A DNA stretch of 64,000 nt from positions 7,926,448 to 7,990,447 of the forward strand of contig BDGG01000002.1 in the NCBI GenBank assembly GCA_001949185.1. The letters run 5' to 3'. The position numbers and the translations under genes were made by a program. Each line of letters begins with the position of its first letter. Position 1 is the stretch's first letter. Source of the stretch: Ramazzottius varieornatus (lineage: Eukaryota > Animalia > Tardigrada). Positions 1 through 64,000 of this stretch are shown here, piece by piece. The notes beneath the pieces were generated by a model. It made no database searches and was not told the DNA's origin. It saw only the letters and a program-made list of their open reading frames with translations.

Positions 1-70
1 GTGGGCAAAATGTTGTCGTACGCGAACAAGCGGTATTTTGGTCCCTCTTTCTATCGTGCATTTTTATTAG

Positions 71-966
71 GTACTGAGCAGCTTTGGCCGGTGATATTTT
101 GGCTTCGAGCCGCACCAGCAGTCGTATTCCTCCTGACACTACCATTTTGCCGCGAAAGTCCTCGTTACCTTTTACTGAGGAAAAACCAGGCAGCTGCTGC
201 TCGTCGAGCCTTGACATTCTTTCGCGGTACGCAGGACGTCGATGGAGAACTTCGCGCCATTCAGTTGGAGGGTGACTCCATGCTTGCGGGTGGATGCAGC
301 AAACACGTTTCCCTTCTCGGCTTGTTCCGCCATCCCTTCCTGCGTCGCCTGGTGATCATTTGTACGGTCGTTATCCTGTGCAATCAGTTTTCCGGTGTTG
401 CTCCCATCAGTATCTATACCACCGCGATCTTCACCAAGATCGGACTGAGCAAGTTAGAGTCTCTTTACGGGACTGTCGGCTTCTTCTTCCTACAGATACT
501 GGCTGTGCTGACTTCCATGTTGCTGATGGAACGAGCGGGAAGGCGTCTCCTTTTGCTAGGTGGATTTTCCGTGGCGGCACTCTGCCTGTTTGGCATGACC
601 CTCTTCACGGCTCTGGGTAAACTGAGTTATCTTTGGGCTAACTACGTCAGCATGGTTTGCGCACTGGTCTTCATTGTGGCCTTCAATTTGGGACCAGCCT
701 TCCTCCCCTTTGTCCTCGTTCCGGAAATGTTTCCACAATCGGCCCGCAGTTCAGCCATGACACTGGTTTCCGCCGGCTGTCAGTTGCCCAACGTTGCTAT
801 GACTTTTCTTTTTCCCATTGCCGACGCTCTTATAGCGGAATACACGTTTCTAATTTTGGGAATTATTTTACTTGCTGGCACAGTCTATATGTATTTCAAT
901 GTTATTGAAACTAAAGGCAAACCGCTCAGCGTCATTCAAGCTGAGCTGCGCCAGCGCTTCGGTTAA
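71..966 (+). CDS. SLC2/GLUT-family facilitated sugar transporter, terminal exon (5' part lies outside the window)
   Basis: Acceptor tttattag ends at 70. Sugar-porter motifs ESPRYL, QFSG, ERAGRR, PEMF and ETKGK are present with multiple TM helices. Confidence 0.9.
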
Positions 967-1093
967 CGCATAACACAGATATAACCAAGAAGAACAAAAA
1001 GAGGAAATGAACATAATCGTCGTCAGTAAAACCTGGATACTTGGACGCGCGCAGTATGCGCGAAAAAGTCGACTAAACCGACTGAACCGGTTT

Positions 1094-4000
1094 CTATTCT
1101 CGGTGGGACTGTGATGTTTGGGTGGAAAGCTCCACACCACCAGTACCACCACCATTGGCGGTCGACTTCCGCAACCACCGTCCAAGAGGAGGAACTTGCT
1201 GTGGTTTCTTTGCCTGAATGTCCAGAGCCATTTTCTCCACTTCTGCGACGGTCCTTGGGAGTGGTTGACCTTTAGTTTCTCGAAGAAGCCAAGTAGAGAC
1301 AGCTGCGATCATTGAGACTACTCCGACAAGGATGAAACCTCCTCCTTTAAAAGATGACTTTGCGCTCTGAAGAAAAAAAGGCGTCAATTCGACGCGTCAT
1401 TGAAGACAGTGGGTAGCGAACTCGATGGCAGCCTTACCATGAGCGGAAGCAATGGGGTGAAAAGGCTGGCAATCCGTAAATTGGTGCTGCACAGACAGAA
1501 AGCATTGCTTCGGATGTCCGTTGGAAAAAGTTCGGTAGTGTAGACAAAAATGACGCAAAGGGTGCCGAAGAAAGCCATCCGGCTGATGAAAGCTAGGGCC
1601 GTCTGTGCAACCAAATGCTCGCTTCCGAAACCACCAACAAAGCCGGCAATGATGGCGAAAACACCTCCCGTCAAAAAGTAGAAGGTGAGCGGTAGCCGAT
1701 GTCCCAATCTGTAAGAACAGCTTTTGCAAACCTTGCGCTCGTAGCGTCCGTACTTGAGCGTTATCATTCGATCGAACGTGGCTTCTACAGTACATACACG
1801 CACGTTAGGAAATTATGCGACAGTAAAAATTATGGGACAGGCGGAAAAGACGACAAAATGGAAGTTCGATCGTAGAAAAGTGTCGAAATGTTCATTACAG
1901 TGATAATCTCCACTTCCTCGGTACGTCATACAAGTGAATTCTACAAGCTGATGCGAGCTAGTAGGTGGCTTGCGTCTGGCAAACGTACATGGACGTCATC
2001 TCACTTCATGTGAAAACTTGCCGTGATGTAGAGCGGCATCCTTGGCTTTTTTCTACATTTGCTCCAACCTCCAGAAGTGAATGCGTGGTGACGCATCGAA
2101 GAAATGAGGATTATTACTGTACACGAACGACAGGAAATTATGGGGCCAGTAAAAATTATGGGACCAAGCTTTTTCGCTACTACGGAACGGAAGTATGTAC
2201 GTACGTACGCGATCGATTCATAGTAATGCACTTTTGGACAATTTTCTACGTTTGAATTTCCATTTTGCCGTCTTTTCCGCCTGGTCCCATAATTTTTACT
2301 GGCCCCATAATTTCTCGTCGTGCGTGTACTGTGAATCGGTCGCATGCGTACATGCTTCCGTACCGCCGTGGCGAAGAGGCTTGTCCCATAATTTTTACTG
2401 TCCCATAATTTCCCATCGTGCGTGTAATATTGTCGTACTTCGATGCTACTAGTATTGCCAAAAGGATTGGTATCGGCTCCAGAAATCCATTGATTGCCAG
2501 GTTGAGGTAGACGTCAGAAGCCATTTGCATGTCGCTGTTCATGTAGGTAACACCAAGGTATCCGAAAAAGCAGGCGAACCTGCAGCCAAACGGGGAACTG
2601 TTAGGTACCACTCAATGTTACTAATCAATGAGAGAGGGTTTAGGGCTCCCATACCAGGTTATTAGACACAGAAATGTGGTCTTGCGAATATAAGGTGTGC
2701 GAAAACCTACAAGAAAGGTAAACCTAACGACGCGTGTATTTGACATGAGACGAGTATGCAACGTCTGTGATAGCTACAACCGATGCGCGGACTAGAGCTG
2801 CGTCTTCCTGTACATGCGAAAAACTTACAGTCGGCAAAACTGTAATTCCGCGAGGCATTCATTTCCTCTGGATAATTCTGGCTGAATGTTTTGATTTTCA
2901 GCACGACTTCTTCCGACAGGTCCAGCTTGTTGAATTTTGCAATGAAGCGGCAAGTCTCGATCATCTGTTCAGGCCGATGTTTCGAATACAGCCAGGTTAA
3001 TGATTCCGGAGCGAACCTAGATATGCGAAACTTACTGTAGTCTCATGCAGCCCGGGTTATACTGGTTACCAGCGTTGCAGTAGTTAAGTCTGACCAGTAG
3101 AGTGGTATGATAAAAGCAAAGGAGGCTGCTGCAAAGAAGGCTTGGATATGGATCCAGTTTTGCAGTAGATATGCAACTAGCGCCAGTGATAGTAATCCCA
3201 GAGTAAAGTAGAACTCGGAAAAGGCTCCCCACGTTCCTCTCCGACGAGCCGTTATCCACTCCATCATCAAGACGTAAGTGCTGCTGTTCATGGCCTGTAA
3301 CAGTACGAGAACAGTCTCTCAGCCGAAGCTTTGACCAAGCGGAAGAATCGCTCAGTGGAAGCCAGCTTACCTGCTTTGTTGCCCCAATAAAAAATCGTAA
3401 GAGTACAAAGGAAGTATAGTCTCGCGAGAACACCAGAGCTGTCAGCAGTATGGCATGTATCGTATTGCTGACCAGCAATACTGGCCGACGACCAAACCTA
3501 TCCGCCGTCCATCCAGAAAACGGCGTGGCACATGCTTCGCCTAATTGATACCAGGAAGAACCTTGTCTATTACTATACTACAAAAATACATCGAGATCCG
3601 TTGTCTTAGACCAGCCAATCAATATACGCAGATATATTGGTATCTCGTACCGAGGAAGTAGATAACGGACGCCAGGTTGACCAGCGAGCTTCTGTCGCAG
3701 ATCAAGTCCATCTGAAATGGCACTTGAATACTTATATTGACATTGAAGAGTTCATGGTGTAAGACTGGCAGGTGATGACTTACATCGCCAATTATGGACC
3801 ATTGACGTCCTGTGTAGGTGTACTCGAAGCCCTGTGGACAATGGCAAGCAGTGGCCGACGAGTTGCCCACGTACACTGGCGGGGTACGATCTGAAAGGTT
3901 GGTTGACGTTGAGGAGTTATAGTCCATAACATCGTGGGGACCTCCATAACATCGAACTGATGTGGGGGCAAGGCTATAAAATATCACCATAAAATCGTCG

Positions 4001-4170
4001 AACGACATGGAGATGAAAGGCAAGCCCAGTAGAATAAACTGTATGATCTGGAAAGGTCCAGGGTCTCCGAGTATCTGCAGCAGATATTCAACATGCTGCA
4101 ACTCCACATGCTCTTCCGTCCTTATTGTTCCCGAAGGCTTTTCCTTTGCTTTACGTCGAAGGTAATCCAT
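1094..4170 (-). CDS. SLC22 organic cation/anion transporter (multi-exon)
   Basis: Exons encode LGDPGPFQ, WSIIGD/MDLIC, a GRRP motif, YTTELFPTDIR and LRETKGQPLP, all typical of SLC22. ATG (MDYLRR) at 4170. Confidence 0.88.
1795..2426. mobile_element. Two nested MITEs of one family in an SLC22 intron (inner copy 2120-2328, inverted)
   Basis: TIR tacacg..ggaaattatg..cagtaaaaattatgggac occurs at about 1795 and 2120, with reverse complements ending at about 2328 and 2426. Subterminal sequences show the inner copy is in the opposite orientation. Confidence 0.8.
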
Positions 4171-5485
4171 TGATGATAACCTCAATGAAATAAACGACGT
4201 AGGAAAGATATCACCAGAGTTGCCCTTTGATTTTTACGTTCGGTAGTCGGTAACGGGAAAGGATCTTGACCAATGTGTGGTTTATTACATAACCCAAATT
4301 CGACGTCGATCAGCAAGATTGAAAAACTTCATCGTGACCACTTTGATTTCGCAATATCAGCATCTTCAGGAGTGTGCAGCGAAGCTGGCAGTCTAGCTCC
4401 AACTGTCGACGTACGTAGGTAAGTGAAGAACACTTGGAGGTTCGCAGTCAATTTCACCAAAGTCTCTGATTTCTAGTAAGGAGAAGTACTTGTATGCTAC
4501 AATGCGCGTGCGTATGTCGGCAATGTGCTCTGGCCACATTCAAGAACTGCAGCCTGCAGCGCTTCTGTGCGGAAAAAAACACATGCAAAACGTCCGCTAT
4601 CCAAAACACATGGAATTCTGCAAACGGAAAACCTGCCCCGTATTTCGCAAGTTCGCGGCCGACATTGTCTGCATATCCGAGTATTAGGAAGATGAATCCG
4701 CGCTGCACAAGTACATGTGGACCCATGGGAATTAATTCACAGCAAACAGCAGCACTGAAGAGAAACAAGTGCTTTCCTTTTGGCCAGGCGGCGATTTCCG
4801 AAAACAGATTTTTCCTCGTGATAAAATAAATAGATGCTGCCAGAGTTGCATTACTTGACATGTCCCTGCTTCCTTGTCCCTCGTACCGTCTTCAACCATT
4901 GGCCCAGCTCCCTTTATTACATCCTGAAATGCAGTGTTAATGATCGTTGATCCTAATCCTACTGAGAGTATTCAAAGACGGATCAAGTCGATGGGATATG
5001 GTTTATGCAGCAAGCAGGAGCGAGACAAGATGAAGAAAGTCCGCACTGCGGCGGACACGAAAAAGAAGAGTTCCTACAGGGAAGGGAGGAAAGATTGGTG
5101 TCAGCAGTAATGATGATCAAGGGCGAGCCGTGACTAAGTTATCATATCACATGAGAGAGCAATGCAATGAAATGTTCATGACGCATACGCAGCAAACTGC
5201 CTACAGTTATTCGTACACGTAACAGCAGGCGACACTGAATTTCTAACGATCCTGATGTGTAGTTCATTAATTATGGTGTTCGTGACGACTTTTTCAATGG
5301 GATTGTCGTACGACTGATCCCGGATGTAACAACTCTAGATCTTAAGCTTTCTTCGATCTTCCAGCGGGAACATTCCTTGCTTATTGCAGGAATTCACGCT
5401 AAACAAAGGCTAGATAGTCATCAATTGGTTCAGACAGTCCAAGCAGCTCGGTTTGAGCCACGTCGTTGTGCTGGTAGAACGTCAA

Positions 5486-6620
5486 TTAATTTTTAACGTG
5501 TGTTAGAAATTCCTCCCGAATTCGCGCGTCTTCCCGGAACGAGCCTAGCATGGTACTGGTAATGGTCTTGGCGTTCAGCTTTTGTACTCCTCGCATCACC
5601 ATACACATGTGCCTGAAACACAGCGCGTACGATTTATTATTATGTTCCGTACTGTCACAGTGATTATTTTGCGAGAATGCTCCTTGGAGTGAACTACGTC
5701 TGTGCGACTTACGCGGCTTCTACTATGACTCCAACTCCGGTAGGCTGGACAGCCTCTAAGTTATTGGAAAACATGAAAGCTTTCTCGATTAAAGATGCAC
5801 TACAGTATATATTCACGGATAGAATAATATGCTTTCAAGATTCGGTACCTGTGATAGCCATGGCAATTTGTTTCGTAAGCCGTTCTTGTACTGAAAAGCA
5901 AGACGGCCCGAATTATTGTAGGGCAGAACCGGTAGATCAGGATTTAGTGAGGGTCGAGGGGGAGGGCGGTCCTCGTGAGAATTAATTCATGTGGTACAGT
6001 ACGTACCTTGCAGTCGCCGACTGTAGATCTCCACTATCCTGGCAACTTTACTCAACCCTAGGACGCGTTGGTTGGGCAAATAGCCGACGGACACTTTGCC
6101 GATAAACGGGACTAAATGGTGTTCGCACATGGAAAACATTTCAATGTCCTTGATGATTACCATCTGATCGTGACTCTCATCGAAGATTGCATTGTTAAGT
6201 ACATCTGCAAATCGACCATACATTTTCATGACATCTCGACACACCGAATGCTCAAAAAATGCTGGAGCCGTCACCTTCTATCTTCTCCTCATATCCTTTA
6301 GTGAAGAACATCATGGCTTTAGCAGCACGTTGGGGTGTATTGAGTAATCCAGGCCGAGTTGGGTCTTCACCGATATATTTCAGCAAATCATGGTAGTTTT
6401 CCGTCATGTGCACTAAAAGGTCCTGCCGAGGAGATGTAACTCTGGTTAGTTCCAGTCTCGCCTCCATGTCCTCCTCGTAGGCAGCCAGATTGGACACGGC
6501 GGCTACCGTTATGTCGACGGACAGTGTCCGGCTCCGGGGAATGGAGCTGAACGTCGGTCGTCGCGAAGTGGGCAAACTGACAGTGCCGGAAAAGCTCTGA
6601 TCGTTGCTTGCATCCTCCAT
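5486..6620 (-). CDS. GCH1: GTP cyclohydrolase I (5 exons)
   Basis: Motifs [42 protein letters not shown]|[18 protein letters not shown] and [11 protein letters not shown]...REEFL are joined by GT-AG introns. Confidence 0.95.
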
Positions 6621-8877
6621 TTTGGGTTCGAGCTTGGGGGTATAGGAGCAATGTCAGAAAAATCCCAACCTGGATAGTTGTCGAAACCTTGTAAACTTCA
6701 CAACCTGCTTTTGTGGCCAGGTTCTGTGAAGCTATGTTTATCTACTATGGCATGTGAACATTGCTTCTTAGTACGGAGAACGTATTGAGTAAGTTACCGA
6801 GTTTTTTCAACTGCTTCTCTTTATCGATTAGAATCACGGAAGGCCATGTTGGCCTTGATAAGATCGTTCAGATCTATCGGACAACCACACGAATGAAATC
6901 CGAAGGATACACTGCACGGTCAAACATTGACACGCCGGGTGTTACCTCATGTCGTGTGACGGTACCAGCTGCTATCGTTAGGGTTTCGGGCTAGATCTGC
7001 TATCGGAGGAAGGCTCGGTAAATGTTGTTCCGGTTTTTCCGACTGTTTTATGGTAAGAGTTTTCTGCTGTCGTTGGCGCTCGGTCCTCCGCAACCTTTAG
7101 TCGCCGGTCCCAGAAAGCCTTGGAAACACTACGTTGTGGTTGTGGAAAGAACTGCGGGGCGATCACTTTCGTATGCAGGGCGGAACACGTTTAAATATCA
7201 GCTTACCTTGACCATTCAATGTTTGGGAACTGAGCAGTGAGCATCCGCCCAATGGTCTAAGCTTAAAATTGATTATGGCAGGAATAGAATGACCTTTGTC
7301 CAGCAGAGCTCTGTCAACCTCAGCAGCGAACTGTATATTTGAGTTTCGGCGCCCAGTTTGCGTACGAATTGTTTTGCTTCCAAAGTCTACTTTTTTGACA
7401 TTAGGTTGCTCAGAATACTCAAGGGCATCACGCGGTAGAGCCGCGACGCTTCGTCACGGATAAAATTCTCAGAAAACTGTTCACCCTTCTGGGAGGATTT
7501 TCCCGAAAACTCTGAAATTGATCACCAGCTGAGACGCTCCCACATTGGGAGGGGGAGTTGAGTCCGAAAAGGGGCAAGGGCATTCTCACACTGTATGACA
7601 TCATTATAACGTCAAAACATTCCACTCGAAATCTCGCGCCCCTTCAGATTTTTCTGACGTAGCCGCCTGACTACTGGTCAAACGGCCAAATAAACCCTAG
7701 CGTCGTGTTCCTCGATGTCTGCTACACCAGGTTGTATCAGCAGTTCAACTTTGTCCTCGGGACCCCAAACTTCCAACTCGTTTGACTCGCAATCGTCCGT
7801 GCGCAAAATGAGCCTCCGATACCCATTTGTTCTTTACTATTTCCTGTCTCACTGTATGTCCGTGTTTCCAAATTTTAGCACGCTCGAAACCCGAAATTCC
7901 TGCCCAGATCAGATCATACCGGCCGGGAGCTAAATATTTCGAGGGGCTGATTCGCGATCAATGCGCAACAAGTAGCTGCTCATTATCTGTTCATCAGTGA
8001 CATGCGTTGTGGCTGTGCGGGAAGACCTCATACAATGGTTATAGGGAAAAACCGAACCCCTAATCCTTCACTCAAAAATTCGAAACTTTGGGTCCAACAC
8101 AATGATTTACGAAGCACAGGCTGGAACCAGTGCCTATTCAGTTGATAGTCCCCCAGCTGTACAGCACGGTGATATAAAAAAAGATCGAACAACGGTCCGA
8201 TCGCTGACCAGAGTACAGGTAGAAAAACGCCAACCCACTCGTGGACGCGCACAGCTGAGTGGGAGCATGTCAAGTGTGTGCTTGTCGTGCCCTTCTATGA
8301 GCTGAGGATTCACCACGTACCGCGGTACACAAGATGGCAGGCGACACGCACACTTCTGAACGAAGCCCCAGTGTTTCTGAACCAATCGAAACCTTGTGTT
8401 TCCTCGTTGCGACAAAGCCATGTGAGAAGTTCCAAAAATCTTGTGCTGTTTCAACCGTTCGAGCATTCAACGTCCCAGACTAGTACTGAATAGGCACTGC
8501 TGGAACTAAAGATTCTGATAGCGATACGCTGCTAGAACACTGCCATGTCATTAATCATACTGACAAGATATTAGCGAACTTGAGGTCCGAATATGCAGAT
8601 TGGTGATATCGCACCACTTGCGTGACGGGAAATTTAGATTCATATGCTTATGTTACAACGATCACCTACAGCGAATACAAAGTGACTTTAATCATCAGAC
8701 CAGACTTGGAAAATATTTGCTCCGGCTGCATGCAAAGGGCGTGCTAATTTATTGGTCTAGTGCCCGGCTTTTCGCCTCCTGATTTGACCAAGCGATTAAA
8801 ATTCATGATTTAGTCTGGTCCTATATACATCGCCGATTTTCCTCCATTCCTACGGGTTTTCAATAATTAATATGAAT

Positions 8878-9497
8878 AACTATTGGGGAAGGCTCCGCAC
8901 TCCACCTTTCACCACCATAGTTTCCTAATAGCACCTTTCAATTCCAGATCATCATCACCGTTTACTACGTACACCACTTTCTAACTAAGGGCCACCACCA
9001 AGGACTTCGAGCACCACTTTTTGCCAGATTGGTTTTCATTACTTAGTCTCAGAAAAAAAAAATTAGATCACGCTTATATCGCGATTACAGTTGGCAAGAA
9101 GTGTTTACCAACAGCCGGATCTTCAGGATCGTCAGTTCTTCCTGTTCTCTGAACTTGCCAGAACATCGCTAGCTAACTCTTGGTTATGGTGACCGGGCTT
9201 CGACATCCCACTTTGGTACCAGGTCTCCCCTGACGGCGTGACAGTTTCTCGATCTTTTTACTATTGAAACAGTCCAAGAACCATTTCCGCAGTTCTTTGC
9301 TTGAGAAAGGCTCCTGTCTCCGGACAAAGGTGCTGCGCAGAGATTTCAAATTCTAATTTATTAACGGTTTTGAGAGAAAGGTGGTACGTCCAGAAAAACG
9401 GTGTGAAAGGGTGGTGTTAGGAGACTACCGTGGTGAGAGGTGGTGTGCGGAGACAATGTGGTTTTCGGCGGTGTGTGGAGCACTTTTCATAACTATT
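8878..9497. mobile_element. Degenerate MITE with imperfect terminal inverted repeats
   Basis: ctccgcactccacctttcaccaccatagtttcctaatagcacctttca (about 8895-8940) is an imperfect reverse complement of tgaaagggtggtgttaggagactaccgtggtgagaggtggtgtgcggag (about 9404-9452). Confidence 0.6.
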
Positions 9498-9622
9498 CAG
9501 TTTTGTTAAAGAGAAGATAATTGTACACGAAAGACATCCAAACTGATAGACCACGAATGGAAGTAATGTGACGGTGTTAGAGGGCGTTGTTTCTTTTCAG
9601 CGGTCGTCGTGTCGGTGTGTTG

Positions 9623-10042
9623 CTAATGATGACGTCCTCCACCCCCATGATGTCCACCATGATGACCACCGAAACCTCCATGGTGGCCACCAAAGCCAAC
9701 GTCACGATGGACCACCGTCGGTCCTCGATGAACGACGACCGGTCCGCGGTTAACAACCACTGGTCCGCGATGGAGGAAGCCAGGTCCGTATCCGTAATAT
9801 GGCAGTCGCGGATGGTAGAGAAGTCCAGCAGTGCTTCGAAGCAAGAGGGGGATCGATAAGAGGGCAGCTACTCCCAACGCCGTTCCCATGGGGTTGATAT
9901 GGACACATCGGTGCATTCCACATGCGCAATTGGGAGCGTGGCAGATGCTACATTCTCCGTACATGCTTGCTGTGCAAGGACAAGCGGCGACGACGACCGG
10001 TGCGCTAGCGGTATAGGGAGGAGGTGGGTAGTAGGCGGCCAT
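9623..10042 (-). CDS. Small Pro/Cys-rich, hydrophobic-segment, His/Gly-rich orphan protein (139 aa)
   Basis: ATG (MAAYYPPPPY) follows an acceptor ctacag. The frame is uninterrupted with modular composition, including RGPVVV-type repeats and a GGHH tail. Confidence 0.75.
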   Translation of the reverse strand: MAAYYPPPPYTASAPVVVAACPCTASMYGECSICHAPNCACGMHRCVHINPMGTALGVAALLSIPLLLRSTAGLLYHPRLPYYGYGPGFLHRGPVVVNRGPVVVHRGPTVVHRDVGFGGHHGGFGGHHGGHHGGGGRHH

Positions 10043-11369
10043 CTTGAAAAACCTGTAGTGGGATATCAACAGACAGCGAGGGACGACGCAAACTACAAAG
10101 TGAACGAGATGAGATATTACAAAATCTCGCGGAAATATGCCTAAAGCTTTTATACGGTAATGCAAACTACAGAACGAAATACCAACGAAAAGACTGAAAA
10201 ATCGAATGTCATGATTACGAACCTGATAGAGTCGGTCTAACGCTAATGGAAACTTCGAGAAAAATAGGCGCTACACCATATCAGCCTCACTGCGTTTGTC
10301 GTCGTCAAATCCGTGCTCTAGGTGCGGAAAATGAGGTCATCGACGAAAGCTTGCTGGTTTTCCGCATCGCGTGATGGCCGCAGGCCGCAGAGATCAGCGT
10401 AACATTGTTGTTTTGTTTTTTAATCACTGAAGGCATTTTTGGGGTACTACACTAACACGGTAGCCATGTTCCAACGCTGGGCTGTTCTGTCTAACTCTTT
10501 TCTCGTACTTTGCCCCGTAGCAATATGGGCGGCCCCAACGGCAAGAATGAGGTTGGTAGCTTGGTCTTCGTACCTGTTTAGAGCTTGATCATTTTTACAC
10601 TAGGGAATTTTATCAATGTTACATCGATTTGCAAGTCTGAAGATAAGCAGGCTCCAAACAGGATTGCAGACAGGCTCCCATATGGAATTTCCCTACTCCA
10701 CGACTAGCAATAAAATCCATCAGTCTAACAAGAAAGTTTCGCCATCCACCAGTCTGATGGTGAAATCCTTAGGATCCTTAGAATTGTGATGCTTCGTTTG
10801 TCTGTAACAAAATATCCCACTGCAAGCCGGGAATTATGATTCCACCACGAGTAAGACGCCACCTGTTGCATTCTACGTTGAAAAGCGACATCACTCGAAC
10901 ACCGCGACCGACAAAGGCAACAGTGGCATCGCCGCTAGTACCCAGCTCTTCCCGTCAAACGCGACGTACTGCAGATTAAGGCTAGTCTAGCTTACAAGGG
11001 AACGGTTTCTGAGCTCACCTGAAATGGTCCAATTTTGCTCTTCTTTAAGAGAGAACGTACCTCCTTAGGCGAATTTTATCAAGCGGAAGACCCAGCCTAA
11101 TGCTATTCTCCAAAATTGGAAAAATTGTGAAATGAGCTGCGTCCATTGTGACCATTACAATAGCCGACTCCCCGGTAGCGGGCGTAAGTCTGCCTGACCA
11201 CCACATCTGACCACATATACAAAAACTGCCGATCATACCAATGTTGACAGTACTGTGTAGGTCTCACAATTCAGGCAACAAACCGCAAGAGTTCAGCAAA
11301 AATTTTAGACATTTGTTTCGTTAATCCGAATTCCGGAACAGCAGAAAAACCGTCCATACGGCAGTACTA

Positions 11370-13478
11370 CGCAGGGGCGAACGGCCCTGTATACTTGTGG
11401 AAACGTAGGGCGTAAAAAACTGAAATTTGGCTCAAAACTTATTCTTTTAAAAATCAGGAAACTGTAAACTGCAAGCCATCGTTAACTTTTAAAGTCCGAA
11501 GACCGACACTTTGAATCAGGAAAAACATATTTTTGAAATTTTCAAAAGTTTTTCGTGAATCATAGTACGTTGCCGATATTTGTGGTGGTGACTCGTCACA
11601 CCCAGCGAAACAAAGGATCTCTGTTACGCATCTACTATGTAATATGTATCTAGCTTTTCATCGCTATTAATTTCCTTTCATGGAAAACGTGTAATGTTCG
11701 AATTATATCCCACAGTAATGTCGACATATAAAAACAAGGCTCTGATAGAAATCTGCAGGAAACATACAGAAATTATTTTTGGTCCATGGAAATTCCATCA
11801 GGTCTATATTCTGTAGGTACTAGTTAGATCGCTGACGGGTATCAGCCAGATTACTGTAAGACACTTGGACAGAACCCTCAGTACATTTCCAACACACTGG
11901 AAGTGTGTCGCAAAGACCGGAATAATACAGTCCGCATATTCTGATCGTACACCCGTTAAAGTTTTCTCAGACAGCAACCATTTACCGCTCATGTACTGTA
12001 GAAGGAAGACTTCTTACATGTACTAATAACTGTCTTCAAATACACCTTGCATCTGGAAATTTATTCTTACATACGGCGTATTTCATCCGATTTTTTTACC
12101 TGAAAAATAACGAGTGGCAAATGTTGCTGTTCAATCAATTCTACGAGAAGCAACCGTGGTAAAATCTGCAGGGAAACGATCAGGCAAAGAGGTAACAAAG
12201 AATCTACATTCGATAACTGCATTAATGACGAAACACTTTCGATAACCTCGAAAACAACACAGTCTCTTTCGCACCGTCGACCTAAAACAAACCTGGAAAG
12301 GGTAGGACCACTTACCATCATTGTGTAAAAGAAATAGTTTCCCAGCTAATATTGCTTCTCACCTCCATACATGGTGTGCGGCACGAGTAATACTGAAAAT
12401 AAGAAAGTTGGGAAATTAATAGTTCCTACTTGCGTGCAAACCGAATACCCAACTTACGAGATTTCGTACTTAGCACGTTCATACTGGTTCATACGTGGTA
12501 TAAGGTAGATGTGCTTGATACGATACCTGTCATAGCTACCACGAAACAGAATGGAAGAGCTAATAATGGCAGCATGTGAATCACAATACTACAGTAATAC
12601 CAAAGTAGTAAAGCTAAGTGAAGATCCGGTTTTCAGGAACGCGACTTACCAGAATATCCATCTCTTGGGATGGACGAATCAAAAATCGGTTTCGTAACAG
12701 AATTACCTGTTCATTCCACCTGGATGTGATCAGTATCGTAGCACAACAGATAAAAAAACCAGACACAAAATGACTTGATATAGTAGTTTACGATGCTGCA
12801 GCATGACGGATAAGGATTATACAGTTTTCACTTACTGTATCTCGAAAACCCCTTCCCACAGACGTTCGGCGTATGAAACTAACTTTTAAACTAACCGACG
12901 CGACTTACCTCGTTCCGATACACAAAACCGCGGTAGCTTTTAGTGTTGGATAACTCAGAAGACCTACCACCACCTGCAATTTACCCAATCTGATTGTTCA
13001 GTTCAGGCGGTTCATCCACACGGGAAAGACACTACCAAGGGTGACTAAAGTGTTCTTGCCGGAGCTGAACAGTGTTGCCACAAGACATTGGGGTGGTGAA
13101 AACCAGCAAGGAACCTGTCAGATTGCTTAGACAGTGGCAGAGTACTAAAGACACTAGTAAGAAAGTCCAGTGTCTTCGTCAGGTAATCTTTTTATATGGG
13201 CGCGTCAGCCGCATGTTTCATTCTTATTCGTACTATTTTAGTAGTCCGCATACTGTACATAATTTCGCTGTAATTCGCTGTTTGTATAATAGTGTTCAAT
13301 GGAAAACCAACACAATAGGTTTCGAAGTGTCGGTCTTCGGGCTTTGAAATTTAGAAGGTTAACAATGGAATGTAGTTTACAGTTTCCTAATTTTTGGAAA
13401 AAAATGAATTTGAAGCCAAAATTTAGCCTTTTTTGACCCCTACGTTTCCACAAGGATACACGGCTGTTCGCCTCTGCG
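11370..13478. mobile_element. Pair of about 150-bp inverted repeats about 2 kb apart (non-autonomous DNA transposon, or two opposed MITE copies)
   Basis: gcaggggcgaacggcc..cttgtggaaacgtaggg..ggaaactgtaaact..ccgaagaccgacactt at 11370-11511 is matched in reverse complement at about 13327-13478. Confidence 0.7.
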
Positions 13479-15729
13479 GCAAACTACCGAATGCATTGAA
13501 AAATCCCGAACTTGTTCAGCGGAAAACCATGCATGCCTCGGGTCAGTCCCACCGTGGAGAATTTCGCAATGCGTCGTTGTTCCCCCCTCTGAAGGTGCGT
13601 CACTTCAATCTCCTAGCAGCACTTTGAAGTCGTATAACTTACAGAACACCGCTCTTTCCCCTTTGTGTGGTGTAGTATTACATAAAACGTGAATGATTAA
13701 TCTGCCGGAAGCGTCTGAGTATTCGCCATTTCTGCGTGGCACACATATTTACCTATCTTTTTTACCAACAAAAGGCTCTTACTGATCTAACTCGACCCAG
13801 ACTGTACAGTGCTGCTACTTCGAGCTCGAGTATTGCCCCGCAACCACCGTTTTACCATCAATCCTTTCTTACTTGACCGCTGCAAGCGTATTCCCTCTTG
13901 TCCGGAGGAGCACCGGGAAGAATGACGATCAACCCGCGCATCTGCACCGTTGTCAACACGGCTGTAGTAGCTGGCATTTTGTACAAAGCTATCCCTCTTG
14001 GTCCTCGCAGCCAGGTGGCGCAAGTGCAATTGACTGCCGTTGACAAGCAGATAGCCGTTAGTTTGGGCTCGGCAGCAGCGGCCTTCCTTCTCGTGGGTTT
14101 TGTAAGTCGTATGGTACTCTGGTTACAAAATCCAAACCGCATCCGTCCTTCTTCCAAACTCGGTTGGTTCTATCCTTTCGTCCCCCTTTTCTTCTCACTT
14201 TTGTATCGTAAAGATCATTGGGGCAACATCTTATAACGTGTCTGCGTTGTTTCCACAGATCAGAAGAATATGGACAACGTCAAAAGCTCGCATGCCTCAG
14301 GGGTCAATTTCCCAGTAAAGAACCTGCAACACGAAAGCAAGACTGTGATGTAAATTCTGTTTATTTTACCCTTACTTGTTATCCGCTGAAAAATCACTTG
14401 TTGATTTGTCTGTGCGATCCGTCCTGTTCCTTCTCTTGGTATATTTTCCACTGACGCCTCTTGTCGCCCTCGCGAAAGTTGAATTGTTCGATGTTGTGAA
14501 GTGTTCTGAATAAATCTACGCACTCGAACTTGGCCCTTACGATATCTTTCATTGGTACTTGGGAATGGAAACGCTCGCGTGACTAAACTTCATGGGATTT
14601 CATGACACGAAGCCGACAAGTGGGCTCAACGTGAATCCCAGGAAGCTCCAGCTCGTAATCCTGGCGAGCTGGCGGATCACCGGGGACAATCTTGATTAGT
14701 GCATGGATCGGAGAACGGTGCGCGCGTCTGTCAGCCGACATGGTACTTCACGTGCAGCAGGGTACTCAGCAATCGGGACCACTATGGCAAGGATGCTCAT
14801 GGCCGACTACGGGATGCCGACTCGCACTGCGAAAGCCAAGATCCGCAGTATGCCCGCAATGGCTGTTGTCAGTTTCGGGGTAAACAGAAAATCAAATTGG
14901 GTTCTTTTTGTGGAATATTTTCGATGCAGTGAAGAATGAAATTGGAATGGACGATAATGTTGGTCTTTTGTTGTTAAAAATAATTAGAGTGGCTCCTTAA
15001 GCTCACGCGACCAAAGTGGTGGGTATTGAATCGTGTCGTGTACTTATTCGTTTTTACCTGGTCTTCAACAGCTCGTTGTCCTCACCAATCAAACTGTCGT
15101 GTACTCATGTCGCCCTGCCCTGTCAGTCACATACAAAACGGGGTTCCTCGCCACTACGCGTCGATAATTAACCCTTTTGATCTTGCATTGTAACATTTAC
15201 AGCCTCCCAAATGGCTATTAAATGGCTAAAAGACCCGGTACGGACCCTCTAAGTTGGTCCATCTTGTCCCTTCCGGCTTCTCTCAAGAATATAATAGCTT
15301 GGGGTCATATAGTTTGCCCAGAGCAAATGTGAAGCTCGATGGTAAGAATACGAAGCTCCAAGTTCAGCTTTCGCAAGTGGTTCGCTGGAACCGATGATGT
15401 GCTGTGACCAACAATACTTTCGGAAAGCCACATGTACTTGTATGTATGTGCTTTTCGTTGAAGATGATATTGGAACAATCCTCTATATAAACATAGATCG
15501 CGTCTATAAAGCCGCGATTAAAAAGTCATTAGTGCACTCTTTCGCTGATGAATCTTAGCAAAAGTGCGGTTCGCTGGTTCGCCATCATCTTTCTGATTGC
15601 CCCGCATACGGCCTTACTAGACCTTCCGTGATTATACGTCCATCTCTATCGACCGTGTGCGAATGTCCCGCTGTTCTCAACTTTCCATTGAAAAGTTTCG
15701 TTTCGTCGCCCCACATGTGGTATGAGAAA

Positions 15730-18624
15730 ATGAGCGAGCTGCGGACCGCACCCGGCCTGAAGAAGTTTGTCAAGAAGCATACCTTGAATTTCCTTTTCGA
15801 GTAAGTACAGTATTTGAATGTACGCTGCTCTGACAACACATTTTTTCAGAGCTCTTTCCCTTACCTGTTCCATGTTCCAGGTACGAAACACCAAAGGTCG
15901 TCAAAGTCTACAGCACTCGTCTGGGATTAATCAACCGGACCGTTCAGCTTCTCGTGTTATCTTACGTTATTGGGTAGGTCTCGGCGTAACAGCGCTGATA
16001 ATCAATAAGCCAGTAAACGTGACACCTTTGATTGTTTCCATACCTTTAACACCGATGAAGTGGTCTGAGTACCTACTGACAGTGTACATTAAATATTTAC
16101 CGGTCGTTCGCGGTTCTTGATGTACATGTAAACGGGATAATGCTCCGACAAGGTCGCATGATGAAGCACGCGTCCCCGGGGAGGTCCTTGTGGCTTACAA
16201 GTATTTGGCGGTGTGGTGTATACCATCAGAACTTCAGTACGGTAGCGAGGCCGGTAAAGTTCGGTGTCGTCGGTGTTGTGGGGACCATCCTCGGTAAAGT
16301 CTTGTGTTGATCCTCATCTCGTAGCTGTCTTCCTGTTCCCTGTAGTTTTGCTGCAGAGTTTAACGCTGCTTGAAATAGAGACCCGAATATATCTGTGGAA
16401 AAAGTTTTCAGTTTTTTTTTTTCTTTTAGGGCACTTATCATATCAAGAATCCCTCATTTGCTTTCCGAAGAGGGATTCCCCAATTATGAGCATTTCCGAC
16501 TATTAAAAGTTCACGAAACGAACGTGTTTTCTTCAGAGCGGTCCAATGATTTTGATTCACATACTTTGATGACAGGCTTTAAATTGCAGGTATGTGTTTA
16601 TCCACCAAAAAGGATACCAACAGTTTGAACAGGCGGAAAGTAACACGGTAGCCAAAGTCAAAGGCATGGCCATAACAAACTTCTCCCAGGAAAGCGGAAC
16701 CAATAACATATGGGACCAAACCGACCTCGTCATCCCAGCCGTGGTAACAACTTTCAGATGGAACTCTTCAACCACCCAAAACATTCAGAACGCCCTGGCA
16801 ATTTTTTCTTTCGGTCTCCTCCTTAGGAAACCGATGCATTCTTTATCACAACCAACTTTATCCAGACGCCAAGTCAAAAGACATCAAAATGCCCCGAGGT
16901 AAGTGAGGAACTGCTTCCGGGTTCCCGAGCGATCTTTATCTGGCACACAAACTCAAGCAGATCGTGTTCCCAAGTGGCGCATTCCCTCAAGCTACAGTAG
17001 TAACAATGAAAATGTGCGCCGCTTGTGGTAAGGATCCGAGTGAAGTCATTTTGACATCCGACAGTAAGAAAATTTTGAAAAATTTAGGACCGAAACGTTG
17101 GATTCTTCGCTGCATGTAAGTCTGACAGCGACTGTCCCGCTGGAATTAGCATCAACCTCGGTAATGGCTTTATGACCGGGAAGTGTGTGAATTCTACGGG
17201 GACGTGCGAGATCGAGGGATGGTGTCCGACGGAAAACGATTATCGACCCGAGTAAATAATGCAGTATAATTTATGGTGTGTTAAGGTGTGTTATCTTAAA
17301 AACCTCTGGTTATTCATTGAAATTATTCACTTGCCCCAAGGCCACCGCTATTTTTGTCGTCGGAAAATTTCACCGTTCTGATCAAGAACTATATTTCCTT
17401 CCCCGAGTTCAACGTGAAGCGAAGGAACATACCTGACTGGATGACAACGAAACATATCGCTGAATGCCGGTATCATCCAGAGAAGGACCCGTATTGTCCC
17501 ATCTTTGTCGTTGGTGATATGGTGAAGGCTGCCAAGGAGAACTTTTCCAGCGTTGCTCGAACGGTACCACCCGTCATTGCTGATAGTGTGGCGGACGAAA
17601 ATCTAGAAAACGGGCAATTCCATTGTCTTAAGTGGCGCATACTTCTAGCCGACAAGACGAGAACGTGCGCCACTTGAAAACGATCTTGCTCGTTTTGTTT
17701 GTCGACTTTCCCGTGATCACAGCAGAGTGCCAAACGTTAAGACATGCAACTATCTGTTTACTATAGGGGGCCGTATTTGCTTTTATCATCCACTGGGACT
17801 GCAACTTAGATTATTCCGAGGAACATTGCTTACCGAAGTACTGCAGTTCCTCGTTTGCCGCTGAGTTTCCCTCAGCTATAAGATATAAAAGAAGATATCA
17901 ATTCGATATAATTTTACAGGTATTCGTTTCGAAGGATGGATTCGCCAAATGAGAAAATAGCCAAAGGTTGGAATTTCCGGCACGCAGATTACTGGAACGA
18001 CCCAAACGGTGTTCGACGTCGTACGCTGTACAAATATTACGGTATCCGATTCGTCTTTATGGTGTATGGGAAGGGCGGCAAGTTCGATCCGGAAACCTTT
18101 GCCATGAACCTCGGGTCAGGTATTGGCTTACTCGGGATCGCCACCGTCCTCTGCGAATTCTTGATGGATTTCTTGCTTAAAACTGACGCGTTCCGCCAGA
18201 CAAAAGTCTCTAGGATCAGAGATGACGGACATAAGCAGCCAACTTTGGAGGTGAGTACTTCAAACTAATGTTCCTTCGGGACTCACCAGATCGTTTCATA
18301 CTCCTAAAATACCAATAGTGAAATAAAGCTCATGACAACTTTTAGAGAATGTTGGGGAAACATGCGGCAGCTCTGGGCGGGCAACCGATTAATCCCGAGA
18401 TGGAAAAGCTGGATAACGGACCTACGAGGTTTTCGTCCAAAGACCATTCGCGCAACCATCTGACTCCCGAGGATTCGGACGATGAGATCGCGGGCTTGTC
18501 GCCGCACGAAATCGAGGCCTTACTGAACAGACGCCAATCGAAGGGAGCAGAAGAACTCAGGAATTCCCAGTATTCTCTTCCTCTGATGCCAGCCAAGGAA
18601 CGTACAAAGGAGTCCCATTTATGA
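15730..18624 (+). CDS. P2X ATP-gated ion channel (about 9 exons)
   Basis: FE|YETPKV (YxT motif), KGYQ, AKVKG, Cys-rich head [44 protein letters not shown] and TM2 [11 protein letters not shown]. Confidence 0.95.
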
Positions 18625-18948
18625 GAACCGGTGTCGAGCCACCATACGGCGTTGAAGGGCTTCAACTTGATCTCATCTCACCATGTGAAACATCTGACCA
18701 ACATGGTTGTAAAAGCAGAAAAGAAAGGCGGAAACTGCACCGCAGCAGTTCTGTCGTAGATTTTGTTGCAAGAGCAAAGTGTCAAACGGAATTAGGTTTC
18801 AAACAAGACGGAGAAAAAATTCAACCCGGTTGGAAGCGTCGTTGAGCAAGAGGATCACAGCAATTCTCGACAAAGATTAGTACTGTCAAAAGATTACAAA
18901 TACTACACGAAAAAATATTGAGTGTGCCCAAAAGTCATTAAACAATAT

Positions 18949-20360
<1,412 letters not shown>

Positions 20361-20824
20361 GACCGTGCTTCAGAAATCCATGACGTACAGTTCCCCGTGC
20401 CCCGTGCGCAGAAAAGCAGCACCTGTGAACGAGCAACAGATAACGCGAGCGGTACACGCGTTCAGGAAATAGATCCGAAACAAACTGGATCGAGATCGCG
20501 GATTCAGGAGTTAGGACTGGAATGCCCTCGTTTGAGTCATTTCCTTTGCTTCATCCCATGTTCGTCGCATGATTGTTGATTGAGTGGAATAAACAGTTCG
20601 AGCTGATCAGCTGATTCGGGTGACGCTTCGATGACGTTTCACTTTGACCCAGGTTCAATTTCGGCACAGTCCTGGTTTCGATCTCTACTGAGTTTTGGCG
20701 TTTTAATTCTTATAGCTTCGTTAAGCAGTTCTGGGCTCGATCTTCGGAAAAGAAGGTTCGCAGGAGGCGGAGAAGCCGGGAGCAGAGTACTAGACATCTC
20801 GGGATATCGTATTTGGCTGTCAGT

Positions 20825-21867
20825 ATGGATTTGTCAGTGACCACCGAACCGAGCGTCTTGGCGTAAGTTTCAAATCATGCTCTAACACCAGCAGTCGTAT
20901 GCTAAAGCCCTTAACTCTTGTAGGTTGAAGAAGTGGAAAGTCATTTATCCAGTGTACCTTAATGGAAAGAAGACCGTGGTAGAAGGTCGGCGCTTGAAGC
21001 GTGAGAAGGTATGGTTGCAGAACAGTTTATTGGCGTGTGACGTCATCGGTCTGTAAGGCGCCACTTGGAACCACAGTGGTGACGTTATGCGCTGATTTGG
21101 AAGATCTGCTGACAATGTGTGGCTGCTTCTCTCGGGCTTCTTTTTAGTGCGTGGACAACCCGACAGTCGAAGAAATCAAGAGCATTCTGGAAAATGCCGG
21201 TTTGAGAGTGGTCGTGGAGGTGGGTTCTTCGTTTTCCGGGAAGAGTGTGAGAAGAAGAAATCAATCTGACAGTGGAATCTCGAATATGTACTTGCCAAAG
21301 CTGTTAGTACTGTATTTTTATGTTTCGTTATCCTCTGACGATCGACGAAGCCGTCGACTAGATTGTCGAGGCTCAATGAATCTATCTATCTATCTGTGCC
21401 TGCTAAGTTAAAAACTTCCACAGAGAACACAGAAGCACTCTGACAGAAGCTTCGGTCGTTTGCCGGAAGCTGGGAATTCCATTTTTTTTCGGGCCGTTAT
21501 TTTGTCTAATAGTGTTTCGTTCTTGTAGAGAAAGTTTCATCCAAGGGAGTACATGAAGGACCAGGGCCGCGTTCGAGTGCAATTGAAGAACGACCTGAAC
21601 AAGCTGATCAACCCAAATTTCCCTCACAGTAAGCTCGTTTATTCAACTTTAGCTGTCTAACTTGTCTTCCATCTATGACATCAGGACTGACATCGTGGCT
21701 TCTTTGTTTCCGCAGAGCTAGCCGTCCTTCATTACCTTGGTGAAACCTTCCCAAAGCTGAAAGGAAGGTCCTCCAGCTCGTTACCGAGCACTTCCGCCGG
21801 CTCCTCCAGTCAAAATCAAGGTGCCAACAAAGGAAAGCAAAAAGGAAAAGGAGGAAAACGACGGTAG
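20825..21867 (+). CDS. SRP19: Signal recognition particle 19 kDa protein (multi-exon)
   Basis: WKVIYPVYLNGKKTVVEGRR, VDNPTVEEI, HPRE...GRVRVQLK, YLGETFPKLK and a basic tail KGKGGKRR*. Confidence 0.9.
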
Positions 21868-22431
21868 AAGAATGCTGTCGTGTCTGCCTTCGCGATGTTC
21901 CACTTTCTAATGTCCAGACCTCGTTGAGGTAACTATTACAGTTCTTCATAATGCTCTATCCGGTTTATTTATCTAATTTTTTTATCTAGTTTTCTTACCG
22001 CTTTGGCTGGATCGCCATTTGGGCTTGTACGCAGGTCTACCGCTCGAATAGTTGTTGTTTGTATTGAATTACCTGTAGTGTCAACAAGGCGTTGTGGAAG
22101 GTAAACAAGTCGACAATTACGTTGCCCGTTGTCTCACATCGATCGGGCTCGTTACCGTTATCTGGTCAAGCTCGCCTGCTGCAGCGGTAGACCTACTAGT
22201 ATTGTAAGTCTAATCATATCCGACTTCAGGAAGCTTAGACAGCGCGGTGTACGCTCGAGTGCGTCAAACGTGCTCGGCAAGGTCGATCTTAGATTTCCCT
22301 AGACGCGAGCGTGCTGTATAGTCAATGTTGGTTGTCGTTTCAAACCTCACAACTTTAACAGGTCCAATACTTTTGTGGCAGAGTTTGACTTCATATGATT
22401 TGGCGGAAGCTCCATCTGAAAACCAGCGGAA

Positions 22432-23158
22432 ATGGTAAGCAGATTCCCCGATTTTTTCTCTTCGATATTAGGAAGATATCTTATATTTTCTCGACAGGCC
22501 CAATTCTTCAATCAAAATGAAATCGACGGTTAGTGCTCTGTGGTGTTCTTGTCCTTGTTCAATGTTTAGATTCTCGTTGGTGTTTTTAGAGTTTAAAGAA
22601 TGCTTCAACCTGTACGCGACGAAAGGACTGATTACATCTCTCGCGGAGCTCTCGAAAATTATGCGCTCGTTGGGTTTAGCTCCCACTAACAAGGAACTCA
22701 CGTCGTATTTTCAGAACAAAGGTACGAGTACGTACTTTTGTGCGGGCTGATCAGTCTTTCCGCGAAGCAAATGAAGTATTCGCCTTTTCCCTTTGTTTTT
22801 CTAGCGTGTCTCTTTGCAGATATCTCATTTCCTGCTTTTTTGGACATCATGCACAAGCACAAAGAGTCGGAGAACGCAGCACTCGAGATTCTCAAGGGTT
22901 TCAAGGCTATGGACCAAAGAGGAAAGGGTGAAATCTCAGCCAAGGACCTCATGCACATTCTAACGAATACCGGGGAAAAGATGTCCCGAAAAGAAGGTTA
23001 GTCGTGCCAATCTGTTTTCCGTGATAATACCTGAAATCGAACTCTTATGATCGATTTCAGTTGAAGCCATTTTCCGCGAGGGGAAGATTGCACCGAATGG
23101 CATCATTCAGTACGAGGACTTTGTCAAGTCATTCACCGAACCTGTTCCAGATTACTGA
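22432..23158 (+). CDS. CALML4: Calmodulin-like protein 4
   Basis: M|AQFFNQNEIDEFKECFNLY...MRSLGLAPT...FPAFLDIMH...LTNTGEKMS...C-terminal PVPDY*, which is characteristic of CALML4. Confidence 0.88.
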
Positions 23159-23346
23159 TTTCTTTCACATTTCCGTACGTCGACTTCACCAAGATATTTC
23201 GGGCTGTAATGGTTGAGATCAAATAGTCGCACGGGAGAAAACTTGTACAGTATCGTATAGAGCGTAAGGTACATGACGATAGTACGATATTCAAACAAAA
23301 TAAAATCTCGAATATTCTACAGCAGCAGCGATCTGAGGTTAGTGGG

Positions 23347-26093
23347 CTAGTAATTATAGTCGTAGGCCATATTTTGGCCGTTCTGGTCCGCAGCCTTGTA
23401 GCTGTTATGGTTGAGGAAGCTTGATCGATCAGGCGTGTGCTGGTTCATAGCGCCACCATCCGTCACCTCTTCATCCCAGTCCTGGTATTTGGTGTAGCCG
23501 ACCGTGCTGCTGTCAGTGCCGATCAACTGCTGCAATGACGTCAAGACCATGAGAATCGGGACCAATTCGAGTACTGTATTAGAAACGATTTCCGAGGTTT
23601 AAACCTTTTTTTATATGGACGTCGGTGAATGATCTCACCGAGGTCGGTTTCTCAAGCGGCGCACGTTTCCATTACTAATGTTCGAGAGAATGCGCCACTT
23701 GAAGTACTGGCATGGGCGAAACCAGTACCAACGATTTTATGGTCTGAAATTTTCTGGTCGAGCTCATAAAGGATGAAACCAACCTGGCGTTCGTCGATAA
23801 CAGCGGGTGGCGGACAGCGTAGCTTGTACAGTAATGGAGCATACAGCAAGTTGATTATCCCAATGCCGTACATCATGGCGGGAAATCCCGCGTTCTTGAC
23901 AATCGTCCCACTCAACGCTGGACCTGTCGAAACGTCAAATGGCATTTCAAACGAGGGCCAATATAACAACAGGTTCCCACTCAGCAAAATCCAGGGTTCT
24001 CCATTGTGGATAACATGAAGCAAAACTGATCAGGAAAAACATTTCTTACCGATGGCGAATCCAAGGCAAAAAGCGACATCAGCGATCGCATAGACACTGC
24101 CGTAGACAGCCGTATGTCTGATATCGACGAGGTATCCCATAATGGGCATCATAGAAGAATCCACCATTCCGATGGCAAATCCGAGTCCGGCATTGGGGAC
24201 GATTAGATGACTGATGGAACCAGCCGATGGAATCTGAGGTGAAAATATATTTTTATTAGGCAAATGAGTCGAACCAGATCGCTATCCCGAGTGGCGCGCA
24301 ATTCTAGTCGTTATCAATCAGCCAGTGCGCCATCCGAGTTAGCGATCTGGTTCGATTCGTATGCTCCTTTTCTTGTTCGTTTATCGGGTCCTTTACGTAC
24401 GGCGAGTAGGCAGATTCCGACAATGATCATGCCAACCATGGAAGCCAGCCAGCGACCCATCTTGTGGCCTAGCGGACCAAACAGGTTCGTTCCCAGCAGG
24501 TACGCGATGCTGGCAGGAAGGAAGGCTGAGCCGGTCTGCCATGCCGAAGCCTTGACGGTTTCCCGTAGCCATATCGGTAAAGAGGGTTCCAGCATTGCAA
24601 TGCCCATGTTGGCGAACATGATCGAGCCTGCTGCGATCAAAATGTAGGGATCTTTTAGGAGGTTGAGAAGGGGAGTGGGATCTTCGGGGGCTGAAGTAAC
24701 GTGCGGTCTGAGCACAGCGAGTTGAAGTACTACAACCAAAGAGACGAATATTATCACAATTTGTTTAAAATTAATTCGTTAAAGGGAATTTAAATGAAAA
24801 TTATTCGAACGAAAGTTTAGTATTTTTGTCGGATACATACCGCCATCGAACAAGGCCAAAAGCGCTAGTATGACGAAAGGAACACTTTTGCCGACAAAGT
24901 CATAGAGGACGCCACCGAAAGGTGGCCCAATCAGAACACCCATGGCGAGACCTCCCAGAGCGATTCCCATGGCGTTTCCGCGTTCTCGGTCTTCCGGATA
25001 TCGTTCGGCAATCATGCCCATGCCTGACACACTTGAACACGCCGAACCGATACCCTGGAGGGCTCTTGCCATGAAAAGTACGGTGTAACTTCCCGCGAAG
25101 GCGAAAACTACGAGCAAAAATGATATTCGGAGAACCTGAATACTGCTCGTCGTGTACATTCTGGAGTCCACTGTATGTAGGTTTCTGTCGGCAGGTTATC
25201 GAAGCTCGTTAGTTTGGACTCTATCCTCAATTCATGCGGAAAAGATGTCTTACTTATGGTTGAAACGAACATGATGCAAAAACCGGTGAACATGGGTATG
25301 CTGTATCCAATTTTGTTGGTGAGATGTCCGACGAAAGGGTTGGCTATTAGCTGCATACCGGCTTTGGAAGCAAAGAGGACGCCAACGCGCAAACTGACTT
25401 CCATCAGTTCTTCGTGCCGAATGAGGATATCTTCTGGCGAAAGGGTTGTGGCGTTGGTCACTGGTAACAACGTCGTGGTTTTGCGGCGAGAAGGCTTCTT
25501 GGTGGTCGAAAGTGGTGGAAATTGGAGGGTGGAAGGTAAATAGTATTGATCGGGGCGCGGTGCGTCTTCCTCATCAGCCCAAATTGGCGATGTAGCCACA
25601 GTGGCCGTCACTGGTGTCAACGTGACAGCTATCCCACTAAAATTTCCGGCTGCGTGTTCAGGATGCTCTAATTCGTACAGATACTCCGGGATGATTGGCA
25701 CTGCAAACATGGTAGGAGAGAGGTGAGAACAGCAACACCCGACGCTGCGAAAATCCTGCCCTCGCAAATGACGCATGTGCGATGGCGTAATGAAGCGCGC
25801 TATAGGCCATTACCATAAATGGTGATCATTATTGGGAGGTTCCACAATGTTGCCAAAATATTTTCTTATGCATGGGATAACGTGAAATTCCCATAAAGGA
25901 TCGCAACTTCAACTGTGTGATTTTTCTTTCGCTGTACGCTTTGTTCAAGCAAGTGAACTTTTGTAAAAATGATCTTACCAACTGTAGTGAGTAGCATGTT
26001 GTCCAGCAGCAAGGCAACGAAAACGATGAACAAGATGAGTTTCCGGTTCTCGCCAAGTAGCTCTTGAGCTTTGTCGTAATATTCTTTGATCAT
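23347..26093 (-). CDS. VMAT: Vesicular monoamine transporter (SLC18A/VMAT)
   Basis: [11 protein letters not shown]|[60 protein letters not shown] and YGSVYAIAD. Confidence 0.93.
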
Positions 26094-29000
26094 TTTGCGG
26101 TCTGATGAGGCACCACCAATCACGCTCTTCGAGAACACAACGTAGAAAACTGCCGAAAAAGATATTTCGTCCAACAGGATGTTTTCGTCAAGCCAACACG
26201 AATTTGTTACTCGTCACAAGATCGTAAGAACTTCGGCCCGGCGTCATCATTTTTGCGGGAAATCGGCGGATAAAAAATTCTTTGGAAGGAATGACCAACA
26301 CCAGACGATGCGGAGGTATGAAGGCTGACGCCAGGTTCTCTGTCTGATTTAGCAGACTGGAATATCGTTGTGGATCAGGGAAACATGGATAAGTGGATAA
26401 TGGCCGACTGCAAAAACAGGCATCGTTGAAGAGGCATTTTATGATGGTATGCTGTGATAATTATCCCGGATTCGGGTGGAATATGACCCTGGCTATAACG
26501 CACACTTCCCGCGTAAGCGCGGCCCTGTCGCTGCACCAGTGAGACATATCAAATATTCCAGCGGATAAACTAAACGCTGACTTTGCCATGAATCAGGAGG
26601 AAAACTGGCTGGAATTTGTTCTGGCAATCGACAGGGCATAAGAAGGGTCCCTCGAACGCAAATGGCGGCTATGGTTGTCAGATACAGCTGCCTTAATGAT
26701 TAAGTACGTATCAGCGCAACTCTTCACCGTTGGCCTGTAAAACACTCGAGATCCTAAATACTGTCCCTCACTGGATGACGGCTTTGTAGAGCGAAAGGCC
26801 GTGGTACACTTTGTAAAGGGCTTAAAATAATTCATCGCGCACACCGAAGCTAGGCCCCGATTTTATGATCGATCACCGTGTGTCAACTCTTAATGCTACC
26901 CATTCCTTTCCCTTGCTTCCCTGTATATAAATCAGGCGTCAACCTTTAATGCAAATTAGGTCCTCCCTTGCATTGCCCCCTTTTCATGACTAACTCTTAT
27001 TACCCAACCGAAACTTTAAGCCGAACTCTAGTCTGGCAAGCCAGAACGAGGGTTGAAACAGACTAAATTAGACAAACGGTTCTTTGACCATTCCAAACGT
27101 GCACCGGAATTTCCTGTCCAGCCACGAGTCGTCAAACTTGAGAACCCTCAGCCATAGAGAGCCAGCGAGAAGTCAATGGGTCTTCAAAGCGAACTCTCAT
27201 CGTTCACATTCAATTACCCAGAGTTAGAAGAGATCTTTTCAAAACTAGAAACCTGGCACAATTAGTTCTCAATTCAAGAGCTGAAAAACTAGCTGAAATT
27301 TCAGTATCATGAAATCATAAAGTTTTCTGGCCAAGTTTGCGAATAGTTTCTGGGTTTTGAGGTTATGAACGCGAGGTGAGATGCAGGATGCGCTACATCC
27401 GTATTCCCTGAAGAACCTCCATTTTGACCTGTGCAAGCGTAAGTGTTTGGACGCACTTTCCACATTCAATGCGAGATGTCGCAGTGCACACGTTTGGACA
27501 ACGGTACAACGTATATTTGACAGGCGCCGGTAGTGCCCGGATGGCGACTGCCCGATCGACTATTGGTGTTTGGATATGCTTGTCGATTCTGGATAAACGA
27601 TCACTTCCCCTATTTGACTATTCATTCCAAGTGAATTACAGTAGCTGCTATCAATTGACAGGTACAACATACCTCACTTGCCGCCACACAAACCCTGGCC
27701 AGTTCCTTCCTCACGCGTCCTTCTTACACTACAAGTGCAAACAATTTTCAAACCTGCACAAAAGACACCGTTGTATACCGCAGTCTTGCACAATCGCAAC
27801 TACTTTGGAAATTTAAGACAGTAGAAAGAAGCTTCACCATGCGAAGACTAATGGGAGCTAGGCCAACAAAACTTCCAAGATCGTCTCAACAAGTGGCGCA
27901 CATTTCTATTGTCGTTGGCTGGAAGGGTGCGCCACTCAAGGTAACGATCTTCTGCGTTATGTTCGCCCAACCCCCGATTTATTGCTGACGGACAGTCATT
28001 GAAAGAATGGGTCTCCGTAAAATGCTCTGTAAAGCTGTGGTAAACGAATGACAGCTAGAACTCATGTCTCCATGCTGGCTATCATAACGGAATTGACCTC
28101 ATCACACATCCACAATGCAATAAAACCACACATGTGCCGGAAATCAAACTCAAAGATTGAAGATTAATGTGAACCGGTACGTTCGGTCCTTCCACCTCTA
28201 GTCTGTTGTACAGCGCATGCACGGTTTCAAGTTACGATCCAATTACGTAACTTGAACTTCCCATCACTGGGAAGGGCCAGTAGAAGGTCACTTACCAGTT
28301 CAGCTTCAGTCTGCCGCAGAAATTCCACCAATGGAGAAAATCGAGACTCGTCGAATGAGGAGGTCGAGGAGGCTCGACCGTCAAGCTTGGACGAAGAAAA
28401 AAGCAGGAAAAAGGGTTCCAGCAGATGAAACGAGAGTCTACAGGAGCTGTCGACTTCAGCTGGTGCCTCGAAGTGAAGTGTAAATTGACATCTATACAAA
28501 CATCAATGGGACAGACGACGAATCGAAGGCACGAATCAAGAACACATACAAACGACAGCGAGACGTCGGTAAAGTGCGATCAGATGTTTGCCGATGGCTC
28601 CCCAATGGAGGACTTGTTGAAGAAGTTAAGGGGAGTTAAAGAAAGAGAGTGAGTGCGGCGCGCGGCTTTCTTGGTGCGTGCTCACGGCGCATTTACTCAA
28701 GCGCCATCCATCATTGCGTTCTTTCGTCCAGAAAGTCCTCCTTGGACGTCAATGGCCGTCTTGGCCCCGACACTTTGCCGAGCAATCAACGCGGCCATTT
28801 GTGTGGACAATGTCGGCGGAATTTAATTGCGCAGCCATTGCGTGCCATTCCTGACAAGAACACCCAATTGCACTGATGACCATTATCGCCCCTCGCTAAC
28901 ATATGCACACATCAGTCGATTCCTTCTAAACCAACTGAGGGACATTACCAAGGTATCGATACTGTGTAAGGCACAGAAAAGTAACGATTTTTCTCCAGGC

Positions 29001-29979
29001 ACACGACGAGGAAGAAAGTCTTCCCCTTCCTGGCCGAGTCGATCACGGCGGAACTCAAACTTCCGAGTATGCTATTACCGCCGCCTAAAACCTCCTCTTT
29101 GGCTTAATACGATATTTCACTCAGCACCTCACAAAACTGCCATCAGCCTATCCGGTATGGTTTTGTTACTTCCCTCCTGTTTTCCTCTTCGTCGAAGCCG
29201 GCTTTCAGGCACTGGCGCAGCCGTCTGGTCTTCCTTAACCAGAAAAAGAATAACCATCTTTTCTTTTTCTCTTCTTTGAAGTAGAGATAAGTCAAAAAGG
29301 TCAAGGCACCATCGATAGCTTTCCGGTTCAGACTGTAAAACTAGTCAGCGGTTGGGAGCGCAATCACGTCAGGTTTCCGCGATGACGTAGTGCGCGAATT
29401 CATAGGGGAAAGCCGACCGAAGGTGAGCTAAGTGAGCTAAGTGCCACCTTATTACGTGACGTAAAATGATAGACATCAGTTCTCCATGTTGCTCCCTTCC
29501 TTCCGCTTTGACCACCTTCCGGAGAAACCGGCGACGCAAGACAGCTAATGACCACTTTCTCTGGTATGACGCACATCATCAATGGGATGCGCGAGGCTCA
29601 TTCGATAACCGAACATCGTCATGCGATGATCAGATGATTTATACGTGGAATCCGGCTATCCACCTGAGAAGTGAGACAGCCTTCATCAACACACAGAGCC
29701 AGGCTTCAGAAACTCGCAAATCGCAACAAGTCTCAGAATGCTCGAACTTGATCCACAATTCACCCCAAGAGACTAACAGAACGAGGAAAAGTCAATGGAC
29801 ACCACTCAACCATACGTTTGACTGACCGAGATATGCGCCCGTCTCGGAGCGACCGTCGAAGCTACATATTGCAGGATCTACAGATATCCAGCCGTTGACT
29901 CGATAAGCAAATTTAGTAAATTTATGATAGAAGTCATAGAGCTTACAGGACATCACACTGTACACAGACCGATCACACT

Positions 29980-30541
29980 TTATCTCATACGCGGGCCCGA
30001 TGCAAATTCGTTAATCTTCTGCATGATGCTCTCCTTATTCATGTTGGAAAGAGGCACGGACGTTTCCGCTCCGTAACCTAAGAGGAAAAAGACTTCTTTG
30101 AGAATTCATACACGCGTATTCTTCTACAAGCCCACGAAGGAGCACCGGCGTCTCCAAGTGGCAAACGAAACTCGTACTAGAAGCACATGACGTCACAGCC
30201 TTTTGCGATCAGCAACGGACAGTCAACCGAGCAACTGCGACGCCATGAGCAAGTTGACGCGAAAAGTGGTAATGTACCATAACGAGCCCAAAGCCGTGGC
30301 TCAATTTCGCTGCATTCTCTCACAAGGATGGGTAACTCGGGATTCCGCTGCTTCAGAGGGACGTAGAAGCTCTCCATAAAATCCCTGCAATGCATCGAGC
30401 ACGTCAGGAGAACGGGGAGCGAAGCTGTGCCGTGAGTTGGGTAAGAAAAGCTCACCTTGCTCCTTGGCTTGACGGCGACTTCTGGCACATGTGTATCCTC
30501 AGTTCCTTCAGTCCTGCTCCCAGCGCTCTTATTCCCGCCAT
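29980..30541 (-). CDS. NDUFA2: NADH dehydrogenase subunit NDUFA2/B8 (3 exons)
   Basis: [19 protein letters not shown]|DF...[23 protein letters not shown]|[10 protein letters not shown]. Confidence 0.93.
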
Positions 30542-31488
30542 CCTTGGACAAGAGATACCTACTACTTGTCTCAAAACGGACTAAAGGAGTTAGTAAAGAC
30601 TGGAACTCTGCAGAATAAAAGGAAAGAATGAAATATATATTCATGAACACTGAACAGGAATCGCCAGGTCAAGGCTGTGCCGTGCTGCGTCAAACCGTTC
30701 ACGTGATAGTCGCTGCATATTCTTCAACGGCCCTAGCATGTGGTGGAGGGTTAAAGGGGTTTGCAAACTCCAGATGGGTTTAGTGGGCGATCAAGGCTGT
30801 GCCATATGTGAGCAATGTCCCACCCACCAGCCCACCCGTGCAACGAGCGTACGCACCAGGTGCGTGCAGCAGTGTGGACACAACACCCAGTCGACATTTG
30901 AAACGGTTTGGAAAGCCTTGTTCATATCACAGACTTGTGGATTTCAAATCAATCAGTTCGCGTTGTATGCATGAGCGCGTTGGATTGCACATGCAGGTGC
31001 ACGTCCTAGTGCGCTGATTTTATTTCAAGTAAGCTTCCCCAGCTTCCCCACGCACCGTCTCCATTTCCGGCTTCTCTGCCACCCGTCCCCCGAAAAACCA
31101 TTAACGGATTTACAGTTTGAACGGTCGATTTGCAATTTGCATAATGCTGCAGAAATATCAACCATTAATGTTGCAAAACTACCGCGTTGACAAACAAATG
31201 TCCCGTAGAAATTAGTATAATATCGAAGTGAGCTCTTCAGAACTCGAGCTTCTGCCCTGTTTAGATTCATATCTCAAATTCTCGGTTCAGTGTTGAGGCT
31301 TCGGGTCGTAATTAAAGCTGTGGTTTTCGCGCTGTTGCAAAACCGTTTTGATCAAAATGCGCTGTGCAGTTTCAGCCGAAATGGTATGTACTCCACCCTG
31401 CTTGTTTGTTCTTCGTAGACCAGGTCACTCGTGAACAATAAAAACTTCAGCTAACCTACAAGATCCTCGGCTTCCTTATCTCGCGGTT

Positions 31489-34259
31489 ATGCGCATTGAC
31501 CTACTGGGAAATAGGACCGACCTCCTGAGATATTCCAGCCTTTTCTTTCTTATCGCGGGGTGTGGTGTAACCCAAACAACGTTTCACGGTTTGTCCAGCC
31601 AGTATCCCCTGAAAAGCTATCAAAAATTAACGACCATCACCGAACAGATGACGCACCGGGCTCCGGTTGATGAAAACTTGATCAGAGCTCGCCATCGAGC
31701 ATTACACATGGCAAGGTTCGCAAACTACATCACAGAACAGAAGTAATTTGGCCAGTGCAAGTTACTTCTGGAAGGACCATTGTTGCGATCGGCGTTTTAT
31801 AATCGGGTGAAACCTCATAACTGCATAATGGGTTCGAACTGTTCGTGGATAATTACTCGCACAGAATGGAACGCCAGGCCACCCAAGAACGTCACTATGC
31901 TTGCGCTGCCTGGTCCCCACATTGTTCTGAGCCAGACGGCAATGTCGGAGAGCCTTACTTTTGATGTCTGTAGGGCGGAAGTTCGGAAGATTCAGAACCT
32001 GCACATGGACGGAGGGACGACAACGGGCGAAGTGTTTGACGACATTGCCATGAAGTACGGTTGGCTTCTTGCTCGTTTTTCCCAGCAATATTTGTTGATG
32101 CTCATAGTCCAGTTCTGATGATTGCATTATTGTAGCTTCCTTATCTGCGGTGATGGTACGGTTTTCGAGGGCCGGGGGTGGGCAAAAAGAGGCGCTCACC
32201 GACGAGAATGGAACGGCAAAAGTCACTCCATTTACTTCATGGGTGATTATCGTGAAACATCTGGTATGTTCTTGAGACTTGTAATTTATTGATGATACGT
32301 TCTGCAGTAGCAATGCTCTTTGTTGTAGACAGACTTCCTCCTCGAGCTGCTCTGGACGCGGCGAGAAGGCTTATTCAATGTGGTGTCGATAGTCATTTCG
32401 TCGAGCAGAACTACACCCTGTACGGAAGCTACCTCAATGCCGGCGTCCCTGTAGCGTGCCATTGCGGTCCTATTGACAGAGAATCGCCACCATGGAATCC
32501 CGTTACTCCCTTTGCAGCTTCTACCCCTAAGCCACAGGTTTCCATGACCGGCGATACCCGTAACGACAAGTATCTTTACGGAGTACTCGGAGGAGTTATC
32601 GGTTTTACCCTTGTGTGCCTCTTTTTCATGTGGCTCTGGAAACGACGCTCTGGAACGGTAAAACCATTGCGTCCGTTTCTCCCGTGACGACTGCTAAAAA
32701 TCTCAATAATCATGGACTGTTTCCCTGTACAGCGCTTCCTCGAGAAAAAGGTCCGGCTACAGTGTGCTTGGGCGTTGATCCGCTACGAAATACCACCCAA
32801 GCATGTTTGCTTGGTTGATCCACTCGCCGGTTGGTCATTCTTCTGTTGCTTGCGCGGGACGCATAAAATGCGTCTTTTGCTTTCCTACTGGTGGTCACAT
32901 GACTCATGAGATTGCTCGATGGTAACAGGTATCACGCGACCACCAGAAGGGAGCATCAATCAAACGCATTGCATAGAGCACACTCTGATTTTATTTTCAG
33001 GTCCAGACAAATACTTGGGCAAGGGTAATTTTGGTGTTGTTGTCAAAGGCCGGCTAGTAAACTGGAGAGTGTCGGAACTGCGGACAGATTCCACTTTGAT
33101 AAAGACTGCCACGGACCAGTTCGTTGCCATCAAGTTTTTGCCGGACCACAAGAAGAGCGAATGGACGATGAATAATTTCGCTCAAGAGATGGAGATGCTG
33201 ATGAAGGTTGGGAGACATGTCAACATCGTCAACTTCATCGGAGTCGTTCTCGTGGGTAAGTGTGCGAAAGGAGTCACCAAAATGCATACTTCATTTTGTG
33301 GAAATATCTCGTGTAGGTGAACCCATGATCGTTATGGAGTACTGTTCCCTTGGTTCTCTGGACAAGTTTCTCCGCAACCCCAACAATAACCGCCTCAATG
33401 GGCTGGACGCTACATTTGCCAAGTACGAATTCTTTGGCAGGCGCGAAGAGTACAGGCCAAGCTGTTGCGACCTCGACAGCCGCTACATGGTCATGGAACG
33501 AACCCCGGACACACAAATCATTGCCAGCGTCGACGATCTTATTCACTTTGGATACCAAATCTGTCGTGGAATGGATTTCGTGTTTTCCCGAAACATGATC
33601 CATCGCGACCTGGCAGCTCGTAATATTCTTCTCAATTCGGCCATGACAGTCAAGATAGCCGACTTCGGTATGGCTCGCGACAACTCGGAGTACGTTATGC
33701 AAAGCGACACCGTAAGTCGGCCAAACCGTCGATTTCTCACAATGTACATTTCTGGTATGGCGAGCGAAGTGTCCCTTATCTGCAGGTCGAGCTACCTCTG
33801 CGATGGCTTGCTCCTGAGTCCATAACGCGCCGCGGCTCGTATAACATCAAATCCGACGTTTGGTCTTTCGGTGTCACTTTGTGGGAGATCTTGTCGCTGG
33901 GTCGCACTCCATATGAGGAAGAGCTGCCCAAGCTGTACTCATCCGAGCAGCTCCGCACTTTCCTTGCGTCCAACGGGAGACTGCGACAGCCGATTCGAGC
34001 CTGTGATACGGTGTAAGAGGCTTCCGACAGCGCGAACCTGGCCACTTCTTATTGTCTGAAAGCTTTCTGCCGTAGATATGGGATTATGCAAAAGTGTTGG
34101 GCGAAGGAACCAACGGACCGACCTCTCTTTGCTGAATTGACTGCGGAACTTGGCCAACTCCTTCCGCCGCACATGCAACAGGTCTACCTCAAACTGGACG
34201 AGGAGAACAGCGCCTTCAACGAAAAACTCGACAAGGATTATTACTTGACGCACTTATAA
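31489..34259 (+). CDS. PGRP-ectodomain receptor tyrosine kinase (PGRP-TM-PTK); 5' exon uncertain
   Basis: Phase-compatible exons: about 31756-32054, 32136-32263, 32329-32657, 32733-32829, 33001-33255, 33317-33711, 33786-34012, 34076-34259. PGRP motifs [21 protein letters not shown] and FMGDY; [14 protein letters not shown] followed by KRR; kinase motifs [37 protein letters not shown] and CW..RP. Confidence 0.85.
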
Positions 34260-34517
34260 AGAGATTCCTGTTAGCGGTCTTTGTTGAATATCTCAGACTT
34301 TTGAGAAATAAAAACGGCGTTGAGTTAGCGACCTCAAGTCACAAGGCGAAGACCGAAGAAAACACTGGACAACGGAACTAATCGCAGCAAATCGAAATAA
34401 TGAAACGTAAACTCAACCTACAAGAATTAGGCACCGATCTTTAAGTAGCAAATCAAGAAAGCTAGAAGCTTGGTTTCCCATTAAAATAAAGAAAAGGGGC
34501 TCCTCTTGATAGATTTG

Positions 34518-37247
34518 TTAGGATTGTATTTTTTGACTGAAGGTACTGAGAATGTCCTTCGACTTTGGGTATTTTGCTTGAACAGAATTCCAGTCGACCG
34601 CTTGAGCATTGATATTGTGGGCAACCTGAGCGAAAAGGCACCAAAAATTACATGGTATTTTCCATGGTATGCTGTACCATGAAGCGAAGGAAGTGGTTAG
34701 TTTCAGCACCCTGGTTTCAGAATAATTGCGCACCTGTGTACTGACATCAGAGAAGTTTGCCAAGGCACCAAGCAGATGCTGGACTGCCGTATCTGTCAGG
34801 GGAGGTCCCGGCTGAGTCAGCAACTTTAGCAGCGTTGCGCTGATTTGCTCGGCCAGCTGGTCCGTGATTTCCGGGATGGACAAGTTATAGGCCAGCTTGA
34901 TGGCGGCCTCTTGCACCTCCTTCATCCCTTGTTTTCCTAAACTCCAAGTACAGAAGTGCGCGACCGTGTCAACGTTCGACGTCTTCTCGACGACGTCCTC
35001 TAAACTCCATTCAGTCTCGTCGCTCAACCAGCTAAACCCGGAAGTGGTGCTGCACGCGTTACACATCATCTTGATAGCTTCCAGCAGCTCTTCCGAGTCG
35101 GGACTTCGCTGTCTTCCTGGGATAAAATATAACCAGTGAAGTTGTTCATGGAGAAAAGATCGAGTGTATTTATTTACCGAGCATGATCAAGTATTCCAAG
35201 ATGGGATGTTCGGGACAGAACCGAAGCACGTTGATAGCGGAAGATGACTGCAGGAGGTACTGCAGCATCTTGACCGACAAGATCTTAATGTTGCTTTTCA
35301 GCTCCTCACTGACCAAGATGTCGCCTGAAACACAGAACGGTCTGTTCTTGGCATAATTACCTTCTGTTGTGGTTTAGACACACTTGAAGTTTGGTACTTA
35401 CTCAGAAAAGTAAAATGGTTCTTCGACATGCTGAGCAACGCATTGTTCTCGGACGTCGTAGCGAACTCGAAGATTTCGTCCAGCAGTTCGGCGTCTTCCG
35501 CAGGCATCATGGTGCCCAAACCTCGTTGAAGTTGAGCATACACCTCAGTAATCTGGAAAGCAGAGGATCACAATACCGGAAATTAAAGTGGTGGCGCCAC
35601 CAGTTTATACTGTATGACAGGGAGAACCTCGCGAACTGTGAAACGGTAAGAATTTCTTACATCGGATGTGGGAAACACCAAGGGTTTCTTGGCCTCTCCC
35701 CGAGGTGGTGGGGGTGATGACAGCATGTCATCTTCGCTGTCACTAGTGTCAGCATCCCGCGGCAGTCGGGGAGTGGCCCGCGGTAGTGGCGCGTTGACAG
35801 CGGCTTGGGCCGCGGCCATCAGCTCTTCCTCCTCGGCATCATATGCGGCACTCCGGGCTGAACTTGTTGATCCTGTAACGTATCACAGAGTTCATGAGAC
35901 TTCTTGGTCGGGAAGATCGTAAGAAGAAATTTGTAATACACGGGTGTTATCCCATTTCTAAGTTCGAGTACCATACAAGCAGTTAGGGGTTCCGGGACGG
36001 TAGGTTTTCACACGTTGTTTCGCGATTTTATGTAAACGATTTATGTACAACAGTGAAAAAAAGGCATGCTTGATGTTTAGTTCAAATTTCACGGGGGTAA
36101 GACAAAAAGCACTGTGACCGACGTGGGTCAAACCGGTTAGACAATACTCTGGAATATTCACCAAGAATGGTGGATCGTGCGTTTAGGCGATCTGTACGAA
36201 AAGAACTCGTAAAATGGTACTATGTTCACAGATTAGTGGTAGGAGGAAGCTGTGGGTTAACATGGTGTTAGTCTAGATCAGGCAGATGCGTCTGGTTGGA
36301 AGGGTTATGCGAGGATGGGCCACGGTTGGACGGGGGTGCATTTGGTGCCTCACCGAACTCTCGTGATGGATCAGTTCCCACGGGCGTGGCCGTTGCGGAG
36401 TTTGCTGCTTGGTCCAGCAGTAGCCGAATCTGCTGTCCCAGTGGTCTGGAACAGAAACTTAGGAAGATAGAAGTGGGTGACGGGAAGGCCGATGTGAGGG
36501 AAGAGAGCTTACGTTGATAACAGTTCGGATGGAAGGTCCGTGATGTACGAAGGGATGCTTTTCCCCGTGAGAAACTGAGCCATTTCGTTGGAGAAGGTGT
36601 TGCAGTTGTGATCCAACAGATGGTAACGGCTTCCTCTGAACACGAGCGAGATAAATGACAGCCAAGAAAACAAAATACAGTTATCCAACAAGAACCCACT
36701 TGAACGTTGTCATCGCCATCCCGTTCATCCAGTCTAAAAATAGCTCAAATGGGATGCCTGTCAAACCTAGATCCACAACTGTATCCGGAGGTCCCATCTG
36801 AAGCGTTCCCTGAAAAAGAAGATGTGCAAAGCTAAGATTGCCCAGATTGAATATTGCATGAATACCCAGATCTCCGGGAAGACTACGCCGTAACGAACGT
36901 AGATAACTTAACTATGGCAAGCCATACGGCGGGTACGTAAGCGCGTCAACTGGCACAGCAGAGCGCACCATTAAACCTCATCGTGGCTACGCACGATGAT
37001 CTCATCAGTACTTACTGGTGGACAGTTCTCGATCCCCATTCCTCCATAAAAATATTCCTTGTTGTAAGCTACGACTCCCGTGTGCCATACTCCGTCCAGA
37101 TGCTTACCTGTTAAAAGGCGAAACATGAGACAGCGGGCGAGCGGAGCAAATGGGAGCTGAGTAATTACCTAGCCACATCTGCGACAGCGCACGCGCCATT
37201 CCTTTCGACAAGTCATATATGTAAAGCTTCACCGGAGTCTCAGCCAT
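34518..37247 (-). CDS. DESI1: DESI1/PPPDE desumoylating isopeptidase with a C-terminal PUL/armadillo-like helical region (long form); short form stops at 36268
   Basis: [15 protein letters not shown] (catalytic His) and [12 protein letters not shown] (catalytic Cys). A donor at 36353 joins in phase to an exon starting at 35872 and on to helical exons ([16 protein letters not shown]). Confidence 0.82.
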
Positions 37248-37715
37248 TTCACTGTGATCCTTAAGAAGCAGTCGGTCCAAAGATCGGGATTGACAGATGG
37301 GCAAGAATCGACGAGAAGGAGGAAGACCACGCGAACGAAAAACAGGAACGAAAACTTTAATTTCCGTCGTATCGCTGTAGTACTGTACCTCGTACCTCTG
37401 GCTTGACCGTACTTGGTCAGTGCCCAAATCACTAAGCTTATCAGTGCCATGATACGGTGGTAAAGTACACTGGTGTACGCCGTACGGTGCTGCGCCTTCG
37501 CGGCACAAGTTTGATTGTTGGATTGTCCCAGTCCAGCTGTCCATCTGACTTGGCGCGGTCAGGCTGAGAAAAAAGTTGGAAACTGCGCCACCCAACCTCA
37601 GCAGCCAGAAAAACTCTCCCCTCTTGAAAAATCGGTTGTCCTGTTTATCGTTTTTTCTTCCCGCTCCAGAAAAACCATCAGGTGTATTCCTCTCTAGAAC
37701 CCAGAGCTCGTTCGG

Positions 37716-38246
37716 ATGTTCTCAGTGCTCGCGCGTGATACCGGAAAGGTAAGTTCATTCTGTCTATGGTTCAAAGGTTGGTTGAATGTGAAGAGGACGC
37801 AAAGATGTATTTGAGGATTGGGAAAACATTCAAAGTTGTTGGAATAAATTTTCCCGCTCAGTTCCAGCTAACCCTTTTGCTTTGTCTAGATGGCCCAAGA
37901 AGTCCCTCAGCAAAACGCAGCGCTTCCGGAACTTATGATCAATCCTATACGCTTTCAGCGATTGGTGAGAGAGATCACAGAACAGTATGGAGAATTTTGC
38001 TTTCAAAGCACCGCAGTGCACCTTTTACAGGTATCCAGAGTTCTAGAAAGACTAGCGAGCTGACACACGGGCTACGTTAATCAAATGTGACTCTCGGTAT
38101 CGTTGCAGACTGCGTCGGAGGATTATGTCAAGGAAGTCTACCAAGAAGGAGCGGCTAACTGCGAGGCTGCAGGCCGAGACACTCTTCAGCCACAAGACAT
38201 GGCAGTACGGCGTTCGGTCCTACATTTCTACCTCGCCGATGTCTGA
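37716..38246 (+). CDS. Divergent tailless histone H3-fold protein
   Basis: Exons 37716-37748, 37890-38030 and 38109-38246 give ..PELMINPIRFQRLVREITEQYGEFCFQSTAVHLLQ|TASEDYVKEVYQEGAANCEAAGRDTLQPQDM.., which aligns by eye to the H3 core. Not shown in the ORF track. Confidence 0.75.
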
Positions 38247-38996
38247 TGGAGCTCTTTCGTGATGCACGTTGTTCGTCTTTTGTAGGCTGGCGTCCAGCGA
38301 GTGTCACAGGGATGAGATACGAACTTGGATTCTGGTGAAATGAACGACAGCGGATGATAAACATTCCCTGCGGACGATTAGTTTCTCCGCGATCTTGCTG
38401 AATCTCTGATTTTCTATTGACGGATCAATGAGCTCTTATTCCTAATGGATTTTTTACCGACTGAGTAAGTGACCAACACGGTGTTGTGCTCGGTGTGAGA
38501 ATAAAGGACTGCGTTTTCCTTTTCGACGGATATTTTCTGACGTATGAGGCTTCCTTGTCGATAGTGGAATGCCACCCGTAAACTCACCGTAAACTGTTAT
38601 CCGTTTTACACGTCTCGTGATCTCACTCGAGCCTCTAGTTTGATATGAGTTTGATTGTCAAAGTCAATATACAGTCGATCACGGGAGAAGAATCGCGCTC
38701 GAAACGGAAGGCGGAAGTAATGAACTGCGAATTTGAAACAGAATTTCCAAGTGACTTTCTAGATTTTCTCAGGTGCTGTAGTAGTTACGCACGGCTTTTG
38801 TTTGAATGTAATTAGACAATGGAATAAGCGAGGGCTGGCAATTCAATCACACAACTGTGTTTGGCACGGCACGGCACGGCAGCAGTGCGAAGCTTCCTCC
38901 TTGCGTTCGATCTTCTACTCCGTCAAGTCCCTCAAGAACTTTCCACATCGGCCGACATCTTCCAGTCCTTTTCTAAATCTCAAAACACTGCGTCAC

Positions 38997-40600
38997 TCAC
39001 ATAACTTCGCCCGAAAGTATCTTCCAACAGCTGTTTACGAAGAGCGAGCTCTTTGACTCTTCCGCTGAGCGAACTGCACTGCGTTCAGACGAACTCTTCG
39101 GCGCTGCGCTCTTTTCGTCTATAACGGTATAAGTTACGTGATCAAGAAAATGATGTACGAAATAGTTTACCACTGGCTCTCCAAATGAATACCTTCAACG
39201 GGGAGCTTCTCTATCCATCGACTAGCAATTTTGAACGGAATCTGTAAGGCTCGGACCACAACGTGGAGCTACAAAAGAGCTCAGATTACTGCCGAATTCG
39301 ATACAACTTCAAGCGAAACTAGCACTTCTGCCATGTGCACGATCTCTCAAGCATAACTTACCGAAGCGAAAACGAAATAGAATGTCATGATGGTTGGCAA
39401 AAGGAACACGAAGACCATCATGATAAGCGAGCCGACGAAAAGTTGATCCACCGAACTGCTGACATGGTCCACTCGTTCCCGAAGTGGATTCCACTTTTTG
39501 CCGCGGAAGAAACGACCGAGAGATACCAGCCCACGCAGCTGTATGTTGAACAACCTGCAACAGAGACGCTACAGAATGGCTATTACCAGACGCGTAAAAA
39601 ATAAACGGGGAGAGTACCTGGCCATGTAGATGTAAAAACAGTGGACGTGGACGGTGAACAAGGAAATGCAGTCCGCTATCAGCGCCGAATGAAACGACAC
39701 TCCTAGAAGCCCGAAAGAGCACAGCAGCGAATCGTGTCCTTCCAAAAAGCTTGTGAGATATACAATGTACACTGCAATGTAAGTAAAGTTAAGCCTGTTG
39801 CGCTTTCACGAAACCAAACGTCCAGTGATCACCGCAAATAGCTACTTCCGGTCGAAACTTACTGGACCAACAGACACGCTTGACGTCACGGTGACAAAAA
39901 ACGTCATCGTCCACTTCGACGATTTTCATCCTCTAAGAACAGTCTTTCAGAAAAACTGTCCTTAAAGACTCTCTCACTGCGCTTCGCAATTATAACCATG
40001 CTTCGTCTTCCCGGTGCACAAAACGTACTTTGCCACAGGGAAATATGATGTTTGAAGAACGCTCCCAACGTGTGAGCTAACTCCTTGTTGAGTTTTAGAC
40101 CGGCAGGATTATTCATCAGCCAGTCGATCACTCCAGTCAGGTTGAACACTCCACTCTGCGGAAGAAACCAAGGGAAATTCTGACTTGTCCCCGTTTGTGC
40201 ATGTGCGCGGAAATAGTACTACCTTACCCGCAACATCTGAAGGCACGAGCCCAGAAGATTATTGCAATGGATACCACCGTCTTGCATGATCCACGAAACC
40301 AAACACCTCCCCAGGACCAGATCGAGGATCAGGCAGCAGCCTTTCCATGCCGATCCTCCAAATAACGGCTTGCCGCTCGATCCTACCGATGCGGACTTTG
40401 GGACAGATGGCTTGGGTTTTCCAAAGTACCGAGATAAGTTCCAGAAAAAACAGCAGCGAGAAGCCAGGACACGAACGACTTCGGAGATGTTGAGGATTTT
40501 CTGCCAGTCAAGTCGATGTCGCCACCTCACTTCCCAACTGTCCATCGCATTATCCTCTGCTTCTTCCGTCATCCCTACGCGCTTCCGTATGATCCTTGAC
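38997..40600 (-). CDS. PIGQ: GPI-GlcNAc transferase subunit Q (PIG-Q/Gpi1); 5' end not resolved
   Basis: DWLMNNPAGLKLNKEL, TVHVHCFYIYMAR, RFFRGKKWNPLRERVD, DQLFVGSL..FLLPT and a C-terminal LSGEVM*. Confidence 0.9.
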
Positions 40601-42126
40601 CCCCGCTAAGTGTGCCGACTTATAAGATGAAAAATACGCTTCCGACTTCAAAGTCCACAACAATCGATATCACTTTTCGATACAATGGCATAATCAGAGT
40701 GATGGCATAATGCTGTCCTTGTTGTGGATCAATCAATGCAACATTAGGTAAACCCAGTCAACCTACCTGACTGCTGTAATGCACGGCGATCTGTCTATGC
40801 GCCCAAAAACGTTACGCACCAGCAACGCAGGGCGCGCTCTGCAAAATACTCTTTCGGTATCTACGTGCAAGTCATGTAGAACTATGAAGCTGTGCACGGC
40901 TCTGAAGAGGGGGTTTGAGGGGTTCAAAAACGCTGAAACAACGCTGCCTTGATTGGATGAATACAGGCAGAACTTTGACTGATCAAATTTGGAGCATTCG
41001 GTTTCTGACTTGTGTTTTCATTTTTTCCGCACTTGATTTTCTCCTAGCTCCTTCGCATCTTTCTTTAACCCCGAATCTTGGCTACGAAAAATGATCTTCC
41101 ACTTGCGACACATTGTCACAGAATATTCTGGTGTGTCACCGGATTATTTATTTTACAGGGCAGCGGACTATGGCTTTCGGCAGTGTTTTCGACAGAAGGA
41201 CCCATTCGAACTCTACCGCGGTCAGTCGACCTTAAAATAAATACCCCGCGTTAGTCCTCCTGGCTGACAAGAGAAATGCAAACATGGTACCCGGGTGATA
41301 TACTGACTATTGACAGCGGCAGACACTGATCGAGATCAGAGCTGGCAACTTCTTCGTATGAACGCGCTTGAGAACTTCCTCGCAGCGATACACAAACGGA
41401 CCGGAGGCAACCTCAAGCATAGATTCTCACTTAAGCTCGCAAATGCGGACGCTGACAGCAGTCCACTACAGCTACGGCGTCTCCTCTACGCCTCCTGAAT
41501 CTCCTTAGTCCTCGGGTACCTCTACTGGCTCGGCACTGTCTGCATCCAGAGAGTTCGTAACATTATTAGAGCCTATGATTGTCTCGAAGGCAAGACGAAT
41601 TTATTTGCAAGCAAGGTAAGGTTCTCGCATTGTGTTCCGAACTGTCTCGGTATTCTCCTGAACGGCTTCGCTTCGATCAAAACAATGCGGATCAAGTAAA
41701 AGGTTCCCTTGATCACCAGATAACAATTACGAAACGGCGGCAAAGTTCAGTACCCAAAAGGTGCCGACACCAGGACGTCACCGAAAGTACAGTACTTACC
41801 CGCACCTAGGTGGCGCATTCGAATTTTCGAGCAATGCTCTGAGCCGATTTTCTTGCCATTTGTTCACAGGTTTGAGTCGTTGTTTTCAACCGGAAACTGG
41901 AAGTTTCTCAGGTAACCACGGGAAATGAATCAGCAAAGGTGTGCGGTTACCTCCATTGTACCGTTCAACTGAGAAAAATTCCGGTTACACTCTTCTCCGT
42001 TACTATCTCGGTGAGTCTACCACGCACAACCTTCCTGAGCGGAAGTTCAACCGAACTAATAGCATAGTTCGTGCAAGCTGACCAGCTCTCTACTTTGGTT
42101 CTCTACGTCGGAAGCTTTGGCGGGAG

Positions 42127-43344
42127 ATGCCACCTGTGCCACCGTCCGCTGCTTCGCACCGCCAGGCACATAATCACGGTCACGGACACGAGCCAGCCCA
42201 AGCCGCTGCTGACCCCGCTGCTCCAGAGATTATCATGCCCACCAGCGGGAAAGCCAAGGACCTTGACGACTTTGATCCAGCCCTGGAGGCTGAGATTGAT
42301 CAGTTTTACAAAGCCGTTCTTCCAGATGACGAGATCGTGGTTGCGCCTGGAGAAGAAAAATGGGAGGATGACGGCGAAGGTTTAGTAAGAGGTCTTCGAA
42401 TGCCTTCTCTTGCTTGTTCACCTAGCTGTACCGTAAAGCGGTTTGCAGATTGTCTGAGGACGGTGCTCCATTCTGCAGGATCCCATACAACCAAAACATG
42501 GCGACGGACCAGACGAAACGACGACTGATGCGCTGCCGCCACGTGTTCTACAACTCGAACTTCTTACACAGTCTGAGGAACGAAACGTCTTTGTTACGGT
42601 CCGTCGAATGTTCCAGTTCTTCGAGCTTCAACTGTGGGAGGTCCTTCCTGTGATCTCGCTGAAAGAAATGATGGAAGAGATGACCGAAGTATGTTACAGC
42701 TAAGCTATGGAATTACATTAGCTCTGCGTGATATTTTAGCGAAATGAACTTTTTCGAGGCAGGAGGCAATTGTGGTGTTGTGTATGTGTAGGTTTCTCCA
42801 CAGGATATGAAACTGTACTTGAAAAACGGTACAATCCTGGATGACAATAAGCTTCTTCGGGATTACGGCATCAATGCTGATGTCCATACCGTCGGGAATC
42901 CCGCGGAACTGTTCGTTGGTTACCGCGTGGACCTGGACGAGCTCACAGAAGGTAAGGACTTCTTCCTCACGCTGTAATGGTGTACGCCGTGGTCTTTGGG
43001 GTGAGTTTTCGAAGTCTTGAGGCTTATGCGAAGATATTTCAGACGAGGCCGAGGATGAGGAAGAAGCGGAGAATGCTTTGGACGTATCGCCGGATTTTGA
43101 GTACTTCGAGACTGTCTCGGATATTGATTTCACCAACGAGATTCTGCGTGACCGGGATTTTGACGAAGAGGAAGAAGATGTCTCCTACGATCCTAAGGTC
43201 CATAAGGTTATACAAGTACCAATGCGATTCACAGGCGACCCGATACCACCTGTAGGGTATAATCTTAAAGACATGAAGAAGATTCGAGGCGGCTTGAAAG
43301 ATGTCGGGGAAGAGCAGAAGAACGTAGACACGACTTGTGGATGA
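42127..43344 (+). CDS. Acidic protein (about 309 aa) with a central Elongin-B-like ubiquitin-fold domain
   Basis: Exons 42127-42384, 42479-42688, 42792-42951 and 43043-43344 splice in frame. The core NVFVTVRR..LKEMMEE..PQDMKLY..ILDDNKLLRDYG..NPAELFVGYR resembles Elongin B. Confidence 0.7.
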
Positions 43345-43619
43345 CCAGCAGGAAGAACAGGGTATGCTGATCGTCGAGGCCTCTCCCTCCTGTGCGAGGT
43401 ACATTGTCCCAGAGCCTGCTCGCGACCCGAACCCATACACGAAATGGCTGTACGCAGTTCATTCGTCGTTCTTTATTCAGGAAAGTGGAAAATGATATAT
43501 TTTCGCTGCGGATATCTTTACGAGATTTGGAAAGATTGTGACGGAAAGGACCGTTCTGCACTCATGGCATCTTGATCTCCAGTTTTTCCATTGAATGCTC
43601 GATTCAAACTAGAAAGTTC

Positions 43620-45756
43620 CCGATGCCCTGCTGTTGCTGTTTACGACAGACCAAAGAGACTCTCCAGTCCAGAAGCAATAAACCACGGTAGCGTAATGGT
43701 GACACTTGGGTAGATTTGTCGGTATGGTCTTAGCCGCCTTACTGATCTGTTATTATCGTGGTGGATATCAGGACTGTCGGTTTCGAGCGCAGGCGGACCC
43801 GTCAAGGATCGCATGCGTGGAAGAAAATCTGACAACACAGATTACGGAATCGCAGGTCGTGGAGACAACTCAGTGGCTCCTTGGGCAGCTGTCAGCATGC
43901 ACGGCCGGACTTTAAGTGAGCCTTATACGCGTACCCGACCTTATCCGCAGTATGATTTTCTACAGATGAAGTAGGAAGTGCATCGTTTCTCAGGTGTTAT
44001 ACGCGGCCAGCAATTTCCTTCAGTCCGTGAATGTCTTCCGAATACTCGTTATTCTGGCAGAGCTATAGATTCCCGTCCAAGCTGATTTACGGACAGCGCA
44101 CCCTGGGTTCGGCAAGTGGAGTCCAACAGGGTAATTCACTCGGCCCGATGTTGTTCTGTTTGGCCATCGAAGCCCTCAAGAAGCTCGTTTCCCTCTTCAA
44201 CCTTTGGTACCTCGACGACGGGACCATCGGTGGTGACTGCAATTAGGTTCTCGCGAATCTCTGCACCGTGATCTCCGAAGGAGCGAAAGTCGGCTTGGAG
44301 CTCAGCCCTTCGAAGTGCGAGCTCTTCATCCAGGGTGGCCATTCGAGCGAAACAGGAAGAATACGTAGAGCGTTCAACCTAGTCTGTCCTGGGATCCTGT
44401 TTCCGTCTCCGGCAGAACTAAGTCTCCTCGAAGCTCCCCTACTGGAAGAAGTACCGGAACCGGCCATCGACGAGAACAGAAGTAGGTTGTCAGTTTTGAC
44501 ATCAAGACTGAATCTTCTTTTTCCCCACCAGGCACTGTTCCTGCTGTAAAAACTGCCTGGGACTCCCGAAGGTGCTCTACGTCCTTCGCTGCTCTTCGAC
44601 TTGGAAAGTTCCTGCAGCACTACAGGCCTTCAATGAGGTTCTTCGTCGGAGCGTGGCGGAGATTACGAACAACAAAATGGACGGCCCCACATGGCTCCAA
44701 GCTTCCTTGCCCGTTAGTATGGGAGGTTTGGGCATCAGATCCACAGAGAGGATCGCGCTTCCAGCCTTTATGGCTTCGATCCATCCTGTGCAGGCGCTGG
44801 TGCTCTCCATCTACCCGGAAAGCAATCTGGATAGCGTCGTCAAAGACGGACTAGACCATTGGCCACATCTAACTTCCGCTGCGTTTTGCCCGTTCCCGCA
44901 CTTCGCCAACAACAGCGTGCCTGGGACCTGCCTATTGTCACGGAGCAGTGTGGAACGCTTTTGGACCAGAGCGACATGACGAACAAAGCAAGGTTGATGG
45001 CCGTTTCAACCAAGACTTCCGGTGCCTGACTACACGACCTGCCTGCCTCGTCACTCGGGGATCTTCTGGAAGACAATACACTGCGGTTCAGCGTTAGGCT
45101 GCGGCTAGAATCATGCCTCTGTCAGCCTCATCTCTGCCGCTGTGGGAAAGTGGACGGCACAGTAGGCATGCCAGCCTGAACGAGTCGGTACGGAGCGCCC
45201 TCGTTTCTGCATAAGTCCCCGCGATTCTAGAGTCTTCAGAGACGATGGACTCAGACCTGACGGGAAGACCATGATACCTCGGAGGTGAAAGAATTAGTCT
45301 GGGATGTGACGGTGGTTGACACATGAACAAAGTCTTACGTCAGCAAAACGAGTGAGAAGGTCGGAGCTGCAGCTGAAGATGCCCAAGAGAGAAAGATCCA
45401 GAAATAAAAGGTATCGTCTCGCAGTACGGCTTCGTTTCTTTGGGATTCGAGACCTGCGGACCATGGAGACCAGCAGCGACGGAGTTGATCACTGCGATCG
45501 GGAAGAAGCTTGTTGAGGTTTCGTTTGGAAGCAGATCTGCTCAGTATTTTAAGCAGCGTTCGTCTCTTGACATACAACGCGGAAATACTGTTTGTGTTAT
45601 GGGTACTTTGAAGGAGACTAGAGGACTCCAAGAGTTATTTTATGTTTTAGATCTTGAAAAAGGAAAAACCGGGTCCTCATAATTTTTTTATTTTAAATTA
45701 GTTTCTTGTTTTTATTACTGTCTTCTCTTGAAGAAAAAGTTATTTGTTTAAATAAA
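43620..45756 (+). mobile_element. Decayed non-LTR retrotransposon, CRE-like (RT plus restriction-like endonuclease)
   Basis: GVQQGNSLGP, WYLDDG, QASLPVSMGGLGIR, RHASLN, RPDG..LVWDVTV, FETCGPW and QR..IQRGN, with many stops and frameshifts and an AT-rich 3' end. 5' boundary approximate. Confidence 0.85.
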
Positions 45757-46365
45757 ACATGTTTATTTCCTTCAGTACCGGCAGGCGTTCGTACAGCTCA
45801 CTTCTCGCAGTCATCTGTAGTTTTAGGTGAGGACGATTACGAGAGTCGCATGACGATTGAATGGTTACAACTGTAAACGATTTGTCGGTCTTATATGCAT
45901 ACATAGTATCCTCTTGTTTTTTGACTCTTTTCCATCCGGAAAATTTTGATACCTCCCGCGACTGGACATACGATGCATGGCCGGCCGGACAAACTTTCCC
46001 CTGCATTAATATAAGTGCAAGCTGTGAGCGAGCCGAAGGCGAAGCGCGCAGCTTGCCTTAAGGCCGAGCAGGATGGCAGACGGGTTTTCCGACTATGAAT
46101 TCGTGACTTATAAGACTGAATAGAGCAAATCTTCTTCTGTCTGATGGTACTCATTGCTTACGAATAGTTAACCGGGAATGTTTAATAGAAGAGTTTGAAC
46201 AAGGAAGTGAATGGGAATTTCTGACTGACCAGTGGGCCAGTCAGCATTGCCCTGTCCACACAATTAGTTAGGTCCTCCATGACTGGAACAGAGCTGCGGA
46301 GAAGCTGAAAATGGTGTTTGGCATGTAAGCCACCGATAATAGGCGAAGTTATTTGCTGTTACTTT

Positions 46366-46484
46366 TACTGTATACTCTCCCGAAATTCACGTACGTCACT
46401 CCCTTCAGAGTGTAGAACTAGACGGTAAGACCCCAATGATTTGAGAGTCAATGACGCACGTGAATTTCGGGAAAGCATACAGTA
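46366..46484. mobile_element. Short (about 120 bp) foldback MITE
   Basis: tactgtatactctcccgaaattcacgtacgtca pairs with tgacgcacgtgaatttcgggaaagcatacagta. Confidence 0.65.
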
Positions 46485-46769
46485 TCAGTTCTTGAAGGTG
46501 CCGATCATTTCGGAAAGTAAATCAGTCAAGACGTTAGCAGGCTTCCAGTCAGTTATATTTGAAATGTTGGATACTCCCCGAAATTTTCGGCATTCTGTCT
46601 AAAGTATCCTATTGCAAACGGTTTTTTAGTATTCGTCTTATTTGGAAGGAAGAAAGAGTCGCAGAAACGCAGCTACGCACGCAAGTACAAAGTGCCGTGT
46701 TTGTGTGACCCGTAAGCACAAAATATGCGAAGACATGAGAACGCTTCTATAACACCGGTCGAAATGGTT

Positions 46770-49700
46770 TTTACGAAGATGACCTGGCAGATTGCGAATA
46801 ACAGTGAAAGGCAGTGGAGAAGGCTTTGCAGAAAACGATCGGTGGCAGCCCAGTCCAGGATAGCGTTGATTGTATTAGGGGTGATCGGGTATTACGGTAG
46901 AGCACGCGCAGAAGCTCGGCGAGTCTGGTATCGTTGTCCTTCGGTACATCATGCTGAGCGAAGTTTTTCTGTTGGTGTTGACGGAGGCTTGGTGACGAGA
47001 GGACCGGAAAGGGGATCTTGAAGTCGCCGACTATTTCTGCGGACAACGGAGAGGGAGCTTCGTCCAGGGCTTCTAAGGCTTCTTGCAATTCTGGCAAGTT
47101 TTTCAAAGCCGGGTCTTGTGGGTCGACTAAGGCGGCTGGATGAGGAGCCGGCTGGTGACACCGACCATGGAAACGATGGCATGTTGGCGGTAGTAAGCGT
47201 GTCCCTGTGGACAAACGCTCCAGTAGGTGGCGTCGTGGTCGTCGGTATCGTAGAGCTCGAAACAGCAAGACTGTTGGTCCATGTGGGCGGCCATGCAATC
47301 CGCGCGAAACCAGCGAAGCCATTCTCCATGCCGATGGTTTGTTGGCTTGGATGCGGTTCACCATATAGCAAGGTTCCTCTGACGGTCCCGGATTTTGGTG
47401 GATGTGAAGCGGTTTGCGAGGTTTCTGGACATTCTGGATTCTGTAGCTCACAGGGCCGAGTTGAACGACGATCCACCTAGGACCATGCCAGTGATGCAAA
47501 AGCTTTGAGGTCAGACCGTTTTCTTGAGTTTTCCGATGAGTTCCTCCTCGCGGTATTTCGGTGGAGACCAGAGTAAAACTAAGTCGTTTGTGGAGAAGGA
47601 CGTGTTTCTGACTTTTGCGTTAAGTGAATGGCTTCTCTGTCGTGTATTAGGTTTGATTCTTGCTGCGCGAGTTCTCGAATCTGGTTTACCCATGATTGAC
47701 CGAGAGTGTGGTACGACTCCGCATCGTCTACCCAATCATGCCCGTCAAAGCCGAGTGCGACATCTTGAGGGAGATTAGTTGACGTCCATAGACGAGTTCG
47801 AACGCGGTATACTTCGTTGTTTTCTGGTAGCAGAAGTTGAGGGCGAGTGCGTACTAGACAAGAGGCGGTCCCAGTCGCGGTGGTCTTTGCTAAGATAGTG
47901 GGGAATCTCTTCGCTGATGACACCATTGTAGCTTTCAGTAAGGCCGTTACAGCGTGGATTGTAAGCGGTGGTAGTACGATGCTCGGTACCGGGCAGCTTA
48001 AGGACCTCTTGCATTTGGCCCGAAAGAAACTGAGAGCCCTTGTCGCTGACAAAAACCTTGGATGCGCCATGCCGCAGAACAATCGGTTGCCAGAAGAAAT
48101 GGGCGGAAGCAGTGGAATCGTGAGCGCGAATCGCTCTGGTTTCGATCCATTTGGTGCGGTAGTCGACTGCCACAAGAAGGTAGCGGTTGCGTCTGCGCGA
48201 CGAAAGGACCTTGGAAGTCTATGCCGGCGGTCTGGAATGGTCCGTCTACAGGGAGGTTGTAATTGACCAATAGGTCGTTGGTTCGGCGATTTCTTCAGCT
48301 GGCAAGATTGACAGCTGGCACAGTATGTGGCCGCATCGTTCAGAAGGTTCGGCCAGTAGTAATTCGTAAAGAGGCGTTCAAAAGCTTGGGTAATGCCGAG
48401 ATGATTTGAGTTATCGTGAGCTTCTCGAAGTATATCAGTCCGGTGGACTTTCGGAACGACCAGTTGTAGCCGAAGCTGGTTTTCTCGGTAGCCCATGCGG
48501 TAGATTCTGATGCCACAATCTTTTTTTACATTGAAGTAACCTGATGTTTCTGTGACCAAACCTCCGCCAACCGCCGCCTTGCCAGTCAAGCTAAGGGTTT
48601 TGCGAGGTGAACCCGATGTGCTGATGTCGCACCAGCACAAACCATAAAAAAAATCCAGACAACCCTTTGATTTCCCCCGACGGAGAGGCGCGGCTGAATT
48701 AAACTTGGTTTTTGACTGGCGGTCCTGCTGTTTTCGGCTGCCTGTTAACTTTCGCAAGATTTCGTTTTGAAAATTCTATTATTCCAGAAATTTCGATTTT
48801 CTCCGACGTATTGTTTATCTTGTTCATCCTGGTCCGTAAGGCATCCCCTGTTGGTCATTTGGGACACAAAGTGCCTTGGGAAGGGAGTTCGGGAGTCAGA
48901 CGACGGAGAAGCACGGAGTCTGCGAAAACGTGAAGACAAGTTTTCGCAGCTGATGCAATTACCGCAAGTTGCTCGTACACCCTAATAATACTGCACCTAT
49001 TTCCAAGGTATCGTATGCTTCTTCATAATCGCTTTTCATACTAGAAGATCGCGAAGCCTCGTGGTGTCTGGCTTCTGATATCTGGAACTTCTCGCGTATG
49101 TCTTAGGCGGCAGTCGGGAGCCGGATGTGTCCTCTCCAGCGATATCGCTCCCGATCCATCGATCACTCAATCGGGTAACGATAACGTTGTTCGAGTTGCA
49201 TCGGTTGATTTTCTACAGTTTAGAACTAGAGCCCTGCAGCCGTAGCTGAACCAGTGCTGCTTCTGCACTGCATCCGGTTTCCAGAAACTCAACTGCACTG
49301 CATCTGCAATTCTGTGTTTTCCAAACTGCAACTGCACTGAACAGCATTTAAAAATTAAGAGTTCCTGCCCACCAACGGAAATGCAGGTCAAAAACAACGT
49401 AAACCTCGTTGTTTTACTGTGATGAACGGTGCAATTTTTTTCAAAACTGCAACCTCACTGCAACTGCATTTTCTCACCATTTCGGCGACTGCAACTGCAA
49501 TGCATTGCAGTAAAATGCGGTGCAGTGCAGAACGTGCTGCATATTGCAGGGCTCTATTTAGGGCAGGCCAAACAGCCAGAATCCATACTGCTTCCTTACC
49601 ACCTGGTCTTATGGTTTCAGGGCTCATCCAGGCGGGTCTGTTTCTCTTTTTTCGAAGTTGCTGGACCATCTTAGGTCAAGTCTGCATCTCACCTGGGTAT

Positions 49701-50430
49701 CTTTGTCGTATCTTTCCTATCTTACGCTGCTGTCGTCTTGAGCGATATCGCTTCCTCCGTTGGATTTCGTGCATCGAACTTTGTCACATGCCTAGAGTAT
49801 AGTCTTAGATTTCTTGAATTTCTGCCTCGTTTCTTCTTTCTGTCATTGTTCGCGGATGTGAGGAGCAGCGGAGTAGGAAATAATAAAAATTATCATTTTG
49901 GGTTTTATTAGGGTTCCTATCCCAGTAAAAAAATTCAGAACTTTTGCATGTCCGACAAACTTATATTTCCCAGCGGTAAACTGATAATGTCATTTTCATG
50001 TCGTTATGGAGGTTACTTGTGGGTTGGTATCTGGACCATAGCTGAGACCTTGAGGATTCCCGAAGGTTTCAGCGACGTTTCTGATGGCTGTTGCAGTTTG
50101 GAAAACAGCACAGAATTGCAGATGCAGTGCAGTTGAGTTTCTGGAAACAGGAAGAGCAGCCTGTTCTTGAGAACATAGCGGAGACCTCTCTGGCGGTGCT
50201 TAGATTCGTTTGTGGGTCCTTGAAGGAGAGAGATCGTCGGAGCGCAGAAGGAATCCTTCGCTTGTAGGTCTCGAAGGGATGGGGTGGAGACGGGTACAGT
50301 CAATGGCCATCAGGCCGACGAGCGCATTGTGGTTCGTCATGACGGTAAACCTTTTCGAGCCACCGAGGTAACTATGAAGTTCTTCCATTCCAACGAATGC
50401 ACGAACAAAAACGCGCAACACTCAACCGTA
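46770..50430 (-). mobile_element. Decayed Ty3/Gypsy LTR retrotransposon pol (RNase H-integrase), interrupted by insertions
   Basis: RNase H end SYLGGSKRFTVMTNHNAL; HHCC region AHDNSNHLG..YYWP..CQSCQ; integrase core PFQTAGIDF, AVDYRTKW, SDKGSQF and TTAYNPRCNGLTE; a GPY/F-like WHGPRWIV; frameshifted. Confidence 0.85.
49277..50148. mobile_element. TIR element nested in the Gypsy pol, rich in ctgca repeats
   Basis: gtttccagaaactcaactgcactgcatctgcaattctgtg..ccaaactgcaac at 49277-49332 is reverse-complemented at 50090-50148. Confidence 0.7.
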
Positions 50431-51954
50431 GTCGACGACAGAGCTGTATTAGTCCAAGCTATGCAAGACGACGATTAAATCTACCGTTCGGCGCAAGGCC
50501 TGACGCTGCAAAGCCAAGCTAACTTAATACTAAAATAAGAAGACTGGACCAAACCATGGGTCCGGCCAGTTAAACTAACCTGCCATGCCCGCCGCTCCTC
50601 ACAGAGTTTGATCTACAACGGTCTTACACAGCACAAGAGCAATCGTGATTCAGAAAGCATCAGTGGATGCCCAACCTGACAGGTGGCGGAAGTTCGAACC
50701 GCCAAGGCTCGCAGAAAGTGTTCTCAACTGCCATGAGTTACAGTGGATTTATTGAAGTGAGGCCAAAAAGTTTTACGACTCCCGAAAGTGAGTCTCCACA
50801 GAAATGCAATTCCCCAGATTTTCGAAGGGCTCTCCGGGATTTCTTACGGTCGCTCTGGGACTCGACATACATACCGTGGCAGATAAGATTCCGCCAGATT
50901 TCATGCTGCTGGGTGTTTTGTACATGTTCCGCGATTTGGTGATTGCGGGAGATACTTAGTATCACCAGAGTGCCTGTGGCGACTCTCGATGCTATGGTAT
51001 GTCATGCCATATCATATCATGTCACGTCAGTCAAGCTTATGGCAAGAGCGCCTCTGGGAATTTCCAGCTTCCCAGCTGTGGATGCCATCGTGCCGAAGCT
51101 TACACAAGTCAGTTCTCCCTTTTGCTGGTACCAAATGGTCTTGCTCTTGATTGACTCATTTTGAGTGTTCGGATGTCATATTTTCCCCGTCTTGCATCCC
51201 GCTTCCGTGTTCTCCCTGACCTTGCCGGTGACATCTCAGAGCGGTATGTTTAGGCCCTGAGCTTGCTGGTGGCGTTTCTAAGAGACATGTTCAGGATGGC
51301 GTAGACGTCCGATCAACTTCCGGCTCGATTCCTTGTGTTCCTTGCCAGGGCTAGTTTTCAGGACTCGAAGTTATAGATCTTCTGTCCGGGATCGGTCGTG
51401 AGTCGGGGCGAGAGACCTCGTCCACTGAAGGCTAGACTAGTAAGCCTCTTTCCAGTTGGGCATACCTGCGGTTACAAAGCGTGAGCCTCGTCATCTGTCG
51501 GAGAAGAGCTGAGCAGTTGTCGAGTAACACTGAACTTTCGGGAATAGCGATAGCTTTCTGGAGGTGTAACGTTGACGCTGTTGACAGCAGTACGGGATTT
51601 GAGTTACCGGAGATTTCATACTCCCGGATTTCTTGTACAAATCCCGGAACTTGTCGATCACGGGATTCGTACAGCACGAGAATTGGGTTACCCAGGATCT
51701 GGATTCATCACCGGATTTTGTGATGGAGGGAATAATACTCTCCACCGAGCCGAACAAAGCAGGTTCTCCGAGTAACGCATTCTATCAGCCAGTGGGTAAT
51801 CTGCGCGAGCTTATCTCCCATATCGAGAAATCGTCTGAATGCGGACTGCTTTCGTGTTGGTCTTCGTATTTTCTTTTATGCTTTTCCGACGTGAAAGTTC
51901 TCGTTGCTGGGCCCCCTTACCATCTGGTCATCAATGCTGGGCTCAGAAAGATCA

Positions 51955-52176
51955 AATGAGCAGTGGGCAGAGTAGAACAGGAAGGCGTGGCCAGATGACA
52001 TCATATGGAGAAGGGCATGGAGTTGAAGAATATTCGTAAACGACCAATCAGTGAACAGAACGTCTGACTGGAACAATCTTGATTGGCCGATCAAAGATCA
52101 TTTTCCTTTTTGTTCCCGCTCCATACTTCCCAAACTTGCCCCGCCTTCCTGTTCCACTCTGTCCACTGCTCATATG
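51955..52176. repeat. Inverted repeat of about 35 bp
   Basis: atgagcagtgggcagagtagaacaggaaggcg versus cgccttcctgttccactctgtccactgctcat. Confidence 0.6.
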
Positions 52177-53989
52177 AAAGAAATCATTTCGGACTTGGTA
52201 CTTTCCTTTTATGAGTGTAGGAACATGTCTGAAGACATCACTTGCTAGTCTTGATGAGGGGACTAGATGGCCAACGCGCACCTCTGCGCACCCACAGGTA
52301 ACGATTGATCAGTGGTCGCCCTTTTGCTGACCATCCACCCCTGAAGCAAGAGTAAAAGTCCCTTGGGAAGGGCCCACGCGAATTATTTTTGCGGAGCGCT
52401 TTTCCATCGATTGCTTGAAAAGCGCCGACGGTGTTCTCAGCGAGACTATAGGAGACCTTAATTTCCCTCAGATAACTATTTGGCCAGTCACCCCAGCTGC
52501 TGACTGTAAACAGTGACGCATGGACCACGTGACATGACTGTAACGAACAGCTTCACTTGAGTTACTTTGATAGCTAGATCGTTGCTATTTTCTACGAAAA
52601 CTCTTCATCACGAAGCAGGCTAAAAGTGGACGGATGGAGAATCGGGCCCTTCTTGCTGCTTTCTCGGCGAACACTCAAACCACTGAGCCATCCAGGCTAC
52701 TAACTGCTACGTGATTATTCTCACCTAGCCGCCTTTGCTCGCTAGGTCAATCCTTACATGACGTCACTGCACATGATATGGTATATGTGATATCGCATGA
52801 TATGTTACATGACTTTGACCATATGACCAGAAAAAATTACCGAGAAATTTGAGAAAGATCTGGGAAAGGTACCCGGCCCTTCCAGAGCGCTCCGCAATGC
52901 CCGATGAAAAACGTTCAGATTCTCCGAAGGATTTTCATGAACGAACGCGGCAACCCATAACGTGTTGCACCCTCAGTTCACTACACACCAAATAACGTAC
53001 GGCGTTTGACCGCGACAGCTTGCCAGGTGGAAGGCTGCTTAGAGTTAGCCAGCACCTTCCCTACCGGGACGCTACCTCTTTTTCATCACAACTTCAATCT
53101 TCCTGGCTGCACGTGACGACTCTCCACGGTTTGAGTTACTGCGGAGTGGGTTTGCTTCGTGATACCATACGGAGCAATAGAGCAAGCGTTCCCAGCAGAA
53201 ACCGTGCAGTAAGGAACGCGGATCAAAGTCCAAGGGATATCCGTTTCCCAAAGACAGTCCATAAGTCGGTCATCTTCTATCTGATCAGCCTGAACTTTGG
53301 ATCTAAAAGAAGCGCCAATGACTAATACAGGAAGGTGCGGTAGCCGCTGTAAATCGACCCAAAGTCCCAAACAGCCCTAGGTGGAAAAATCCATTCCTGA
53401 ACATTTCGTCCGGTGACCAAAGTACTAAGTTCGAAATCAGTTCTTCATATGAAGGCGAAAAAAGAGCATAACGGGCTGAGACCAATTTGCTGTGATCGTT
53501 AGTCCACTACCGCGGAAACAGCCACAACTTCGCGACCGCTGGCCTGACGAGCCTGTACTCTGCGGTTCTAGGCACCCCGTTTAATGCGCTACGAGACAGC
53601 ATGCGCCGTTTTTAACACCCCACTCGAAAAAGCCTTTTCCGAAACATTCTCTTCCGCTGTTATTCTCTTCCGGTTAGCTTTTGACGTTTTCCAGTGCGCT
53701 CCACGTTTGAACATTGGAGTGCTTATCGGAACGCTTTGGAATGGCAAGTAAGTAAGAATGAAGTGTAGATCACTGATTCCAAAGTACGTCACTGACGCAA
53801 TTGATTTGATCAACCTGCAGGAATCACCTTTCACCTTGGTTCGCTTTAAAGTACTGTATTTTTTCGATATTTTCGCGCATCACGTCATAGAACCAGTGTT
53901 AAAAGCCCGTACACAATTCAGCAGGATACAGTTGATTGATTTGATTTATGAAGATGGTACCGCTGTACAGTTCTACGTACAGTAATCAA

Positions 53990-54100
53990 GATTAAGGCAA
54001 GACTTTATCGATTTTGTTTCCGGTGCCTGGGAAAAGGTGAAAGTTACTACGGTTGAAAATTCTTTCGTTGGCGCACAGATTGTACCAGAGCCTCTTTACA
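53990..54100 (+). pseudogene. pogo/Tigger-type DDE transposase C-terminal remnant
   Basis: IDFVSGAWEKVKVTTVENSF matches the AWxxVxxxTIxNxF motif. No intact ORF. Confidence 0.45.
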
Positions 54101-54487
54101 TGATAGCTAATCCTGAAGAAGCTTCTGAAGTAGATAATCTGGACGATACTTTCGACTGCAGCTTCAGCTCGGTGGAGGATTCTTTCACGGAGGCGTAGAG
54201 TTTACTTGATTTCTAGTGAAATTTGTATCAATCTCAGTTGATTATTGATCAGTGAAAATCAAAGCTGTCGTAGTACCGGGGTGTTTATGACGTACTGAGT
54301 CACGTGCTGCGCGAAAATATCGAAAAAATACAGTACTAAAATCCGCTGCGTTCGCGCAGCACGTCCCCGTACACGTGAAGCACAGCATCGGTCCGGCTTT
54401 ACATTCTGTTCGACCCCCAACAGGGTGCATCGTCACGTACTTGTACGTGACGATGCACCCGGACGCACCGAATTTTTATGTCAATAG

Positions 54488-54640
54488 TACGAGGAGCAAC
54501 GTCTTACTTTGCTCAGCGTACATCTTTGCTCACTATACGTCACGAGCTATGCGCAAGCTTCTCGGGTGTTTTGGCGAAAGCGTGACTTGCGTAAGCAACG
54601 TTTTACCCTGAGCACAGCAAGACCTCGCTCCTCGTTTTAC
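54488..54640. mobile_element. Foldback MITE, copy 1 (about 150 bp)
   Basis: cgaggagcaacgtcttactttgctcagcgta ... accctgagcacagcaagacctcgctcctcg; a related copy lies at about 57050. Confidence 0.7.
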
Positions 54641-55657
54641 GATGGATCCGGCATCAAGAAACCGTAACAATACTTTAACCTTAAAAAAGCTGTTCCGAGC
54701 TAAACCCCTCACCCTCAAATCCGCAGCATTCTCGCCCCCTTAGACACTTCAGCCCCCAGGCCGACGTCTGGGTCTGTGAGTGTGTGTCTGGACCATAGCA
54801 GCAACCTCGAGAATTCCAGGAGGTTCCGCGACGGTTCTGATCGCCGTGGCATCAGGGATTTGGTGTCTTACAGTTGTGGGTTACAAGCTGGTCGCTCGCA
54901 GCTTGCTTTGAATGGGTTCCGTGGCTCCTGGATCTTGTTTCAAATAAAAATTGGTTCGCTGTTTCAGCTGGTAAGAAGGGATGGTTACGTTCTGCTACAC
55001 TGCTGCACTTCTGCAGGTCAAATAAGACGAGATTAAGGTCCTTGTGATTGCGAAGATGAATCAAACAAACGACAACTAATTGATTTTGAAAATCATGGTT
55101 TATAAAAGCATTTGCTGAAACCTTTGAGAGGTTGCAAAGCTCGTGGGAGCTTGAGACGAACGATGAAGCATTTAAGCTGGCCATGATAGTTTGCCTGGTA
55201 ATAATTAGCTCTCCAAGTTAAAAAAGAGCAGGGGCAAATGTAATTCTGATTGACTGGTTGTTCGGAGTGATCACTCTGCGCTGGCCGGCCATCGGCTACG
55301 TTTCCCACTGCGTTCGGCAAGCCAGAATATTACTGAAGGCAAATCGGAGAATTTTAGCAGACGGCGGAGAGTTTCCTTGGGGATTCACGAACGAAGCCCC
55401 CTTTGTTTCGTGAATCGCGAACCGAATTATTAATTGTAATTTTTTAAATGCAAACAAACATTTTCAAATGCAGTCGTTTGGCTAAACCGTTGTTTGTTCA
55501 AACCATCTGCGCAAAACGCAACGTGTCTAATGAAGAATACACTAGAAAGAAGGTTGTGTTATATAAAATTGCTGATGCGCATGATGATGGGACGGTTTCG
55601 TAGGAAGTATGGGTTCTACATGTTGACACTTATACAGTACCACAACCGTACTCTTTG

Positions 55658-56138
55658 GGGGCCATCCAAGTATTACGTAAGATGATAGGTGGTGGGTAAA
55701 GATCACGCAAAACCTGACTAAATCTGACACGGAGGGGAAGGGCTTTCCACAACGTACGTAAGATCGGTGAAATTTTGACAAATTTAGGCAGAGTTTTCAA
55801 GCGTGATGAAAGGCAGTAGATGTTCCGTGTTTCAAACTCGAAGTTTTCAGGCGTTTCGTTCATGAGAGAAAGATACAAGAAATTGACTCGAAGTAATTAG
55901 ATCTTCGGAATCATGGTTTCATGTGGGAGATAGAACCCCTGTATCTCTTCGCTTTTAAATTGACTTCGAATGTTTTTGACGTAGATTAGTCAAAAATCTC
56001 CCACAGCTGAGGTAGGAATCAGAAAATCTTACGTCGGGCTGGGAGGGGTGTCCTCGAAGTTCTGACCAGATCTGACAATGATGAGGGTACGGGTCAAAAC
56101 AGGCCGATTTTCGCCTCACGTAATACTTGGATGGCCCC
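55658..56138. mobile_element. MITE with perfect 21-bp TIR GGGGCCATCCAAGTATTACGT
   Basis: TIR at 55658-55678 with an exact reverse complement at 56118-56138. GGGGCC termini are PIF/Harbinger-like (inference); no clear TSD. Confidence 0.8.
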
Positions 56139-57049
56139 GTGTGAATACATTGCTTCATTTTTATTCGCATTCTCAATGTGGCATTTCGTCGTTCGGGCTG
56201 GGAATTTTTTGTTTGCTCGGAACTCGGACTTGCCTCCAGAGCGAGATCAATAACCAGCGGTCAACAAAAACCCAGCACGGCAAAAAAAAATTTACGATGG
56301 CGAGTGATTTTCCTGATATTCTGGATTTCATCTTTTTAGTCAGACACATACACGGCACTCCTCCAGAAAAAAAAGTGGAGCTGTGGGGACAGATTCCTCT
56401 TTCGAACCTATGCCCGATTTGATTATCATCAGCAAGGGCGTATTAGGGGGGGAGCAATTCTACAATTGCGGGACTTTTCCGTTTAAGAAATTGCCGATCT
56501 GCGATTTGTGAGAGCAAAATTTAAGTTTTAGAACGAGGGGTTTTGAGAAATTACAGATCCGCAATTTTGAAGATTTGCGAATACTCGTGATGATAAACCA
56601 TGTCAGCGAGATCGAGTAAATTCGGGTCATCGCCGGAGAATGCTTCGCTTCCGAGCTCACCTGGAGTTTTAGTCGTGGCCTAAGGTCGTTCACTTTTAAG
56701 ATAATCTTATCCAATGCAGACACACCTGTACGGTTTATCCCTCTCGGAACTCAATTTTGTTACTGTGCGCATACTGTGCATGTACGGCGAGAAAGTTTGG
56801 AGCAGTGAAACGATCGGAACAGGCAATCCCGAAACAGCGGAACAGAAGTTTGTACGTACGTTTGAAGTTCACACTGATGCACTTTTTGACGATTTTCTAC
56901 TGTTGAATTGTCAATTTACCGTCTTTTCCGCCTGTTCCAAACTTTTTACTGTTCCAATCTTTCTCGCCGTGCGTGTACGCAGTCAAACGGTATATCTGCC
57001 TACAATACAGCAAGCTGCGAAGGGGCCGAAGGCGATCGATCAGCTTGTA

Positions 57050-57200
57050 CTGTACGAGGAGCGAGGTCTTACTTTGCTCAGCGTACAACTTTGCCCACCT
57101 ACGTCACGTTCACGTCACAAAGCCGAAGCCTGCGCACTGCTCGTGACGTATAGTGAACAAAGTTTTACGCTGAGCAAAGCGAGACCTCGCTCCTCTTATG
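57050..57200. mobile_element. Foldback MITE, copy 2 (same family as 54488)
   Basis: cgaggagcgaggtcttactttgctcagcgta ... tacgctgagcaaagcgagacctcgctcctc. Confidence 0.7.
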
Positions 57201-58858
57201 TACGGTACAGGGTTTCCCCACTCAGCATAGCTTCAAATCGGGCTGATGCATTCAGCGGTTGCGTTTCATCGTCGTGCCAACAAAGCCTTCAATTCTTTGA
57301 CGCGTATCTTTTCTTTCCGCTGTAGCTCACGACACACAGGTGCTATCAAAAGAAATGCTAGTGATAGACTGCGTTTGCAGACTGTAACCCAGGAGAAAAG
57401 TGTTGGGTTGCGAGATGAGGTCGGGCAGGATTGCAGTATCGTTCTGACTTGACGGTCAGCTGAACCCCGGAAGGAGCCCCAAAGCTGAATGCTGAAGAAC
57501 AAAGGATTTGTTCAGCATTGCTAATGTGATTCGTTGTTGATTCGGACAGGCAATGTTATCTGAGCATTGCCGGAAGTAGGATTTGCAGAATGGTCAGAAT
57601 GTTATCCGAGTGAGTTTGTCGTTTGATTCTCGCTTATGGTTGATGGTTACAGCATTCACGCAGTTAGCATTGCCTTTACATTCCTGTCCGTGGTTTTAAG
57701 CGGCGGAAACCTGATCTGGTAGCCACAAGCCTGTCAATAGGGAAAGTTGACAGTGAGAATGTCTGTGATAAGATGAGGTCGTACCTGGTCTGTCGCAGCG
57801 GAAATCAGGCTGCCGTCCGAAACAGCGCTAATCTCGACATTTCCAGAGGACTTATCGTCCACATAGCTACGAAGCCGTAGAAATTCGAAGAACAGGACGC
57901 GGGAGTTGCGTCCATCCACTTGGTTCAGCAACTTCACATTCTCCGTTAGAGCGTTAGAAAACCCAAGAGCGCTCTTCAGCAGGCATACCACCAATATTGG
58001 TTTCGCCGGCAGGGAAACTGCTGAGGATATCGGCAGCTAGTTTATGAATTCTAAAACGAGTTGCAAGCGCCGTTAGAGTTTCCGTTTAGAGTATCACAGA
58101 AATAAATAATTAGTACCTATCCTTTAAGAGACCGCTCGAAATTAAGACGCAGTCTATGTAATCTCGGTAGTGCGCAGAAATGAGAAAAGTTTCCGGCGGA
58201 TATCCTTCGAAAGTGTCCGGTATCTAACCCACATGACATTGAGCGGATCTTGCACCACGACACAAAACAAGAAAACCAATATAATAATACCAAGTTAGCT
58301 CAGTTACTCCAGGTCCGAGCTGCGCCTTCGGCAAACGTTCATTTCGAGATTGTGCCATTCCCTTAATTGGTGAACGGGAAGAGGATGATCGGTGAACAGG
58401 TGCGTCAGCAGGTCGACTGAATTGACAAATTACTCTGCTCTGTGAAACGATGTTTCGATGATCGAGAAATACCAGCCATAAAAGCGAAAATCATTGATCG
58501 GATATGTCTGAGTAAGAGCAGTCGATGGACTTTGAGTTCAGCGCGGGAACTCGACTTTAGGTCATCAGTGCATCCAAGTAGCATCAAAGGGACGAAACCA
58601 AAAGCGCAGCAGACACGAATTTTATTCATCATGAGCATTCCATCAACTTCAAAATGCGTCTTCGGTTAGTAAAAATCGAAGCAGCTTCCAGCGTGATTCT
58701 GTATCTTCCATTCAGAAAACAGACAACAGACAACTGACATATTTGATTATATTTCCGGTCGGCCTTTCTTTGCCGCACGTCTCCCGCTTGTTTCTAACTT
58801 CAACCAGTATCCCAGAATTTCTTGACCAGGCACCATTCCAAGACACTAACTAGCCTGA

Positions 58859-61800
58859 TCATCCCTTAGCCGTATCTCTTTTTCTCTGCGCTGCGTTCTC
58901 GAGCGGCATTGTGCCCGGCCTAGTCTGTCCTTGCGGAGCCTTTGGATTCCATCCCGAAACAGGCCGTGACATCTTTCGTTGCTCAATTTCCTTTCGCGAT
59001 TCTCGAGCTCGCTGCGTGAAATATTATAAATTACCCATCAGGATAGATTCATGAACACTTTAGAGAGAGTATAAGAAAGCCAGTAAGTTGAACCTACCTC
59101 TTCCCTAACTGCTAATTTCATCTCGTGCTCGTTCCGCGCTATCTCGGTTGCAATGTTTTGCGGTATATAAGAGACCACAGACGACAAGCTTAGTTTCGCG
59201 ATAACCAAGATGTGCTAAACGACAGAAAACAGCTGTACAGTACACGCGCCTGGCCTAAATGTGGGGATGGACAAAAATGTGGGGAACGGAGCGAAAGCGA
59301 CTNNNNNNNNNNNNNNNNNNNNNNNNNNNNNNNNNNNNNNNNNNNNNNNNNNCACCTTTAGGCCAGGCACGTGTACTTTACAATGGAGTACCGTACGTGT
59401 GCGGAATTTCATACCTCGAGCACCACGAAGGCCAGGATTAGTTGCCCATTAGTCCATGTCGCCGGGAAAGAATTCTTGGTTTCAGGAGACACGAAGATCA
59501 GTGCGAGGTTCGTCACCACAGCCACGAAGCCCATCAGCTCGAAAGCAACCTGCCACGGCCCGATCCCGTTGGCCGGCTGAGCAAAAGGTCTCCGAATTAC
59601 GTTAGACACTTTAAAGCCGTCGCCTCTAATCTCAATCAGATTGTTGAGCAAGGCGAAAAGGGGAGCCACGGGAAAAGCGGAGGAAAATAGGAAACAGTGC
59701 CCGAACTGAAAACAAAATTGGCGTGAACCTGAACATTATGGTTGTGAAAAAGCGAAATATTTACGGCATAAAGGATTTGCTCAATGTTACCACCTGTAGG
59801 AGAAGCTCTACATAGTCGTCAAACGTTCCCTGCAGAAACTAATTGTGTATGACAGTATGAGCGGTTTCTTCTGAAGCAGCAACGGTTTGCTTTCCCTACC
59901 GGGTATTCTGGCAACTGTCCTTCGATAGTTGCTTGTTCTTTGAGTACCATGAAATTTGGATCATCATATTCATCGGCATGCGCTTCAAGAGTCTTTGCTT
60001 GCTGTTTAAATATCCACTGATCCAAGCGAACTTTTATCCAGGGAAGGATGATTTCCGGAATCTGATCCGTCATTTGGTTAGTAATGAGCTGGGCGGCCAA
60101 GTGAGTACGTAAGAGCACCAGGTCTTGCACCCAGAAGGCAATGTAAAACAGCGATGAGAAAGAGTTGACGAAGTTGAACAATAGCAACTTCCAGATGAGA
60201 TGGAACTCGTAGTGGGACTGCAACCGGTGATTTTCTCTATCCGTCAACCATACTGCTGTACGTCTAAATCAAAATAATTATGATCACGTATGGAAACGTT
60301 TGACCGCCATGGAATTTGCAATTTTGCTGGATGTGTACCCGGAGATCAAGCTGAAACACTTGGTCCATACAGTGTACAGGACACTAGGGATGTAGACCCA
60401 CAGGAACGACGAGAACCCCGAAGCTTGTACTGCCACCTGCTCGGCAGTGTTATTAATCTTGTTCCGCTCCGTCATGAACTTGTTCAGGACGTACGCGCTG
60501 GTAAGCAGGCACAGAGCAACACTGGGGTAAGACACGAAGGTGATCCACAGGTTTCGCTTCCTTTCCGAATACACAGGTTCGGGAAATCCTGTCACTGGAT
60601 TTTTACCCATTTTGCCTGCAAGAAACCTACAGATCAATTTTATACTGACCCGAACGACAGGGGACAAGAAGCAGGCCAAACCTCTGAACTGTGGCCGGGG
60701 AAGTTCCAGTTGTTCGTTGGGTTTTAGTAGCGTTCCCCACCGATATGCCAAGGTAGCGCAGTATCGTTTCCAGCGTACAAAGAAGAACGTTGCCCACAGC
60801 ATGTTGAAGGCTGCGAACGCTCCAATCCCTTGCAAAGATTCAAGACTGAAAAAGCTGACGAAGAACATGATGATGGCCAGCAGTGTCGCTGGCACAAGCA
60901 TCTCGGTGTAGAACTCCAAGAAAGCAAAGTAGATGGCGATGTGTTCGCCAAAGTACCTTCGGATACTGTCTGAAACACCGTATAGAAGCTTTCGCCTTTC
61001 GGCAGTAGAGACTGTACAGGTCATCTGGTGTGGTACATTACAGTACCTAAAGGCTGAGTTGTCAGCAAGGACGTACGAAGCCACTCTTTTTGCAGATGTT
61101 TCAGTTCTTCCTTGTTATGCAGCGAGTATACCTTGTTGATGAGCTCTTTTTTCTGAATTTCTGTAACTGCAAATGGAAAGGTTTCGCTATTCCCGAAGTG
61201 TAAGGATACAGTACATCTGGCAGCTGCACTTACAGACACTTTGACCGACAGAAAATCGGAGGTTGTCCTGAATCCGGAAAAACAAGTCGATCTCTTCGGG
61301 TTTGGCTCGCACTTCGTTGATCTCGTAATGAACCATCCTGGCTTTCTCCGCATACGTGAAAAGCGTCTCAGGGTGTTTCACTGACAGTACAGGATAGCAT
61401 GTAGATTGGGGATGAATGATGCTATGACGTTTTAGAGCTTTAAATCTGACGCTTACAATCTGTGACGAATTTGGTGAGAGTCTTGACAGTAAACGCTTTC
61501 AGTGCTCCATGGTTTGACAAGTCAGGCTTGGTCATCTCTAGCCATTCGGCAATCTCCATCTGACGGTAGAAGGGTGCACAGACGTGGAGGTAACGATACT
61601 GTCCATAGTAAGCAAGAGTTAAATTATATTAGGGAGAAGTGAAAAGTCAGAAACACCAGTGCGTCATCCGCCTACGTGGTTCGTCGCGATATCCCGAACT
61701 GGCCGAACTACAAGCTCTGCTCCCCCGACAGATTTCGGTGCCATAATGCGTTGTATCAACCAGTTGACCAGCTCTTCCTGACATTTTGCGGAGAGTTCGA

Positions 61801-61864
61801 TAACGCAGTGGGACTCGAACGGTTCTTCTCGTTGAATTTCCGGGTCGTTCTCTGGATGGGACAT
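58859..61864 (-). CDS. ANO10: Anoctamin/TMEM16, ANO10 (TMEM16K)-like
   Basis: GGAELVVRP, YSLHNKEELKHL, IRRYFGEHIAIYFAFL, LAYRWGT, TDRENHRLQSHYE, NFVNSF, NNLIEIRGDGFK and RPFAQPANGIGPWQ. Confidence 0.9.
59240..59377. mobile_element. Intronic MITE spanning a 50-N assembly gap (59303-59352)
   Basis: gtacacgcgcctggcctaaa before the gap and tttaggccaggcacgtgtac after it are inverted repeats. Confidence 0.65.
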
Positions 61865-63166
61865 TCAAGTTTAGTTCCCTGAAATCTTGCCGTCGGACTA
61901 TTCCTTGAGTCCTTCTTAGTACAGTGCAGATTGATTAGTACACTTATTTTGGATCCATGTCAGACTTATTGCAAGCTGAGACTTGGAGCATAGTACACAG
62001 CGCTACTTGAACTGGAATCTGTGGCAACAAAACTGGACACTGCTAAGCAAGCAAAATGACCTCACAGCGCGTCGGTAGTCTAAAAACCATGGTCAGCCCA
62101 AATATGCAAACTGCAAAGCAACCCGGCATTTATTTCACACCAGCCACAAGAATGTTTTGTCAAAAGCTCAGCGGAACAAAAGAGAACGAAACCCCCGAAA
62201 CGTATTAAATCGAGACACAGAAACGCAGAAAGCGTCTTGCAACGAACACAAAACTGCGGATGTAAAACAACCCCACTTCAACATTGATAAGTATTCACCG
62301 TGCTCCTGACGAGTCGCATCGTCCAAAGGAAGAAAGTTTCGTACTGTTGGTCGGCTAATTGATGGCACTGAATCCGGTAGGCTTGCAGCATACACGTATC
62401 ATGAATATGTAGCCCTAAAGAGAAAGCAGGAGCACGCTAAAAACCGAGATCTCCACACAACAAGACTATAGAAAGCACGGGTCCTTCAAAGTACAAAATT
62501 AATTCTTCGAGACCCGACAAGCTCGGTTATCATCTGGATACGTACACAGGGGCGTGAAAGCTTCGCTGGTAGTTGATTTTATGGTGGAGCAGGTGCCCTC
62601 GCTGAATCATGGATTCGCATCCACAGGGTGTCTCCAGAAGCGCTTCCGATAACTCAAAGGCGTTGTCACCTATCAGCAGAAAAGCACTGAACGATCGAGC
62701 TGGTGCAAGGACAGCTTTATCGAGATAATGTGCACACCCGTGAAAATCTCCACTACAATTCCTAACCACAACCCCTCAGTTCCATAATCAACGTCACCAC
62801 TTTGTGCGATGGATGGCGGAAAGAACCTCTTGAAATCTGGCGATTTTTTCAAGGTAGCGAAGGAGATATTGGCAACTTGACGGGTTTCCGGAAAGTAGAC
62901 GATGGCGTAACCTGTATGTTTTGCCATAACGGAGAAAGACAGAGAGAGGAATCAGCCGATTGAAAATCAGAACGGCGAAAACTGACAAGCTGGGATACAG
63001 CACCAAAACTCTGACCGAAACCTGAGAAATCCAAGTTACCAAGCCGACGGTACCAAGTAAGTGTATGAAAGTATACTGTAATGTTGACCACTCTTTCAGT
63101 CGCACAGTGCGCTAATAAGGCAAATCCCCAACTTGTACTGCGGCTATGTTTCATGATTGTCACAAG

Positions 63167-63826
63167 CTAATTAAATCGAGGATTATGCTTCTTGAGATGC
63201 TGCTCAGTATCGGTGTTCGATTGAGAAGTTGTGGGTGGCGTCGTTCGAGCTGTCACTTTTCCAGGTAGCGCCTCCTCAGTTACTTTTGCTGTTCTACCAC
63301 CGGGTAAAGCATCGTCCACTGCACGCTGAGTAGAAGCAACAGGCGCTGTCGCGTTTTGTTTGTTGTCTAGTTCTACCGATTCCATTGACCATTCTTTCGT
63401 CGGCCGATCAACAACGTCCAGTACAGTATGTTCGAGCAAATTTGTCTGTGGGTGGGTATGTGATTCCTCAGGCTCGTTACTCTCTATCCTTAGCGAAGTC
63501 TCCTCAAACAGCGGATTGTGTACCACCAGAGTCGTTGGTTCCTCTCTCCTGCGTGAAAGCAACTCAGCATCTGGTGATGGCTGACTGTTGGCATTTTCCA
63601 CAGTTTCATGCCTGTTACGATGTTGCGCAGCCTGATGTGCTCTCTGCTGCATGAGCTTGAAGCTGTCCGAGTCGGTTTGGTGAAACTCGGCATTCCGAAT
63701 GCTCTGAAACATCCGATCGCGCCTTTCGTTGAAGTCTTCCGACGTGCCCTCAATAGGACTGAAGTCCTGGCTGTTGGTTTCTTTCAGACGACTGATGTGA
63801 TCCATCATGGAGGGTGTTACCGCAAA
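63167..63826 (-). CDS. Exon of an unknown, low-complexity polar protein
   Basis: A 228-codon stop-free frame containing an acceptor (ttttccttcgtag); S/T/E/Q-rich with no recognisable domain. Confidence 0.4.
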   Translation of the reverse strand, partial: FAVTPSMMDHISRLKETNSQDFSPIEGTSEDFNERRDRMFQSIRNAEFHQTDSDSFKLMQQRAHQAAQHRNRHETVENANSQPSPDAELLSRRREEPTTLVVHNPLFEETSLRIESNEPEESHTHPQTNLLEHTVLDVVDRPTKEWSMESVELDNKQNATAPVASTQRAVDDALPGGRTAKVTEEALPGKVTARTTPPTTSQSNTDTEQHLKKHNPRFN

Positions 63827-64000
63827 GTTGCCTACGAAGGAAAAACTCACCAATCAGTTTTTCGGTTATATCCCTCTCTCTCTCTCGCGCACTCGTTAAT
63901 CAATGTGCTATAACGCCGCTGCGGACGGACTTTGCAAAGAACAGAGACGTACTGAGGTTACTGTCCATCGAAGGAGGGTCAGCGTAAACATGAATAGCCT

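Follow-up and report, generated by a model that had tools for sequence, protein, structure and literature searches.

The analysed window, a stretch of 64,000 nucleotides from the genome of the tardigrade Ramazzottius varieornatus (contig BDGG01000002.1), contains an intact and transcribed gene (CDS 31828-34259, plus strand, as are all its features given below) whose one mRNA encodes a peptidoglycan recognition protein (PGRP)-like domain, a transmembrane (TM) helix and a tyrosine kinase. Its predicted product is a single-pass membrane protein of 613 aa. As a whole, we read the gene as a PGRP-receptor tyrosine kinase (RTK) that would be inserted with its N-terminus outside by means of a signal-anchor, sense peptidoglycan and signal without Imd, and we give this reading about even odds (probability of roughly 0.5).

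Transcript support for the gene

The CDS consists of eight coding exons (31828-32054, 32136-32263, 32329-32657, 32733-32829, 33001-33255, 33317-33711, 33786-34012, and 34076-34259). They are joined by seven GT-AG introns of 61-171 nt, and the spliced model reads as one open frame that is closed only by its terminal stop. The original prediction of eight exons with GT-AG junctions in matching phase was thereby borne out for this CDS. Spliced transcript contigs of four runs, taken from four studies, contained each of the seven junctions; intergenic bins were zero, and the runs are therefore RNA-derived. The longest contig (3327 nt) spans 31631 to 34623. The two junctions by which the kinase exons are connected with the PGRP/TM exon (32657/32733 and 32829/33001), for which an RNA check had been suggested, were present in 4/4 runs.

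Novel fusions often turn out to be annotation artefacts, and this prior alone speaks for two neighbouring genes, a membrane PGRP and a kinase, having been wrongly merged. The contigs spanning both critical joints in every run rule this out, the frame is continuous, and a paralogue on contig C4 repeats the same domain order and intron positions, so that the probability of such an artefact is negligible. The 3' UTR (34260..34479, contig ends at 34428 and 34479) runs into the 3' end of a minus-strand gene that converges on it, and further contigs continue into a CT..AC intron at 34624-34731.

A non-amidase PGRP domain and a complete tyrosine kinase

The spliced frame showed the domain order that had been claimed, namely PGRP domain, Pro/Ser/Thr stalk, TM helix with KRR, juxtamembrane segment and kinase. 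PGRP matching was scored per exon. In this exon-by-exon search, exons 1, 2, and 3 were collinear on the same solved PGRPs, which upheld the proposed PGRP ectodomain. Exon 1 (31828..32054), containing the initiator Met and the N-terminal third of the domain, matched residues 61-121 of 4z8i_A with 36 bits (E 4.5e-8, phmmer against PDB), with only PGRPs ranking above. Exon 2 (32136..32263, junctions confirmed) encodes the PGRP core and matched PDB PGRPs with 38 bits (E 7e-9; 4z8i_A residues 130-168) as well as positions 44-83 of the Pfam Amidase_2 profile (PF01510) with 16.4 bits. Exon 3 (32329..32657) encodes the C-terminal part of the PGRP domain (LIQCGV), a stalk of ~30 Pro/Ser/Thr-rich residues, the TM helix and the sequence KRRSGT. 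The PDB matches of its PGRP part were weak (14-16 bits, 4z8i_A 172-205) and all to PGRPs, and the few non-PGRP matches of the exon fell on the TM stretch. Amidase_2 was not matched by exons 1 and 3, and the per-exon scores lay below the gathering cut-off. Taken over the three exons, these matches identify residues 1 to ~170 as a PGRP domain.

Residues of the set His, Tyr, His, Thr/Cys, by which T7-lysozyme-type amidases bind zinc and catalyse, are replaced: the zinc-ligand HH of exon 1 by SQ, DIGY by DIAM (the Tyr to Met exchange lying at the exon 1/2 junction) and the GH of exon 3 by GS. Two other PGRP loci of the same genome retain HH, GHRQ, and CPG. Since the zinc and catalytic residues are gone, the PGRP domain is of receptor type and not an enzyme, as are the non-amidase recognition domains of Drosophila PGRP-LC, PGRP-LF, and the intracellular PGRP-LE. 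The core PGRP motifs RxEWxARPP, RxIQ.xHM, GRGW..GAH, and LIQCGV are retained, and the ectodomain is predicted to bind peptidoglycan. However, the first Cys of the near-universal PGRP disulfide (C..C before RxIQ) is absent and several groove positions are substituted, so that the domain may no longer bind, a loss that Drosophila PGRP-LCa and PGRP-LF have undergone. C5 and C136 are located where, presumably, the disulfide between the PGRP N-terminus and LIQCGV lies.

These losses bear on the possibility that the gene encodes an orphan or repurposed RTK with a developmental or other non-immune role, in which the PGRP fold would survive solely as a scaffold, serving dimerisation or the binding of an endogenous or non-peptidoglycan ligand. 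Besides the missing catalytic and zinc residues and one missing disulfide residue, the divergence of the ectodomain would fit such a role, its identity between paralogues being 42-57% vs 73-86% for the kinase; PGRP domains are able to lose peptidoglycan binding, PGRP-LCa and PGRP-LF being examples. The retained core motifs argue against it, as does a theme of sensing among the RTKs of this genome, others of which bear GH16, a classical pattern-recognition fold. We regard the scaffold explanation as unlikely, though worth serious consideration.

An ESM Atlas search with exon 3 gave no meaningful match (best score 0.79), a representatives search with exon 1 returned neither the protein itself nor a clear orthologue, and thus no full-length database protein to replace the spliced model, and a metagenome scan with the family alignment produced 272 pattern matches, 0 of which were confirmed.

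Exon 4 (32733..32829), both flanking junctions of which were found in the four runs, encodes the juxtamembrane segment and is 70% identical to the C4 paralogue. Its sequence RYEIPPKHV is, by its residues, an FGFR/PDGFR-like juxtamembrane motif. The kinase itself occupies the remaining four exons, on each of which Pfam PK_Tyr_Ser-Thr outscored Pkinase. Exon 5 (33001..33255; PK_Tyr_Ser-Thr 40 bits) contains the N-lobe with GKGNFG, VAIK, and the alpha-C Glu, and its best PDB matches were FGFR4, FGFR2, and Tie2. Exon 6 (33317..33711; 92.9 bits vs 56.6 for Pkinase) comprises the hinge, a kinase insert of ~50 residues and the activation loop with one Tyr, Y471 (best PDB matches VEGFR1, Kit, MET, and EGFR), and exon 7 (33786..34012; 63.4 bits) the C-lobe (PDGFR-beta, VEGFR2, and FLT3). 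Exon 8 (34076..34259; 19.2 bits, profile positions 234-258) completes the kinase (CW..RP) and adds a C-terminal tail with the final residues DKDYYLTHL and the stop codon; it is 80% identical to the C4 paralogue, YY included. All kinase motifs are present, including HRDLAARN, PLRWLAPE, and DVWSFG. The claim of a complete tyrosine kinase is thus sustained by every catalytic motif and by the Pfam matches on four exons, and the domain, which includes a kinase insert and has a single tyrosine in its activation loop, is complete.

Among solved structures, the kinase is closest to FGFR, PDGFR, VEGFR, and Kit. In common with FGFR, PDGFR, Kit, FLT3, and VEGFR, the window product has a single-pass TM and a WE(F/I)P-like juxtamembrane motif, and it shares HRDLAARN, PxRWxAPE, the kinase insert and the activation-loop tyrosine with the kinase-insert RTKs. 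Neither the PDB matches nor a tree of own-genome kinases established orthology to any named RTK class. The product differs from these RTKs in its ectodomain, where one PGRP domain takes the place of Ig, FN3 or Cys-rich modules, and in the lack of a signal peptide.

Start codon and membrane orientation

The CDS had originally been assumed to start at 31489. The upstream ORF at this position (31489..31746 in the ORF list, 85 codons) shows a signal-peptide-like hydrophobic stretch by hydropathy and lies in the same frame as the CDS, from which it is separated by a TAA at 31744-46. Transcript contigs are unspliced over 31631-32054 and retain this TAA with zero base differences (pieces X1, 31631-32054, and X3, 31672-32018, both unspliced with 0 differences), and none of the four runs yielded a contig over 31489-31630, even at a depth of ~52. 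The start at 31489 was rejected on these grounds. The transcribed 5' leader (31631..31827, the longest contig beginning at 31631) contains upstream ATGs at 31648 (32 codons, closing at the same TAA), 31670, and 31708, which may limit translation. The first in-frame ATG past the TAA is located at 31828 in the context cataATGg. No hydrophobic stretch occurs among the first 40 residues (maximum KD9 1.26), and these do not form the signal peptide expected for type I biogenesis. Given the in-frame TAA and the first ATG at 31828, the product that the transcripts support lacks an N-terminal signal peptide and does not count as a classical type I RTK; the type I assignment, which rested on the start at 31489, had to be abandoned. 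In the window gene, the C4 paralogue and two ENA (metagenomic) fragments alike, a Met lines up at -4 relative to the PGRP Cys.

A true signal-peptide first exon would restore a classical type I PGRP-RTK. This would require translation from 31489 and the removal of the TAA by a first intron such as GT 31567 to AG 31754-55 (189 nt), and the unspliced contigs would then stem from RNA that had kept the intron or was initiated internally. The 31489 ORF is in frame with the CDS and its n/h/c layout is plausible for a signal peptide, 16 hypothetical in-frame GT..AG combinations would bypass the TAA, and short 5' tips can be clipped by assemblers, so that the absence of contigs is weak evidence. Moreover, all sister GH16-RTKs and a PGRP-kinase of Paramacrobiotus have signal peptides, which also counts against the signal-anchor reading. 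However, the transcript contigs showed no such joint, two of them cross the proposed intron unspliced, the region upstream of 31631 is the uncovered one, and it would have to be by chance that three family members share the Met at -4. We therefore consider a hidden signal-peptide exon rather improbable.

The same stop could mark a pseudogene in the making, in which the TAA at 31744 severed an ancestral signal peptide and the transcript persists without yielding a correctly targeted receptor. This would be in line with the in-frame stop between the signal-peptide-like ORF and the PGRP domain, the upstream ATGs within the leader and the sister copy on C4, which already looks decayed. Such decay is very unlikely in view of the intact 613-codon ORF over eight exons with every kinase motif kept, the canonical splice sites, all of them in use, and the initiator Met, which is common to a diverged relative of other source and implies that the form without signal peptide is old and not a recent accident.

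The TM core (residues 203-222; 32580..32639) has a Kyte-Doolittle 19-residue mean of 2.2, the maximum of the protein. A single TM helix thus lies between the PGRP part and the kinase, as in RTKs, and exon 3 gave a weak Pfam TM_ErbB1 match. The net charge of the 15-residue flanks is 0 on the N side and +6 on the C side, where KRR directly follows the helix. Three N-x-S/T sequons (N4, N21, and N146) are present, all N-terminal of the TM helix, and none in the 391 C-terminal residues. The flank charges, the sequon distribution and the retained PGRP cysteine pair suggest an N-out orientation. As there is no cleavable signal peptide, the TM helix would act as a reverse signal-anchor. It speaks against this reading that foldable N-terminal domains of ~200 aa are not usually translocated in the absence of a signal peptide, and the apparent export of so sizeable an ectodomain would, if the orientation is true, be of interest for membrane-protein biogenesis.

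Relatives and proposed function

The paralogue count that had been called for revealed one further copy, the gene on C4, which appears decayed; the family is therefore not expanding in this genome. The kinase paralogues nearest to the window gene include RTKs with GH16 ectodomains (two on C3 and one each on C11, C6, and C19), which are 35-49% identical to the window kinase and have clear N-terminal signal peptides and one TM helix followed by a basic stop-transfer. The GH16 fold is used by arthropod pattern-recognition proteins (GNBP/beta-GRP); the window gene differs from the GH16-RTKs in its ectodomain family, PGRP, and in having no signal peptide. The one grouping supported in a tree of 15 kinases from this genome was that of window gene and C4 paralogue (100/100); the placement of this pair relative to the GH16-RTKs was not supported. 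The PGRP C-terminus, the stalk and the TM helix all lie within exon 3; this shared exon and the paralogues with other ectodomains make exon shuffling a plausible origin of the fusion.

The only kinase-bearing match among 96 PGRP relatives was XP_055344231.1, an uncharacterised protein of another tardigrade, Paramacrobiotus metropolitanus, with two tandem PGRP-TM-kinase units in one prediction, in the order signal peptide, PGRP, TM, and cytoplasmic protein kinase. Its kinase is Ser/Thr-like (HGDLKPGN; DLD for DFG) and only remotely similar to the window kinase, and the two fusions are probably independent. No co-located PGRP and kinase of this Ser/Thr type was found in the R. varieornatus genome. 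The original remark that no characterised PGRP-RTK was known was borne out: no published description of a PGRP-TM-tyrosine kinase architecture was found in the literature searched. A PGRP-TM-kinase does occur in Paramacrobiotus, albeit a Ser/Thr-like one. The window gene is accordingly presented as a candidate bacterial sensor whose wiring has no earlier description that we found.

Under the signal-anchor reading, the TM helix would let the PGRP domain face the outside, with the kinase in the cytosol. Binding of multivalent peptidoglycan or muropeptides would gather receptors, the gathered kinases would trans-phosphorylate and the signal would pass to phosphotyrosine-dependent pathways, a bacterial-sensing route that would be independent of Imd, RHIM, and NF-kB. 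Drosophila PGRP-LC is accepted to be activated through its clustering by peptidoglycan and, like PGRP-LF and the predicted window product, is membrane-bound. In contrast, the Drosophila membrane PGRPs are type II proteins with an N-terminal anchor and a C-terminal PGRP domain that signal to Imd through a RHIM-like motif and have no enzyme domain, whereas the window product has its PGRP domain at the N-terminus, ahead of the TM, and a tyrosine kinase as its cytoplasmic part. The combination of type II orientation and cytoplasmic RHIM-like motif that marks the PGRP-LC type was not found in it. PGRPs are present in eutardigrades, but Imd, Relish, and NF-kB were not detected; nor were the Toll, Imd, and NF-kB machinery of arthropods found in tardigrades, which reportedly lack the intracellular Toll components (PMC7056985). 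An Imd-independent route is therefore plausible, and microbe detection in tardigrades is an open question, for which a PGRP on a tyrosine kinase, beside the GH16-RTKs of the same genome, would offer a concrete and testable path from receptor to signal.

More tentatively, and with somewhat more doubt than belief, we suggest that tardigrades may have put PGRP and GH16/beta-glucan-recognition, the two pattern-recognition folds classical for arthropods, straight onto RTKs, with the window gene as the member that senses peptidoglycan and is inserted with no signal peptide. If true, this would be an animal counterpart of the plant receptor-like kinases and, among animals, a rare parallel to the LysM receptor kinases of plants. 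The latter (CERK1/LYK), like the bacterial PASTA kinases (PknB/PrkC), combine an ectodomain for cell-wall glycans or muropeptides with one TM helix and a cytoplasmic kinase. The likeness is one of analogy only, as the LysM and PASTA folds are unrelated to PGRP and these proteins are Ser/Thr kinases of other kingdoms.

Gene structure, transcript and translation start

Rebuilding of the gene from the sequence yielded eight coding exons on the plus strand (31828-32054, 32136-32263, 32329-32657, 32733-32829, 33001-33255, 33317-33711, 33786-34012, and 34076-34259). The seven introns of 81, 65, 75, 171, 61, 74, and 63 nt are all of the GT-AG type, the final donor being GT/GTAAGA at 34013, and one frame continues across all eight exons with the terminal stop as the only one.

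The stretch is represented in many sequencing runs of a single organism, and assembled contigs from four runs belonging to four studies were compared with positions 29400-35000. Depth was zero in the intergenic bins 30709-31456 in every run; therefore, these contigs are RNA assemblies and not genomic DNA. All seven junctions were seen as GT..AG skips in each of the four runs, and a single contig of 3327 nt spans 31631 to 34623. The junctions 32657/32733 and 32829/33001, which the original prediction had placed exactly as in the rebuilt model, were spliced in all four runs, joining the PGRP/TM exon to the juxtamembrane exon and the latter to the first kinase exon. This is direct evidence of one mRNA. 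The PGRP-TM-tyrosine kinase architecture is real and expressed, and the anatomy predicted originally stood in its exons, junctions, and domain order, with the exception of its 5' end. Two adjacent genes encoding PGRP-TM and kinase separately were ruled out by the junction-spanning RNA contigs.

The protein had been proposed to start at 31489. However, the 85-codon reading frame opening there (31489-31746), which contains a signal-peptide-like stretch and is in frame with the gene's own coding sequence further downstream, is closed by a TAA at 31744-46, and the RNA contigs are unspliced at this place. Unspliced contigs covered 31631-32054 in one run (X1) and 31672-32018 in another (X3) with no base differences. 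In the contigs of the four runs, 31489-31630 showed neither coverage nor a splice joint. A hidden signal-peptide exon starting from 31489 would fit the signal-peptide look of this frame; the TAA could in principle be skipped through any of sixteen in-frame GT..AG combinations, and short 5' tips can be clipped by assemblers. Given the unspliced contigs through the TAA region and the uncovered 31489-31630, such an exon is unlikely. The first in-frame ATG after the TAA lies at 31828 in a good context (cataATGg), about five residues before the PGRP domain begins. This Met, four residues ahead of the conserved PGRP Cys, is aligned in the paralogue on contig C4 (MSMLCPPITGR) as well as in P0005 and P0097, two 85-aa ENA metagenome fragments (MSSDCPPIVPR) that, like the gene, have lost HH and have their exon end at the same place. 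Position 31828 was taken as the start codon, giving a product of 613 aa that lacks an N-terminal signal peptide. The transcribed leader contains three upstream ATGs (31648, 31670, and 31708). These and the closed upstream frame are suggestive of control at the level of translation, or of what is left from an older 5' end.

At its 3' end the gene overlaps a convergent minus-strand gene (34428-35000; CT..AC intron 34624-34731), into which some contigs read through. The upstream minus-strand neighbour (29627-30632), with two CT..AC introns (30076-30275 and 30384-30454), was expressed in all four runs.

Ectodomain and predicted membrane orientation

The ectodomain was searched exon by exon, so that the scores do not refer to the joined domain. 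Amidase_2 (Pfam) matched exon 2 with 16.4 bits, with no match in exons 1 and 3. Phmmer searches against solved structures gave 36 bits (E 4.5e-8) for exon 1, 38 bits (E 7e-9) for exon 2, and 14-16 bits for exon 3, and the same PDB chains were matched collinearly by the three exons (e.g., 4z8i_A 61-121, 130-168, and 172-205). Nearly all listed structure matches were PGRPs; the few others, from the exon 3 list, fall on the TM stretch outside the PGRP part. The amidase residues are lost (HH to SQ, the Tyr of DIGY to Met, and GH to GS), and the first Cys of the near-universal PGRP disulfide is missing. The Cys pair 5 and 136 is kept and presumably matches the N-terminus/LIQCGV disulfide of PGRPs. 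HH, GHRQ, and CPG are kept in two other PGRP loci of the genome, C14:1236461-1239718 and C10:550894-554220, neither with a kinase nearby. Two stop codons, TGA and TAG, lie within the C10 match and may reflect introns or damage.

Over 19-residue stretches, the hydrophobicity of the protein peaks at residues 203-222 (KD 2.2). The net charge of the 15-residue flanks is 0 before and +6 after this segment; therefore, by the positive-inside rule, an N-out/C-in orientation through a reverse signal-anchor is predicted. The protein has three N-x-S/T sequons, all on the N-terminal side of the TM helix, with none in the 391 residues beyond. Large ectodomains that lack a signal peptide have a precedent in neuregulin-1.

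The best-supported reading, which we infer from this anatomy, is that the PGRP domain would be exposed outside, peptidoglycan would cluster the N-out receptors, and the clustered kinases would trans-activate. An ectodomain repurposed for a ligand other than peptidoglycan is less probable, at perhaps one chance in four.

Distribution of PGRP-kinase fusions

When exon 1 was compared, without a profile, with 1.84 billion representative proteins, 96 matches were returned; Pfam, run on all 96, detected a kinase in a single one, XP_055344231.1 of the tardigrade Paramacrobiotus metropolitanus. This predicted protein of 1204 aa is two PGRP-TM-kinase units merged in one prediction; they are arranged in tandem, and in each a signal peptide precedes PGRP, TM, and kinase. 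Its kinase, unlike that of R. varieornatus, is Ser/Thr-like (HGDLKPGN) and may be a pseudokinase, with DLD where DFG is expected. Because this kinase is Ser/Thr-like and the R. varieornatus kinase is barely similar to it, the two fusions are probably independent. No PGRP co-located with a Paramacrobiotus-type kinase was found in the R. varieornatus genome.

In agreement with the original prediction, which knew of no characterised PGRP-RTK, no description of a PGRP-kinase receptor was found in the literature searched. The architecture is new to that literature, and at least one related uncharacterised sequence is already public. Eutardigrades have PGRPs, whereas Imd, Relish, and NF-kB are not detectable (Mapalo et al., 2020, PMC7056985).

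A further protein, P0021 (236 aa, Logan assembly), is a membrane PGRP of type II, anchored at its N-terminus, in which HH is likewise missing. With 51% identity to exon 1 of the R. varieornatus gene, it may serve as a model for the source from which the ectodomain was acquired.

Kinase, GH16-RTKs and the C4 paralogue

PK_Tyr_Ser-Thr (Pfam) matched four consecutive exons with 40, 93, 63, and 19 bits, each time above Pkinase, and the tyrosine-kinase motifs are complete, including CW..RP. The kinase insert comprises about 50 residues and the activation loop one Tyr. Among solved structures, the N-lobe best matched FGFR4, FGFR2, and Tie2, the core VEGFR1, Kit, MET, and EGFR, and the C-lobe PDGFR-beta, VEGFR2, and FLT3.

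Five kinase matches in the same genome adjoin Pfam GH16 matches, two on contig C3 (1118-1120 kb and 1131-1133 kb; L024 and L025, cut from C3:1117000-1135000) and one each on C11 (L026), C6 (L027), and C19 (L028). Their open frames comprise GH16 domain(s), a strong TM, a basic stretch, and then a tyrosine kinase, with a clear N-terminal signal peptide in four of the five (both on C3 and those on C6 and C19). With five such predicted GH16-RTKs in addition to the PGRP-RTK, pattern-recognition-type ectodomains on RTKs are a theme of the R. varieornatus genome. By their kinases, the GH16-RTKs rank among the closest paralogues of the PGRP-RTK. In a tree of 15 kinases, support was confined to the grouping of the PGRP-RTK with its C4 copy (100/100; long branch), and this pair had no supported relation to the GH16-RTKs. 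The two C3 genes are divergent and about 11 kb apart.

The paralogue count proposed originally yielded one second PGRP-TM-tyrosine kinase copy, at about 661.9-666.2 kb of C4 on the minus strand (~1900-6214 of L017, C4:660000-669000). Domain order and intron positions are the same; the PGRP exons of the two copies are 42-57% identical and the kinase exons 73-86%. The donor GT of its exon 1 is lost, the N-lobe exon carries a frameshift with a stop, the kinase-insert exon carries a second frameshift together with about 0.9 kb of inserted inverted repeat, and one intron contains a fragment of a non-LTR retroelement. The C4 copy is likely a pseudogene. Incipient pseudogenisation of the uninterrupted, fully spliced gene in the window is very improbable. 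Upstream of this copy by about 500 bp, on the minus strand (L017 6711-6752), a lone relic of the C-terminal tail of the family, LNQKLDEEYYLTRL followed by a stop, was observed. Its surroundings contain no further kinase exons, and it may be all that is left of an earlier tandem copy.
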